A stretch of DNA of 39,823 nucleotides from a virus (lineage: Duplodnaviria > Caudoviricetes): positions 1 through 39,823 of IMG/VR virus record IMGVR_UViG_3300024996_000021; one strand, written 5' to 3'. Both the position numbers and the translations under genes were made by a program. The notes under the pieces are model-generated. The model was not told the DNA's origin. It worked only from the letters and a program-made list of their open reading frames with translations, and ran no database searches. Shown piece after piece: positions 1 to 39,823 of this stretch. The first letter of the stretch is position 1; every line of letters begins with the position of its first letter.

Positions 1-136
1 CGAAAGGATACATGGTTCACGGCATAAAGAGGAGGTCTTCTCTTATCAATACCCACAGAATAGATCATCTTTATGTTGACCCGCATAACAATCATATAAA
101 TTTTAAACTTCATTACGGTGACCTGATAAGGGGGGT

Positions 137-152
137 AAAACGAAACGTCCAC
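137..152 (+). repeat. Left-end transposase-binding site L1 (AAAACGAAACGTCCAC)
   Basis: 15-bp identity to reverse complement of the right-end site 39650-39664. Confidence 0.85.
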
Positions 153-236
153 TTTCAGAGAAAAGAATTTAAATAAAAAAAGTGCGAAAAATGCACGATT
201 GACGCGGGTTGTAGCTGAATGGGAGATAAAAGCGGA

Positions 237-259
237 CGACAAAACGAAATGTCCATTTT
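237..259 (+). repeat. Left-end transposase-binding site L2 (CGACAAAACGAAATGTCCATTTT)
   Basis: CGACAAAACGAAATGT is identical to the reverse complement of 39675-39690. Confidence 0.85.
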
Positions 260-365
260 GGTTAATTCTATGACTATAACGGGGACGATTTGGGCGGCGT
301 TTGGGTAATGATAGTTAATATTAGCTGAAATATAGTACAAATAAGCGTTATAACGAATTTAAACG

Positions 366-386
366 GGCCTTAAAAGGCCTTTTTTT
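366..386 (+). terminator. Possible intrinsic terminator insulating the left end
   Basis: GGCCTT-AA-AAGGCC followed by T7. Confidence 0.4.
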
Positions 387-422
387 ATGCCATAATGCCG
401 ATGGCGGGAAAATGATGAAAAT

Positions 423-437
423 AAACGAAATGTCCAA
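423..437 (+). repeat. Left-end transposase-binding site L3 (AAACGAAATGTCCAA)
   Basis: Third copy of the end motif. Confidence 0.75.
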
Positions 438-439
438 TA

Positions 440-474
440 AGGTGGTCACTTAGGTGGTCAAAACATGGTCAAAA
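440..474 (+). repeat. Short direct repeats AGGTGGTCA x2 plus TGGTCA
   Basis: Seen directly, next to L3; function unknown. Confidence 0.6.
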
Positions 475-649
475 TTAGTGCTATAAGTCACCCTTTAATG
501 CCGTTTAGATACCGATAAACCCCCATTTTTGGGCGATACACCCCCCTTTATTCCACACAGCAACCTAAAAAAACATAGCAAAATCAATGGTTTCAAGGGA
601 TTGGTGAACAAAAGTGGCGTGTGTTTTTTTTACATTTGGATAAAAAACT

Positions 650-663
650 GAGACATTTCGTTA
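650..663 (-). repeat. Degenerate inverted copy of the end motif (TAACGAAATGTCTC)
   Basis: Core AACGAAATGTC on the minus strand, overlapping the repressor stop codon. Confidence 0.5.
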
Positions 664-1029
664 CTTATTGGGTTCTAATTTGCCCGATGCGGGCCGAGTA
701 ACAGGATGTCTATTACTTTTATAGTCTTTCAGCTTGGAATTTTCTTTTTGTAGTTTAATTATTTCTCTTTGTAGTTCGATAATTTCTTTGGCGTTGTATG
801 GCTCGTTTGGTTCATTCAGAAGGTAGCTTGTTTCTTCTCCGGTAATTAAAAACGTTAGGCTTACGTCTAAAAATTTAGACAATTTTAAAAGAATTGTTTC
901 GCCAATATCACTATTTCGCTTCTTTGCAGATTTGAAGTAACCGTTTGCTAAGCCTATTGACTGCTCTACATTTGAAGGTTTTAAGTTTCTATCTTCGAGT
1001 ATCTTGAATACGCGGTCAATTGCCTTCAT
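661..1029 (-). CDS. Prophage repressor (XRE/CI-like HTH, C-terminal coiled coil)
   Basis: HTH-like N-terminus (VEQSIGLANGYF...LDVSLTFLITGE); divergent from the early operon, as Mu c is; ATG at 1029 preferred over TTG at 1038. Confidence 0.85.
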   Translation of the reverse strand: MKAIDRVFKILEDRNLKPSNVEQSIGLANGYFKSAKKRNSDIGETILLKLSKFLDVSLTFLITGEETSYLLNEPNEPYNAKEIIELQREIIKLQKENSKLKDYKSNRHPVTRPASGKLEPNK

Positions 1030-1040
1030 GTTTTCCAAAA

Positions 1041-1100
1041 TTTACAATAGTCTAAAAAAATATTTGTTTGTTTAGACTTTAGTCTATAATATTGCATTTG
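1041..1100. promoter_or_regulatory. Lysis/lysogeny switch: operator palindrome TAGACT-TT-AGTCTA (1073-1086), degenerate copy 1041-1054, early promoter-like TTTG...TGCATTTG
   Basis: Perfect inverted repeat between divergent regulators; variant Bacteroidota -7 box at 1093-1100. Confidence 0.6.
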
Positions 1101-1114
1101 TAAAATACGCAAAT

Positions 1115-1315
1115 GTGAATAGAAATAGTAAAAGTAGAAAAAAATATGACTCTGCAAAGGCTTTGGTCGTAAAACAATTAGCGAGTTCATTAAAAATATC
1201 TGAAAGTTATGTGCGTATGGCACTTAATGACACGGTTAAAAACGAGACCGCAGATACTATTCGGAAAGAGTTTAACCGGCTGTATAGAGAAATTTCAAAT
1301 CTTCTTAATAAATGA
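1115..1315 (+). CDS. Ner/Cro-like small HTH regulator
   Basis: 66 aa basic protein, HTH-like LASSLKISESYVRMAL, first gene of the early operon. Confidence 0.75.
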   Translation: MNRNSKSRKKYDSAKALVVKQLASSLKISESYVRMALNDTVKNETADTIRKEFNRLYREISNLLNK

Positions 1316-3309
1316 TTGTAGAATACCAAAACAGGCTGGCTGTTCCTGCAAATCTTCTTTATGATGATTTGGGGCTGGTGGCTTACGAAGATTATCAAAC
1401 ATTAGTGAGACGTCATAAAATAACAAGGTTGCGCGAAGGAAAGGGAAAAGGCAACCATGCATTGATAGCCCTTGATAGCCTTAAACCGGAATGGAGAACT
1501 AGGATAATTTCTATGTTCCCAAATCCACAAAAAATAGCGGAAACAAACGCATTCAGTGACTTTATCACCGAAGATACCGATGCGATTAAATTCTTTGAGG
1601 ATGTGCGCAAGATTCAGACGCGCATGACGGCTAACCACGTAACCAGGCACAGCAACGAAGCTGCCATCCTAAACGGATTCAAAAAGAAATATGAAGGCAT
1701 ATTGAAACACAGCAGTCGCGGAGCCTCTACGCGTGGGTTTTGGAAAAAAGCAGTAGGTGTATTGGACGGGCTACAACACAACTGGCCACACAAATTGCCC
1801 AAAACAGAAAAGCACCTGAAAGAGAAATACGAACGATATGTAGAGCATGGGTACCGGACGCTGCTGAAAGGATGGGACAACCAAAATAGCCGTGTGGTGA
1901 ATGCCGAAATTGAACAATTGCTTAACTCCATCTATTGCCAATACTTCAAACCAAACCATGTGCAGGTGTTGAAAGATTACCTGGAATTCCTTGCCGGCAA
2001 AAAGGACATTGTAAACAAAATCACCGGCGAACTATACGACCGCACAGCTTACGAGCCGGTGAGTGAAAGCACAGTTAGGAATTACCTCACCAAATGGGAG
2101 AACCAGGTGGTTACCCATAGCCGCCGGAGCAATAACCGGATTCAGTTTGGCGCCAAACATAGAGCATACGCTTCCTTAACGGTGGAACATTCAGGCGCCA
2201 TATTATCATTGGATGATAGAGACCTGCCCTGGAAGATGCACAATGGTAAGCGGCCAATTGCTTACATCGCTGCTGATGTGGCAAGTGAATGCTTTATCGG
2301 ATGGGCGTTTTCAAAACCGGCCCAGAGAGAAAATGACACGGTACATGGCAAGAATTTAAACCTCGTTTACAGGATGTTTCAAAACCTCTTTCAGCAGCTT
2401 GATTACTACGGCGTGAATATGCCTGCAGAGTGCGAAGTGGAAAACCACCTGATGAGCAGCCTGAAAGAAACTGCGCTCAAAGAAGGCAACCTATTCCGCT
2501 ATGTGCGCTTTGCGGCAGCAGAAAATCCACAGGAAAAGAAAATAGAAGGGATGTTCCGGCGGCTGCGCTACGACTTTGACAAGCTGCAAAACAACGGACT
2601 CGGATGGCTGCCCCGCCCACACGCGCGGGATGAGGCTAACCAGGCGCGCCTGGAAGATGCAGAGAAGCACACTTATGACTTTGAACAGATCTGCGCAATG
2701 GCAGTGGACAGCATGATGCAGTGGAATGCCGCCCCTCACCCGAACCAAAAGAAATATCCTGGCAAAAGCAGGCTGGAAGTATGGCAGGATAACCAGCACC
2801 CACAACTATTGCCGATAGAATGGCGCAATGTGGCGCGGTATGTTGGCAATAAGACGGAGACCTCTGTTAATCGCTATGAACTGCGCTGCAATAACCAACT
2901 ATGGAAGCTGCCCACTCCGGAACTGGCGAATAAAACCGGCAACAATGGCCGTGCACTGGATGCCTGGTGGATAGAGAATGCAGAGGGCGATGTAAACCGC
3001 ATTTATTTATACGAAAAAGACAGTGAAACATTCCTATGTGAGGCACTACCAAAGGAAATCGCACACAAGGCCCGCATCGAACAAACCGAACAGGATGGTA
3101 AAGTGCTGGGCCGCAACTATCGCTACAACAAAGGCATAGAGGAACACATCAGGGAAGGAAAGGAAGCACTGGCGCCGGTGGCTGTTATCAGTGCGGCTAA
3201 TGAACTTCCGGAAGACCACACCGTGGAGATTATAAAAGATGAACCCGACGAAATTGATTATTTCAAAATAGAAGGCAGTGAGCCGCGCTCTCTGCTTGAT
3301 GAATTATAA
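1312..3309 (+). CDS. MuA-like DDE transposase
   Basis: 665 aa; integrase-core motifs SLDDRD, IAADVASECFIGW, NPQEKKIE; directly upstream of an AAA ATPase. Confidence 0.92.
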   Translation: MIVEYQNRLAVPANLLYDDLGLVAYEDYQTLVRRHKITRLREGKGKGNHALIALDSLKPEWRTRIISMFPNPQKIAETNAFSDFITEDTDAIKFFEDVRKIQTRMTANHVTRHSNEAAILNGFKKKYEGILKHSSRGASTRGFWKKAVGVLDGLQHNWPHKLPKTEKHLKEKYERYVEHGYRTLLKGWDNQNSRVVNAEIEQLLNSIYCQYFKPNHVQVLKDYLEFLAGKKDIVNKITGELYDRTAYEPVSESTVRNYLTKWENQVVTHSRRSNNRIQFGAKHRAYASLTVEHSGAILSLDDRDLPWKMHNGKRPIAYIAADVASECFIGWAFSKPAQRENDTVHGKNLNLVYRMFQNLFQQLDYYGVNMPAECEVENHLMSSLKETALKEGNLFRYVRFAAAENPQEKKIEGMFRRLRYDFDKLQNNGLGWLPRPHARDEANQARLEDAEKHTYDFEQICAMAVDSMMQWNAAPHPNQKKYPGKSRLEVWQDNQHPQLLPIEWRNVARYVGNKTETSVNRYELRCNNQLWKLPTPELANKTGNNGRALDAWWIENAEGDVNRIYLYEKDSETFLCEALPKEIAHKARIEQTEQDGKVLGRNYRYNKGIEEHIREGKEALAPVAVISAANELPEDHTVEIIKDEPDEIDYFKIEGSEPRSLLDEL

Positions 3310-3335
3310 CAAATAACTAAAACACAAACCCGATT

Positions 3336-4235
3336 ATGATTACTACAGCATTTAAACAAAAGATTTTGGCCGCAATGCCTGCGCATCGCGACAATTTTCA
3401 AGGCACCGACGTAGCTTATGCAAAAACGCTTGGCATCAACAGCAGCATCTACAGCCGGCTGCACAAGGGAGATACCGAACAGGTGCTCTCTGACGCAAAG
3501 TGGCTGCATATAGGCAGATTATTTGACATCATGCCCGACGGCGAACAATGGAATACCGCGCGCACGGAGGTATATGCGAAAGTGGAAAACGACCTGCAAA
3601 ACTGTAAGAGGAATGGCGCAGCGCTGATAATGGTGGATGAATGTGGCATAGGCAAAACCTATTGTGCAAAGCATATCATCAGGCGTATGAAAAACAGCTT
3701 TTATCTGGATTGCAGCCAGGCGAAAACGAAACAGCAATTTATCAGATTATTTGCCAAAACCATTGGCGTAGATAACCGTGGAAGATACCAGGATGTGAAA
3801 GCCGATTTGAAATATGCGCTGCTATACATGGAGAAGCCATTGATAGTGCTGGACGAGGCCGGCGACTTGGATTATGCAGCATTTCTGGAACTAAAAGAAC
3901 TGTGGAATGCAACCGAAGGTACATGCGGATGGTATATGATGGGCGCTGACGGCTTACGCGCAAAAATAGAGAGAGGCATCAATTACCGGAAGGTGGGTTA
4001 CAGAGAAATATTTGACCGGTTCAACAACAAATACATGAAGGCTGTGCCGATGGGTGCCGAAAACAAAGAGGCCTTCTATGTGAAGCTGATCGGCGATGTA
4101 TTAGTGGCCAACCTTCCGGCATCGGAGCAAAAGAAATTGACAGTATATGTAAAAAAGATACTGGCGACCGACGGCGGAGAGCACGGTACGCTGAGGCGGG
4201 CAAAGACAATTGTAAAATTATTAAAAGCCGCATGA
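3336..4235 (+). CDS. MuB-like AAA+ transposition ATPase
   Basis: Walker A variant DECGIGKT, Walker B LIVLDEAG, N-terminal HTH. Confidence 0.9.
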   Translation: MITTAFKQKILAAMPAHRDNFQGTDVAYAKTLGINSSIYSRLHKGDTEQVLSDAKWLHIGRLFDIMPDGEQWNTARTEVYAKVENDLQNCKRNGAALIMVDECGIGKTYCAKHIIRRMKNSFYLDCSQAKTKQQFIRLFAKTIGVDNRGRYQDVKADLKYALLYMEKPLIVLDEAGDLDYAAFLELKELWNATEGTCGWYMMGADGLRAKIERGINYRKVGYREIFDRFNNKYMKAVPMGAENKEAFYVKLIGDVLVANLPASEQKKLTVYVKKILATDGGEHGTLRRAKTIVKLLKAA

Positions 4236-4261
4236 ATAACCCTACAACCACATGAAATTAA

Positions 4262-4885
4262 ATGCTACCAAGAGCCTTAACCCCTGCGAATATTATAAAT
4301 AAAAAGAGAATGGTACTTGACTTTAAAAATGAATGGTTTGCTGCCTTTGGCCGTGTAGAGAGCAACAGCCGCATGCTCGTATGGGGTGGCAGCGGGCAGG
4401 GTAAGAGCCGGTTTGTACTGCAACTGGCAAAGTACTTAAGCAACTTTTGTCGGGTAGCATACAACAGCCTGGAGATGGGCGATAGTCTGGCGCTGGGCGA
4501 TGCCCTGGTAGCCGAAGGGATAGATAAGAACATCATCATCCTGAATAGAGAAACCATAGAACAAGTAACCGCACGGATGAAGAAGCGCAAAAGCCCGGAT
4601 GTTTTGATTGTGGATTCTCTGCAATACTTCCGGCATAATGACGGTAACGGGATGAATTATAAGAACTACATCAAATTTAGCCATAGCCTGGCTGATAAGA
4701 TGCTCATTTTCGTAAGCCATGCAGATCATAAGGAGCCAGCCGGACGGGTAGCCAAAAGCGTGCGCTACGATGTTGACGTGAAGATCATGGTGCAGGGGTT
4801 TAAAGCCTTTGTAACCAGCCGTTACGGTGGCGGGGCGCCGATAACCATTTGGGAGGAAGGGGCAAAGGAATATTGGGGTATTTAA
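4262..4885 (+). CDS. Second P-loop ATPase (RecA/Sms-like fold)
   Basis: Walker A GGSGQGKS, Walker B VLIVDSLQ. Confidence 0.85.
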   Translation: MLPRALTPANIINKKRMVLDFKNEWFAAFGRVESNSRMLVWGGSGQGKSRFVLQLAKYLSNFCRVAYNSLEMGDSLALGDALVAEGIDKNIIILNRETIEQVTARMKKRKSPDVLIVDSLQYFRHNDGNGMNYKNYIKFSHSLADKMLIFVSHADHKEPAGRVAKSVRYDVDVKIMVQGFKAFVTSRYGGGAPITIWEEGAKEYWGI

Positions 4886-4936
4886 ACACAATTCCGGCAG
4901 GGCCGGCTTTTAAGTATGAATTAAAAATTATGAATT

Positions 4937-5065
4937 ATGAAAAAATATTTCAAACAAAATATTAACAAGATTGTTTGCACCACAATCCTTCTCATCGCGG
5001 CTGCTTTTGTTTTAGTAGCGAACATCGCATTATGGCAATTTGTTTTAAATCATTTAAAAAAATAA
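4937..5065 (+). CDS. Small single-TM membrane protein (42 aa)
   Basis: Own translation: MKKYFKQNINKIVCTTILLIAAAFVLVANIALWQFVLNHLKK; stop lies 2 nt before the next ATG. Confidence 0.65.
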   Translation: MKKYFKQNINKIVCTTILLIAAAFVLVANIALWQFVLNHLKK

Positions 5066-5067
5066 AC

Positions 5068-5517
5068 ATGAAACGCTACATTACCTTACTACTTATCTTT
5101 TTCATCGGCCGCGTGCAATCCAACGCACAGGCTTATATGCAAATAGGCGCAGGGTACAGCACACTCAATCATCCTACGGCTGAACTGGCGGCAGGGTACA
5201 ATGCCGGGCCGGTATTCGTGCAGGGCGGGTACCTGGCGCATGTGAGCAGAGATGTGGAGGCAGGCGCTAGTATCAATGGAAGGTTGGGCAGTCGGGTGAT
5301 CCGCCGCGGCGGAGGGACGGATGGAACGTGGATGGTGGAGCCTTCGGTAGGGTATGCGTACACGCTGAGGAGTACTGATAAGAAGTGCCTGAATACATCC
5401 GGTATTATCGGCAGCTTATATGTAGGCAAGGAGATCAACCAGGGAGTGCTACTGCTTGGCGGTAATTACACAGAAAAAACATTCATCATCAGCCTGGCCA
5501 TCAGGTACAACTTTTAA
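5068..5517 (+). CDS. Small outer-membrane beta-barrel-like protein
   Basis: Signal peptide MKRYITLLLIFFIGRVQSNA|Q, amphipathic Gly/aromatic strands, C-terminal YNF. Confidence 0.7.
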   Translation: MKRYITLLLIFFIGRVQSNAQAYMQIGAGYSTLNHPTAELAAGYNAGPVFVQGGYLAHVSRDVEAGASINGRLGSRVIRRGGGTDGTWMVEPSVGYAYTLRSTDKKCLNTSGIIGSLYVGKEINQGVLLLGGNYTEKTFIISLAIRYNF

Positions 5518-5520
5518 GAG

Positions 5521-5625
5521 ATGAAACTAAGAGCAATCGTTTACTCAATCATATTCATCATCGGCGCATCACTCTTCTTTTTGTCATGCAACATGATTTT
5601 CAAACTCATAAACTATCTGAAATGA
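5521..5625 (+). CDS. Small hydrophobic protein (34 aa)
   Basis: MKLRAIVYSIIFIIGASLFFLSCNMIFKLINYLK; ATGA overlap with the next gene. Confidence 0.6.
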   Translation: MKLRAIVYSIIFIIGASLFFLSCNMIFKLINYLK

Positions 5626-6020
5626 ACAGCTACACGCAACACATCAAACAACGGCAGCAGACGGCCAAGCAACAGGTGATACAACTGCTGGGATGGGACG
5701 AACTGCGCTATGCAGAAATGCAGTATCGTACCGGGCGGCAATACCTGCAATCGTATATACCGAATGATCCAGAAGGAATAGACGCCCTGGAAAGGAGCCG
5801 CATATTCTGGGCCTGGTGGAAGAACCAGTGGCTGATCAGGGACACGGCCTTTCTGAATACAGATATAGCGAAGGTGAGCCGCCTATCGGCTAAGCGAATC
5901 TACGAGTACATGCATAATGCAGAAGCACTGGCGCACAGCATATACCCGAATGGTACTGTACTGGACGAAAGCTATGCACTGATGATTGACAATTTTAATA
6001 AGGAGGTGGTAAATGGATAA
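5622..6020 (+). CDS. Hypothetical phage early protein
   Basis: Translationally coupled on both sides; FWAWWKNQW motif. Confidence 0.8.
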   Translation: MNSYTQHIKQRQQTAKQQVIQLLGWDELRYAEMQYRTGRQYLQSYIPNDPEGIDALERSRIFWAWWKNQWLIRDTAFLNTDIAKVSRLSAKRIYEYMHNAEALAHSIYPNGTVLDESYALMIDNFNKEVVNG

Positions 6021-6441
6021 AATATCGGTTGTTGAACAGATTATCAATTATGCAAATGAGCAGTTGTCTGCAATCGGCCTCAAAGAATATGAAATAAAGA
6101 TTTTCAAGAGGAAACATCTATCGAGCCTGCTGAGTTTAAAAACTGATATTTTAATGAAAATTGTTTGTGACGAATTTGACGTTTCGCATGAACAAATCGT
6201 CGGGAAGAAGCGCGACGCAGATATAATCGATGCTCGATTCATGTTTTGCTATCTCGCAACTGAAATAGTGAATATGACGCGCGTCGCAGTGGGGCGAATT
6301 ATTAACAGACATCACACGACTATTATAAATGCAATTAGAACGTGTCAACATAGATGCGAGCACGAAACAGCTATGCGAAATCATTTGTATTACATCAAAA
6401 AAAGATATTATGAATATTATGAAAATTGTACTGAAGCTTAA
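6013..6441 (+). CDS. DnaA C-terminal-like HTH DNA-binding protein
   Basis: IVGKKRDADIIDARFMFCYL...VGRIINRHHTTIINA resembles DnaA domain IV. Confidence 0.8.
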   Translation: MDKISVVEQIINYANEQLSAIGLKEYEIKIFKRKHLSSLLSLKTDILMKIVCDEFDVSHEQIVGKKRDADIIDARFMFCYLATEIVNMTRVAVGRIINRHHTTIINAIRTCQHRCEHETAMRNHLYYIKKRYYEYYENCTEA

Positions 6442-6742
6442 GCCTGACGAATTGCGCGCGCTGGTAATGGCATTTGAACGCACTCTAAAAAACGAAGGCG
6501 AAATCGGCAACCGTATGGATGCGATCATTGAGGTGATGATGCTGAAATTCTACAAAAAACTAAAAGAGAAATCAATCTTGATGGACAAGCCAACGAGGCT
6601 GAGTGTGCCTGTTGAATACGCCATCGCCTTTTGCGAATACTGGGAGCAAATACCTTTTGACACGACGGAATTTGTTGGGCACGTGCTTCTGAAAACATTG
6701 AATCATTTCAACCAACAAACCGCGCGATTTTATTATTATTAA
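6419..6742 (+). CDS. Hypothetical protein
   Basis: ORF within the operon; start at 6410 or 6419. Confidence 0.7.
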   Translation: MKIVLKLKPDELRALVMAFERTLKNEGEIGNRMDAIIEVMMLKFYKKLKEKSILMDKPTRLSVPVEYAIAFCEYWEQIPFDTTEFVGHVLLKTLNHFNQQTARFYYY

Positions 6743-6753
6743 AAAAATAAATT

Positions 6754-6945
6754 ATGAACGACAAACAACACATTTTTGACTGGATACTTAGAATTCTGAC
6801 ATCGTGCAATAACACGTTTCAGATAGAGTGTGCAAAGGTGATGATCGATCTCTTTGAATGCAGGTTCAAAGATGATTATCTCACCACCGAATTGCGCCTC
6901 AGATATACACAGCAATACAATTCAATTCATTCAATTTTAAATTAA
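6754..6945 (+). CDS. Hypothetical protein
   Basis: 63 aa ORF with AT-rich start context. Confidence 0.7.
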   Translation: MNDKQHIFDWILRILTSCNNTFQIECAKVMIDLFECRFKDDYLTTELRLRYTQQYNSIHSILN

Positions 6946-6949
6946 ACAC

Positions 6950-7585
6950 ATGAAACCTACTTTTCAAAAATCATCAACCTGGACAGACGAAAGCGGCATT
7001 GAAATTCCGGTGAACAGAATTTCAAAAGCTGAAAATCTCCGGGAAAGATTAAGTGAAAAAGTGCTCAAAGCTGCCATGAAAGTTAATGAGCAACTTTATA
7101 ACCTGAAAGCAATCATCAGCAATGCAAACGACGCTGTGATGCGCGAAATAGCAAAAGAAAACAGGCATTTAGAAAAGGCGACCCGCTGGGGCAAGGGTAA
7201 TCACACCTGGTACAACTTTGATCGCAGTGTGAAGATTGAAGTAAACATCAATGAGATGATACGATTTGATGAAGCGAAGATCAGCGCGGCACGCGAACTC
7301 TTTGATAACTTCATTGATCGCAATGTAACCGGCACGGATGACATAGTAAGGCAACTGATCAATTCCGCTTTCAGCAACACAAAAGGCGGCTTGGATAGCA
7401 AGAAAGTATTATCGCTGCTTAAATATCGCACACGGATCAAAGACAAATCGTTTCATGCAGCGTTGGATTTGATTGAACAAAGCATCAGCCGGCCAGACAG
7501 CAAGAAGTATTACCGCGTGTGGGTGAAGAATGAAGAAGGACAATATGAGAATATTGATTTAAACTTCAGCAGCATAAGCAGTTAG
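6950..7585 (+). CDS. DUF3164-family protein of transposable phages
   Basis: GKGNHTWYNFD, LDSKKVLSL, SKKYYRVW and IDLNFSSI motifs. Confidence 0.8.
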   Translation: MKPTFQKSSTWTDESGIEIPVNRISKAENLRERLSEKVLKAAMKVNEQLYNLKAIISNANDAVMREIAKENRHLEKATRWGKGNHTWYNFDRSVKIEVNINEMIRFDEAKISAARELFDNFIDRNVTGTDDIVRQLINSAFSNTKGGLDSKKVLSLLKYRTRIKDKSFHAALDLIEQSISRPDSKKYYRVWVKNEEGQYENIDLNFSSISS

Positions 7586-7606
7586 TTTTAGTTTAATGAT
7601 GACAAA

Positions 7607-7634
7607 AAAACGGGGCGTTTCTACGTCCTGTTTT
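7607..7634. terminator. Hairpin with TTCT loop (copy 1)
   Basis: AAAACGGGGCGT-TTCT-ACGTCCTGTTTT. Confidence 0.6.
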
Positions 7635-7642
7635 ATAAAAAA

Positions 7643-7742
7643 AAGATTAGCCACGAATGCACGAATAAAAAAGGAAGAAGATTAGCCACGAATGCACGAA
7701 TAAAAAAGGAAGAAGATTAACCACGAATGCACGAATAAAAAA
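7643..7742 (+). repeat. Tandem repeat, 35-bp unit x ~2.9
   Basis: CCACGAATGCACGAATAAAAAA starts at 7651, 7686 and 7721. Confidence 0.95.
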
Positions 7743-7750
7743 TTCAAATT

Positions 7751-8155
7751 ATGAATGCGGTTCAAAATAAGATAATGCATGCATTACTCAGCCAGACAGG
7801 TTTGATGAATCAAAAATCAAACCTGATCATTGGCGCGACTGGTGGGCGCTCGGAGAGCAGCAAGGATATGACGTTTGATGAGGCGCGGGACCTTATAACC
7901 TGGCTGCGAAGTTTGCCAAATCATGAGGCAGAAGGCGCAAATCGCATGAGGCGCAGCATCATCAGCATGGCGCATGAAATGGGCTGGCACACGCTGATAG
8001 AAGGTCATTGGGTAGCCGACCTGACGCGCATTAATGCATGGATGTTAAAAAGCAGTTACCTGCATAAGAGGCTCAATGCATATAAATATAAAGAGCTGCC
8101 GAAGCTGATTACGCAATTTGAATTTGTATATAAATCATTTTTAAAAAAGATTTAA
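7751..8155 (+). CDS. GemA/DUF1018-like phage protein
   Basis: GRSESSKDMTFDEARDLI, LNAYKYKELPKLITQF; typical position in the Mu-like early region. Confidence 0.6.
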   Translation: MNAVQNKIMHALLSQTGLMNQKSNLIIGATGGRSESSKDMTFDEARDLITWLRSLPNHEAEGANRMRRSIISMAHEMGWHTLIEGHWVADLTRINAWMLKSSYLHKRLNAYKYKELPKLITQFEFVYKSFLKKI

Positions 8156-8157
8156 AA

Positions 8158-8185
8158 GTGAAGAAGAAAATTTACATAGCAGGAA
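8158..8185 (+). pseudogene. Gene start (VKKKIYIAG) interrupted by the cassette array
   Basis: GTG 2 nt after the previous stop; resembles the DUF4406-like N-terminus KIYIAG; runs directly into attC-like site 1. Confidence 0.45.
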
Positions 8186-8319
8186 CGTTCTGCCCGCTTG
8201 GCGAAGGCGGGGAAATAGAATTACAAAAGTTGAATAAAAGTACAAATGAAGAATAGAATTACAAATGCCGATTTACTTCCGTCAGCCCCGCTTGCGCCAA
8301 ACGGCTTGTTATCTCCTGC
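8179..8319. repeat. attC-like site 1
   Basis: GCAGGAAC..GCCCGCTTGGCGAAGGCGGGG / CCCCGCTTGCGCCAAACGGCTTGTTATCTCCTGC. Confidence 0.65.
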
Positions 8320-9007
8320 CGGTCGGGTTTTGGTGGCTTGTGAATATAGTGGCATTGTGCGCAAAGCATTTTCATTAAAAGGGTGGGACGCCTGGAGTGT
8401 TGATATTCTAAATACCGATATGCCAACAGAATTTTGTCTTGATGAAAATGGTAACGGTTGGGGCAATCATATACAAGGCTCAGCTTTGGATGTTTTAAAT
8501 GATAGATGGGACTTGCTCATTGCTTTTCCGCCCTGCACCTATCTAACTTATGCTGGGATGCGTAATTGGTATGATGAAGGTCGGGCAGAGAAAAGAATAA
8601 AAGCTGCTGATTTTTTTATGAAAATGTATAACGCACCTGTGCCACTTGTTTGTGTTGAAAATCCGCAGGGAATAATGTCAAAAATTTTCCGTGAACCTGA
8701 TATGGTAATTCATCCTTACTATTTTGGTGAAAGAGAAATGAAGCGCACCTGCCTTTGGTTGCGTGGATTGCCAAAGCTGGAATATCATTTAGAAGATAAT
8801 TTATTTAATGTCAAAACCGCAACGGATAAACCGCAGCCAAAAAGAGTTGAGTTATGCAAGAAAACTGGACGAATGAAAAACAGATATTTTACCGATACAA
8901 TCGTAAACGGAAAATTAAAATCAGGGTTAGAAAAGTCTAAGACATTTCAGTCGGTAGCAAATGCGATGGCTGAACAGTGGACGGCTTTTGTCTTAGGTAG
9001 CCGATAA
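8246..9007 (+). CDS. Phage-type DNA (cytosine-5) methyltransferase
   Basis: VLVACEYSG (SAM-binding region), catalytic FPPC, VENP. Confidence 0.8.
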   Translation: MKNRITNADLLPSAPLAPNGLLSPAGRVLVACEYSGIVRKAFSLKGWDAWSVDILNTDMPTEFCLDENGNGWGNHIQGSALDVLNDRWDLLIAFPPCTYLTYAGMRNWYDEGRAEKRIKAADFFMKMYNAPVPLVCVENPQGIMSKIFREPDMVIHPYYFGEREMKRTCLWLRGLPKLEYHLEDNLFNVKTATDKPQPKRVELCKKTGRMKNRYFTDTIVNGKLKSGLEKSKTFQSVANAMAEQWTAFVLGSR

Positions 9008-9199
9008 CGTCCAAGGGCTTTGTGCAGGTGTGGCATTTTTATCCCGTCAGCCCGCACGTTAGCCGATAAAAAGAAATAAAAGATGAAAATACAACAAAAG
9101 ATGAATAGCGAACTTTTAGCCGGAACCGATGCTGATAGTGATTCTAAAGATGAAATCCAGCACGTCAGCCACACTTGCACAAAACCAAATGTTATCGGC
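9000..9199. repeat. attC-like site 2
   Basis: GCCGATAAC..TTTGTGCAGGTGTGGC / GCCACACTTGCACAAA..GTTATCGGC. Confidence 0.75.
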
Positions 9200-9430
9200 G
9201 GTTTTGTCGTGGGTGAACGTGTTGTCTGGGATAGTCATTTTGGTTACGAAATTGGTTATTTTCTTGGCGAAGGTGTGGTGTTCAATTCTTACATGATTGA
9301 TGTTTGTACAGGCGTAATAACAGGTGAATGCTCATATTCTAAAAATGAAATTCATAAGTACTCTGATGAATTAATTGATTATTTAAATAAAAAATACGGA
9401 TATGAAAAACGATTTAGTAACACATTTTAA
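9083..9430 (+). CDS. Hypothetical cassette protein
   Basis: ORF starts inside the loop of site 2. Confidence 0.7.
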   Translation: MKIQQKMNSELLAGTDADSDSKDEIQHVSHTCTKPNVIGGFVVGERVVWDSHFGYEIGYFLGEGVVFNSYMIDVCTGVITGECSYSKNEIHKYSDELIDYLNKKYGYEKRFSNTF

Positions 9431-9659
9431 AACATTAGAGTTTACCGACGAAAGAAAGAATACTCTTGGTAAATATGTTCACATTGTTGATGTAGAAGGA
9501 CTGCATTTTTACGGCAGCGATTTGCCTCAATTAATGCCTATGACTTGTACTATGAAAGATTTAAAATCATTTTATCTAAGCCTTGATTTTACGGGAATTG
9601 AATTAACTGAAAAGTGTCTTGTTAACGTTGCTAAATTAGAGAGCGTTAATCGCCGCTAA
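9402..9659 (+). CDS. Hypothetical cassette protein
   Basis: Stop TAA lies within GCTAAC of site 3. Confidence 0.65.
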   Translation: MKNDLVTHFKTLEFTDERKNTLGKYVHIVDVEGLHFYGSDLPQLMPMTCTMKDLKSFYLSLDFTGIELTEKCLVNVAKLESVNRR

Positions 9660-9729
9660 CGGTTCGGGCTTGGCGCAGTTGTGTTTCGGCTTGTGCGTTG
9701 GGAAAATTGCGCCAAACCAGTGTTAGCGG
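9653..9729. repeat. attC-like site 3
   Basis: CCGCTAAC..TTGGCGCAGTT / AATTGCGCCAA..GTTAGCGG. Confidence 0.75.
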
Positions 9730-9761
9730 TTCGTGCCGGATTATTAAAATGGAAATTGAAT

Positions 9762-10055
9762 ATGAAACTAAAAGCAAAATACAAATGGAATAACGAGAAA
9801 GTCCTGGTTAAGCCTGTTTTTTTCTCATGGAACGTTGGTTTGCAATACAAAACACTAACTGGATATAGCGCAGCTTCAATATTCTGCAATAAAGAAAGTG
9901 AGTATGTATTTCCGTTGCAAACCAAAATCGTTTTATTCTTTGTCAAAATATGGTATTGGATGCGGTTTTGGTTATGGATGCAAATAAGATACTGGCAACC
10001 GAACAGAATAAAACGATTACTTAAAAAACAAAGCGATGATGACCTTCCATTTTAA
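9762..10055 (+). CDS. Hypothetical cassette protein, Trp-rich, DDDLPF C-terminus
   Basis: ORF 9681-10055; ATG at 9762 preferred. Confidence 0.6.
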   Translation: MKLKAKYKWNNEKVLVKPVFFSWNVGLQYKTLTGYSAASIFCNKESEYVFPLQTKIVLFFVKIWYWMRFWLWMQIRYWQPNRIKRLLKKQSDDDLPF

Positions 10056-10171
10056 CTGCTCGAAATTTTCGATTAGTTGGAGGTCGGTAGGCATGACCGC
10101 TAACGTTTGTATTGACGCTATTGTCAAATGCTTACAAACGAATACAAACGAATCAATCAATCAATTTAAAA

Positions 10172-10450
10172 ATGAAAATTTCAAACTTACAAAATTGGTT
10201 CCTCTCGCACACGAAAGGACTGCTCAGACAGGACAGGCTGATGCACTTTACAGCAGGTTTCTTTCTGTTTATTCTTTTATCACTAATTGCAAAACCAGCC
10301 CTGGCAATTGCATTTGTGTTGCTTATTGCAATATCTAAAGAGTTAGTTTATGACAAAATAATCAGACGGGGAAATGTTGAATTAATTGATATTCTATATA
10401 CAATTATTCCGTCAATCATCATTATTTTAGCTAATCAAATTGCACAATAA
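10172..10450 (+). CDS. Small multi-TM membrane protein
   Basis: DRLMHFTAGF...KELVYD with hydrophobic helices; ATG at 10172. Confidence 0.7.
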   Translation: MKISNLQNWFLSHTKGLLRQDRLMHFTAGFFLFILLSLIAKPALAIAFVLLIAISKELVYDKIIRRGNVELIDILYTIIPSIIIILANQIAQ

Positions 10451-10870
10451 ATGAAAAAGTATCACATCACATCAGATCGCTTTAAAGGATATGTAGAACT
10501 GATCTACAATGAAGGCATTCTTGCACATGTCAATTTCACAAATGCCGAAATGCAAATGGAAACCGCTAAAATGTTTATCAGATCAATTTCCTGGCATCAG
10601 GAAAACGTTGCGGATAACTTTGGCGGAAGTACAAAGATTGTGGAGAGTGACGTGGAAATCACATTTGATATGTTCTGGAAAAGCTATCAGAAAAAAATCA
10701 ATAAAGCCAGGGCGGTAAAACTTTGGGATAAGATGAACGTGAGCGACCGGGCGGCCGCGTATGTGGGCATTCGGCCGTATAATAAGTATTTGTTTGAGAA
10801 TAAATGGCGGAGTAAGGCAGATCCGGAAACTTACCTCAGAAACAGGTATTGGGAGAATGAATACGAATGA
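10451..10870 (+). CDS. Phage protein with replication-initiator-like C-terminal helical domain
   Basis: FDMFWKSYQKK...ADPETYLRNRYWENE. Confidence 0.7.
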   Translation: MKKYHITSDRFKGYVELIYNEGILAHVNFTNAEMQMETAKMFIRSISWHQENVADNFGGSTKIVESDVEITFDMFWKSYQKKINKARAVKLWDKMNVSDRAAAYVGIRPYNKYLFENKWRSKADPETYLRNRYWENEYE

Positions 10871-10923
10871 CTTTGTCAGGCGAAATATAGAAAGTTTGTA
10901 TATTTATAACATAAAAACATATC

Positions 10924-11343
10924 ATGGAAAGTGAATACAAAAAATGTCCTTTTTGTGCCGAAGAAATAAAAGCAGATGCAAAGATCTGTCGTTACTGTCA
11001 TAAGGAACAAGTTGAAAAAGACAGCATCATTGATTTCAAAGACGTGATAATTATGTCGATCATCGTATTGGTGGCATTTATCGGATATAAATACATCACC
11101 GCATACCATCCTACAGCTGAAGACCAAAGACGTGAATTATACATACCGGTTGCTGAAGATTATATTGAGCAATATAACATGGCTGTTAGACAAGGAGATA
11201 AAACACAAATTGTAGTGCAGGCAGGAATTGTTGCTGCGGCATTTTTGCAGGCCCACGATGAAGTTAATTATCAGAAATGGAAAGAAATTCAAAATCAGGC
11301 CCAGAAGGCGGCTGAAAAGTCAATAAGCGATTATTATAAATAG
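10924..11343 (+). CDS. Zinc-ribbon + single-TM membrane protein (moron-like)
   Basis: CPFC-x10-CRYC, TM helix, upstream TATATTTA promoter-like box at 10899. Confidence 0.75.
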   Translation: MESEYKKCPFCAEEIKADAKICRYCHKEQVEKDSIIDFKDVIIMSIIVLVAFIGYKYITAYHPTAEDQRRELYIPVAEDYIEQYNMAVRQGDKTQIVVQAGIVAAAFLQAHDEVNYQKWKEIQNQAQKAAEKSISDYYK

Positions 11344-11412
11344 AATGTGCACATTTCACTAACAACGTCGCTGTTAGTTGAGATTTCTTTTATAGTTTTA
11401 TCTTCAAGTCTT

Positions 11413-11733
11413 ATGAATCGCGGTGCACTAACCCTGTTTAAAGATATTTTTGTTATAGAGCCAGAACGTCACATCGATGTTCGAAGAGGTAGAAGTCACA
11501 CTCATCATCAGCGGCGTAATGAATGTATTACCGACAGATATTATTTCCACGCACGTTTTTCGGAAAAGAGATATGATATTATATTGAACATACTTTCTGA
11601 AGAATTTTTTCTTAGCCAGCATACAATTCCGGATTTACTTTCACACAATTATTCACAGTTGAAAGAACTCAACAGATCGAAACCCACTCGCGAATTTTTT
11701 AGAAAGAAATGGCCGCATTTGGTTTGGAATTAA
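11413..11733 (+). CDS. Putative late-gene activator (Mor/C-like position)
   Basis: Last early gene; RRNECI..RY..ILNILSEEFFLSQHTI HTH-like segment. Confidence 0.55.
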   Translation: MNRGALTLFKDIFVIEPERHIDVRRGRSHTHHQRRNECITDRYYFHARFSEKRYDIILNILSEEFFLSQHTIPDLLSHNYSQLKELNRSKPTREFFRKKWPHLVWN

Positions 11734-11750
11734 TAAATGTGTTATATTTG
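11718..11750 (+). promoter_or_regulatory. Bacteroidota housekeeping-sigma promoter
   Basis: TTTG-N21-TATATTTG fits the -33/-7 consensus. Confidence 0.65.
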
Positions 11751-11751
11751 A

Positions 11752-11905
11752 TTATTAGTCGCACTTTTTAGGAATTGAAATTAAAAATTCACAAAAGTTG
11801 TGATTTGCTTTAAGAAATTTTAATCGAACCAGGCGGCTAATAAGTACTTCACTTACGCCAGCGGAAATGAAGTAGAAGGTATCAAAGATGATACCTTCTT
11901 TATTT
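11752..11905 (+). ncRNA. Candidate structured small RNA (~150 nt)
   Basis: Own promoter, four helices, terminal terminator, no credible ORF. Confidence 0.55.
11874..11905. terminator. Intrinsic terminator between convergent units
   Basis: AGAAGGTATCA-AAGA-TGATACCTTCT then TTATTT. Confidence 0.75.
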
Positions 11906-12422
11906 ATGAAAAAGAAACATCGATTATAACAGGAGGTCTTCCTACGTTTTGCACCGGATCCATTGCGCTGCTATCTTCAAAAACAGTATTGAAAACGAGA
12001 GTACGCACCCGGAAGTTATCGCCGTCCCTTCTCTCTGTTGACGCCGTAATGCGGGTTACAGGTTGTATCAGTCCGTCGGCATCATATCCCTGCATCGCCA
12101 CGTATAGCAGGTGTTCCAATTCATAATATTTCAATGACTGTTCCTTCACACTTGCAGGAGCGCCGGATTGGGATGGGCTAAACGAAGGGAAACCAAGTCG
12201 CAAAGTGAATGCAGCATTGCCCCACTGGTTTCCATCCGGCATGGCGTCATAATTTGTCTGACTGAAATCAATGAGAACACACGGCCATGTCACGGCGGGC
12301 CGCTCCTGATACCATTCTAACTGTCCCAAATCCTGATCTATCCATTTTATCTCTGGAACCTGAGTTTTGATATGTTCCTGGATTTTAATCAACAACTGTG
12401 CAAAAAGTGATTGTAATGCCAT
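11904..12422 (-). CDS. Tail terminator/completion protein (Mu gp37-like)
   Basis: WIDQDLGQLE...WPCVLID; last gene of the head-completion operon. Confidence 0.65.
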   Translation of the reverse strand: MALQSLFAQLLIKIQEHIKTQVPEIKWIDQDLGQLEWYQERPAVTWPCVLIDFSQTNYDAMPDGNQWGNAAFTLRLGFPSFSPSQSGAPASVKEQSLKYYELEHLLYVAMQGYDADGLIQPVTRITASTERRDGDNFRVRTLVFNTVFEDSSAMDPVQNVGRPPVIIDVSFS

Positions 12423-12444
12423 TTGAGCGATGTTTAAAAATAAT

Positions 12445-12999
12445 TTAAAATATTGATTTTAACTTTCGTTCCACCTCACGCCTATAAGCGTTATAAAGTA
12501 TCGGACTATCGTTCATGCTACCGGGCATGAACTGGCGTTTGGGAAGGTTCATATTTCTTGTGTGAGCTTTGACAAAACTGATGTTTTTGAGTGTATGAAC
12601 CGTTTTCAGGCGCATTTTACCGGATTTTGTCAATCTGCCGGTTTCAACACTTTTTGTTGTCATCAATCTTCGTGTATGTTGCCTCACGCTTACGGTCCCG
12701 TGAAAACCCATGTTGTGGGCGGCGGCATATGGTGTCGCATTTGATACCCGCACCATGCCAGGTGAGGTGGCAAAGGTAGTAGCGCTTCTGAGAAGTCCGG
12801 TTTTTACCAAAATAGTCCCATTTCGTTTATTCTTTTGCCATGGTTGAAATGATGCCCCCTGCCATCCTTGTGACCTGAAATTACCGTCAATAAAACGCAA
12901 CGATATTTCACCCGCACGACGGGGGAATTCCATATTTACATACTGTTTTAATTCAGTCTGTTTCTTTTTGAGATTGTTGGCAAATTGTTCGGGAGTCAT
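12445..12999 (-). CDS. Virion morphogenesis protein (Mu gpG-like)
   Basis: ILVKTGLLR, PYAAAHNMG, LPKRQFM motifs. Confidence 0.85.
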   Translation of the reverse strand: MTPEQFANNLKKKQTELKQYVNMEFPRRAGEISLRFIDGNFRSQGWQGASFQPWQKNKRNGTILVKTGLLRSATTFATSPGMVRVSNATPYAAAHNMGFHGTVSVRQHTRRLMTTKSVETGRLTKSGKMRLKTVHTLKNISFVKAHTRNMNLPKRQFMPGSMNDSPILYNAYRREVERKLKSIF

Positions 13000-13010
13000 A
13001 AAAAAATATT

Positions 13011-13098
13011 TATCTTTGTAGCCGTAAGGTAACTATATCCGGTTATCGGACTGGTTTGTCGCCAGTGGCCGGTAATCCATGCGTAGTTACCTATTTTT
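13011..13098 (+). ncRNA. Candidate small RNA convergent on the MuF-nuclease gene
   Basis: TATCTTTG -7 box, then nested stems AGGTAACTA/TAGTTACCT and CCGGTTA/TGGCCGG, then a T-tract. Confidence 0.4.
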
Positions 13099-14397
13099 AT
13101 ATAGCAAAGCTCCTTTTCTTAAATCTTCATAACGTCCCGGCTTTAACCGGTACAATGTTTCCGCAACCAAACCAGATCGCTTATCGGTCACAATCAACGC
13201 GATAGGATTATTTGCATAAAATTTCAAATAGATTCTTATCAATTTCCCATTTTCCCGAAATGACCATATTTCGTCAGGATTTTGTACAAGCTCCGGGAAG
13301 GTGTGTGCATATTCCTTCCGGTTATCGTCGTTCTGAAAAATGTGCGATTTAAAATATTTTCTGTCATACTTCTTTTGTGTCGTCGGATTGATATCGAAAA
13401 GTATTTTTGAATTTATTTTATCTTCTAATATAATATTGCCGTCGTCGGCGCTGAATGTTTTCCAAACTTTTAAAAAGTCGCCATTCGGCATATCCGGTGC
13501 ATCCATTAAAATCTTTTTTACCGGCGGTAAACCGTAGTTTTTAACAGCCGTCAGGGATTTCGTTTTCGGCGTCCCATCTGGATTTTTGCCCAGTGATGAA
13601 TATACCGGATGATCGTTTGAAAGGATTTGTTTTTCTACAGCCTGATTATTTGCGAACAAAGGGTTTGTGGCGGCATCTTTCAGCATTTTTCCGCCTTGTT
13701 TTTCCGCCGATGCATTGGCGGCAATACCGGGAATAATGTGGCATCTGCAATTCCAATCTAATGGCGGCCAGTATGATTTCCATGCAGGTGAATCTGCTTT
13801 CATGGTCAGTCCATCCAGGAGCGCATGCGATTCTCTTACCCGGTCATCGTGAACGGTGGAATATTGCAGATATTCAACGTCGTTTGATTGAAAATCTTCC
13901 CATTGTTTGGCGCTTTGTGCAGAAGCTAAAGCAGTATTATATTCCGTTCGCAGATGATGCACATTGAATTCATAACCTTTATCCATAACTTTATTTCTGA
14001 ACTGCTCAAAACTGCGAATGGATCCGTCCTCCCGCACCATCATGTTTGTAAAATATCGCATTTCATAAATACTCTTGGCCGCGCTGAATGTATGAATACT
14101 GTCCTGCAAATACGCGCCGAGTAAATTACGCGGATCCTCATAAGCGAAAGATGTGCCGCCAAGTCCTTTACTCATTGCTTCCATAAGCGTATCCGCAGTT
14201 TTGCGATACATTTCCGGGGGAATAGAACCATCGTTCATTTTCTTTGAATACAGGTTGGATGCAATCTGATCCAATATATCATCCCAGGGTCCTTCATCGG
14301 CCAGGGGGGGAATGGTTATTCCTCCGCAATCCGGACAGGTATGTTTATATATATCACCCAGGTCGGACAGCCCAGCGTCTAAGGCTGGGCCGGGTCG
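13087..14397 (-). CDS. MuF (gpF) minor head protein with C-terminal PBECR2-like nuclease domain; likely entered by -1 frameshift from the portal
   Basis: LRTEYN, DDRVRESH, PPLDWNCRC (MuF); ELVQNPDEIW (PBECR2-like); frame is open to 14403 with no ATG upstream of the annotated TTG at 14274. Confidence 0.85.
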   Translation of the reverse strand, partial: RPGPALDAGLSDLGDIYKHTCPDCGGITIPPLADEGPWDDILDQIASNLYSKKMNDGSIPPEMYRKTADTLMEAMSKGLGGTSFAYEDPRNLLGAYLQDSIHTFSAAKSIYEMRYFTNMMVREDGSIRSFEQFRNKVMDKGYEFNVHHLRTEYNTALASAQSAKQWEDFQSNDVEYLQYSTVHDDRVRESHALLDGLTMKADSPAWKSYWPPLDWNCRCHIIPGIAANASAEKQGGKMLKDAATNPLFANNQAVEKQILSNDHPVYSSLGKNPDGTPKTKSLTAVKNYGLPPVKKILMDAPDMPNGDFLKVWKTFSADDGNIILEDKINSKILFDINPTTQKKYDRKYFKSHIFQNDDNRKEYAHTFPELVQNPDEIWSFRENGKLIRIYLKFYANNPIALIVTDKRSGLVAETLYRLKPGRYEDLRKGALLYKNR

Positions 14398-14403
14398 AAA
14401 AAA
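14370..14403 (-). promoter_or_regulatory. Programmed -1 ribosomal frameshift signal
   Basis: T-TTT-TTC heptamer, 6-nt spacer, stem GCCCAGC-N7-GCTGGGC. Confidence 0.7.
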
Positions 14404-15680
14404 TCAGCCAGTTGAGTGCGGAGTTTATCCCAGAATCCCAGATCGTTCAGATTTTTTGAAACTTCTTTTTTGGGGCCCGATTTCGGATATGCCTGTGATT
14501 GGGATAATGATTGATTGAACATCTGTTTATCTTCCTCCATTTTCTTTTTGAGCTCATCATAATTCTTAGGCTTTGGAATAGCATAGGTGTCGTACCAATA
14601 ATCATCATCCACGGGCACGTTGCTTTTCACCTGCATATCAATTTCCAACCTGGTTTTAAGTTCGTCGAGGTCTATTTCCTTTTCATAAACAAAACGTCCT
14701 TCGGGGTAGCCATAGCTTTTCAGGATGTTTTTGAAAACATCTGAATTGAGCATATTGGCCATGTATTTCAGATCGCTCTTGGTAACTTCTAATTGTTGTT
14801 TGCCATGTTCTTTGCTTTGAGCATAACCGGAGCTTTTACTTGCATTCGCTGTTTCGGTAACCGTGAGCACAATAATGCTCATTTCTTCATTCATTGCGGT
14901 TTTAAAACGATCCTGAAGCTGGCCATCTGCATTTGACACCTTTCCATCCTTCATGTCAAAGTCGGCCTGTTTCGGAATCATCAAAGCCAGACTGCTACCA
15001 CTTTCATCCAATACCTGTTGAAGTTCAATTTTTGTTTTGGTATCATAGGCATCGTATTTTATCACGCGCACCGGTTGACCGAATATTTCGCAATACTGTG
15101 CCCAGTCGGCCAGATTGCCGCGTTTGTACACAGCATAATAACTGCATTTCAGAAGAAAACCATAATCATTCTTACCGCCGATTACCCATAGAAATGGATT
15201 TGTATCGTACGGAAAACCTTCCGATCCGTTTTGTTCCTTAGCTATAATCTTCAAATCAGGTTTGATGTGCTTTCTGGGAATTTCTATCCATTCAAATTTT
15301 TTACCCGGGATAAATTCCATCCCGGAAAGTCCCCACGCCTCCGATTCCATGATTTTTCGTTGCATATCACGAAAGGTATTGGATTCAATGAGCGTGTCCA
15401 TATCCTCAATCCGTATTCCCGCTGTATCTTCATAATGCAGGGATTTATTCAGCACAGCATCCACACGTTTCTTCCATATTCCGGTTAAATGGCCATCCAG
15501 CATCACATCATCATAAAGATCATAAAGGGGCACTCGGTTTGCGTAAGCAACCGATTCGGCATATATCTGAGCAGTACGGACTTTCTGAATATCTTTTGGC
15601 GACCGGTCGGCATTGCGCAATATGATCTGGTTGACTATAATGCCTTTGGGTTCCGTTTCTTTTACAATCTTTGTGGGCAT
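14379..15680 (-). CDS. Portal protein (DUF935 / Mu gp29-like)
   Basis: LYDDVMLDGHL...KRVDAV, WAQYCEIFGQP, GYAQSKEH. Confidence 0.9.
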   Translation of the reverse strand: MPTKIVKETEPKGIIVNQIILRNADRSPKDIQKVRTAQIYAESVAYANRVPLYDLYDDVMLDGHLTGIWKKRVDAVLNKSLHYEDTAGIRIEDMDTLIESNTFRDMQRKIMESEAWGLSGMEFIPGKKFEWIEIPRKHIKPDLKIIAKEQNGSEGFPYDTNPFLWVIGGKNDYGFLLKCSYYAVYKRGNLADWAQYCEIFGQPVRVIKYDAYDTKTKIELQQVLDESGSSLALMIPKQADFDMKDGKVSNADGQLQDRFKTAMNEEMSIIVLTVTETANASKSSGYAQSKEHGKQQLEVTKSDLKYMANMLNSDVFKNILKSYGYPEGRFVYEKEIDLDELKTRLEIDMQVKSNVPVDDDYWYDTYAIPKPKNYDELKKKMEEDKQMFNQSLSQSQAYPKSGPKKEVSKNLNDLGFWDKLRTQLADFFDPAQP

Positions 15681-16103
15681 TTAAAAATGATTTTGTCTTT
15701 TTATATTACTTGAATAAGTTACCGAGCTCCCTTCCGGAAAAGGAGTATTGGGGTCATCGGGTTTGTAGGGCCATCCGTCAGGGTCTATAAGTCCCTTCAT
15801 GATTTTATCAAAATAATTTATTGCATCTTCAAATGCCGTTCGGAATAATGTGATATCAATATTAGGATTAGCCAGTCTGATAAGATACCAACAGGCCAGA
15901 TCTTTCACTTTGTTTTTCAGGCCTTCATCGGTTGCAGTGTCGCTGAACAGTGTATCAACATCATACTTGCTTAAATACGATTTTGCCTCATCAACTGCCG
16001 CAGCAATCGCTTTATCCACAATTGTATTATCAGATCTTATAATTTCTGAAAGAATCTCCGCATATAAATGCGTATTAAAATCTGATACCTGTAAATATGC
16101 CAT
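15681..16103 (-). CDS. Head-tail adaptor (DUF1320 / Mu gp36-like)
   Basis: EAKSYLSKYDV...DLACWYL...FEDAINYF. Confidence 0.8.
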   Translation of the reverse strand: MAYLQVSDFNTHLYAEILSEIIRSDNTIVDKAIAAAVDEAKSYLSKYDVDTLFSDTATDEGLKNKVKDLACWYLIRLANPNIDITLFRTAFEDAINYFDKIMKGLIDPDGWPYKPDDPNTPFPEGSSVTYSSNIKRQNHF

Positions 16104-16104
16104 T

Positions 16105-16299
16105 TTAATAATTTTGATCCGGCTCGTTTTCCGGTGAGTTATGAATTATTGATGAAAGACGGTTTGTTTCTACTTCCCATTGATCGCCATCTTCATCCTC
16201 CACAATGCTGGTATATGAGCTTGCATATTGCAGAAAGACCACTTCACATTGAATGCTTGTGCCTTCGTCCATTACTATTATTTCACCGTCATAATACAT
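16105..16299 (-). CDS. Small acidic hypothetical protein
   Basis: 64 aa ORF fitting with 1-nt gaps between terminase and adaptor genes. Confidence 0.65.
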   Translation of the reverse strand: MYYDGEIIVMDEGTSIQCEVVFLQYASSYTSIVEDEDGDQWEVETNRLSSIIHNSPENEPDQNY

Positions 16300-16300
16300 C

Positions 16301-17869
16301 TCAATATCTTTTGCTGTTAGGTTTGCGTCGAAAGCATTGAATGCCGCCGGCAGCTTCAGTATCTATCTTATTTTTGATAATATGCACAGCGCCCTCCACG
16401 GCATCCGGTCCATCCATTACCCGGCTGTTTGCATGTGCGCTTTTAAATTGCGCTTCCAATCGCTTCATGTGCGGGTTTTCTTTTTCGTCCTCATTCAGAA
16501 TAAGCAATCCCAATCGGTTGAGCGGTTCCAGGGTTCCTTCTATTCTTACCCATTTGTCAGGCTTATCGCGGTCATCCGGCGATACAGGTAATACTGCATT
16601 TCTTTCTTTTCCTTTCTGGAAAATGAGCGGTAATAAAACCTGCTGGTAAAATGGGTCTTGAAGCGTGTTATTTTCTACATAAGTAAACGGCAATGCTTTT
16701 GCTTTTACCAGATCGTAACTGGTATAAAGCCAGTCAATGAAATTGGCATTAGTTGTATGTTCAACAAAAGCTTTATAAACGTAAAAACGCTGATCTTTAT
16801 AACCGACTGTGATGACAGCCTTGCAACTGTTTTGCGCCTTTGTCTTTACGGTTGGTTTATCCTTATTGGATGGAGAGGGATCGCCATAAATGATGATAAA
16901 TGGTAATTCTTTGAGTGGAGGACATTTTCCGTAAATCAATTCTTTGAACGTTTTGCCCTGGCTCATCGGATTGTTGAAATATTCCTTTTGACCACTTTCA
17001 TAACTGATTTTGCTGAGCATGTAGTCAATGTCGGGTTCGGGATTTTTTTCAGGCCATGTGGAGTTGCCATTGTCATCGCGAATATTGACAAGTTCAACAT
17101 CATCCGCATATTGAGCTGCACGCACTGCAATGCTGTCTTCAGCAATAATATTATTATCAACAAAAATGTAATAGATGTTACTAATGTCAACCGTCGGTAT
17201 AACCGCCTGCTCAAACCATTCCCAAACCTGCTGCAATCGTTCTGGATTGCGGCATACCTCATCATCATCCAGGTCATCAGCTATCACTACATTGATGCGC
17301 AGTTCTTCATTCTTGGATCCGCGTGGATTTTGTCCGGCACCCACGGCACGAAAGGTGCAATTTTTACGTGTGGTAAATTCACCGGCTTCCCATTTTCCCG
17401 CTTTTTCCTGAACGCCGTAATCATTTATAATACGTTGATTAGCCTCAAGGATGCCCTGGTACGTGTCTAAAAGCCTTACGGCATTATCGTTGCTCTTCGA
17501 TAAAAGCAATGCATTAACCCGCAGTTTTTTCACGAGCATGATGTACATGATTTCCATCATTCGGCGTGTACTCTTTGAAAGACCGCGTGCCCAGGCGCGA
17601 CGCTGATAAAATCTTTTATCTGCTTTCAGAATGCGTTGCGTACTTTTTTTCTGAAATGTTGCAGATTCTGCAAAACAAAATTTAGGAAAGTAATATTTGA
17701 ACCATTCTTCCGGATCCGCTTCAAGGTTTTTTATCCGTTTCTTTTTTTCTCCCTCATTTTCGTTCAAGTCAACCGGCGTGCTATTCCTGATGCTAAGGAG
17801 GAATTCTTCCCAATCCTCCATTGCATGTTTGTTTGACTTATTCGCTATGATCATTTTTACATTTCCCAT
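16301..17869 (-). CDS. Terminase large subunit
   Basis: WARGLSKST (Walker A), IADDLDD (Walker B), YGDPS and MDGPDAVEGA nuclease motifs. Confidence 0.9.
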   Translation of the reverse strand: MGNVKMIIANKSNKHAMEDWEEFLLSIRNSTPVDLNENEGEKKKRIKNLEADPEEWFKYYFPKFCFAESATFQKKSTQRILKADKRFYQRRAWARGLSKSTRRMMEIMYIMLVKKLRVNALLLSKSNDNAVRLLDTYQGILEANQRIINDYGVQEKAGKWEAGEFTTRKNCTFRAVGAGQNPRGSKNEELRINVVIADDLDDDEVCRNPERLQQVWEWFEQAVIPTVDISNIYYIFVDNNIIAEDSIAVRAAQYADDVELVNIRDDNGNSTWPEKNPEPDIDYMLSKISYESGQKEYFNNPMSQGKTFKELIYGKCPPLKELPFIIIYGDPSPSNKDKPTVKTKAQNSCKAVITVGYKDQRFYVYKAFVEHTTNANFIDWLYTSYDLVKAKALPFTYVENNTLQDPFYQQVLLPLIFQKGKERNAVLPVSPDDRDKPDKWVRIEGTLEPLNRLGLLILNEDEKENPHMKRLEAQFKSAHANSRVMDGPDAVEGAVHIIKNKIDTEAAGGIQCFRRKPNSKRY

Positions 17870-17872
17870 TTC

Positions 17873-18328
17873 TTAGCGTTTAATGCTTGTCTGTAAAAAC
17901 GAATTCCACAAGTCAGATACCTCTAACACCTGATCAATTGTGCCAACCTTCTGAAGATATTTTATGAAGCGTATTCCCGATTCTACCAGATCGGCGATAG
18001 CAAGATCGGTTTCGAGGTTGCGGATTGAAGCCGTCAATTTTATTTGTATATCCGCTTCTTTCGTATTGCCATAACGCTGACCTTCATTTTTCTTTCTGAT
18101 GGATGTATTGAGTTCTTCCATCTGTTCATAAAGATTGCTCAGTATCTGGTCTTTGCCGATCAGCAAACGATTCCGGAGATTTTTCCAGCCGAACGTATCA
18201 ACCCACCGGCTCATTGTCTTTTCAGAAACTCCAACGCGTTTTGCGACTACTTTTCCGGCAAGTTGCTCGCGGGTGTAGAGTATTTTGGCCAGATATTGTT
18301 TATCTGAGGTATTTCTTTTGTCTGCCAT
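17873..18328 (-). CDS. Terminase small subunit (N-terminal HTH)
   Basis: VAKRVGVSEKTMSRWV...W; directly upstream of the large subunit. Confidence 0.8.
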   Translation of the reverse strand: MADKRNTSDKQYLAKILYTREQLAGKVVAKRVGVSEKTMSRWVDTFGWKNLRNRLLIGKDQILSNLYEQMEELNTSIRKKNEGQRYGNTKEADIQIKLTASIRNLETDLAIADLVESGIRFIKYLQKVGTIDQVLEVSDLWNSFLQTSIKR

Positions 18329-18488
18329 ATCATACACAAAGATGGGCTACAGCGAAGCTGTTTGCATTTTGAAAAAACATGATACCACAAAAAGGAAAGT
18401 AAGCGATATCATTATGATAATAGTGATAAAATGCTGATTTGGTGAGGGTTTCGGGCTGCTGCACTTTTACATCAAATTCACGCAGCAC

Positions 18489-19472
18489 TTGGACAAACTC
18501 AAAAAGATAGACAAGGAATACCTGCTAACAGATAGCACGGTCAATAGCTACGGTTACCGGCTGCTCACTGACGGCTATCTCATGAGTGAATACGAAAAAA
18601 ATCCAATAGGTTACTACATGCATAAGAACCGGGATGCCGGTGTAGTTGTAAAATGGGAAGATTTTAGAAAGGAAGGTGATAAAGTGTTTGCCAAACCTGT
18701 TATCAACCTTTCGCACGAACGGGGCCAACGTACCGTGGATGAAATTGAATCCGGTTTTTTAAACGCTGCAAGTTTCGGGCATTTTGTTGTTTTAGAAATC
18801 AGCAGCAATCCGGAAGATTATTTAGAAGGTCAAACAGGACCAAGCGTGAGCAAATGGTTCAATCGCGAATGCAGCCTGGTGGATATACCAGGCAACTACA
18901 ATGCACTGACTGACTTGTTTGATGAAAATGAAAACCCGATCACATTAGAAAATCTGGCTGATCTGACGCCAAAATCAATCAATATGAAACAAATATTTTT
19001 TACCGCCGAGCAACTCGGCAAAATGAATTTGAAAGCAGATGCCGATCAGGCGTCAGTGGAAACCGCATTTGCAAACCTGATTGCGGAAGCCGCTAAAGTG
19101 CCAGGCCTGGAAACAGCCAGGCAAAAAGCTGTTGAGGACCTGAAAGCATTGCAGGACAAAACCACCGGAGATAAAATTGAAAGCCTTACAAAAACGGCTC
19201 TTGATGAAAAGAAGATCACCGCTGAGTTGGCCGCTCAGTTGAAGGCGGATTACTCAACAAATCCGGATGGGCTTGAAAAAGTATTGAAAGCTATTCCGGC
19301 TTATCAGCCCATTACCGGCCAGCTTATCGATGGTGAAAAATCGGATATGGCAAAGATGAGTTGGAGTGAGCTTGACAAACAAGGCAAACTGGAAGATTTG
19401 AAAGCGAAAAATCCGGTTCTTTTTAACGAAAAATACAAGGCCGAATTCGGGAAGGAGTATTCCGGCAAATGA
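18489..19472 (+). CDS. Prohead protease / scaffold
   Basis: NSYGYRL, NPIGYYMH, GFLNAAS, ECSLVDIPGN; precedes the capsid gene. Confidence 0.85.
   Translation: MDKLKKIDKEYLLTDSTVNSYGYRLLTDGYLMSEYEKNPIGYYMHKNRDAGVVVKWEDFRKEGDKVFAKPVINLSHERGQRTVDEIESGFLNAASFGHFVVLEISSNPEDYLEGQTGPSVSKWFNRECSLVDIPGNYNALTDLFDENENPITLENLADLTPKSINMKQIFFTAEQLGKMNLKADADQASVETAFANLIAEAAKVPGLETARQKAVEDLKALQDKTTGDKIESLTKTALDEKKITAELAAQLKADYSTNPDGLEKVLKAIPAYQPITGQLIDGEKSDMAKMSWSELDKQGKLEDLKAKNPVLFNEKYKAEFGKEYSGK
18984..19472 (+). CDS. Probable nested in-frame scaffold protein (Mu gpZ-like)
   Basis: Internal ATG after AAAATCAATCAAT, followed by an Ala/Lys/Glu-rich helical region. Confidence 0.55.
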   Translation: MKQIFFTAEQLGKMNLKADADQASVETAFANLIAEAAKVPGLETARQKAVEDLKALQDKTTGDKIESLTKTALDEKKITAELAAQLKADYSTNPDGLEKVLKAIPAYQPITGQLIDGEKSDMAKMSWSELDKQGKLEDLKAKNPVLFNEKYKAEFGKEYSGK

Positions 19473-19504
19473 TCAATTTAAAAAACTTTTAAAAGCAATA
19501 TAAA

Positions 19505-20449
19505 ATGGCTCTTCAAAAAGAAATCTGGCAAAAGGACATCGTTGATAACCTTTTCAAAAATAACGAATTTGCATTACGCGCATTCAATGCCGATCAGTTC
19601 GTGCTCCAAGGCAAGGTGGTTCACATTCCAACGGCTGGTACACCTGTTGAGGTGAAAAAGAATCTGAGTTATTTTCCGCAGGCCGCAACGGAAAGAAGTG
19701 ATAATGAAATAACTTATGCAATTGACACCTATTATGCACTCCCTCGCAGGGTTGCTCAGATTGACAAGTACGAGCTTTCGTACGACAAACGGCAAAGCGT
19801 AGTGGGTGAAGATGAAAAAAATCTTATACAAACGGCCATGAATGGTCTTTTGTTTCGTTGGGCTCCGGGTTATAGTATTAACGCCGGCATGCCGAAGAAT
19901 ATCATTCTTACCACTGGCGCTGACAGCGGCGTTGATCTGATTGACAGCACGGCAACAGGAACCCGCAAGATGTTCACCAAAGACGCCATCAAAACCTTCG
20001 CCAAGAAGATTGCGGCAACCGACCTGAACGGAAGGGCCAACGCATTGTTAACAGCATTCCACTATCATCAGTTTTTTGAAAGCCTCTCCGACGCGGAGAA
20101 AACGAACTTCAACAACGTGGCCAATTTGAAAGAAGGCGTAATCGGTCGCTACATGGGCGTTGACATCCTGATGCGTAGCAGTGTTTTGCGATATCGCGGC
20201 GCTGACCTGGCCACTATGGCTGTTGTTGACGAACAAGATGCAGCTTTTGCGCCCGCCACCACGGACCGTGCAGCTTCCCTCTTCTGGGTTGACAGCGCCG
20301 TGGAACGTGCAAAAGGTGATGTGGAAGTATTTGACAATCCTGGAGAGGCGCTCTATTACGGTGATGTGTTCTCAGCATTAATGAGATTGGGTGGCCGTGT
20401 TCGCCGTGCATCCGGGGTTTGGGTGGCTGTAGAAGACCTTGGCCTTTAA
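19505..20449 (+). CDS. Major capsid protein
   Basis: ALQKEIW, VHIP, ELSYDKRQSV, ALYYGDVFS; follows the protease. Confidence 0.85.
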   Translation: MALQKEIWQKDIVDNLFKNNEFALRAFNADQFVLQGKVVHIPTAGTPVEVKKNLSYFPQAATERSDNEITYAIDTYYALPRRVAQIDKYELSYDKRQSVVGEDEKNLIQTAMNGLLFRWAPGYSINAGMPKNIILTTGADSGVDLIDSTATGTRKMFTKDAIKTFAKKIAATDLNGRANALLTAFHYHQFFESLSDAEKTNFNNVANLKEGVIGRYMGVDILMRSSVLRYRGADLATMAVVDEQDAAFAPATTDRAASLFWVDSAVERAKGDVEVFDNPGEALYYGDVFSALMRLGGRVRRASGVWVAVEDLGL

Positions 20450-20466
20450 TAATAAATTGACTTGAC

Positions 20467-20934
20467 ATGGAACCATCCCGTAATTGTATTGAGTTCATCA
20501 AAAAGGAAGAAAGCCTGATGCTTACCAGTTACCAGGACACTGCCGGTGTTTGGACAATAGGTTGGGGAAGTACAATGTACAAGTCTGGTATCAGAGTAAC
20601 AAGAGGCGAAAAGATCACCCGTGAGCAGGCAGATGATTTGCTCGTGTGGGAAATAAAAAATAAATCTATTGCGGTGAGTGCAGCATTACACAATGTTGCA
20701 CTCAACCAAAATCAATATGATGCGTTGGTGTCGTTTACATACAATGTGGGAGTTGGAGGATTTGTAAATAGCACACTTGTAAAAATCGTAAAGAAAAACC
20801 CATGCGATCCGTATATCCGAGAGTGCTTTGCCATGTGGAATAAAATTACTGTCAATGGAAAGAAGGTGGTAAGCAAAGGATTGACGAATCGCAGGCAACG
20901 TGAATCAGATTTATATTTTTCACCAAAAATTTAA
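20467..20934 (+). CDS. Endolysin, GH24 phage lysozyme
   Basis: E-x8-D-x5-T (EE...YQDTAGVWTIGWG), QYDALVSFTYNVG, GLTNRRQRE. Confidence 0.92.
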   Translation: MEPSRNCIEFIKKEESLMLTSYQDTAGVWTIGWGSTMYKSGIRVTRGEKITREQADDLLVWEIKNKSIAVSAALHNVALNQNQYDALVSFTYNVGVGGFVNSTLVKIVKKNPCDPYIRECFAMWNKITVNGKKVVSKGLTNRRQRESDLYFSPKI

Positions 20935-20939
20935 GAAAT

Positions 20940-21215
20940 ATGCAAAACGAAAAAGTAACAAAATTCTTTGAAAGCCATCCGGCTATTGATGAAGTTCATG
21001 AAGCGCTTGGTGTATTGTTTATTGAAAAAAAAGATGCGGAAGCATATCTGGGCGGTGTATCCGGATATGAAATGCTGACACACACCAGGGAAAAAGAAGC
21101 CACTACAGATCCTGACGCAATGGCAAAGCAACAGCAAAAGGATATTGAATCTGCTTTAGCGTTGGCGCCAGAATCATTGGATGAAAATGCACCAAAAAAG
21201 GGAAGAAAAAAATAA
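20940..21215 (+). CDS. Hypothetical protein
   Basis: 91 aa ORF in the late operon. Confidence 0.75.
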   Translation: MQNEKVTKFFESHPAIDEVHEALGVLFIEKKDAEAYLGGVSGYEMLTHTREKEATTDPDAMAKQQQKDIESALALAPESLDENAPKKGRKK

Positions 21216-21236
21216 TTAAACCCGAGATAAGCAACA

Positions 21237-21272
21237 AAAGCGTATCCGGAAGGAAACGGACGGATGCGCTTT
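21237..21272 (+). terminator. Hairpin between head/lysin and tail genes
   Basis: AAAGCGTATCCG-N12-CGGATGCGCTTT. Confidence 0.5.
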
Positions 21273-21290
21273 GATAAAAAATTAAAAAAA

Positions 21291-22436
21291 ATGTTACCAC
21301 ACGTATCTGTAATTTATACAAACGGCAATTTACTGGCTGATGTATCTGTAATTGATGGCATTGGCGGATTGTGCGTTACAGCTAACACACCGGGTCTTAT
21401 AGGTAAGGTTGATGTGATTTATAATCTACAGGATGCTATAGCAGCGGGTTATACCGAAATAGCAGAATCTTTTGCTTACCGTCAGATCAAAGAATTCTAT
21501 GACGAAGTGGGTGGTAATCAGAAATTATACGTGATGGGCACTGCGGAAACCATGGCCATGGCGGACGCCCTGGATAATACCGATGAAACCGGTGCAAAGA
21601 AGTTGGTAAAGGCTGCCAATGGCGAAGTGCGTTTGCTGGGCATTTGTCGCAAACCGTCGGCCGGCTATGTGGGCGGCGTCAATTATTTTGATACGGATGT
21701 GGACGCCGCTTTGATCGCCGCCAATACATTTTGCCAGGCAAGGCTTGCGGAATTGGTGCCTTTGCGAATCCTAATAGAAGGCCGACTGGCCGATGAGACA
21801 AAACCAATTCTTACAGATCCAAAAGATGCCTCTGCCGGGGGAGTCGGCGTGGTATTGGGAGGCAGTATTAATGATGGCTCCGCGTCCGTGGGCACAGCGC
21901 TTGGGCGGGCTGTCAAATATCCGGCGCACATAAAAGTAGGCAAAGTAGCCAACGGGCCTCTGGCGATACAGAATGTATATATCGGCAGCAAGCAACTTAA
22001 AGATATACCCGGTTTGGCGGCGCTTCATGATGCAGGATGTATTTCATTCTTGCAGCATCCGAACAAAGCGGGATATTATTTCGGCATTGATCACATGGCA
22101 AGTATTGATGATTACAGGTTGCTGGTGTATGGCCGTGTCATTGACAAGGCTGCAATTATTGCCAGCGCGGTATATGTGGAAGAATTGGAAGGTGAGGTTT
22201 CGGTAGATGCATCCGGACGAATGAGTGAAATAGATATTGAGCACCTGAAGGGTACGCTCACTCAGCAGATCAACGCGACCATGGCAGATCAGATCAGTGG
22301 ATTGAAAGTGATTATTGATCCCGTCCAGGATATTATAAGTACCGGAAAGTTGACCGTGCAGGTGCAGATAAGACCGCTGGGATATAAATCATTTATTGAA
22401 GTGCAGTTGGGCCTGAGTGCACCGGCTGCCGTATAA
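21291..22436 (+). CDS. Tail sheath protein (DUF2586-like)
   Basis: LPHVSV, GRVIDKAA, VQIRPLGY; precedes the tube gene. Confidence 0.85.
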   Translation: MLPHVSVIYTNGNLLADVSVIDGIGGLCVTANTPGLIGKVDVIYNLQDAIAAGYTEIAESFAYRQIKEFYDEVGGNQKLYVMGTAETMAMADALDNTDETGAKKLVKAANGEVRLLGICRKPSAGYVGGVNYFDTDVDAALIAANTFCQARLAELVPLRILIEGRLADETKPILTDPKDASAGGVGVVLGGSINDGSASVGTALGRAVKYPAHIKVGKVANGPLAIQNVYIGSKQLKDIPGLAALHDAGCISFLQHPNKAGYYFGIDHMASIDDYRLLVYGRVIDKAAIIASAVYVEELEGEVSVDASGRMSEIDIEHLKGTLTQQINATMADQISGLKVIIDPVQDIISTGKLTVQVQIRPLGYKSFIEVQLGLSAPAAV

Positions 22437-22457
22437 ACTAATTAAAAGACAACCAAC

Positions 22458-22898
22458 ATGGGATTTACTTCAAAAGAATGCGCCTGGTCGCAAACATCAA
22501 TGAAAGTTTTAAAAAGAACTGTCATCGGTACCCGCGGATGGTCATTCAAATATGGCATTGATAAAGAATTGCTGTACGCCGCCGGGCCGACGCCAATTGA
22601 CATACAGAGCGGCAATGAAAAGCCGGAAGGCTCCATTAAAATACTGAAGTATGAACTGGACATGCTGGAAGACGCCTCGCAACTTGCGGGCTATAAAAGC
22701 ATATTGCACGTCCCACATCAACTCATACTGATTACCTGTGCTTTTAAAAAATTGCCGACGGATCCAATCAGAATTATTGAGGCCGCCGGCGTTGGATTGC
22801 TGGAATGGGAAGTAGCACAGGATCAGAATGCAAAATTTACAGAGGTGACCATTCCTTTTATCGCGATAGATATTACCGCACGAAAGGGCGGTGTTTGA
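22458..22898 (+). CDS. Tail tube protein
   Basis: ECAWS, KELLYAAG..PIDIQSGN..EGSI. Confidence 0.8.
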   Translation: MGFTSKECAWSQTSMKVLKRTVIGTRGWSFKYGIDKELLYAAGPTPIDIQSGNEKPEGSIKILKYELDMLEDASQLAGYKSILHVPHQLILITCAFKKLPTDPIRIIEAAGVGLLEWEVAQDQNAKFTEVTIPFIAIDITARKGGV

Positions 22899-22917
22899 TA
22901 TTATTAAAACAACAACG

Positions 22918-23337
22918 ATGATACGAAACGATGACACAAAAGGCACATCCATCAAAGCGATACGCGGCCGGGAAAAACAACAAAAAGAACAGGAGCTGCG
23001 TGAAAAATGCATTGCCCTGGCAAATGAGCGTTACGGTCAGGAAGATGTGGTGAAGATGAGCAACGCCAACAAAGGCATTTTCTTCTTACCGGTAATGGAT
23101 GAAGACGGCAATATAGAAAAAATGGCTTTGATGAAACCAATTGACAGAAACATCCTGTCGTATGCCAGCACAAAAATTTCTGACGAAGGATTATATGCGT
23201 TTTTAGAAGCCGCAATGCGTGAATGCTTCATCACAGGCGATAAAGAAATTTTGGATGATGATGAATACTTTATTCCGGCTGCCAACAGCTTTAATAAAAT
23301 ATTGGAAGGCAAAAAGGCGAGCCTGCTAAAAAGATAA
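22918..23337 (+). CDS. Tail assembly chaperone
   Basis: Between tube and tape measure; GDKEILDDDEYF. Confidence 0.75.
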   Translation: MIRNDDTKGTSIKAIRGREKQQKEQELREKCIALANERYGQEDVVKMSNANKGIFFLPVMDEDGNIEKMALMKPIDRNILSYASTKISDEGLYAFLEAAMRECFITGDKEILDDDEYFIPAANSFNKILEGKKASLLKR

Positions 23338-23519
23338 AAGAAGCATACGAAAAGACCGATATCAGCAGTATTGGTTTTTTTGAGACGATGCTGATGAAAT
23401 ACCTGCCAGGTCTTGATGCTTCTAAAATCAGCGATTCTGAATTTATAATGCGCGTTGCGCACCTTCAGCGGATCCGGGAGATGGAGAAAGCTGAGCTGAT
23501 TAAAAAACTGATGCGATGA
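23328..23519 (+). CDS. -1 frameshift extension of the tail assembly chaperone (gpGT-like)
   Basis: Open -1 frame KIKEAYEKTD...LIKKLMR fills the gap; its TGA overlaps the tape-measure ATG. Confidence 0.65.
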   Translation, partial: KKIKEAYEKTDISSIGFFETMLMKYLPGLDASKISDSEFIMRVAHLQRIREMEKAELIKKLMR

Positions 23520-25282
23520 CCAGCCAAGTAGTTGAGTTTTATGTGAAGATGAAAGACCTGATGAGTGGCGGGCTGACTAAAATTGCGCAGACATCCCAAC
23601 AAACATTTGCAAAAGTAAAAAGCGATATTTCAGAGGCGGCGGTAAGGTCTAAATTTATGGCCAATTCAATTGACGAATTGCGCTACAAACTGGAACAGGT
23701 TAACAAGGTGCGGTTTGGCACCGTTATGAAATCTGAATTCCGAGAAGCCGGGCGGGAGGCGCAACGGTTGGAACTACAAATAGAACGACTTGAAAATAAG
23801 GGCCGTAGGCGTGGCATGAGCGGCGGAATACTTGGCAGTTACCTGGGCACGGCGGCTATTGCGATGGGAATTGGTGCGCTCAGCATGGGTAGCGTAAACG
23901 CAGCCGCAAACTTTGGCGCGACGAAAACAAGTTTTGGCGTACTCACTGGTAGCACACAGACAGGCGACGCACTGGCTGGCATTCTAAATAAATTACAACA
24001 GGATACGATCCTCGGACCCGAGGTATTCAAAGCTGCGCAAACCATGATGGGCTTTGGCGTAGCCACAAAAGATGTAGAAGGGAGCATCAAACGATTGGGA
24101 GATATATCAATGGGTGATACCGACAAATTCAACGGGTTGACCCTTGCCTTATCCAATACGGCGGCAGCCGGCCGATTGATGGGTCAGGACTTATTGCAAT
24201 ACATCAATGCAGGCTACAACCCGCTTAGTACGATGAGTGAGCATTGGAAAGAATTTGGGTTTACAACCAAAAAGACCGTTGGCGATCTGAAGAATGATAT
24301 GGAAAAAGGATTAATCACCTACGATATGGTGGTTAAGGCAACGGAGATAGCAACGAGCGCCGGCGGTAAATATTTTGACATGATGAATAAAATGTCAAAG
24401 ACCACCTTCGGACGCATGAAGATATTGGAAGGAGCCTGGGAGAATTTTAAAATAAAAACCGGAGAGGCGTTGATACCATTGGCCGAAATGTTTATGAAGG
24501 TTGCGAATTTCCTTTTGGAACATAAAGGATTGATATATGGAGCAATTGCGGCATGGGGTACTTATAAAATAGTTTCGTTCGCTGCATTGAATCTCACAGC
24601 AACGGCATCAACAGCGGCACTTGGTCCATTGGGCTTAGTGGCGTTGGCCGTTGGTGCAATTGCATTTGCCTGGAACCAGGCAGAAGAAGCCAGGGCCGCA
24701 TATGAGAAGATGAAATCGGAAAACTCGGCCAAAGTTTACGATCAGGAGAAAAAATCAATGGCCGCGGAAGTTGCAAAAATGATGGCGCAAAAAGGCGTTA
24801 ATGCATCGGAAACGAAAAAGGTGGAAGAAATTGTGAACCGTGTGAAAGAACTGCATTTAGAAAATGTAAATACCGGTTTACGTCAAAGTGGATTTGAATT
24901 ACAAAAATATAATCGCGCCGTTGCGGGTGTTCCGGTGGGATTTATCCCGGAAGCGATGCGGAACAAGATGATTAATCTTCAAAACATCAACAGAAATTAT
25001 CAGGATGCGCATAGGGCGATTACTGATTTCACTGCCGCAGATATAGCTGCCGCCGGCGCAGGTGCAACGCCTCCGATTGACGGGACAAATAAGGATGGAA
25101 ATAAAACGGCCACAGGCATTACCGGTGGAGGACCGCGGGTCATCAATATCACGATAGGTAAAATGGTAGAAAGTTTAGAAATACACGCTGCATCCGTAAC
25201 ACAAGGATTGGATGATATGGAACGCAGGGTGGAAGAACATTTTTTAAGAATATTAAATAGCGGCGCAGCCGTGCAGAATTAA
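23516..25282 (+). CDS. Tape measure protein
   Basis: LGDISMG, GRLMGQDLLQYINAGYNPL tape-measure domain; Ala/Gly-rich. Confidence 0.9.
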   Translation: MTSQVVEFYVKMKDLMSGGLTKIAQTSQQTFAKVKSDISEAAVRSKFMANSIDELRYKLEQVNKVRFGTVMKSEFREAGREAQRLELQIERLENKGRRRGMSGGILGSYLGTAAIAMGIGALSMGSVNAAANFGATKTSFGVLTGSTQTGDALAGILNKLQQDTILGPEVFKAAQTMMGFGVATKDVEGSIKRLGDISMGDTDKFNGLTLALSNTAAAGRLMGQDLLQYINAGYNPLSTMSEHWKEFGFTTKKTVGDLKNDMEKGLITYDMVVKATEIATSAGGKYFDMMNKMSKTTFGRMKILEGAWENFKIKTGEALIPLAEMFMKVANFLLEHKGLIYGAIAAWGTYKIVSFAALNLTATASTAALGPLGLVALAVGAIAFAWNQAEEARAAYEKMKSENSAKVYDQEKKSMAAEVAKMMAQKGVNASETKKVEEIVNRVKELHLENVNTGLRQSGFELQKYNRAVAGVPVGFIPEAMRNKMINLQNINRNYQDAHRAITDFTAADIAAAGAGATPPIDGTNKDGNKTATGITGGGPRVINITIGKMVESLEIHAASVTQGLDDMERRVEEHFLRILNSGAAVQN

Positions 25283-25929
25283 TGGCATCACCAGGCGAAA
25301 TAATAAATTTAGGCGATCTCTTTGAACGCTCATTCGGCAGCCGGCCGTACGTGGTTACAAAGGACGGTGATCTGAGTAATAGTGAAGGGCCACTATACCG
25401 GGTTGACAGGCCGCAGGCAGTAAATTACTATGGAGAACTTTCAACACCAAAGGGCAGCCGTATTGCCCAAATGTATAAAGGTGTGCAGATATGGTTGCCA
25501 ACAACCCTATATCTGGCTACGCTTCCAATGACTTATCTGCCATACAGTGTTGTCAAAATCAGCGGAAAGAAAACAATCATCAGGACACCATTGCCCGAAA
25601 GGGTGGGTACGGTGAAAGAGCAATATAACATTGATGATTATTCCATAACGCTGAAAGGATTTTTGATCGGCGATAAACTGGGTGCAGGGGGATTCCCGGA
25701 GGAGGAACTGGATAATTTGAAAAGATTATACGAAGCAAAGTCGCCGGTAACGATCGACAATGCTTTGACAAATATTTTTTTGACGAATAAGGAGGTTGGT
25801 TTTTTTGAGCAAAGAAGAGTGGTAATTACCCGGCTGGAACTGCCGGAAGTGCAGGGAGGCAGAAAGAACATCAGGCCCTTTGTGTTGGAAATGGAAAGTG
25901 ATAGTGTATTCACGCTTGAATTGAAATGA
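25282..25929 (+). CDS. Tail/baseplate protein (DUF6046-like)
   Basis: KTIIRT...GTVKEQYNIDDYSITLKG. Confidence 0.7.
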   Translation: MASPGEIINLGDLFERSFGSRPYVVTKDGDLSNSEGPLYRVDRPQAVNYYGELSTPKGSRIAQMYKGVQIWLPTTLYLATLPMTYLPYSVVKISGKKTIIRTPLPERVGTVKEQYNIDDYSITLKGFLIGDKLGAGGFPEEELDNLKRLYEAKSPVTIDNALTNIFLTNKEVGFFEQRRVVITRLELPEVQGGRKNIRPFVLEMESDSVFTLELK

Positions 25930-25930
25930 A

Positions 25931-26914
25931 ATGGCTTTTATGATGCAGGCGCTGGCAGATGTAGGGCCTTATAAACCCTTCAGACCAAGTTCATTGAAAT
26001 GGAATAGGAGTATTGATGAATACAGTGATACAGCGGTGATCACCATACCGGCAGTTTGTCACCTGGGCAAGGATTACAATTACAACCTTGTGGACACCTC
26101 CGCGCAATTTAAGGAAGGGATGAAAGTGCAAATAATGGCCGGCTATGATGGTAATCTTCCTGTTCGTTTCGTTGGTTTTATTAAACGAATTAATTACACG
26201 GTTCCGGTACAGTTGGAATGTGAAGGATATGCTTATCAGATGCGGAAAAAACTTGGCATTACCGCCAGCTTCCGGAAAGGAACAAAATTGAAGGAAATCA
26301 TTGCATTTCTGATTGCGGGCACGGATATAAAACTGAGCGATCAGATACCTGATGTAACGGTTGAAAGCCCGGTATATTTTCAGAACGCAAGCGGTATTCA
26401 GGCCATGGATCTGATAAAGGATAAAATGTTGCTTACGATATACTTTAATTGGAATGTGCTATATGTCGGGTTGAGGGAAACAGAAGTAAAAAACCGTGTT
26501 CGGTTTCGATTGGGCTGGAATGTGGTAAAAGATAATGAACTGAAATTTTCTGAAAGGGAATTTTCCGACGTGCGGATCGTACTTCAGGGAAAGGAAAAAG
26601 ATGGAAGTGTCAGACAAGCGGTGAAGGATTCAAAATACACGGATACAAAATTAAAAAAGATACGGGTATTGTTTGAAGAAAAATTCATGAATCAGATTGC
26701 CGCTGATTATAAAAAGACGCTGACGAATATGGGATATGAAGGAAGCATCACCGCATTTATGATTCCGTATGCAGAACCTGGTATGGCGGCGGTGATAGAA
26801 GATAATCGTTATCCCGAGCGTAACGGCACTTATTTCATTGAAGCAGTTGACGGCAGTTTTGATACGCGCGGCGGCAGACAAAGAATAAAAATCGGGAATG
26901 TGTTAAATGGATAA
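25931..26914 (+). CDS. Baseplate hub protein (gpD/Mu gpP-like)
   Basis: SDTAVITIP, GYEGSITAF, GTYFIEAV. Confidence 0.8.
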   Translation: MAFMMQALADVGPYKPFRPSSLKWNRSIDEYSDTAVITIPAVCHLGKDYNYNLVDTSAQFKEGMKVQIMAGYDGNLPVRFVGFIKRINYTVPVQLECEGYAYQMRKKLGITASFRKGTKLKEIIAFLIAGTDIKLSDQIPDVTVESPVYFQNASGIQAMDLIKDKMLLTIYFNWNVLYVGLRETEVKNRVRFRLGWNVVKDNELKFSEREFSDVRIVLQGKEKDGSVRQAVKDSKYTDTKLKKIRVLFEEKFMNQIAADYKKTLTNMGYEGSITAFMIPYAEPGMAAVIEDNRYPERNGTYFIEAVDGSFDTRGGRQRIKIGNVLNG

Positions 26915-27404
26915 AAGTCAGCAAATAAGAGATAGGATCAGGGAAATGGGAGGTGAACATGCGCCAATGCCTACCCTATTGGCCCAGGTTACCGGTGTGG
27001 ACGAAAATGCATTGACTTGTGATGTGATTGCTGACGGTTTGGAAATATATGATGTACGTCTTTGTCCGGTATTGAATGGGAAACAAAATGTGATTATTGT
27101 TCCAAAGGTAGGAAGCTGGGCTTTATGTGCCCGGGTAGAAAATGAGGATGACTGGATGTTATTGGCGGTTGATGATGCGAATAAGGTTAGAATAACAAAT
27201 GGGACAATGATTTTTGAAATGAGCGATGGAAAATACCTGGTGAAAAGCGGAAATGATGATTTGCAAAAAATAATGAACGATACAATGGACGCAATTATTG
27301 CAATGAAGTTTACAACGAATACGGGAGTGACCATTAACCTGGTGAATGCAGCCCAGTTTGATGCTTTGAAAACAAGATTTAACCAGCTTTTAAAAACGGT
27401 TTAA
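26907..27404 (+). CDS. Baseplate spike protein (gpV-like)
   Basis: OB-fold-like TCDV..DVRL..PKVGSW. Confidence 0.7.
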   Translation: MDKSQQIRDRIREMGGEHAPMPTLLAQVTGVDENALTCDVIADGLEIYDVRLCPVLNGKQNVIIVPKVGSWALCARVENEDDWMLLAVDDANKVRITNGTMIFEMSDGKYLVKSGNDDLQKIMNDTMDAIIAMKFTTNTGVTINLVNAAQFDALKTRFNQLLKTV

Positions 27405-27635
27405 ATGGCATTGGATAAAACGACATTGATCAATGATTTGAAAGCCATGTTTGATTATGAGGCTTTGCAGGAAGATCATCCGGAGGATAGCCGGCAGCGG
27501 GTGGCACAAAAAATGGCTGACGCAATTGACAAATATGTTAAGAGCGGAGATGGGAAATATCAGGCCGGGACATTAACGGCAGGAACTACGGCGGTTACGG
27601 CAGTGGGATCTGGCGCAACAATTAAAATGACATGA
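27405..27635 (+). CDS. Small baseplate-region protein
   Basis: MADAIDKYVKSG; follows the spike gene. Confidence 0.65.
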   Translation: MALDKTTLINDLKAMFDYEALQEDHPEDSRQRVAQKMADAIDKYVKSGDGKYQAGTLTAGTTAVTAVGSGATIKMT

Positions 27636-27916
27636 GGGATTTGATGAAATATACGGATGGAGATTTAAGAATTGAAAATAATGATGTGGTAATTGGCGAC
27701 AGCGATAACCAGCAACGGGAGGATTTGCTGGTGGTGGAAAAGGGTTCGGTAAAACAATTTCCAGATGCCGGCGTGGGTGTGTATAAATTTTTGGAAAGTG
27801 AAAACGGTTCGGATCTGCTCAGAGAAATTGGTCTTCAATTTACGGCAGACGGCATGGACGTGAAAGCGATTGATGTGAAAGATAATCAGATTTATGTGGA
27901 TGCACCATATCAATAA
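27632..27916 (+). CDS. Baseplate wedge protein (gpW/gp25-like)
   Basis: KGSVKQFPDAGVG; position in the baseplate cluster. Confidence 0.65.
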   Translation: MRDLMKYTDGDLRIENNDVVIGDSDNQQREDLLVVEKGSVKQFPDAGVGVYKFLESENGSDLLREIGLQFTADGMDVKAIDVKDNQIYVDAPYQ

Positions 27917-27920
27917 CTGA

Positions 27921-28220
27921 ATGATGAAAGTAGTAAAAATATTAGCGGGGCAAACGATTGCGGATATCGCCGTGCAGGAGTTGGGCGATGCAGACAGAAG
28001 CATGGAAATAGCGGACTTGAACGGGTTGGGCCTTACAGATGATCTTTCAACCGTATCAACCTTGCTGGTTCCGGATTATGAGGTGAGCCGAAGAAATATC
28101 GTGAATCTGTTTCGCGATCCGGCCAACGCACCGGCCAGCAATGATGTGAGCGGCGAAACGGTTGCACCGTTGGAAGGCATTGGTTATTGGGGAATTGAAA
28201 ACGATTTTATAGTACAATAA
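27921..28220 (+). CDS. LysM-like tail protein (gpX-like)
   Basis: GQTIADIAVQELG...IADLNGL; GIGYWGIENDFIV. Confidence 0.7.
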   Translation: MMKVVKILAGQTIADIAVQELGDADRSMEIADLNGLGLTDDLSTVSTLLVPDYEVSRRNIVNLFRDPANAPASNDVSGETVAPLEGIGYWGIENDFIVQ

Positions 28221-29080
28221 TGGCAAGAAGCACACAGGAAATATTTGATGCATCGGTAGCTGAAGGAATACGCCTGGCAAATGACGCAAACCTTCCCGAT
28301 GTCGCAGCCATGTTTGCGAACACAAGCCGTGTTGCAGTGTGGAAAATATTATTCTGGGCGGTGGCATTTATCATTCATTCGTTGGAGGTGATTTATGATC
28401 TTTTCCGCGCGGAAATAGATGATCGGGTATTGCAATTGAAGGCTCACAGTGCAAGATGGTATGCTGAGAAAGCAAAACTCTTTCAATATGGATATAATCT
28501 GATTCCGGAAACAGACGGTTATGATAATTCAGGATTAAGTGAAGATCAGATCGCAGCTTCAAAAATTGTTGCTTACGCTGCCGTGGTGGAGCAAGAAAGA
28601 GGCATTCGGATTAAGATAGCAAAAATAATTGGTGGCGATTTAGGACCGTTGGCCGCAGATGAATTGACGGCTTTCGAAGAATACATGGAACAAATCAAAG
28701 ATGCCGGAATCAAATTGCTTATCACCAGCGGAGTGGCAGATGACCTGAAAACCACTTTACGCATTTTTTACAATCCTCTTGTTCTCAACAGCGCTGGCGG
28801 ACGGATAGATGGAATAGATCCGAGACCTGTACAGGCTGCATTTCAGAGGTATCTCAAAAACCTTCCTTTCAACGGCATTTTTGCGCCCATGCTAATGGTA
28901 GATCAATTGCAATCGGTTGACGGTGTTGTACTGGTGCAGGATGATTTGTGGCAGGCAAGATATGGCGCATTGGACTTCAACGGAATTGACGTGGAATATA
29001 ATCCTGATTCCGGCTATCTGAGAATTGCAGATGTTGATTTAGACGCTTCATTAACCTTTATCCCACATTCTGTGATATGA
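28220..29080 (+). CDS. Baseplate J-like protein
   Basis: MARST, WYAEKAKLFQYG, IKDAG, YLKNLPFNG. Confidence 0.75.
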   Translation: MARSTQEIFDASVAEGIRLANDANLPDVAAMFANTSRVAVWKILFWAVAFIIHSLEVIYDLFRAEIDDRVLQLKAHSARWYAEKAKLFQYGYNLIPETDGYDNSGLSEDQIAASKIVAYAAVVEQERGIRIKIAKIIGGDLGPLAADELTAFEEYMEQIKDAGIKLLITSGVADDLKTTLRIFYNPLVLNSAGGRIDGIDPRPVQAAFQRYLKNLPFNGIFAPMLMVDQLQSVDGVVLVQDDLWQARYGALDFNGIDVEYNPDSGYLRIADVDLDASLTFIPHSVI

Positions 29081-29568
29081 GCAATGAGAGTACATATAAC
29101 ATAAACATTTACCGGCAGGCCGAGTGGTTGTTGCATAAGGCGTTGCGAAAGCCGAAATGGATTGTGATGCTCAAAGCAATGGTGTATCCGCTGATTAACC
29201 TGGCTAATAAGTTTCTATTCTACCGGAAGGCGAAGCTATATCAGTTGATGATAACTCCCCAGGTATGTTACCTGGAAATGATGCTGAACGACAAATATGA
29301 TTTCACGCAGCGACGAATCAGGATAGATGACGCGGTGTGGCATCTTCCGTGGTTTATCTACCAGGAAGAGGAATTGAAACCGGAATTTATATATCAGGAA
29401 TCCGAAGCACAACCTGTTTGGATCTACAACGATGGTGAAGCGGGAACGGCATTGAATGATTTTGTTGTGTTGGTGCCGATTGATATTGTTTTTCAGGAAC
29501 CGGAGATGAGAAGTGCGATTGATGCATATAAATTATTTGGAACAACCTACACAATTCAAAGGATATGA
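29077..29568 (+). CDS. Baseplate protein (gpI-like)
   Basis: PQVCYLEMMLND; follows the J-like gene. Confidence 0.7.
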   Translation: MSNESTYNINIYRQAEWLLHKALRKPKWIVMLKAMVYPLINLANKFLFYRKAKLYQLMITPQVCYLEMMLNDKYDFTQRRIRIDDAVWHLPWFIYQEEELKPEFIYQESEAQPVWIYNDGEAGTALNDFVVLVPIDIVFQEPEMRSAIDAYKLFGTTYTIQRI

Positions 29569-30323
29569 ATAAAAGAATTGATTTCAGTTTTAATGGTGGT
29601 TTTCCTGCAACGCAGTATATGACGAGTTACATGCAGGATAGCTATCGCGGAGCACTGGCCGCTCTTGCATCGTATGCAGGCGATAAAGTGATATTGACGG
29701 GTTGTGAAGTGATTGGCGGCACGATTACAAACGGGTGGATCAGCTATAACGGTGAATTGATGCCGTTTATTGGCGGCCCATGGTCAGCAGATGCGCAGGT
29801 TGTGGTTGTGGAAAGTTCTGAAGCACGGCTTTTTCAAGATAATACTTCGCACAATGTTTATTTCAAAAAAGAGGCCAGGATAGGCACACCCGGGTTATTT
29901 GCATTTGCAGAATTGCGCCAGCCCGGGGTGGTGCCGAAAGGATTGATCAGCATGTGGAGCGGAGCGATTAGTGAAATTCCAAAAGGATGGGCGCTGTGCG
30001 ATGGACATAATGGCACACCGGATTTGAGAAGCCGCTTCATTGTCGGATACGATGATCGTGATGCGGATTATAATGAGATTGGTAAAACGGGTGGTGAAAA
30101 GAAACATCAATTATCAATAGCGGAGATGCCGACGCACTCGCACGATGTTGATGATTATCAATCACAGGATGATTCGCGGTCTTACCAAAAGGGTAAGTGG
30201 TTTTATGGAGACCCGGGAACGGGTGTTTTGCAAGGTACAGCGAAAACAAAAGATAGCGGTGGAAGTCAGCCTCACGAGAACCGACCACCCTTTTATACGC
30301 TTGCACTGATAATTAAATTATAG
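29565..30323 (+). CDS. Short tail fibre with collar domain
   Basis: IPKGWALCDG..PDLRSRFIVG..GGEKKHQLS..HSH..HENRPPFYTL. Confidence 0.85.
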   Translation: MNKRIDFSFNGGFPATQYMTSYMQDSYRGALAALASYAGDKVILTGCEVIGGTITNGWISYNGELMPFIGGPWSADAQVVVVESSEARLFQDNTSHNVYFKKEARIGTPGLFAFAELRQPGVVPKGLISMWSGAISEIPKGWALCDGHNGTPDLRSRFIVGYDDRDADYNEIGKTGGEKKHQLSIAEMPTHSHDVDDYQSQDDSRSYQKGKWFYGDPGTGVLQGTAKTKDSGGSQPHENRPPFYTLALIIKL

Positions 30324-30329
30324 CAGAAG

Positions 30330-30788
30330 ATGGCATATATAGATACAGTTAAACCGTGGTTTGAAACAGGCGATAAGCCAACACAAGCACAATTCTGGAC
30401 GCTCTTCAGCTATCTGCGCTTTAAAGATGATGCTATAAAAAAAGAGGATATAGAAGGACTTATCTCCATTCTTGCGGCTAAGGCAGAGCAAGCCTCACTT
30501 GATTCTTTTATTGGAGGCGAGCTGGTATTGTTCAATGCTGATGGAGAATATGTTATACCAAGCGAATATATGCTTGAAAAATTAATCATTGTTCCTGTTG
30601 TGAATCTTGTGGTAAATATAGGCCTGACGGCAGGTGGCGACGAAGTATTGAATGCATTTAATGTAACAACTGACGGTCAGGTGTGTGTTATAAACCTGTT
30701 TGCGTTGGCAAGCAAAACAATTTACTTCAGCGGTCTGTCGGCCGGTACAAAAATCATATTCATTAAAAGAAAAATAAAACTGACATGA
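30330..30788 (+). CDS. Tail-associated hypothetical protein
   Basis: WFETGDKPTQAQFW N-terminal motif. Confidence 0.7.
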   Translation: MAYIDTVKPWFETGDKPTQAQFWTLFSYLRFKDDAIKKEDIEGLISILAAKAEQASLDSFIGGELVLFNADGEYVIPSEYMLEKLIIVPVVNLVVNIGLTAGGDEVLNAFNVTTDGQVCVINLFALASKTIYFSGLSAGTKIIFIKRKIKLT

Positions 30789-31081
30789 GAGATCTGATCA
30801 TCGCACTGATAGGAAGTGGCGGAATTACATTTTTGCTGGGGTGGCTCAGTGGGCGAAAAAAGAAGAAAGCGGATTTGGAAGGTAAACGCCTTGAAAATTT
30901 ACAAAATACACTTGACATATATGACCGTGTTCACGAAGATTTGAAAAGAGAACTGGATGAACTCTCTGAAAAATGCAGCAGGTTGAGTAATCAGATATCA
31001 GAACTGAGACGGGAAAATGAAACGCTCAAAAGGGAAATTCACACGCTAACACAAAAATTGAGATCAACTACAAGACAATAA
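30785..31081 (+). CDS. N-terminal TM + coiled-coil protein (holin/spanin candidate)
   Basis: TM LIIALIGSGGITFLLGWL, then heptad repeats. Confidence 0.6.
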   Translation: MRDLIIALIGSGGITFLLGWLSGRKKKKADLEGKRLENLQNTLDIYDRVHEDLKRELDELSEKCSRLSNQISELRRENETLKREIHTLTQKLRSTTRQ

Positions 31082-31108
31082 TTCATTTAAAACAATTAAT
31101 TAAAAAAC

Positions 31109-31561
31109 ATGAGCGTAAAAACATTTTTGCAAAAAATTTACAATTCAATCAAACGATTCTTCACCGGCCTGATGCCTGAGCTCAAGAAAGCAATTCATAT
31201 TGGCGTCACCGTTACGGAGGCAATTAAAAAGTTTGATACTAACAGTCCAATTGCAGCAGATATCCTGACCGCATTGATTCCGGGGACGGTTGATGATTTC
31301 ATTAAAAATAAGATCAGGGAGCAATTGCCAAAGATCGTTGTGCAACTCCGGCTCGTTGATGAGACACTTGGACTGACAGATCCCGCGGATATTATGAGAC
31401 AAGCGGTGAAGGTAATTCAGCAACTTGACGGTGATTACAGCAACGCATTTCTACATGATCTCAGCATCATTGTAGCACAGGTTGCGGCGGATGGTAAACT
31501 AAACTGGGGTGATGCAGTATATCTGCTTCAATGGTATTATCAGCATAAATTTAAGCAATAG
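31109..31561 (+). CDS. Hypothetical protein
   Basis: 150 aa helical ORF with good start context. Confidence 0.75.
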   Translation: MSVKTFLQKIYNSIKRFFTGLMPELKKAIHIGVTVTEAIKKFDTNSPIAADILTALIPGTVDDFIKNKIREQLPKIVVQLRLVDETLGLTDPADIMRQAVKVIQQLDGDYSNAFLHDLSIIVAQVAADGKLNWGDAVYLLQWYYQHKFKQ

Positions 31562-31590
31562 GTTGTTTTCGTTGAGCAGTTGTTGATGAA

Positions 31591-31618
31591 CCGTCCCGTT
31601 TCTACGGGGCGGATTTTT
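31591..31618. terminator. Hairpin with TTCT loop (copy 2)
   Basis: CCGTCCCGT-TTCT-ACGGGGCGG then ATTTTT. Confidence 0.65.
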
Positions 31619-31637
31619 AAAAACGATTTAAAAAGTT

Positions 31638-34600
31638 ATGAAACACATTTTAACAGCGATATTAATCCTGCTTGCATATTGTTCAAAGGCACAAGTTGGC
31701 AATGTTGATCAGTTCAGGATAAAAACAAAACTCACGCTCGGTGACAGATCAGTAACGAAACTGTACAACGACAGCACGTTTGCAGCGGCTGATTCGCTGA
31801 GTTTACCGACGTCGTGGGCGGTGAAAGGGTTTGTGGCCAACAAACTATCACAAATGACAATTGCGACCGGAAAAACTTATGTGGTGAGTTCGCAATCGGA
31901 GATGCTTGCGCTCAGCGCTAACGTGGGCGATGTCGCTGTGAGGACTGATTCATCTGCAAGTTTTATTTTACAGGTTACACCGGCGAGCACACTGTCAAAT
32001 TGGGTACTGTTGTTATTCCCGAATAATGTACCGAGTGTATTCGGACGATCAGGCAATGTGGTCGCGCAAGACGGCGATTACGATCATACCCAGATATCTG
32101 GTGTTGATTCATTGTTTGCTCTGAAACAAAACAACATCATCAACCTTGGCGATACTGTTTTATATCTGAAAAAACGGGATAGCTCTATTTTTGCAACTGT
32201 GTATCAAAATAATATGAAAGCGAATAATTCGGATGTAGTTCATAAAACCGGCGATGAAACAATAGCAGGAACGAAGACATTTGCAGATTCGCTAAAAGTG
32301 CCGACGCGCACTCAAGCAGATAGCTCGGCGAATGCAGCAAATACAGCTTGGATTAAAGCACAGAGCTACATGAAGTCAATCGGGAAATTACCATCAGGCT
32401 CAATACCATTTTCAGACGCAAACGGCATATTGACATGGGATGCAGCAGGATTACTATGGGATGGATCAAACTTACGAGCCGGGCACGATGATTTTTACAG
32501 CACAACAGGACTTGGGTTAAATGGAAACAGAGCATACATAGGCGGTAGTGGTTTTGGCATGGTTGTGAAGACAACGGGTGGCAGGCCGATGGATGGTAGC
32601 AAGTCAATTATATTCTATAATAGTGATACAGAATATGGCCGGTTTTCGATGCGAACTGCATATGATAGCATGCTCAGGTTTACCTCCAGGATGGAAATAA
32701 TCCCGGGTACCACTAATAAATTTGATATAGGTTCCTCGTCGCTGCAATGGAATAATATTTACGCAAAGCAGTTCTATTTGAATGGCACATTATTATCACC
32801 AGTTTCGAACGAACAAATCAACCTATGGACTAACAAGCAAGACCAACTCAATGGCACAGGATTCGTGAAGGCAAACGGAAGCACTATCACTTATGATAAT
32901 TCAACGTATGCGACGCAATTGGCATTAAATGATACGGCAAGTGCATTGAGAGCTATTGCAGGGAGTGGCGGCGATATGTTCAAGTCCGTTTATGACCCAA
33001 CCAACATCTCTGGTGATGCTTTCAATTACAACAATCTTTATAATACCCCGAATCTGACTTTAAAGCTAAACATCTCTGATACATCTACAATGCTTTCAAA
33101 GTATCTGAGGAAGGTTGACACAACTGGAAAATGGCTTTCTGCATCCTATACTCCTTCATGGGGTAATATTACTGGTAAGCCGACTACACTCTCAGGATAT
33201 GGAATCACGGATGCTGTAAATACAACAGGAACACAGACTGTAGCAGGAACTAAGACCTTTTCAGCTTCAATGATCTATTTTAATAATATTCACGGGTTGA
33301 ATAGAGTTAGTCTTGGAAATGGAACATTTGAAAGTTTTAGTTTATTTTCTGATCCTACAAATAGTATCTTTGGTATAGGAGCAAATGCCTATCATGATCC
33401 TACAACGAACACTTACATAGTTCCTATTAAGTTTGCTTATGGTGGACACGGTGCAACGATTGAGGCGTCTCCAACCACAGGTATAAGAGCAATGTCAGTT
33501 GATTCAAACGGAGTTGCAACGAGATTAATTTCAGTCGATACTTCTGGAACTCTTAACTTACCTAAATTAAAATCTGGAGTTTCCGGCCAAGATTTTCTAA
33601 GAATTGATGTAAACAATGATGTTTTCAGGAACACACAATCGGAAGTGATTACTCATCTTGGTATATCTGCAAAGATGAACTACACGGATACATCTGCTAT
33701 GCTTTCTCCTTTGTGGAATAAAATAAATTCACAAACGACCGATACGGTTACGGCAAATACTCCTTTGCACATTGTTTTAAATCAGTCAACTAATAAACAG
33801 ACACTCTATGTTGATACAGCATCTGCAACTAAGGACGGTGCATTACTAAAGGAGGATTGGAGTACATTTAACGGGAAGCAGAATCAGATATTACTTACCA
33901 CGAATGGAACATCTGGAGCAGCTACACTGACAGGAAGTACGCTGAATATACCTCAATACTCTGGCGGTACTGGAGGAGTGACTAATCTTGCTCTTGGCAC
34001 TGCAACAACAACGACGCAACTTATTACAAACAGCAACGGAACAGGATTCACTCTCACTGCTGCAACAACGCTGAAAGCAGGATTATTAAGTTCTGACACG
34101 CAAACTATTGCAGGGAATAAGATATTTAATGGAAGTGTAACACTAAAGTCCGCAGCCGATGATGGTGCTGCTCTAGATAAGATTCTACAAGTCGATCCAA
34201 CAGGTATAATCAAGAGTAATACATTTTCAGACTTCCAATACAAGATAGGAGTTAACGATAGACCTAAGTTTACAGATTCGGTAACTGCAATTCAAACAGG
34301 TACAATGACACCTACGATGCTCGCCTCCTTAAATGGTAAGCAGGATAAACTAATAGCAATAACGAATCAAAGTAATAATTATACTCTTGCTCTTTCGGAT
34401 GCTAATGGAATGTTGCGAGAAGGATCGTCAGCAGCAACGACAGTAACTGTTCCTACAAATGCTACAGTTGCTTATCCGATAGGAACACAAATCAATATTA
34501 TGCAGGCAAGTACGGCACAGGTGACGATTGCAGGAGCAGCAGGAGTAACGATAAATAGTGCAGACGGGAAGAAGAAGACAAGGGTTCAGTTCAGTACGGT

Positions 34601-34658
34601 TACCCTCGTGAAGATGGCTACTGATACATGGTTATTGTTTGGAGATATATCAAATTAA
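31638..34658 (+). CDS. Tail-fibre-like protein with Sec signal peptide
   Basis: MKHILTAILILLAYCSKA|Q; fibre motifs KPTTLSGYGITDA, HKTGDETIAGTKTF, SVFGRSGNVVA. Confidence 0.8.
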   Translation: MKHILTAILILLAYCSKAQVGNVDQFRIKTKLTLGDRSVTKLYNDSTFAAADSLSLPTSWAVKGFVANKLSQMTIATGKTYVVSSQSEMLALSANVGDVAVRTDSSASFILQVTPASTLSNWVLLLFPNNVPSVFGRSGNVVAQDGDYDHTQISGVDSLFALKQNNIINLGDTVLYLKKRDSSIFATVYQNNMKANNSDVVHKTGDETIAGTKTFADSLKVPTRTQADSSANAANTAWIKAQSYMKSIGKLPSGSIPFSDANGILTWDAAGLLWDGSNLRAGHDDFYSTTGLGLNGNRAYIGGSGFGMVVKTTGGRPMDGSKSIIFYNSDTEYGRFSMRTAYDSMLRFTSRMEIIPGTTNKFDIGSSSLQWNNIYAKQFYLNGTLLSPVSNEQINLWTNKQDQLNGTGFVKANGSTITYDNSTYATQLALNDTASALRAIAGSGGDMFKSVYDPTNISGDAFNYNNLYNTPNLTLKLNISDTSTMLSKYLRKVDTTGKWLSASYTPSWGNITGKPTTLSGYGITDAVNTTGTQTVAGTKTFSASMIYFNNIHGLNRVSLGNGTFESFSLFSDPTNSIFGIGANAYHDPTTNTYIVPIKFAYGGHGATIEASPTTGIRAMSVDSNGVATRLISVDTSGTLNLPKLKSGVSGQDFLRIDVNNDVFRNTQSEVITHLGISAKMNYTDTSAMLSPLWNKINSQTTDTVTANTPLHIVLNQSTNKQTLYVDTASATKDGALLKEDWSTFNGKQNQILLTTNGTSGAATLTGSTLNIPQYSGGTGGVTNLALGTATTTTQLITNSNGTGFTLTAATTLKAGLLSSDTQTIAGNKIFNGSVTLKSAADDGAALDKILQVDPTGIIKSNTFSDFQYKIGVNDRPKFTDSVTAIQTGTMTPTMLASLNGKQDKLIAITNQSNNYTLALSDANGMLREGSSAATTVTVPTNATVAYPIGTQINIMQASTAQVTIAGAAGVTINSADGKKKTRVQFSTVTLVKMATDTWLLFGDISN

Positions 34659-34710
34659 AAAGATAGTGAAGATAGTTTTTTCCATAAGGTGCAGTTTTAC
34701 GGTGATAGGA

Positions 34711-36549
34711 ATGATACGGAGGGCATTTCTATGCCTTCCTATTTTTTTTCTCTTTGGAATTGGAGTTGCAGATGGACAAATGATTCCGGGTGTGGTGGCA
34801 AGTTCAATACACGGAGTGCCTGACACGTCAATACTGACACTGAATTATGGAGGCACTTATAAAAGTGAACTATCGCTCAAATTCAACAAAGCCACCACAC
34901 TGACACTGAATGGTGGTACATGGGTAAGCACAGGAACAGCAACACGAACTTACACGGCTAATGTATTGGCTAAAGATTCAATCATTTACACGAATACTGT
35001 TTCGTTACAGATACCGTCTTTAGATGTTACAGAGATTGATGATAATATTAATAATCTTGATACGTCCTATCTTGATGTTAGCAGGTTGGTTAATTTGACT
35101 AAAATTCAATTCACATCAAGTAAAACAAAGATTTTAGGAAGTGTAGCCGGACTTACTTCACTGACGTTTCTGAGTGTGCAGGGCAGTAACACCCTAACAG
35201 GCTCAGTAGCTGGACTTACTTCACTGACGGCTCTGAGTGTGTGGGGCAGTAACACCCTCACCGGATCGGTGGCTGGACTTACTTCACTGACGAATCTGAG
35301 TGTGCAGGGCAGTAACACCCTAACAGGCTCAGTAGCTGGACTTACTTCACTGACGGCTCTGAGTGTGTGGGGCAACAACACCGTCACCGGATCGGTGGCC
35401 GGACTTACTTCACTGACGTATATGGGTGTGGGGGGCAGTAACACCCTAACAGGCTCAGTAGCTGGGCTTACTTCACTGACGAATCTGCTTGTGACGGGCA
35501 ACAACACCGTCACAATTGATTCAGTTGTGCAGATGAAAGGTCTTAGCTATCTGCAAACAAATTACCCCGTTAATGTGAATCAAATCCTTGCCGATTTTGT
35601 GGTTAATAAAGATCAACCTAAACCCAGAATAGACAGAAGCATATTACTTTCCGGCAACGCTGCCAACTATGCGACAGGTCAGGGGTTGACGGATGCAGCA
35701 TTTTTGAGGACATATAAGTCACCTAACAATACAGGCCCCGCAGTGTGGACAGTAACACTTGCACCGACACCGGTTGATACAAATGCAACAGCATTCAAAA
35801 CAGCGACCGGAATAACAGGTAGTGATGCAAATAACATTGATTCTTTAATTAAGATGCTAAAGGATTCATCCCTCTGGTCTTACGCTCAGGTGATTTACCC
35901 CCTCACGGGTGGAACATCGGCGAGCATGGCATATAACCTGAAAGATACATCCACATTTAAAATAGCATGGACAGGTACGGGAACATACTCTACATCTGGC
36001 TATACCTCTGGCAATGTTTCCAATTATGGTAACACAGGATGGATTCCGTCTGTTCAGGTAACTTCAAATCATCTTAGCTCAATGGGTGTTTATTCAAGGA
36101 CGGATTTTACAGGTACCTACGTTGACATAGGAGCACTATCAAATAATGGAGTAGATAACTACTTTCAGATTTATTCGAAGATGGGAACAACATCTTATAT
36201 GAATATGAATACCACCGGAGTCGGTCAATCGCAAACAAATTCATCTTCATCCAGAGGTTGGTTCTTTGCGAGCAGGAGCGAGAAAATAACATCCAATCAG
36301 GATACTTATACACAGATTGATGGCACTCAAATTCAGTCTGGAACATATACCTCTGGTAACGATGGAATAGTAACACTTCCTGTTTATCTGGGAACTCAGA
36401 ATAACAAAGGAACATCATCGTTTGCAAGTCCACGACAACTATCATTTGTGTGGCTTTCTAACCAACCACTCACAAGAGCACAGGGAGCAACGCTTTATCG
36501 TATTGTTCAAAAATATATGACACTCAGAGGAATTCAGGTAACAAATTAA
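34711..36549 (+). CDS. Signal-peptide protein with LRR block and C-terminal lectin/LamG-like domain (receptor-binding candidate)
   Basis: Hydrophobic leader ending ADG|Q; six 21-aa LRRs; start uncertain (34639-34711). Confidence 0.75.
   Translation: MIRRAFLCLPIFFLFGIGVADGQMIPGVVASSIHGVPDTSILTLNYGGTYKSELSLKFNKATTLTLNGGTWVSTGTATRTYTANVLAKDSIIYTNTVSLQIPSLDVTEIDDNINNLDTSYLDVSRLVNLTKIQFTSSKTKILGSVAGLTSLTFLSVQGSNTLTGSVAGLTSLTALSVWGSNTLTGSVAGLTSLTNLSVQGSNTLTGSVAGLTSLTALSVWGNNTVTGSVAGLTSLTYMGVGGSNTLTGSVAGLTSLTNLLVTGNNTVTIDSVVQMKGLSYLQTNYPVNVNQILADFVVNKDQPKPRIDRSILLSGNAANYATGQGLTDAAFLRTYKSPNNTGPAVWTVTLAPTPVDTNATAFKTATGITGSDANNIDSLIKMLKDSSLWSYAQVIYPLTGGTSASMAYNLKDTSTFKIAWTGTGTYSTSGYTSGNVSNYGNTGWIPSVQVTSNHLSSMGVYSRTDFTGTYVDIGALSNNGVDNYFQIYSKMGTTSYMNMNTTGVGQSQTNSSSSRGWFFASRSEKITSNQDTYTQIDGTQIQSGTYTSGNDGIVTLPVYLGTQNNKGTSSFASPRQLSFVWLSNQPLTRAQGATLYRIVQKYMTLRGIQVTN
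34718..34739. other. Hairpin with TTCT loop (copy 3)
   Basis: GGAGGGCAT-TTCT-ATGCCTTCC then TATTTTTTTTC. Confidence 0.55.
35137..35514 (+). repeat. Six tandem 63-bp coding repeats (GSVAGLTSLTxLxVxGxNTLT)
   Basis: Units start at 35137, 35200, 35263, 35326, 35389 and 35452. Confidence 0.95.
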
Positions 36550-36551
36550 AA

Positions 36552-39341
36552 ATGAAAAAACTCATCATAACATCCCTTTTCTTTGTAGCGACTACATTAT
36601 CTCTACAGGCGCAGACTGTCGGGAAGGCGGTAAAGGTTCCGACATTCAGTTCTTACGGAGAACCGATGTGGCTTCAACTTCCACAAGGATACACAACATC
36701 TATAAAGTATCCACTCCTTATATTTATTCATGGGGTTGGCGAGGCAAGCCCACACGCATGGAACGATCCTATCTATATGAACGGCGATGACCTTTATAAG
36801 ATTTATACGTCCACGACAGCGGGTGGTCCCTCTTATTTCCGTGAGCAAGGATGGAATGGGAAAGCGTATAATCCAGTTACGTTAGATTCTACGTCATTCA
36901 TTATTATTTCTCCACAGGCAACCGGCTCTGGATGGTTTAAAGCGACGGATATAAAATACTTCCTCAAATACATGGCTGCAAATTATTCGGTTGATACAAA
37001 CAGGATTTACTTTACAGGGCTATCCGCTGGTGGTAGTGCAGAAGTTGGTTATTTGATAGGCACTCACGATGTAACGAAAGCAGATAAACCATACCTTCCG
37101 GCAGCATGGGTTCCTATGAGTGAAGCCTATGGTACTTCATATCAATGGATGGCAGACAGCATCATGCACGATAGCATTCCTGCATGGGGCTTTGGAGATG
37201 CCTCTGGTGCCGATGTACATGGGAAAAACACAAAGGATTTGATGGATGAAATGAATAACGATGTTGCAGGCTATACAAGGTTCACTCAGTACTCTGGTGG
37301 TCATTGTTGCTGGGCTAACTTTTACATTCCGTCATATACAAGTACGATCTGGGGAGGTAATGCCATGAGCATTTATTCCTGGATGCTCACAAAATCACGA
37401 ACTCCACAGGCTCCAACGCCACAGCCACCGACAGTTAATGCAGGAACAGATCAAACACTTTCAGCGAGTGCTACTTCTACAAGTTTAACAGCCACTGCAA
37501 CACCATATTCAGGTACGACAATAACGGGCTATTCCTGGACACAGGTTTCGGGTTCGTCTGCAACAATAGTTTCTTCAACATCAGCAACAACAAGCATAAC
37601 AGGACTTACAACCGGAGTGTATGTTTTCAGGATGACAGTAACCCAATCAGATTCTAAAACTGCATTTGACGATGTACAGGTGACTATTCCTTCATCACCG
37701 GCACCAACTGTTAATGCAGGTACAGACCAGAATATAACACTAACGGCCACAACGGTGACAGGAACAGCAACGGCAGGAAGTGGAGCCACAATCACTTCTA
37801 CTTTGTGGACGCAAATTTCTGGTACAGCAGCTACAATAACTTCTCCGAGTAATCTATCTACAACAATAACAAACTTATCAAATGGTACTAACGTCTTTAG
37901 GCTTACTGCTACTCAAAGTGATGGTCAATCTACCTCAGATGATATTCAGGTTATCGTTAACGCTGATACTGGTAGTTGTGGCTGCACCTATACTCTTGAT
38001 CCAGCTACTCCTGACAGTGCAACCTACTGGAAATCTAAAGCCGCAACCGTCGCTCCAGGATCGGTTATCTGCCTCAAAGCGGGAAGGTTTAACCACCTCA
38101 ACTTTGACGGATTAAAGGGTACAAGGGAGAATCCTATTATCATAAAAAATTGCGGTGGGCTTGTGACAATATCTTCCGGCTTTACCTATATGTTTCGTGT
38201 GGTTAATTCCTCATGGGTAACGGTGGATGGAAGCGGTGATCCTAACGTATTTTATGGTATTCAAACGAAGGCATGGAACGGAACACTTACGAAGGCTCCA
38301 TTTAGCTTTAATGGTCATCTGACAGGAATTAAGATAAATAATGTTTGGGGTGATTCTACAACTGCATGGGGACTACAGATTAAGACAACCCCTTCGGATT
38401 TTGATTCCCTAACTTGGGCACCATACGGAACGATTCATGATGTAGTCGTAAGAGATACTAAGATGACGAATACAGGCAGTGAAGGATATTACATTGGTCA
38501 GACAGACGACAACAATCCTGTGAAGACCGTAACAACTGCCGGAGATACTATTACGATAAATGTTGATGGGGTGCAAATAGACACTCTCAACTTCTACAAC
38601 AATATCGCAATGAATACTCAATGGGATGGGATGCAGATTTCAGCAGCTAAATCTTTTGTGGTACATGATAATTTCATCAAAAACTATGGTATTGAGAATA
38701 CTTCTTCCCAGATGGACGGTTTCGTTTTGGGTGGTAAGTCTTATGGTGTTTTCTACCGTAACATCATTGATTCGGGGAACTCAACAGGAATACATCTGAT
38801 GGGTTATAACAATGGAGTACCTCCTACTTTGATTTACAATAACCTCGTTATCAATTCAGGATGGGATGGAATTAATGTTGATGACAGACCGAATGTAAAT
38901 AAGTACCTCAATCAGAAATATTATATTCTTAATAATACGATTGTCCATCCGGCAAGATATGGAGCTATCTTTGATAATTCAGGAGGAACGGTCGCACCAG
39001 GAAACAAATTCAATAATAACATCATCGCAGGGGCGGTAAATACACCAGTCGTGTTCGGATCATCAATATTACCTTCTTACGTTGATACGACAAACAATGC
39101 CATCTTCTCAACAGTAGCAGCGGCAAACTTTGTTGGTGGCGGTGATTATCATTTACAATCTTCATCTCAGGCATTCAACAAAACAGGATATAATCAGAGT
39201 GCAATATTTTTAGACGATTTAGATAAGAATTCAAGAAATGGTGCGTATGGAGTTGGAGCTTACAGGACGTTTATCCCATCGATTGTTCCTGTGATTATCA
39301 GGCAGTTCTTAATTTTAAAAGGTAAAATGATTTTTAAGTGA
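36552..39341 (+). CDS. Secreted multidomain protein: alpha/beta hydrolase + 2 PKD/Ig-like + right-handed beta-helix
   Basis: Signal peptide ending LQA|Q; LIFIHGVGE and GLSAGG; two PTVNAGTDQ...WTQ..G repeats; NN/DG-rich beta-helix. Confidence 0.85.
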   Translation: MKKLIITSLFFVATTLSLQAQTVGKAVKVPTFSSYGEPMWLQLPQGYTTSIKYPLLIFIHGVGEASPHAWNDPIYMNGDDLYKIYTSTTAGGPSYFREQGWNGKAYNPVTLDSTSFIIISPQATGSGWFKATDIKYFLKYMAANYSVDTNRIYFTGLSAGGSAEVGYLIGTHDVTKADKPYLPAAWVPMSEAYGTSYQWMADSIMHDSIPAWGFGDASGADVHGKNTKDLMDEMNNDVAGYTRFTQYSGGHCCWANFYIPSYTSTIWGGNAMSIYSWMLTKSRTPQAPTPQPPTVNAGTDQTLSASATSTSLTATATPYSGTTITGYSWTQVSGSSATIVSSTSATTSITGLTTGVYVFRMTVTQSDSKTAFDDVQVTIPSSPAPTVNAGTDQNITLTATTVTGTATAGSGATITSTLWTQISGTAATITSPSNLSTTITNLSNGTNVFRLTATQSDGQSTSDDIQVIVNADTGSCGCTYTLDPATPDSATYWKSKAATVAPGSVICLKAGRFNHLNFDGLKGTRENPIIIKNCGGLVTISSGFTYMFRVVNSSWVTVDGSGDPNVFYGIQTKAWNGTLTKAPFSFNGHLTGIKINNVWGDSTTAWGLQIKTTPSDFDSLTWAPYGTIHDVVVRDTKMTNTGSEGYYIGQTDDNNPVKTVTTAGDTITINVDGVQIDTLNFYNNIAMNTQWDGMQISAAKSFVVHDNFIKNYGIENTSSQMDGFVLGGKSYGVFYRNIIDSGNSTGIHLMGYNNGVPPTLIYNNLVINSGWDGINVDDRPNVNKYLNQKYYILNNTIVHPARYGAIFDNSGGTVAPGNKFNNNIIAGAVNTPVVFGSSILPSYVDTTNNAIFSTVAAANFVGGGDYHLQSSSQAFNKTGYNQSAIFLDDLDKNSRNGAYGVGAYRTFIPSIVPVIIRQFLILKGKMIFK

Positions 39342-39646
39342 GAATTTATCTTCAACTCATATCATTCTTTACCGCACTCTTTGTTTTCGTTGCAATCTCA
39401 ATACTTTATTTGTCCTCCTGCAACACACCATATCCTGCAACGAGAGCGCTTGATAAAATTACCGTTCAATACGATACCGACGCCGATACGATTTATATTC
39501 AATACTACAAAGACGGCACCTGGCATTGTGAATACCAGAATGGCATGAAAGGTACGATCCTAATAGACCAGAAATCAAACCTTTACAGACTGATGCTTGT
39601 TAAAGACATAGACACATCATATTCCAAAATCATTTATGTGCGATGA
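39338..39646 (+). CDS. Putative lipoprotein
   Basis: Hydrophobic leader with lipobox LSS|C; GTG start overlaps the previous stop. Confidence 0.6.
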   Translation: MRIYLQLISFFTALFVFVAISILYLSSCNTPYPATRALDKITVQYDTDADTIYIQYYKDGTWHCEYQNGMKGTILIDQKSNLYRLMLVKDIDTSYSKIIYVR

Positions 39647-39696
39647 AAATGGACGTTTCGTTTTAAAAAGCTGTACATTTCGTTTTGTCGATTATA
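39646..39696 (-). repeat. Right end: two tandem transposase-binding sites (39646-39664, 39673-39690)
   Basis: Reverse complements AAAACGAAACGTCCATTTT and CGACAAAACGAAATGTAC match the left-end sites. Confidence 0.88.
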
Positions 39697-39823
39697 CGCG
39701 GATAGATTTCAGGCATCTTGGCAAAGTGGATGCCCCATTCTTAACAGGTATGATAACGGAAAGGGACATTTAGCTATTTCAAAAAAGAGTTATTGGAATT
39801 TGAAGTAATCGATGAATTTAGTT

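Follow-up and report, generated by a model that had tools for sequence, protein, structure and literature searches.

The window, a stretch of 39,823 nucleotides (positions 1 to 39,823 of IMG/VR record IMGVR_UViG_3300024996_000021), is as a whole a near-complete Mu-like phage and forms contig C35 of bin G000. It encodes a MuA-type transposase and, elsewhere, an AAA ATPase, a DUF3164 protein and the Mu portal, F, gp36 and protease proteins; MuA/MuB-type genes and a Mu head module, by which Mu-like transposable phages are recognized, are both present. Among the early genes on the plus strand lies an array of three attC-like hairpins (h1 to h3), each followed by a gene, and it ends in a lone half site (Table 1). 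The first gene is methyltransferase-like; its first 25 or so residues are encoded by the hairpin and its stop codon falls in the next core. The loops of h1 and h2 contain the ATG codons of genes 1 and 2, respectively, and stop codons occupy the TAAC cores at 9005 and 9657, as the initial annotation stated, since ORFs 8246-9007 and 9402-9659 end on TAA. Searches of Pfam, NCBIfam and the Atlas with genes 2 and 3 gave nothing firm, the Atlas yielding for gene 2 only a below-threshold SH3/chromo-like lead. An Rfam scan of the window was empty, a promoter and terminator scan found no enrichment, and no RNA run was among the runs listed as holding parts of the stretch.

Table 1. Features of the array region and of the surrounding phage genome (coordinates in the window; cores and spacers as read on the plus strand)
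Feature	Position	Strand	Remarks
MuA-type transposase	1312..3309	+	PHROG 310
32-codon ORF through the h1 core	8158..8256	+	may be the stump of a gene interrupted by the array
h1, attC-like hairpin	8184..8310	-	AAC 8184-8186, 7-nt spacer, arms, 3-nt spacer, GTT 8308-8310; the host-type top strand is the minus strand
Cassette 1	8186..9007	+	822 bp, AA|C to AA|C (putative boundaries); h1 and methyltransferase-like gene
Gene 1	8246..9007	+	DNA methyltransferase-like, PHROG 757 (E 1e-48 over residues 26-249)
h2, long attC-like hairpin	9006..9193	-	AAC 9006-9008, GTT 9191-9193; spacers 7/4; nearest to the host family
Cassette 2	9008..9659	+	652 bp; h2, ORF 9083-9430 and ORF 9402-9659
Gene 2	9083..9430	+	small phage protein of unassigned function; reading frame open through the GTT core
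Second ORF of cassette 2	9402..9659	+	85 aa, singleton cluster; may not be a gene; stop in the TAAC core
h3, short attC-like hairpin	9658..9724	-	AAC 9658-9660, GTT 9722-9724; spacers 6-7/3-4; unmatched by the host HMM
Cassette 3	9660..10103	+	444 bp; h3 and gene 3
Gene 3	9762..10055	+	97-aa protein of unassigned function
attI-like entry site (candidate)	10102..10127	-	lone AAC 10102-10104; AAC-N6-ATTGACGC on the plus strand; G|TT on the minus strand at 10104|10103
Small hydrophobic ORF	10172..10450	+	starts 70 nt behind the half site, in the slot of the recombinase in complete phage platforms

All three AAC...GTT hairpins of the initial annotation were found again, each an R''(AAC)...R'(GTT) imperfect inverted repeat like that of an attC site. 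By a purpose-made core-anchored arm-pairing score, they are the top three (h2 20.8, h1 20.1, h3 14.6) of the 775 AAC sites on the plus strand, the next best scoring 13.1. The real region contains three sites scoring at least 14; among 200 second-order Markov simulations of positions 8001-10300, 197 had no such site, 3 had one, and none had a site scoring at least 20. Whole-sequence folding energy did not differ significantly between the sites and shuffled sequences (z -0.61, -1.02, -1.77 and -0.35) and was therefore dropped as support, the signal being in the core-anchored arms. The MFE folds contain mismatches, and classical L-box bulges and extrahelical bases of the proximal stem were not seen in them; the asymmetry of the sites lies in the spacer. 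Beyond the core, the two ends of cassettes 1, 2 and 3 are complementary at 7/10, 8/10 and 6/10 positions, such that an R box would be restored in a circle as in attC cassettes, compared with 1-6/10 in the nine cross pairs, and so the complementary ends described earlier are borne out, with cassette 3 tying with one cross pair. Three same-strand attC-like sites within 1.6 kb and no integrase amount to a CALIN in a phage (at least two such sites within 4 kb), the sites having been called with the purpose-made detector (3/3) and a host HMM (2/3) rather than with IntegronFinder.

The orientation of these sites was compared with that of related repeats in the bin. Hairpins h1 and h2 match repeats on G000 contigs C42, C50, C94, C38, C11, C105 and C100, in arrays with gene-then-hairpin order. 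An HMM built from 17 host sites only matched h2 (E 4.5e-21) and h1 (E 7e-5), both on the minus strand, and missed h3. Of the 58 host matches of this HMM, 41 had a same-strand ORF on their 5' side, 7 had one on the opposite strand and 10 had none. Seven matches, among them 4 of the antisense cases, shadow a stronger match on the other strand. Read along the genes, the core-adjacent unpaired spacers of host arrays are mostly 4/6 (short-left), and those of the phage are 7/3, 7/4 and 6/3 (long-left). From the minus-strand matches and the reversed spacers it follows that the phage array reads canonically on the minus strand (G|TT, body, AAC, hairpin, G|TT), with antisense ORFs. Judged by these motifs, the phage genes are antisense to the attC polarity, not co-oriented with and upstream of an attC of their own. 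The reversal of the canonical order proposed earlier thus holds for the genes but not for the recombination chemistry.

The same organization was found in other viruses. The h2 pattern yielded 58 viral loci, 44 of them non-duplicate; L146, which is 100% identical over the region and was taken as the window's own contig, was excluded from the counts. Cassette ORFs of the 44 loci lay on the phage-type strand in 73 cases and on the other strand in one, as called by a hairpin detector that miscalls polarity where two GTT lie close together. The downstream ends comprised 26 half sites (including 4 that resemble missed hairpins), 10 edges, 7 seeds that were not called and 1 unpaired end, and the upstream ends comprised 21 full hairpins, 16 edges and 7 ambiguous cases.

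The lone half site of the initial annotation, of which the plus-strand AAC is present, can be described more precisely as an attI-like entry site. Of the 30 recombinase loci from the host family, a hairpin lay in range at 14 (12 in host-type polarity and 2 opposite) and was missing at 11, the other 5 being too short. With a matrix built from 10 host attI-like sites with an R-box-confirmed core, one of them from G000 itself, the site at 10102 ranks first among the 1382 AAC sites on both strands (9.0 bits), a score that only 0.1% of 14,710 background sites reach. It again came first when the matrix was built on the ends of 26 other phage arrays, 12 of these ends falling within the top 5% of the host matrix. 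The automated chain walk did not link cassette 3 to 10102, and the site rests on the initial annotation and the R-box match; an exact forward scan with the attI motif found an upstream cassette at 1/72 sites versus 0/1270 controls, mostly chance matches. A TTGAC-N6-GTCAA palindrome lies within the site at 10112-10127. The possibility that the half site is a fourth, decayed attC was rejected because, despite a weak local palindrome, its arm-pairing score as a hairpin is only 7.9, and the attI-like reading fits better. Thus, the terminal half site fits the host attI-like motif and is a candidate entry site at the head of the array in attC polarity, as in integrons, recognized here by its motif. 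If so, a newly loaded cassette would become the last one of the operon.

Evidence of movement came from other samples. Of the 21 runs listed, four (X1-X4), from which this DNA may derive, were left out of the count, and 16 contain 12-18% of the stretch; four of those 16, from four studies (X5, X7, X11 and X18), were compared in detail. Between them, contigs of these four studies carry cassettes 2 and 3 at more than 99% identity, the contigs being short (0.2-1.3 kb) and not covering the flanking phage genes. Positions 9005-9664 were found with 1 mismatch in X5 and X7 and, as 9005-9513 and 9510-9662, in X11, cassette 2 itself showing 0-1 mismatch in these three runs; positions 9664-10105 (cassette 3) were found with 1 mismatch in X18. 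In X7 another hairpin-arm-like sequence begins behind 9664, after cassette 2, and in X18 one begins behind 10105 in place of the half site. All 7 ends bordered by unlike DNA are at most 5 nt from an AA|C; the left end in X18 lies 4-5 nt inside h3, where the hairpin start is slightly different, and this junction is not base-exact. The shared segments indicate that the mobile unit is a hairpin with its downstream gene and a crossover at AA|C, as first proposed; a canonical gene-then-hairpin unit on the plus strand was rejected because the shared segments are not 9192-9722. No near-identical copy of cassette 1 was found elsewhere, and neither circles nor empty sites were seen, with runs X1-X4 uncounted.

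These copies bear on the explanation that ordinary or illegitimate recombination brought in the entire block from another phage, that it now lies inert in this genome, and that its cassettes moved only in other phages. None of 13 Mu-like regions of the host family carries an array (two have single borderline calls, and the early regions may not all be covered), the left end of the array seems to cut a gene, and no relative with an empty allele was found, all of which would suit such a capture. On the other side, cassettes 2 and 3 differ by at most one mismatch from copies with other neighbours, which indicates recent assembly, the cores, arms and attI-like site all look intact, and a second Mu-like prophage (L009) carries an array different from this one. 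An inert block is therefore improbable, and arrays are accessory in Mu-like phages. The Mu-like relatives of the phage are distant, the one whose gene order was inspected (L010) differs, and no isolated phage matches the array region. The ORF at the left end was likened to DUF4406 on what we take to be a resemblance; DUF4406 as the interrupted gene was set aside, as G000 has no PF14359 match.

On a longer time scale, the hairpins themselves are exchanged. Four of five gene 3 relatives at 86-89% amino acid identity align from 9721, at the GTT core, and have different upstream hairpins. Relatives of gene 2 have an upstream hairpin at 13 of 23 loci, none at 8 and an edge at 2, and among 72 non-duplicate loci of methyltransferase relatives a hairpin was called upstream at 1, none at 63 and an edge at 8, the detector having missed L028, a cassette by eye. 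Recombination of the top strand at a low level is known for some attC sites, according to the accessible text of PMC5027507. By analogy, low-level top-strand recombination would explain the swaps, and homologous exchange may add to them. That the hairpins are nothing but shared expression modules (start codon, RNA structure) and hot spots of homologous recombination, with no site-specific enzyme, is highly improbable: two genes do begin within loops and the hairpin of one gene 3 relative (L142) is a hybrid whose arms do not match, suggestive of homologous exchange inside hairpins, yet the junctions cluster at the 3-nt core rather than across the hairpin, the two ends of each unit are mutually complementary, and arrays end in a recombinase-type site, complete versions adjoining recombinases.

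The window contains no tyrosine recombinase, as was noted from the start: none of the 14 PF00589 matches in G000 is on the phage contig, and that contig has no TIGR02249 match either. The IntI gene that stands beside the array in an integron is thus missing from the phage, and loading in trans is needed. IntI is defined by an IntI-specific insertion domain. On G000 contig C50, a recombinase gene is followed by an attI-like site and then by gene-hairpin cassettes. This array-linked, Xer-like enzyme of 396 aa is without about 40 aa of the IntI insertion (30 aa versus 70 in VchIntIA, 2A3V) and scores 181.5 bits against TIGR02249, below the cut-off of 265; by these sequence comparisons the candidate is not a true IntI. 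A search for intI in the host, as initially suggested, therefore turned up an array-linked enzyme of another kind, and of the proposed loading in trans by a host IntI-like enzyme, the need for trans action and a host candidate stand, but the candidate is not IntI and phage-encoded relatives may serve as well. Relatives of the C50 enzyme are present in 59 of 151 family genomes. The recombinase on C94 was set aside as the cassette enzyme because it adjoins an ORF that we take to be an IS91-type transposase look-alike. The array-linked recombinase of G000 falls in a 90% cluster with a protein of Agriterribacter humi, presumably of the Chitinophagaceae, from which we infer that G000 belongs to the Bacteroidota. 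Phage and host are linked by binning alone: the window flanks had no exact match among other G000 contigs (best 68%), so that the bin to which the phage was assigned may not represent its host.

Viral contigs were also scanned for related enzymes. The C50 enzyme as a single sequence found none, and an alignment-based scan succeeded, with 80 recombinase loci kept, 70 of them non-duplicate and 23 with at least two hairpins. At 9 of the 70 loci, a 266-289-aa Xer-like recombinase is encoded 26-90 nt behind the array half site on the strand of the genes, indicating that complete mirror-image platforms exist; its best match in G000 is the C50 enzyme (31-40% identity). Mirror layout is also found beside a true IntI (L427, TIGR02249 466 bits), which supports integron-like working. 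Because short phage-encoded relatives exist, the host enzyme is only one option, and the same mirror cassettes and attI-like site might be served by a phage enzyme, either the short Xer-like recombinase of a co-infecting phage or an own gene since lost behind 10102. The position of the next ORF of the window, 70 nt behind the site, and the occurrence of h2-type hairpins in a phage with its own enzyme (L200/L389) agree with this, but that ORF is unrelated to recombinases and no recombinase remnant was found in the window (best tblastn E 0.49). Moreover, 10102 ranks sixth of 1382 with a matrix from the 9 phage-recombinase-adjacent sites versus first with the host matrix, which, with n = 9, favours the host enzyme only modestly; the palindrome at 10112-10127 matches motifs behind two host recombinase genes (L119, 16/22 nt; L123, 15/22 nt); and a temperate phage resides together with the host enzyme. 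A phage source of the enzyme is thus rather unlikely.

Whichever the source of the enzyme, this is very probably a site-specific mirror cassette system. Our preferred reading, which we hold to be probable, is that of an integrase-less, mirror-image, integron-type array whose units are moved in trans by an Xer/IntI-like enzyme, most likely the array-linked one of a Bacteroidota host. IntI cuts the bottom strand of attC in its AAC (Nivina 2016, PMC5027507). By analogy, the plus strand, which is the long-spacer "bottom" strand and here the coding strand, would fold and be cut at AA|C, and the cassette would excise as a circle and integrate at the double-stranded site at 10102. Each new cassette would take the last place in the operon, and its expression would come from read-through of the early operon of the phage; two of the present cassette genes are predicted to start at an ATG in the hairpin loop. 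A rarer crossover at the GTT core, on the other strand, would give related gene bodies with different hairpins. For cargo like the methyltransferase, a role in counter-defence is likely.

We conclude that the cassette array is real, was mobile in the recent past and functions in the manner of an integron, and that it stands outside the classical family, since its integrase is not in cis, the candidate enzyme is not an IntI and the genes are antisense. It shares with classical integrons the AAC/GTT cores, imperfect hairpins, self-complementary cassette ends, a duplex entry site at one end and stop codons in the core. It differs in that the phage genes are antisense to attC polarity, no integrase is encoded in cis, the candidate enzymes are without the ~40-aa IntI insertion, and the predicted proximal stems have no extrahelical bases, the asymmetry consisting in a spacer of 6-7 versus 3-4 nt.

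Integrons are almost absent from Bacteroidetes in published surveys, according to the accessible text of PMC9024848, and few CALINs are reported in phages in the corresponding part of PMC9892861. In the latter, Qi et al. (2023) list 17 phage CALINs, including that of Polaribacter phage P12002L, whose "attC sites with divergent directions" are ascribed to mosaicism; P12002L_attC1, a hairpin of the present type, did not recombine with IntI1, and attC2 was recombined by IntI1 (PMC9892861, accessible text). When P12002L was scanned here, long-left hairpins were found ahead of genes in 8 of 9 calls, two arrays ended in one identical half site, and attC2 proved to be the reverse complement of the array end. 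In our reading, attC2 would be the terminal half site of the array, and attC1, which failed, would have been written in gene direction. The P12002L CALINs resemble the present array in that a Bacteroidota phage carries attC-like sites and methyltransferase cargo but no integrase, and differ in that the present phage is a Mu-like transposable one. Thus, the array type is already in print, and neither the mirror layout nor an attI-like end is described in the accessible text of PMC9892861. No description of antisense cassette arrays in phages was found in full-text searches of the openly accessible literature.

Two other systems are comparable in part. The rAID-1 loci of Bacteroidales gut chromosomes have a XerD-like recombinase upstream of co-directional genes, with integron-like repeats between them and immunity cargo, and are defined by a 5' XerD-like recombinase more than 44% identical to BF9343_RS08045 and co-directional low-GC genes (10.1101/471110, accessible part). 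Compared by layout alone, they resemble G000 contig C50 rather than the phage, and a phage or antisense form is absent from that part of the account (10.1101/471110). In SALINs, formed by insertion at GWT sites, cassettes are likewise placed in trans, away from the integrase, according to the accessible part of 10.1101/2022.09.11.507474; the phage differs in having three cassettes and a terminal site with an extended attI-like motif beyond GWT.

The data suggest that an integron-like exchange system is common among Bacteroidota and their phages and that standard tools may largely miss it, because the enzyme is not IntI and the sites are atypical. Its mirror form lets phages fill the early operon with accessory genes, methyltransferases among them. 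The window supplies short mobile units with near-identical copies and, within one bin, candidates for both the entry site and the enzyme, which makes the mechanism directly testable; it also bears on the question of how cassettes form. We tentatively suggest as a possibility that Bacteroidota phages, including temperate Mu-like ones, carry a client version of the host integron-like system, with an attI-like site and antisense cassettes served by a borrowed recombinase; that polarity acts as a firewall; and that phage genes become cassettes through a hairpin joined at the GTT core. Were the firewall true, a phage cassette placed in a host array would not be expressed, and neither would a host defence cassette in the phage. 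Joining of hairpins at the GTT core, if true, would be a testable route to new cassettes. This idea of joining leans on the methyltransferase family, whose members are mostly free-standing (63/72), and on gene 3 bodies with differing hairpins.

Integrases with the IntI insertion are encoded on six GC-rich viral contigs (L427, L403, L404, L411, L416 and L419), and those of L427 and L404 exceed the cut-off (265 bits) of the integron integrase model TIGR02249. In L427, the integrase gene is located approximately 80 nt downstream of an attI-like site, and shares one strand with the cassette genes. L427 pairs mirror cassettes (hairpin-then-gene units) with a true integron integrase.

In Polaribacter phage P12002L (L441), one and the same half-site sequence closes both of two mirror arrays; the published 'attC2' of this phage, which recombined with IntI1 (Qi et al. 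2023, PMC9892861), appears to be this terminal half site rather than a hairpin. The hairpins of the L009 mirror array are of other types.

Positions of features in the window and in compared loci
Locus	Position	Feature
Window	1-125	left flank
Window	7640-7744	35-nt repeat, three tandem copies, 89-100% identical
Window	34639-39341	tail-region genes encoding leucine-rich repeats and PKD/beta-helix domains
Window	about 39700-39823	right flank
L009	9120-10220	mirror array in second Mu-like prophage (Cyclobacteriaceae MAG)
L427	1860-4924	integrase region of viral contig
L441	28.4-41 kb	two mirror arrays

The co-binned genome, G000, has about 50 attC-like sites in arrays on contigs C42, C50, C54, C94, C105, C11 and C38, of which one contains what we take to be an IS110-like gene and another, presumably, an IS91-like element; some cassettes appear to have no gene. 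Within the first 200 nt past the recombinase stop in host-family loci L105-L128, a palindromic motif of the ATTG-N-CAAT type recurs upstream of the host attI-like core. It resembles the palindrome of the phage half site, and is possibly an accessory binding site.

The tandem repeats of the window, which occupy the intergenic gap ahead of ORF 7751, are possibly protein-binding sites. The left flank, which resembles a GDP-mannose dehydratase fragment, matches G000 contig C13 at 68%, and the right flank appears unrelated, as expected of Mu-like DNA with host ends from separate places.

What the first reader, a model, noticed from the sequence alone, without database searches (positions are those of the whole stretch)
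13087..15680. Predicted -1 frameshift making a portal-MuF-nuclease fusion
Seen (minus strand): the portal ends GCT GAT TTT TTC GAC CCG GCC CAG CCT TAG. T-TTT-TTC (14403-14397) is an X-XXY-YYZ heptamer, followed after 6 nt by a GC stem GCCCAGC-N7-GCTGGGC. The -1 frame is closed by TGA immediately before the heptamer, then open through RPGPALDAGLSDLGDIYKHTCPDCGG... into the whole MuF ORF. There is no ATG upstream of the weak annotated TTG start. Known: heptamer + 5-9 nt spacer + stem is the standard -1 frameshift layout. Inference: a minority of portal subunits carry MuF plus a nuclease (~864 aa fusion), which would fix stoichiometry and place the effector at the DNA exit vertex.
Basis: partly seen in the sequence, partly recalled or inferred. 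Interest (0 to 1): 0.85.

Follow-up and report, generated by a model that had tools for sequence, protein, structure and literature searches.

The report
Frameshift joins phage portal to MuF
This Mu-like prophage's portal gene ends in a slippery run of U's and an RNA hairpin that its Bacteroidota relatives keep at the same spot, so some ribosomes very likely slip back one base and make a portal carrying the head protein MuF with a predicted RNase tip, while relatives with the two genes fused in frame keep a slippery site where the same slip would cut MuF off.

Summary
Observation confirmed; interpretation largely supported. The window is a Mu-like transposable prophage. Its portal gene ends T-TTT-TTC, 6 nt, then a 7-bp GC hairpin; the -1 frame runs 436 codons through MuF and a PBECR2 domain (864 aa in all). 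Among close portal relatives, 88 of 88 distinct junctions with an out-of-frame MuF have it in the -1 frame with T-TTT-TTY and a hairpin; 0 of 54 portals without MuF have the signal. The spacer is 6 nt in all 59 representatives, the stem covaries, and conserved MuF residues lie upstream of any shared start codon. In-frame portal-MuF fusions occur in three lineages; P. gingivalis phages keep the full signal inverted, so a slip would give the short portal. Hankyphage p00 carries the signal too. Not shown: the fusion protein, its share, nuclease activity; 29 of 82 relatives have no effector tip. No paper describing it turned up in ten searches; this scan noted it before on five other genomes. Side lead: a candidate small opposite-strand RNA follows intact RNase tips.

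The parts
14379..15680 (-). Mu-type portal gene, 433 aa (0-frame product)
   Evidence: Pfam Portal_Mu E 5.6e-58; PHROG 113
14397..14435 (-). Conserved portal tail motif ending ...LADFF, just before the slip; follows a low-complexity linker; absent from most portals that lack a downstream MuF
   Evidence: F427 and F428 invariant in 59 aligned portals; C-termini
14397..14403 (-). Slippery heptamer T TTT TTC (tandem tRNA-Phe slip predicted)
14391..14396 (-). 6-nt spacer
   Evidence: stem starts at this distance in 59 of 59 representatives
14370..14390 (-). Predicted stimulatory hairpin, 7 bp (9 by RNAfold), portal stop in the loop
   Evidence: covariation at stem positions 5-7
14275..14397 (-). 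-1 frame segment upstream of the first possible start codon, with conserved L-x-x-L/I-Y, C-x-x-C and L-A-D motifs
   Evidence: same motifs in natural in-frame fusions
13087..14397 (-). MuF-PBECR2 reading frame entered after the slip (436 aa)
13732..13995 (-). Phage_Mu_F domain
   Evidence: Pfam E 4.9e-15
13096..13437 (-). PBECR2 domain, predicted RNase; His in the first helix and Thr in the last strand are present
   Evidence: Pfam E 2.9e-14; alignment; criteria from PMC5512222 section 19; weak fold matches
13011..13098 (+). Candidate small opposite-strand RNA: TATCTTTG promoter-like element (13011-13018), long hairpin, T-rich tail at the MuF stop; possible RNA immunity for the RNase tip (side lead)
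   Evidence: the promoter consensus TAnnTTTG is recalled, from no call

Best explanation
The portal and MuF frames overlap at a conserved slippery heptamer and hairpin, and ribosomes very likely undergo a programmed -1 shift there, so that one message would yield a plain 433-aa portal and an 864-aa portal-MuF-PBECR2 fusion. Shown: the signal, its conservation, the frame relation, the lack of a shared start codon, natural fusions. Inferred: two tRNA-Phe slip from UUU UUC to UUU UUU while the hairpin stalls the ribosome; both products co-assemble in the portal ring (dodecamer and inward-facing C-terminus are recalled textbook knowledge), so the slip rate sets how many MuF copies enter the head and ties them to the DNA exit vertex. 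The variable tip (here a predicted RNase) would travel as cargo. What selection appears to keep is the mixture of long and short portal, since relatives with the genes fused in frame keep a slip site whose shifted frames close within a few codons.
For: Close clade (portal profile E<1e-95), distinct junctions: 88 with MuF in the -1 frame, 7 fused in frame, none in +1 or as a separate same-frame gene; 88 of 88 have an in-frame heptamer plus hairpin of -8 kcal/mol or better, 0 of 54 portals without MuF do; all 88 have T TTT TTY inside the open -1 frame. In 59 representatives below 80% portal identity: synonymous sites are fixed (base before the FF codons T 59/59 against 59% GAT for Asp; first Phe TTT 59/59 against 63%; second Phe TTC 58/59 against 37%), spacer 6 nt in all. 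Stem position 5 is C-G 28, A-T 15, G-C 13, T-A 2, unpaired 1; Watson-Crick pairs at positions 5-7: 139 of 177 against a permuted mean of 61, maximum 89 in 5000. Y17 (52/59), C21 (51/58), C24 (42/48), L32 (54/59) of the -1 frame lie upstream of the window's first start; no column among the first 75 has ATG in more than 12 or any start codon in more than 21 of 59. Natural fusions carry the same motifs right after FF; PHROG 35074 is one profile that matches both window ORFs in order. Four P. gingivalis phage records keep T TTT TTC + 6 nt + hairpin inside a fused gene, with the -1 frame closing after 19-24 codons. L053/L195, L158, L171 carry long T runs (9-10) with -1 and +1 frames closing in 1-7 codons. 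Fusions sit at three separate places on the portal tree. More distant portals use other heptamers at the same spot: A AAT TTT with hairpin, G GGA AAG, A runs.
Against: No junction peptide, ribosome profile or RNA read was available. The share of fusion is unknown. A few relatives (about 4 of 59, hankyphage among them) have an ATG 12-15 codons after the slip, overlapping or near the portal stop, so independent initiation may add to or replace the shift there. The structure model gives low confidence (pLDDT 45-67) for the first 40 residues after the slip, so a structural role for them is not shown. Relatives are not independent, the 3' arm in the covariation count was placed by best match, and the tree has only FastTree supports and a midpoint root. 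The signal is not general to Mu-like phages: Pseudomonas H72, Burkholderia phiE255 and Flavobacterium lotta8-1 have MuF in the +1 frame with an annotated start of its own, and in distant portals only 13 of 17 with MuF in -1 have a heptamer and 6 of 17 a hairpin.
Confidence: 0.85

Rival explanations
1. Transcriptional slippage: RNA polymerase adds a U on the T run, so some messages carry the fusion in frame; the hairpin has another role.
For: Some relatives have runs of 9-10 T or A with no good hairpin (L053, L158, L171, the A-run clade), the kind of run on which polymerases slip (recalled).
Against: In the window and 58 of 59 representatives the run is only six T and ends in a fixed C; codon phase, a fixed 6-nt spacer and a covarying 3' stem fit a ribosome. 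G GGA AAG and A AAT TTT variants are not homopolymers. It may hold for the long-run lineages only.
Confidence: 0.06
2. MuF is made as a separate protein by re-initiation or translational coupling at a TTG, ATG or rarer start; the hairpin tunes this.
For: TTG at 14274 and ATG at 14238 exist and the well-folded part of the model starts near residue 39; a few relatives have an ATG at the portal stop; SPP1 gp7 is a free protein that binds the portal (PMC5576092 passages).
Against: No start codon is shared among relatives; conserved residues precede the available starts; the -1 frame always opens at or before the heptamer, right at it in 17 of 59; synonymous sites of the heptamer are fixed.
Confidence: 0.05
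3. The FF motif is kept for protein reasons and the hairpin is an mRNA stability or processing element; MuF is expressed some other way.
For: The residues before FF are conserved as protein; the hairpin brackets the stop in most loci.
Against: Protein constraint does not fix synonymous codons (elsewhere in these portals 3 of 17 FF pairs read T-TTT-TTY); the hairpin keeps its distance to the heptamer, not to the stop, which lies 3 to 48 nt away; no terminator pattern there; both features vanish when MuF is absent.
Confidence: 0.03
4. A sequencing error or a broken fused gene.
For: Homopolymer runs are error-prone and in-frame fusions exist.
Against: 88 junctions from many assemblies, including isolate genomes and cultured phages, share the frame relation; contigs at depth above 100 show no indel (possibly the source data); restoring the frame needs a dedicated signal that a decaying gene would not keep.
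Confidence: 0.01

Closest known systems
Tail assembly chaperone G/GT -1 frameshift (lambda, TP901-1; passages of PMC4493119)
   Same: Slippery heptamer at the 3' end of a morphogenesis gene gives a short and a long product in a set ratio; one distant relative here uses the same G GGA AAG.
   Different: G/GT are chaperones outside the virion; here the products are the portal itself and the extension is a MuF cargo domain with a variable tip; signal polarity is reversed in some lineages.
Frameshift-extended capsid and tail proteins (Listeria phages, mentioned in PMC4493119 passages; T7 gp10B, Lactobacillus A2 recalled)
   Same: A share of subunits of a virion protein gains a C-terminal extension by frameshifting.
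   Different: Those extend capsid or tail tube subunits, mostly with surface domains (recalled); none found for the portal or for an internal MuF effector.
MuF polymorphic toxins (PMC5576092, PMC11699363 passages) and SPP1 gp7
   Same: muf right after portal, N-terminal MuF, interchangeable C-terminal domains (PBECR2, CdiA_C-like, ART, glutamine deamidase, none); gp7 binds portal at 1-2 copies per capsid.
   Different: Described as separately translated proteins; 'frameshift' occurs 0 times in the main text of both papers. No protein immunity gene follows the window's MuF.
In-frame portal-MuF and portal-PBECR fusions (Microbacterium clusters EA3, EA5, EA8, EB, PMC7302621 passages; PMC5512222 section 19)
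   Same: Same domain order in one polypeptide.
   Different: Reported as plain gene fusions; no recoding or mixed products described in the passages seen.

Membership tests
Programmed -1 ribosomal frameshift (bacterial type) | X XXY YYZ heptamer in the upstream frame | tested here: met
   T TTT TTC 14403-14397; 88 of 88 relatives
Programmed -1 ribosomal frameshift (bacterial type) | 3' structure 5-9 nt downstream | tested here: met
   6-nt spacer, covarying stem
Programmed -1 ribosomal frameshift (bacterial type) | Open, conserved -1 frame without its own shared start | tested here: met
   about 4 of 59 relatives have a nearby ATG
Programmed -1 ribosomal frameshift (bacterial type) | Frameshift product demonstrated and dependent on the signal | not testable with these tools
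   Hankyphage gel-slice table does not resolve it
Mu-like transposable phage head module | Transposase, transposition protein, terminase, adaptor, Portal_Mu, MuF, neck, Mu-like protease, capsid | tested here: met
MuF polymorphic toxin | MuF domain downstream of portal with a variable C-terminal domain | tested here: met
MuF polymorphic toxin | Adjacent protein immunity gene | tested here: not met
   87-nt gap to the neck gene, longest ORFs 15-17 codons; a candidate small RNA lies there instead
MuF polymorphic toxin | Toxic activity of the tip | not testable with these tools
   none
PBECR (BECR-fold) RNase | [quoted passage not shown] | tested here: met
PBECR (BECR-fold) RNase | BECR fold by structure comparison | tested here: inconclusive
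   Helix + antiparallel strands in the model; matches to CdiA-CT 7m5f, colicin D tRNase 5znm (Z 4.9, rmsd 3.0, 78 aligned), BrnT only at Z 4.7-5.0 and Foldseek E>0.1, searched with the whole model
G/GT tail chaperone frameshift family | Located between major tail and tape measure genes, chaperone products | tested here: not met
   The site is in the portal gene

The most novel reading that the evidence does not exclude
A reversible recoding switch builds a mixed portal ring in which a few subunits carry a polymorphic MuF effector into the head for release and ejection with the DNA; lineages flip its polarity or swap ribosomal for polymerase slippage but keep both products; and RNase-type tips are held in check by a small opposite-strand RNA rather than by an immunity protein.
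Probability: 0.3. Interest if true: 0.9.

Novelty: new variant of a known kind. Interest (0 to 1): 0.76.

Why it matters
How MuF proteins and their toxin tips get into the phage head at a few copies has been explained only by binding to the portal (SPP1). A covalent, ratio-controlled portal fusion is a different answer and is directly testable in cultured phages: hankyphage p00, Elizabethkingia TCUEAP3 and P. gingivalis phages carry the signal. It would add the portal, usually treated as a ring of identical subunits, to the frameshifted virion proteins, mean that MuF genes of this clade are annotated with wrong starts (TCUEAP3's is annotated about 100 codons late), and give a natural library of frameshift signals for Bacteroidota. 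The inverted polarity indicates that the mixture itself is selected.

Tried and rejected
Literature: ten full-text searches gave no paper describing a portal-MuF frameshift; the library lacks most subscription papers and supplements are not searched, so absence is not proven. Rfam: no match in the window at gathering scores, one chance-level match at E 2.6. Sequencing runs: no RNA holder listed; only contigs, which cannot show slippage variants. Hankyphage virion mass spectrometry (PMC12135933 S6 Table): portal 20 peptides, MuF 3 peptides, both in the 250-85 kDa slice where a ~940-aa fusion would run, but small proteins (Gam, adaptor) are there too, so it neither supports nor refutes. A mixed alignment meant for folding a natural fusion misplaced the MuF rows and was not used; no fusion or complex was folded. 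A zinc site from the post-slip Cys pair could not be shown (low pLDDT). Fold searches gave no significant match. The hairpin as an intrinsic terminator was rejected (T run precedes it). Rows dropped: duplicates by 80-nt junction (209 distinct rows kept of the 242 loci then held; L136 and L153 had no portal hit; L241 was checked apart); no-MuF loci with under 600 nt downstream; the search for related loci returned only the best 80 of 320 viral and 80 of 146 genome matches.

Full report
Setting. The window is a Mu-like transposable prophage on one contig of a complete genome: transposase, transposition protein, terminase, adaptor, portal, MuF, neck, protease, capsid and tail genes. Its closest named relatives are Bacteroidota. 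The head-connector genes run on the minus strand: terminase, adaptor, portal (15680-14379), MuF frame (14403-13087), neck.

Observation. The -1 frame holds Phage_Mu_F and PBECR2 domains. Alone the site is not striking: fold z-score -1.2, and the bare pattern occurs four times in the host genome, like its control. Within the window it is the only one of 47 in-frame heptamers in long ORFs with a strong hairpin behind it.

Conservation. Portal relatives end in ADFF plus a few residues; the two Phe are invariant in 59 aligned portals. Loci were fetched with patterns from the portal core, not from the tail, and from a phylum-wide Pfam search and phage records. After removing duplicates, 209 junctions remained. 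In the close clade, 88 have MuF in the -1 frame, 7 are fused in frame, none has MuF in +1 or as a separate same-frame gene, and 54 with enough downstream DNA have no MuF. All 88 carry an in-frame heptamer plus hairpin; 3 of the 54 have a heptamer and none a hairpin. All 88 have T TTT TTY within the open -1 frame. Among 59 representatives below 80% identity the synonymous positions are fixed far beyond codon usage, the stem begins 6 nt after the heptamer in every case while the stop lies 3 to 48 nt away, and the stem's inner pairs covary (four pair types at position 5; 139 of 177 Watson-Crick pairs at positions 5-7 against a permuted mean of 61). These sequences are kin, so the counts are not probabilities, and the 3' arm was placed by best match.

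No shared start. The -1 frame is conserved from the slip onward: L-x-x-L-Y, C-x-x-C, L-A-D (Y17 52 of 59, C21 51 of 58), all upstream of the window's first start codon, and no column of the first 75 has ATG in more than 12 of 59. About four relatives, hankyphage among them, do have an ATG near the portal stop. The AlphaFold model of the post-slip product is confident from residue 39 on (mean pLDDT 89) and not before, so the role of the first 40 residues is open.

Natural fusions and reversed polarity. In-frame portal-MuF genes fall at three places on a 110-sequence portal tree, each among -1 lineages (FastTree, midpoint root, no formal clade test). L158, L171 and L053 show the same motifs right after FF as the -1 product, and one PHROG profile covers both window ORFs in order. 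Four P. gingivalis phage records, annotated as 853-aa portals, keep T TTT TTC, the 6-nt spacer and the hairpin, and their -1 frame stops after 19-24 codons: a slip would give the short portal. L053/L195, L158 and L171 have long T runs without a hairpin, with both shifted frames closing in 1-7 codons. One distant fusion (L095) has a T7 run followed at once by a -1 stop. My reading (inference) is that both products are needed and the direction of the switch is secondary. More distant portals use other slippery words at the same place (A AAT TTT with hairpin, G GGA AAG, A runs), 13 of 17 with a heptamer and 6 of 17 with a hairpin. Pseudomonas H72, Burkholderia phiE255 and Flavobacterium lotta8-1 have MuF in +1 with its own annotated start, so the signal is not universal in Mu-like phages.

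The cargo. Of 55 post-slip products, 54 match Phage_Mu_F; 13 have PBECR2, 3 CdiA_C-like, one each an ADP-ribosyltransferase, a glutamine deamidase and a weak LPD3 match; by length 29 of 82 have no tip. The window's PBECR2 keeps the His and Thr named as the active-site pattern in PMC5512222 section 19; fold matches to colicin D, CdiA-CT and BrnT are weak. The nuclease is thus predicted, and is not the conserved point; the portal-MuF link is.

Mechanism. Shown: signal, frame relation, conservation, absence of a shared start, natural fusions. Inferred: tandem slip of tRNA-Phe from UUU UUC to UUU UUU at a hairpin-stalled ribosome; co-assembly of long and short subunits in the portal ring; MuF inside the head at the vertex (portal C-termini face inward and rings are dodecamers: recalled). 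SPP1 gp7 sits at one to two copies bound to the portal (PMC5576092 passages); a slip rate near 10-15% would give that number, but the rate is unmeasured and inverted lineages would give the opposite majority at the same rate. The linker before the FF motif could be cut by the head protease, as recalled for the C-terminus of the Mu portal; untested. Hankyphage virion mass spectrometry lists portal (20 peptides) and MuF (3) in a high-mass slice, but small proteins too, so it does not decide (PMC12135933 section 34 and S6 Table).

Rivals. Polymerase slippage fits the long-run lineages but not a six-T run with fixed C, phase and spacer (0.06). Independent initiation lacks a shared start (0.05). 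A stability hairpin with protein-driven FF does not explain fixed synonymous sites (0.03). An assembly error is excluded by conservation; contigs of two runs, possibly the source, show no indel (0.01).

Side lead. Behind intact PBECR tips lies a short gap with a reverse TAnnTTTG element (a Bacteroidota promoter consensus, recalled), a hairpin RNA and a terminator-like end at the MuF stop; effector-less and His-less MuF genes lack it, and with other tips the element often faces an opposite-strand ORF. In the window this is + 13011-13098. It has no Rfam match, the simple scan did not call the long hairpin a terminator, and it may be plain antisense control; an RNA antitoxin is the bolder reading.

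What is known. Seen as passages: G/GT and Listeria frameshifts (PMC4493119), MuF toxins (PMC5576092, PMC11699363), in-frame portal-MuF fusions (PMC7302621), the P. gingivalis phage paper, whose only 'frameshift' concerns spanins (PMC10367356), PMC5512222. None describes this frameshift, and ten searches found no paper that does; subscription papers and supplements other than the one table were not seen and could bear on this.

Verdict. Real feature, very likely a programmed -1 frameshift (0.85); a new variant of a known kind of recoding, at a new and important target, with reversed polarity in relatives and cultured phages in which to test it. Interest 0.76.

Noticed in passing
window 13011-13098 (+); L001, L020, L024, L027, L055, L160, L173, L213 and others: After MuF genes with an intact PBECR tip lies a gap of 71 nt or more (20 of 20) with a reverse TAnnTTTG promoter-like element (17 of 20; background 4% per 100 nt), a hairpin RNA and a terminator-like hairpin plus T run at the MuF stop. 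Effector-less MuF genes run straight into the neck gene (28 of 29); four related His-less PBECR genes also lack the gap. With other tips the same promoter faces an opposite-strand ORF of 63-134 codons in 12 of 29 (likely immunity proteins, as in hankyphage). Eight hand-picked RNAs share a covarying fold with a CTAAWC loop. Candidate RNA antitoxin; may be plain antisense control.
   Followed up: partly
L235 (hankyphage p00, BK010646.1) 4260-4310; L237 (TCUEAP3) 4185-4235; L243, L244: Cultured and gut phages carry the same heptamer, 6-nt spacer and hairpin; hankyphage MuF ends in a glutamine-deamidase-like domain.
   Followed up: partly
L115, L118-L123, L137, L152: A distant portal clade ends in runs of 9-10 A with MuF in the -1 frame and no steady hairpin: likely a second, possibly independent, slippage signal.
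   Followed up: partly
L053 and L195, portal codons 425-440: In-frame fusions keep a relic of the hairpin's 5' arm (GCCCAAC) after an expanded T run, suggesting descent from the -1 type.
   Followed up: partly
window 23300-23518 (+): The ORF before the tape measure gene ends in A-rich codons and an open -1 frame continues to the tape measure start: probably the usual G/GT-type tail chaperone recoding, with an imperfect heptamer (read by eye).
   Followed up: no
window 31638-39341 (+): Three large late genes with BppL_N, leucine-rich-repeat and PKD/beta-helix domains: candidate receptor-binding or cargo proteins.
   Followed up: no
L025, L030, L155, L170 and about 50 similar loci: A nested lineage has short portals (about 360-400 aa) with no linker, no FF motif and no MuF behind: MuF and the signal were lost together, so MuF is dispensable in these phages.
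   Followed up: yes
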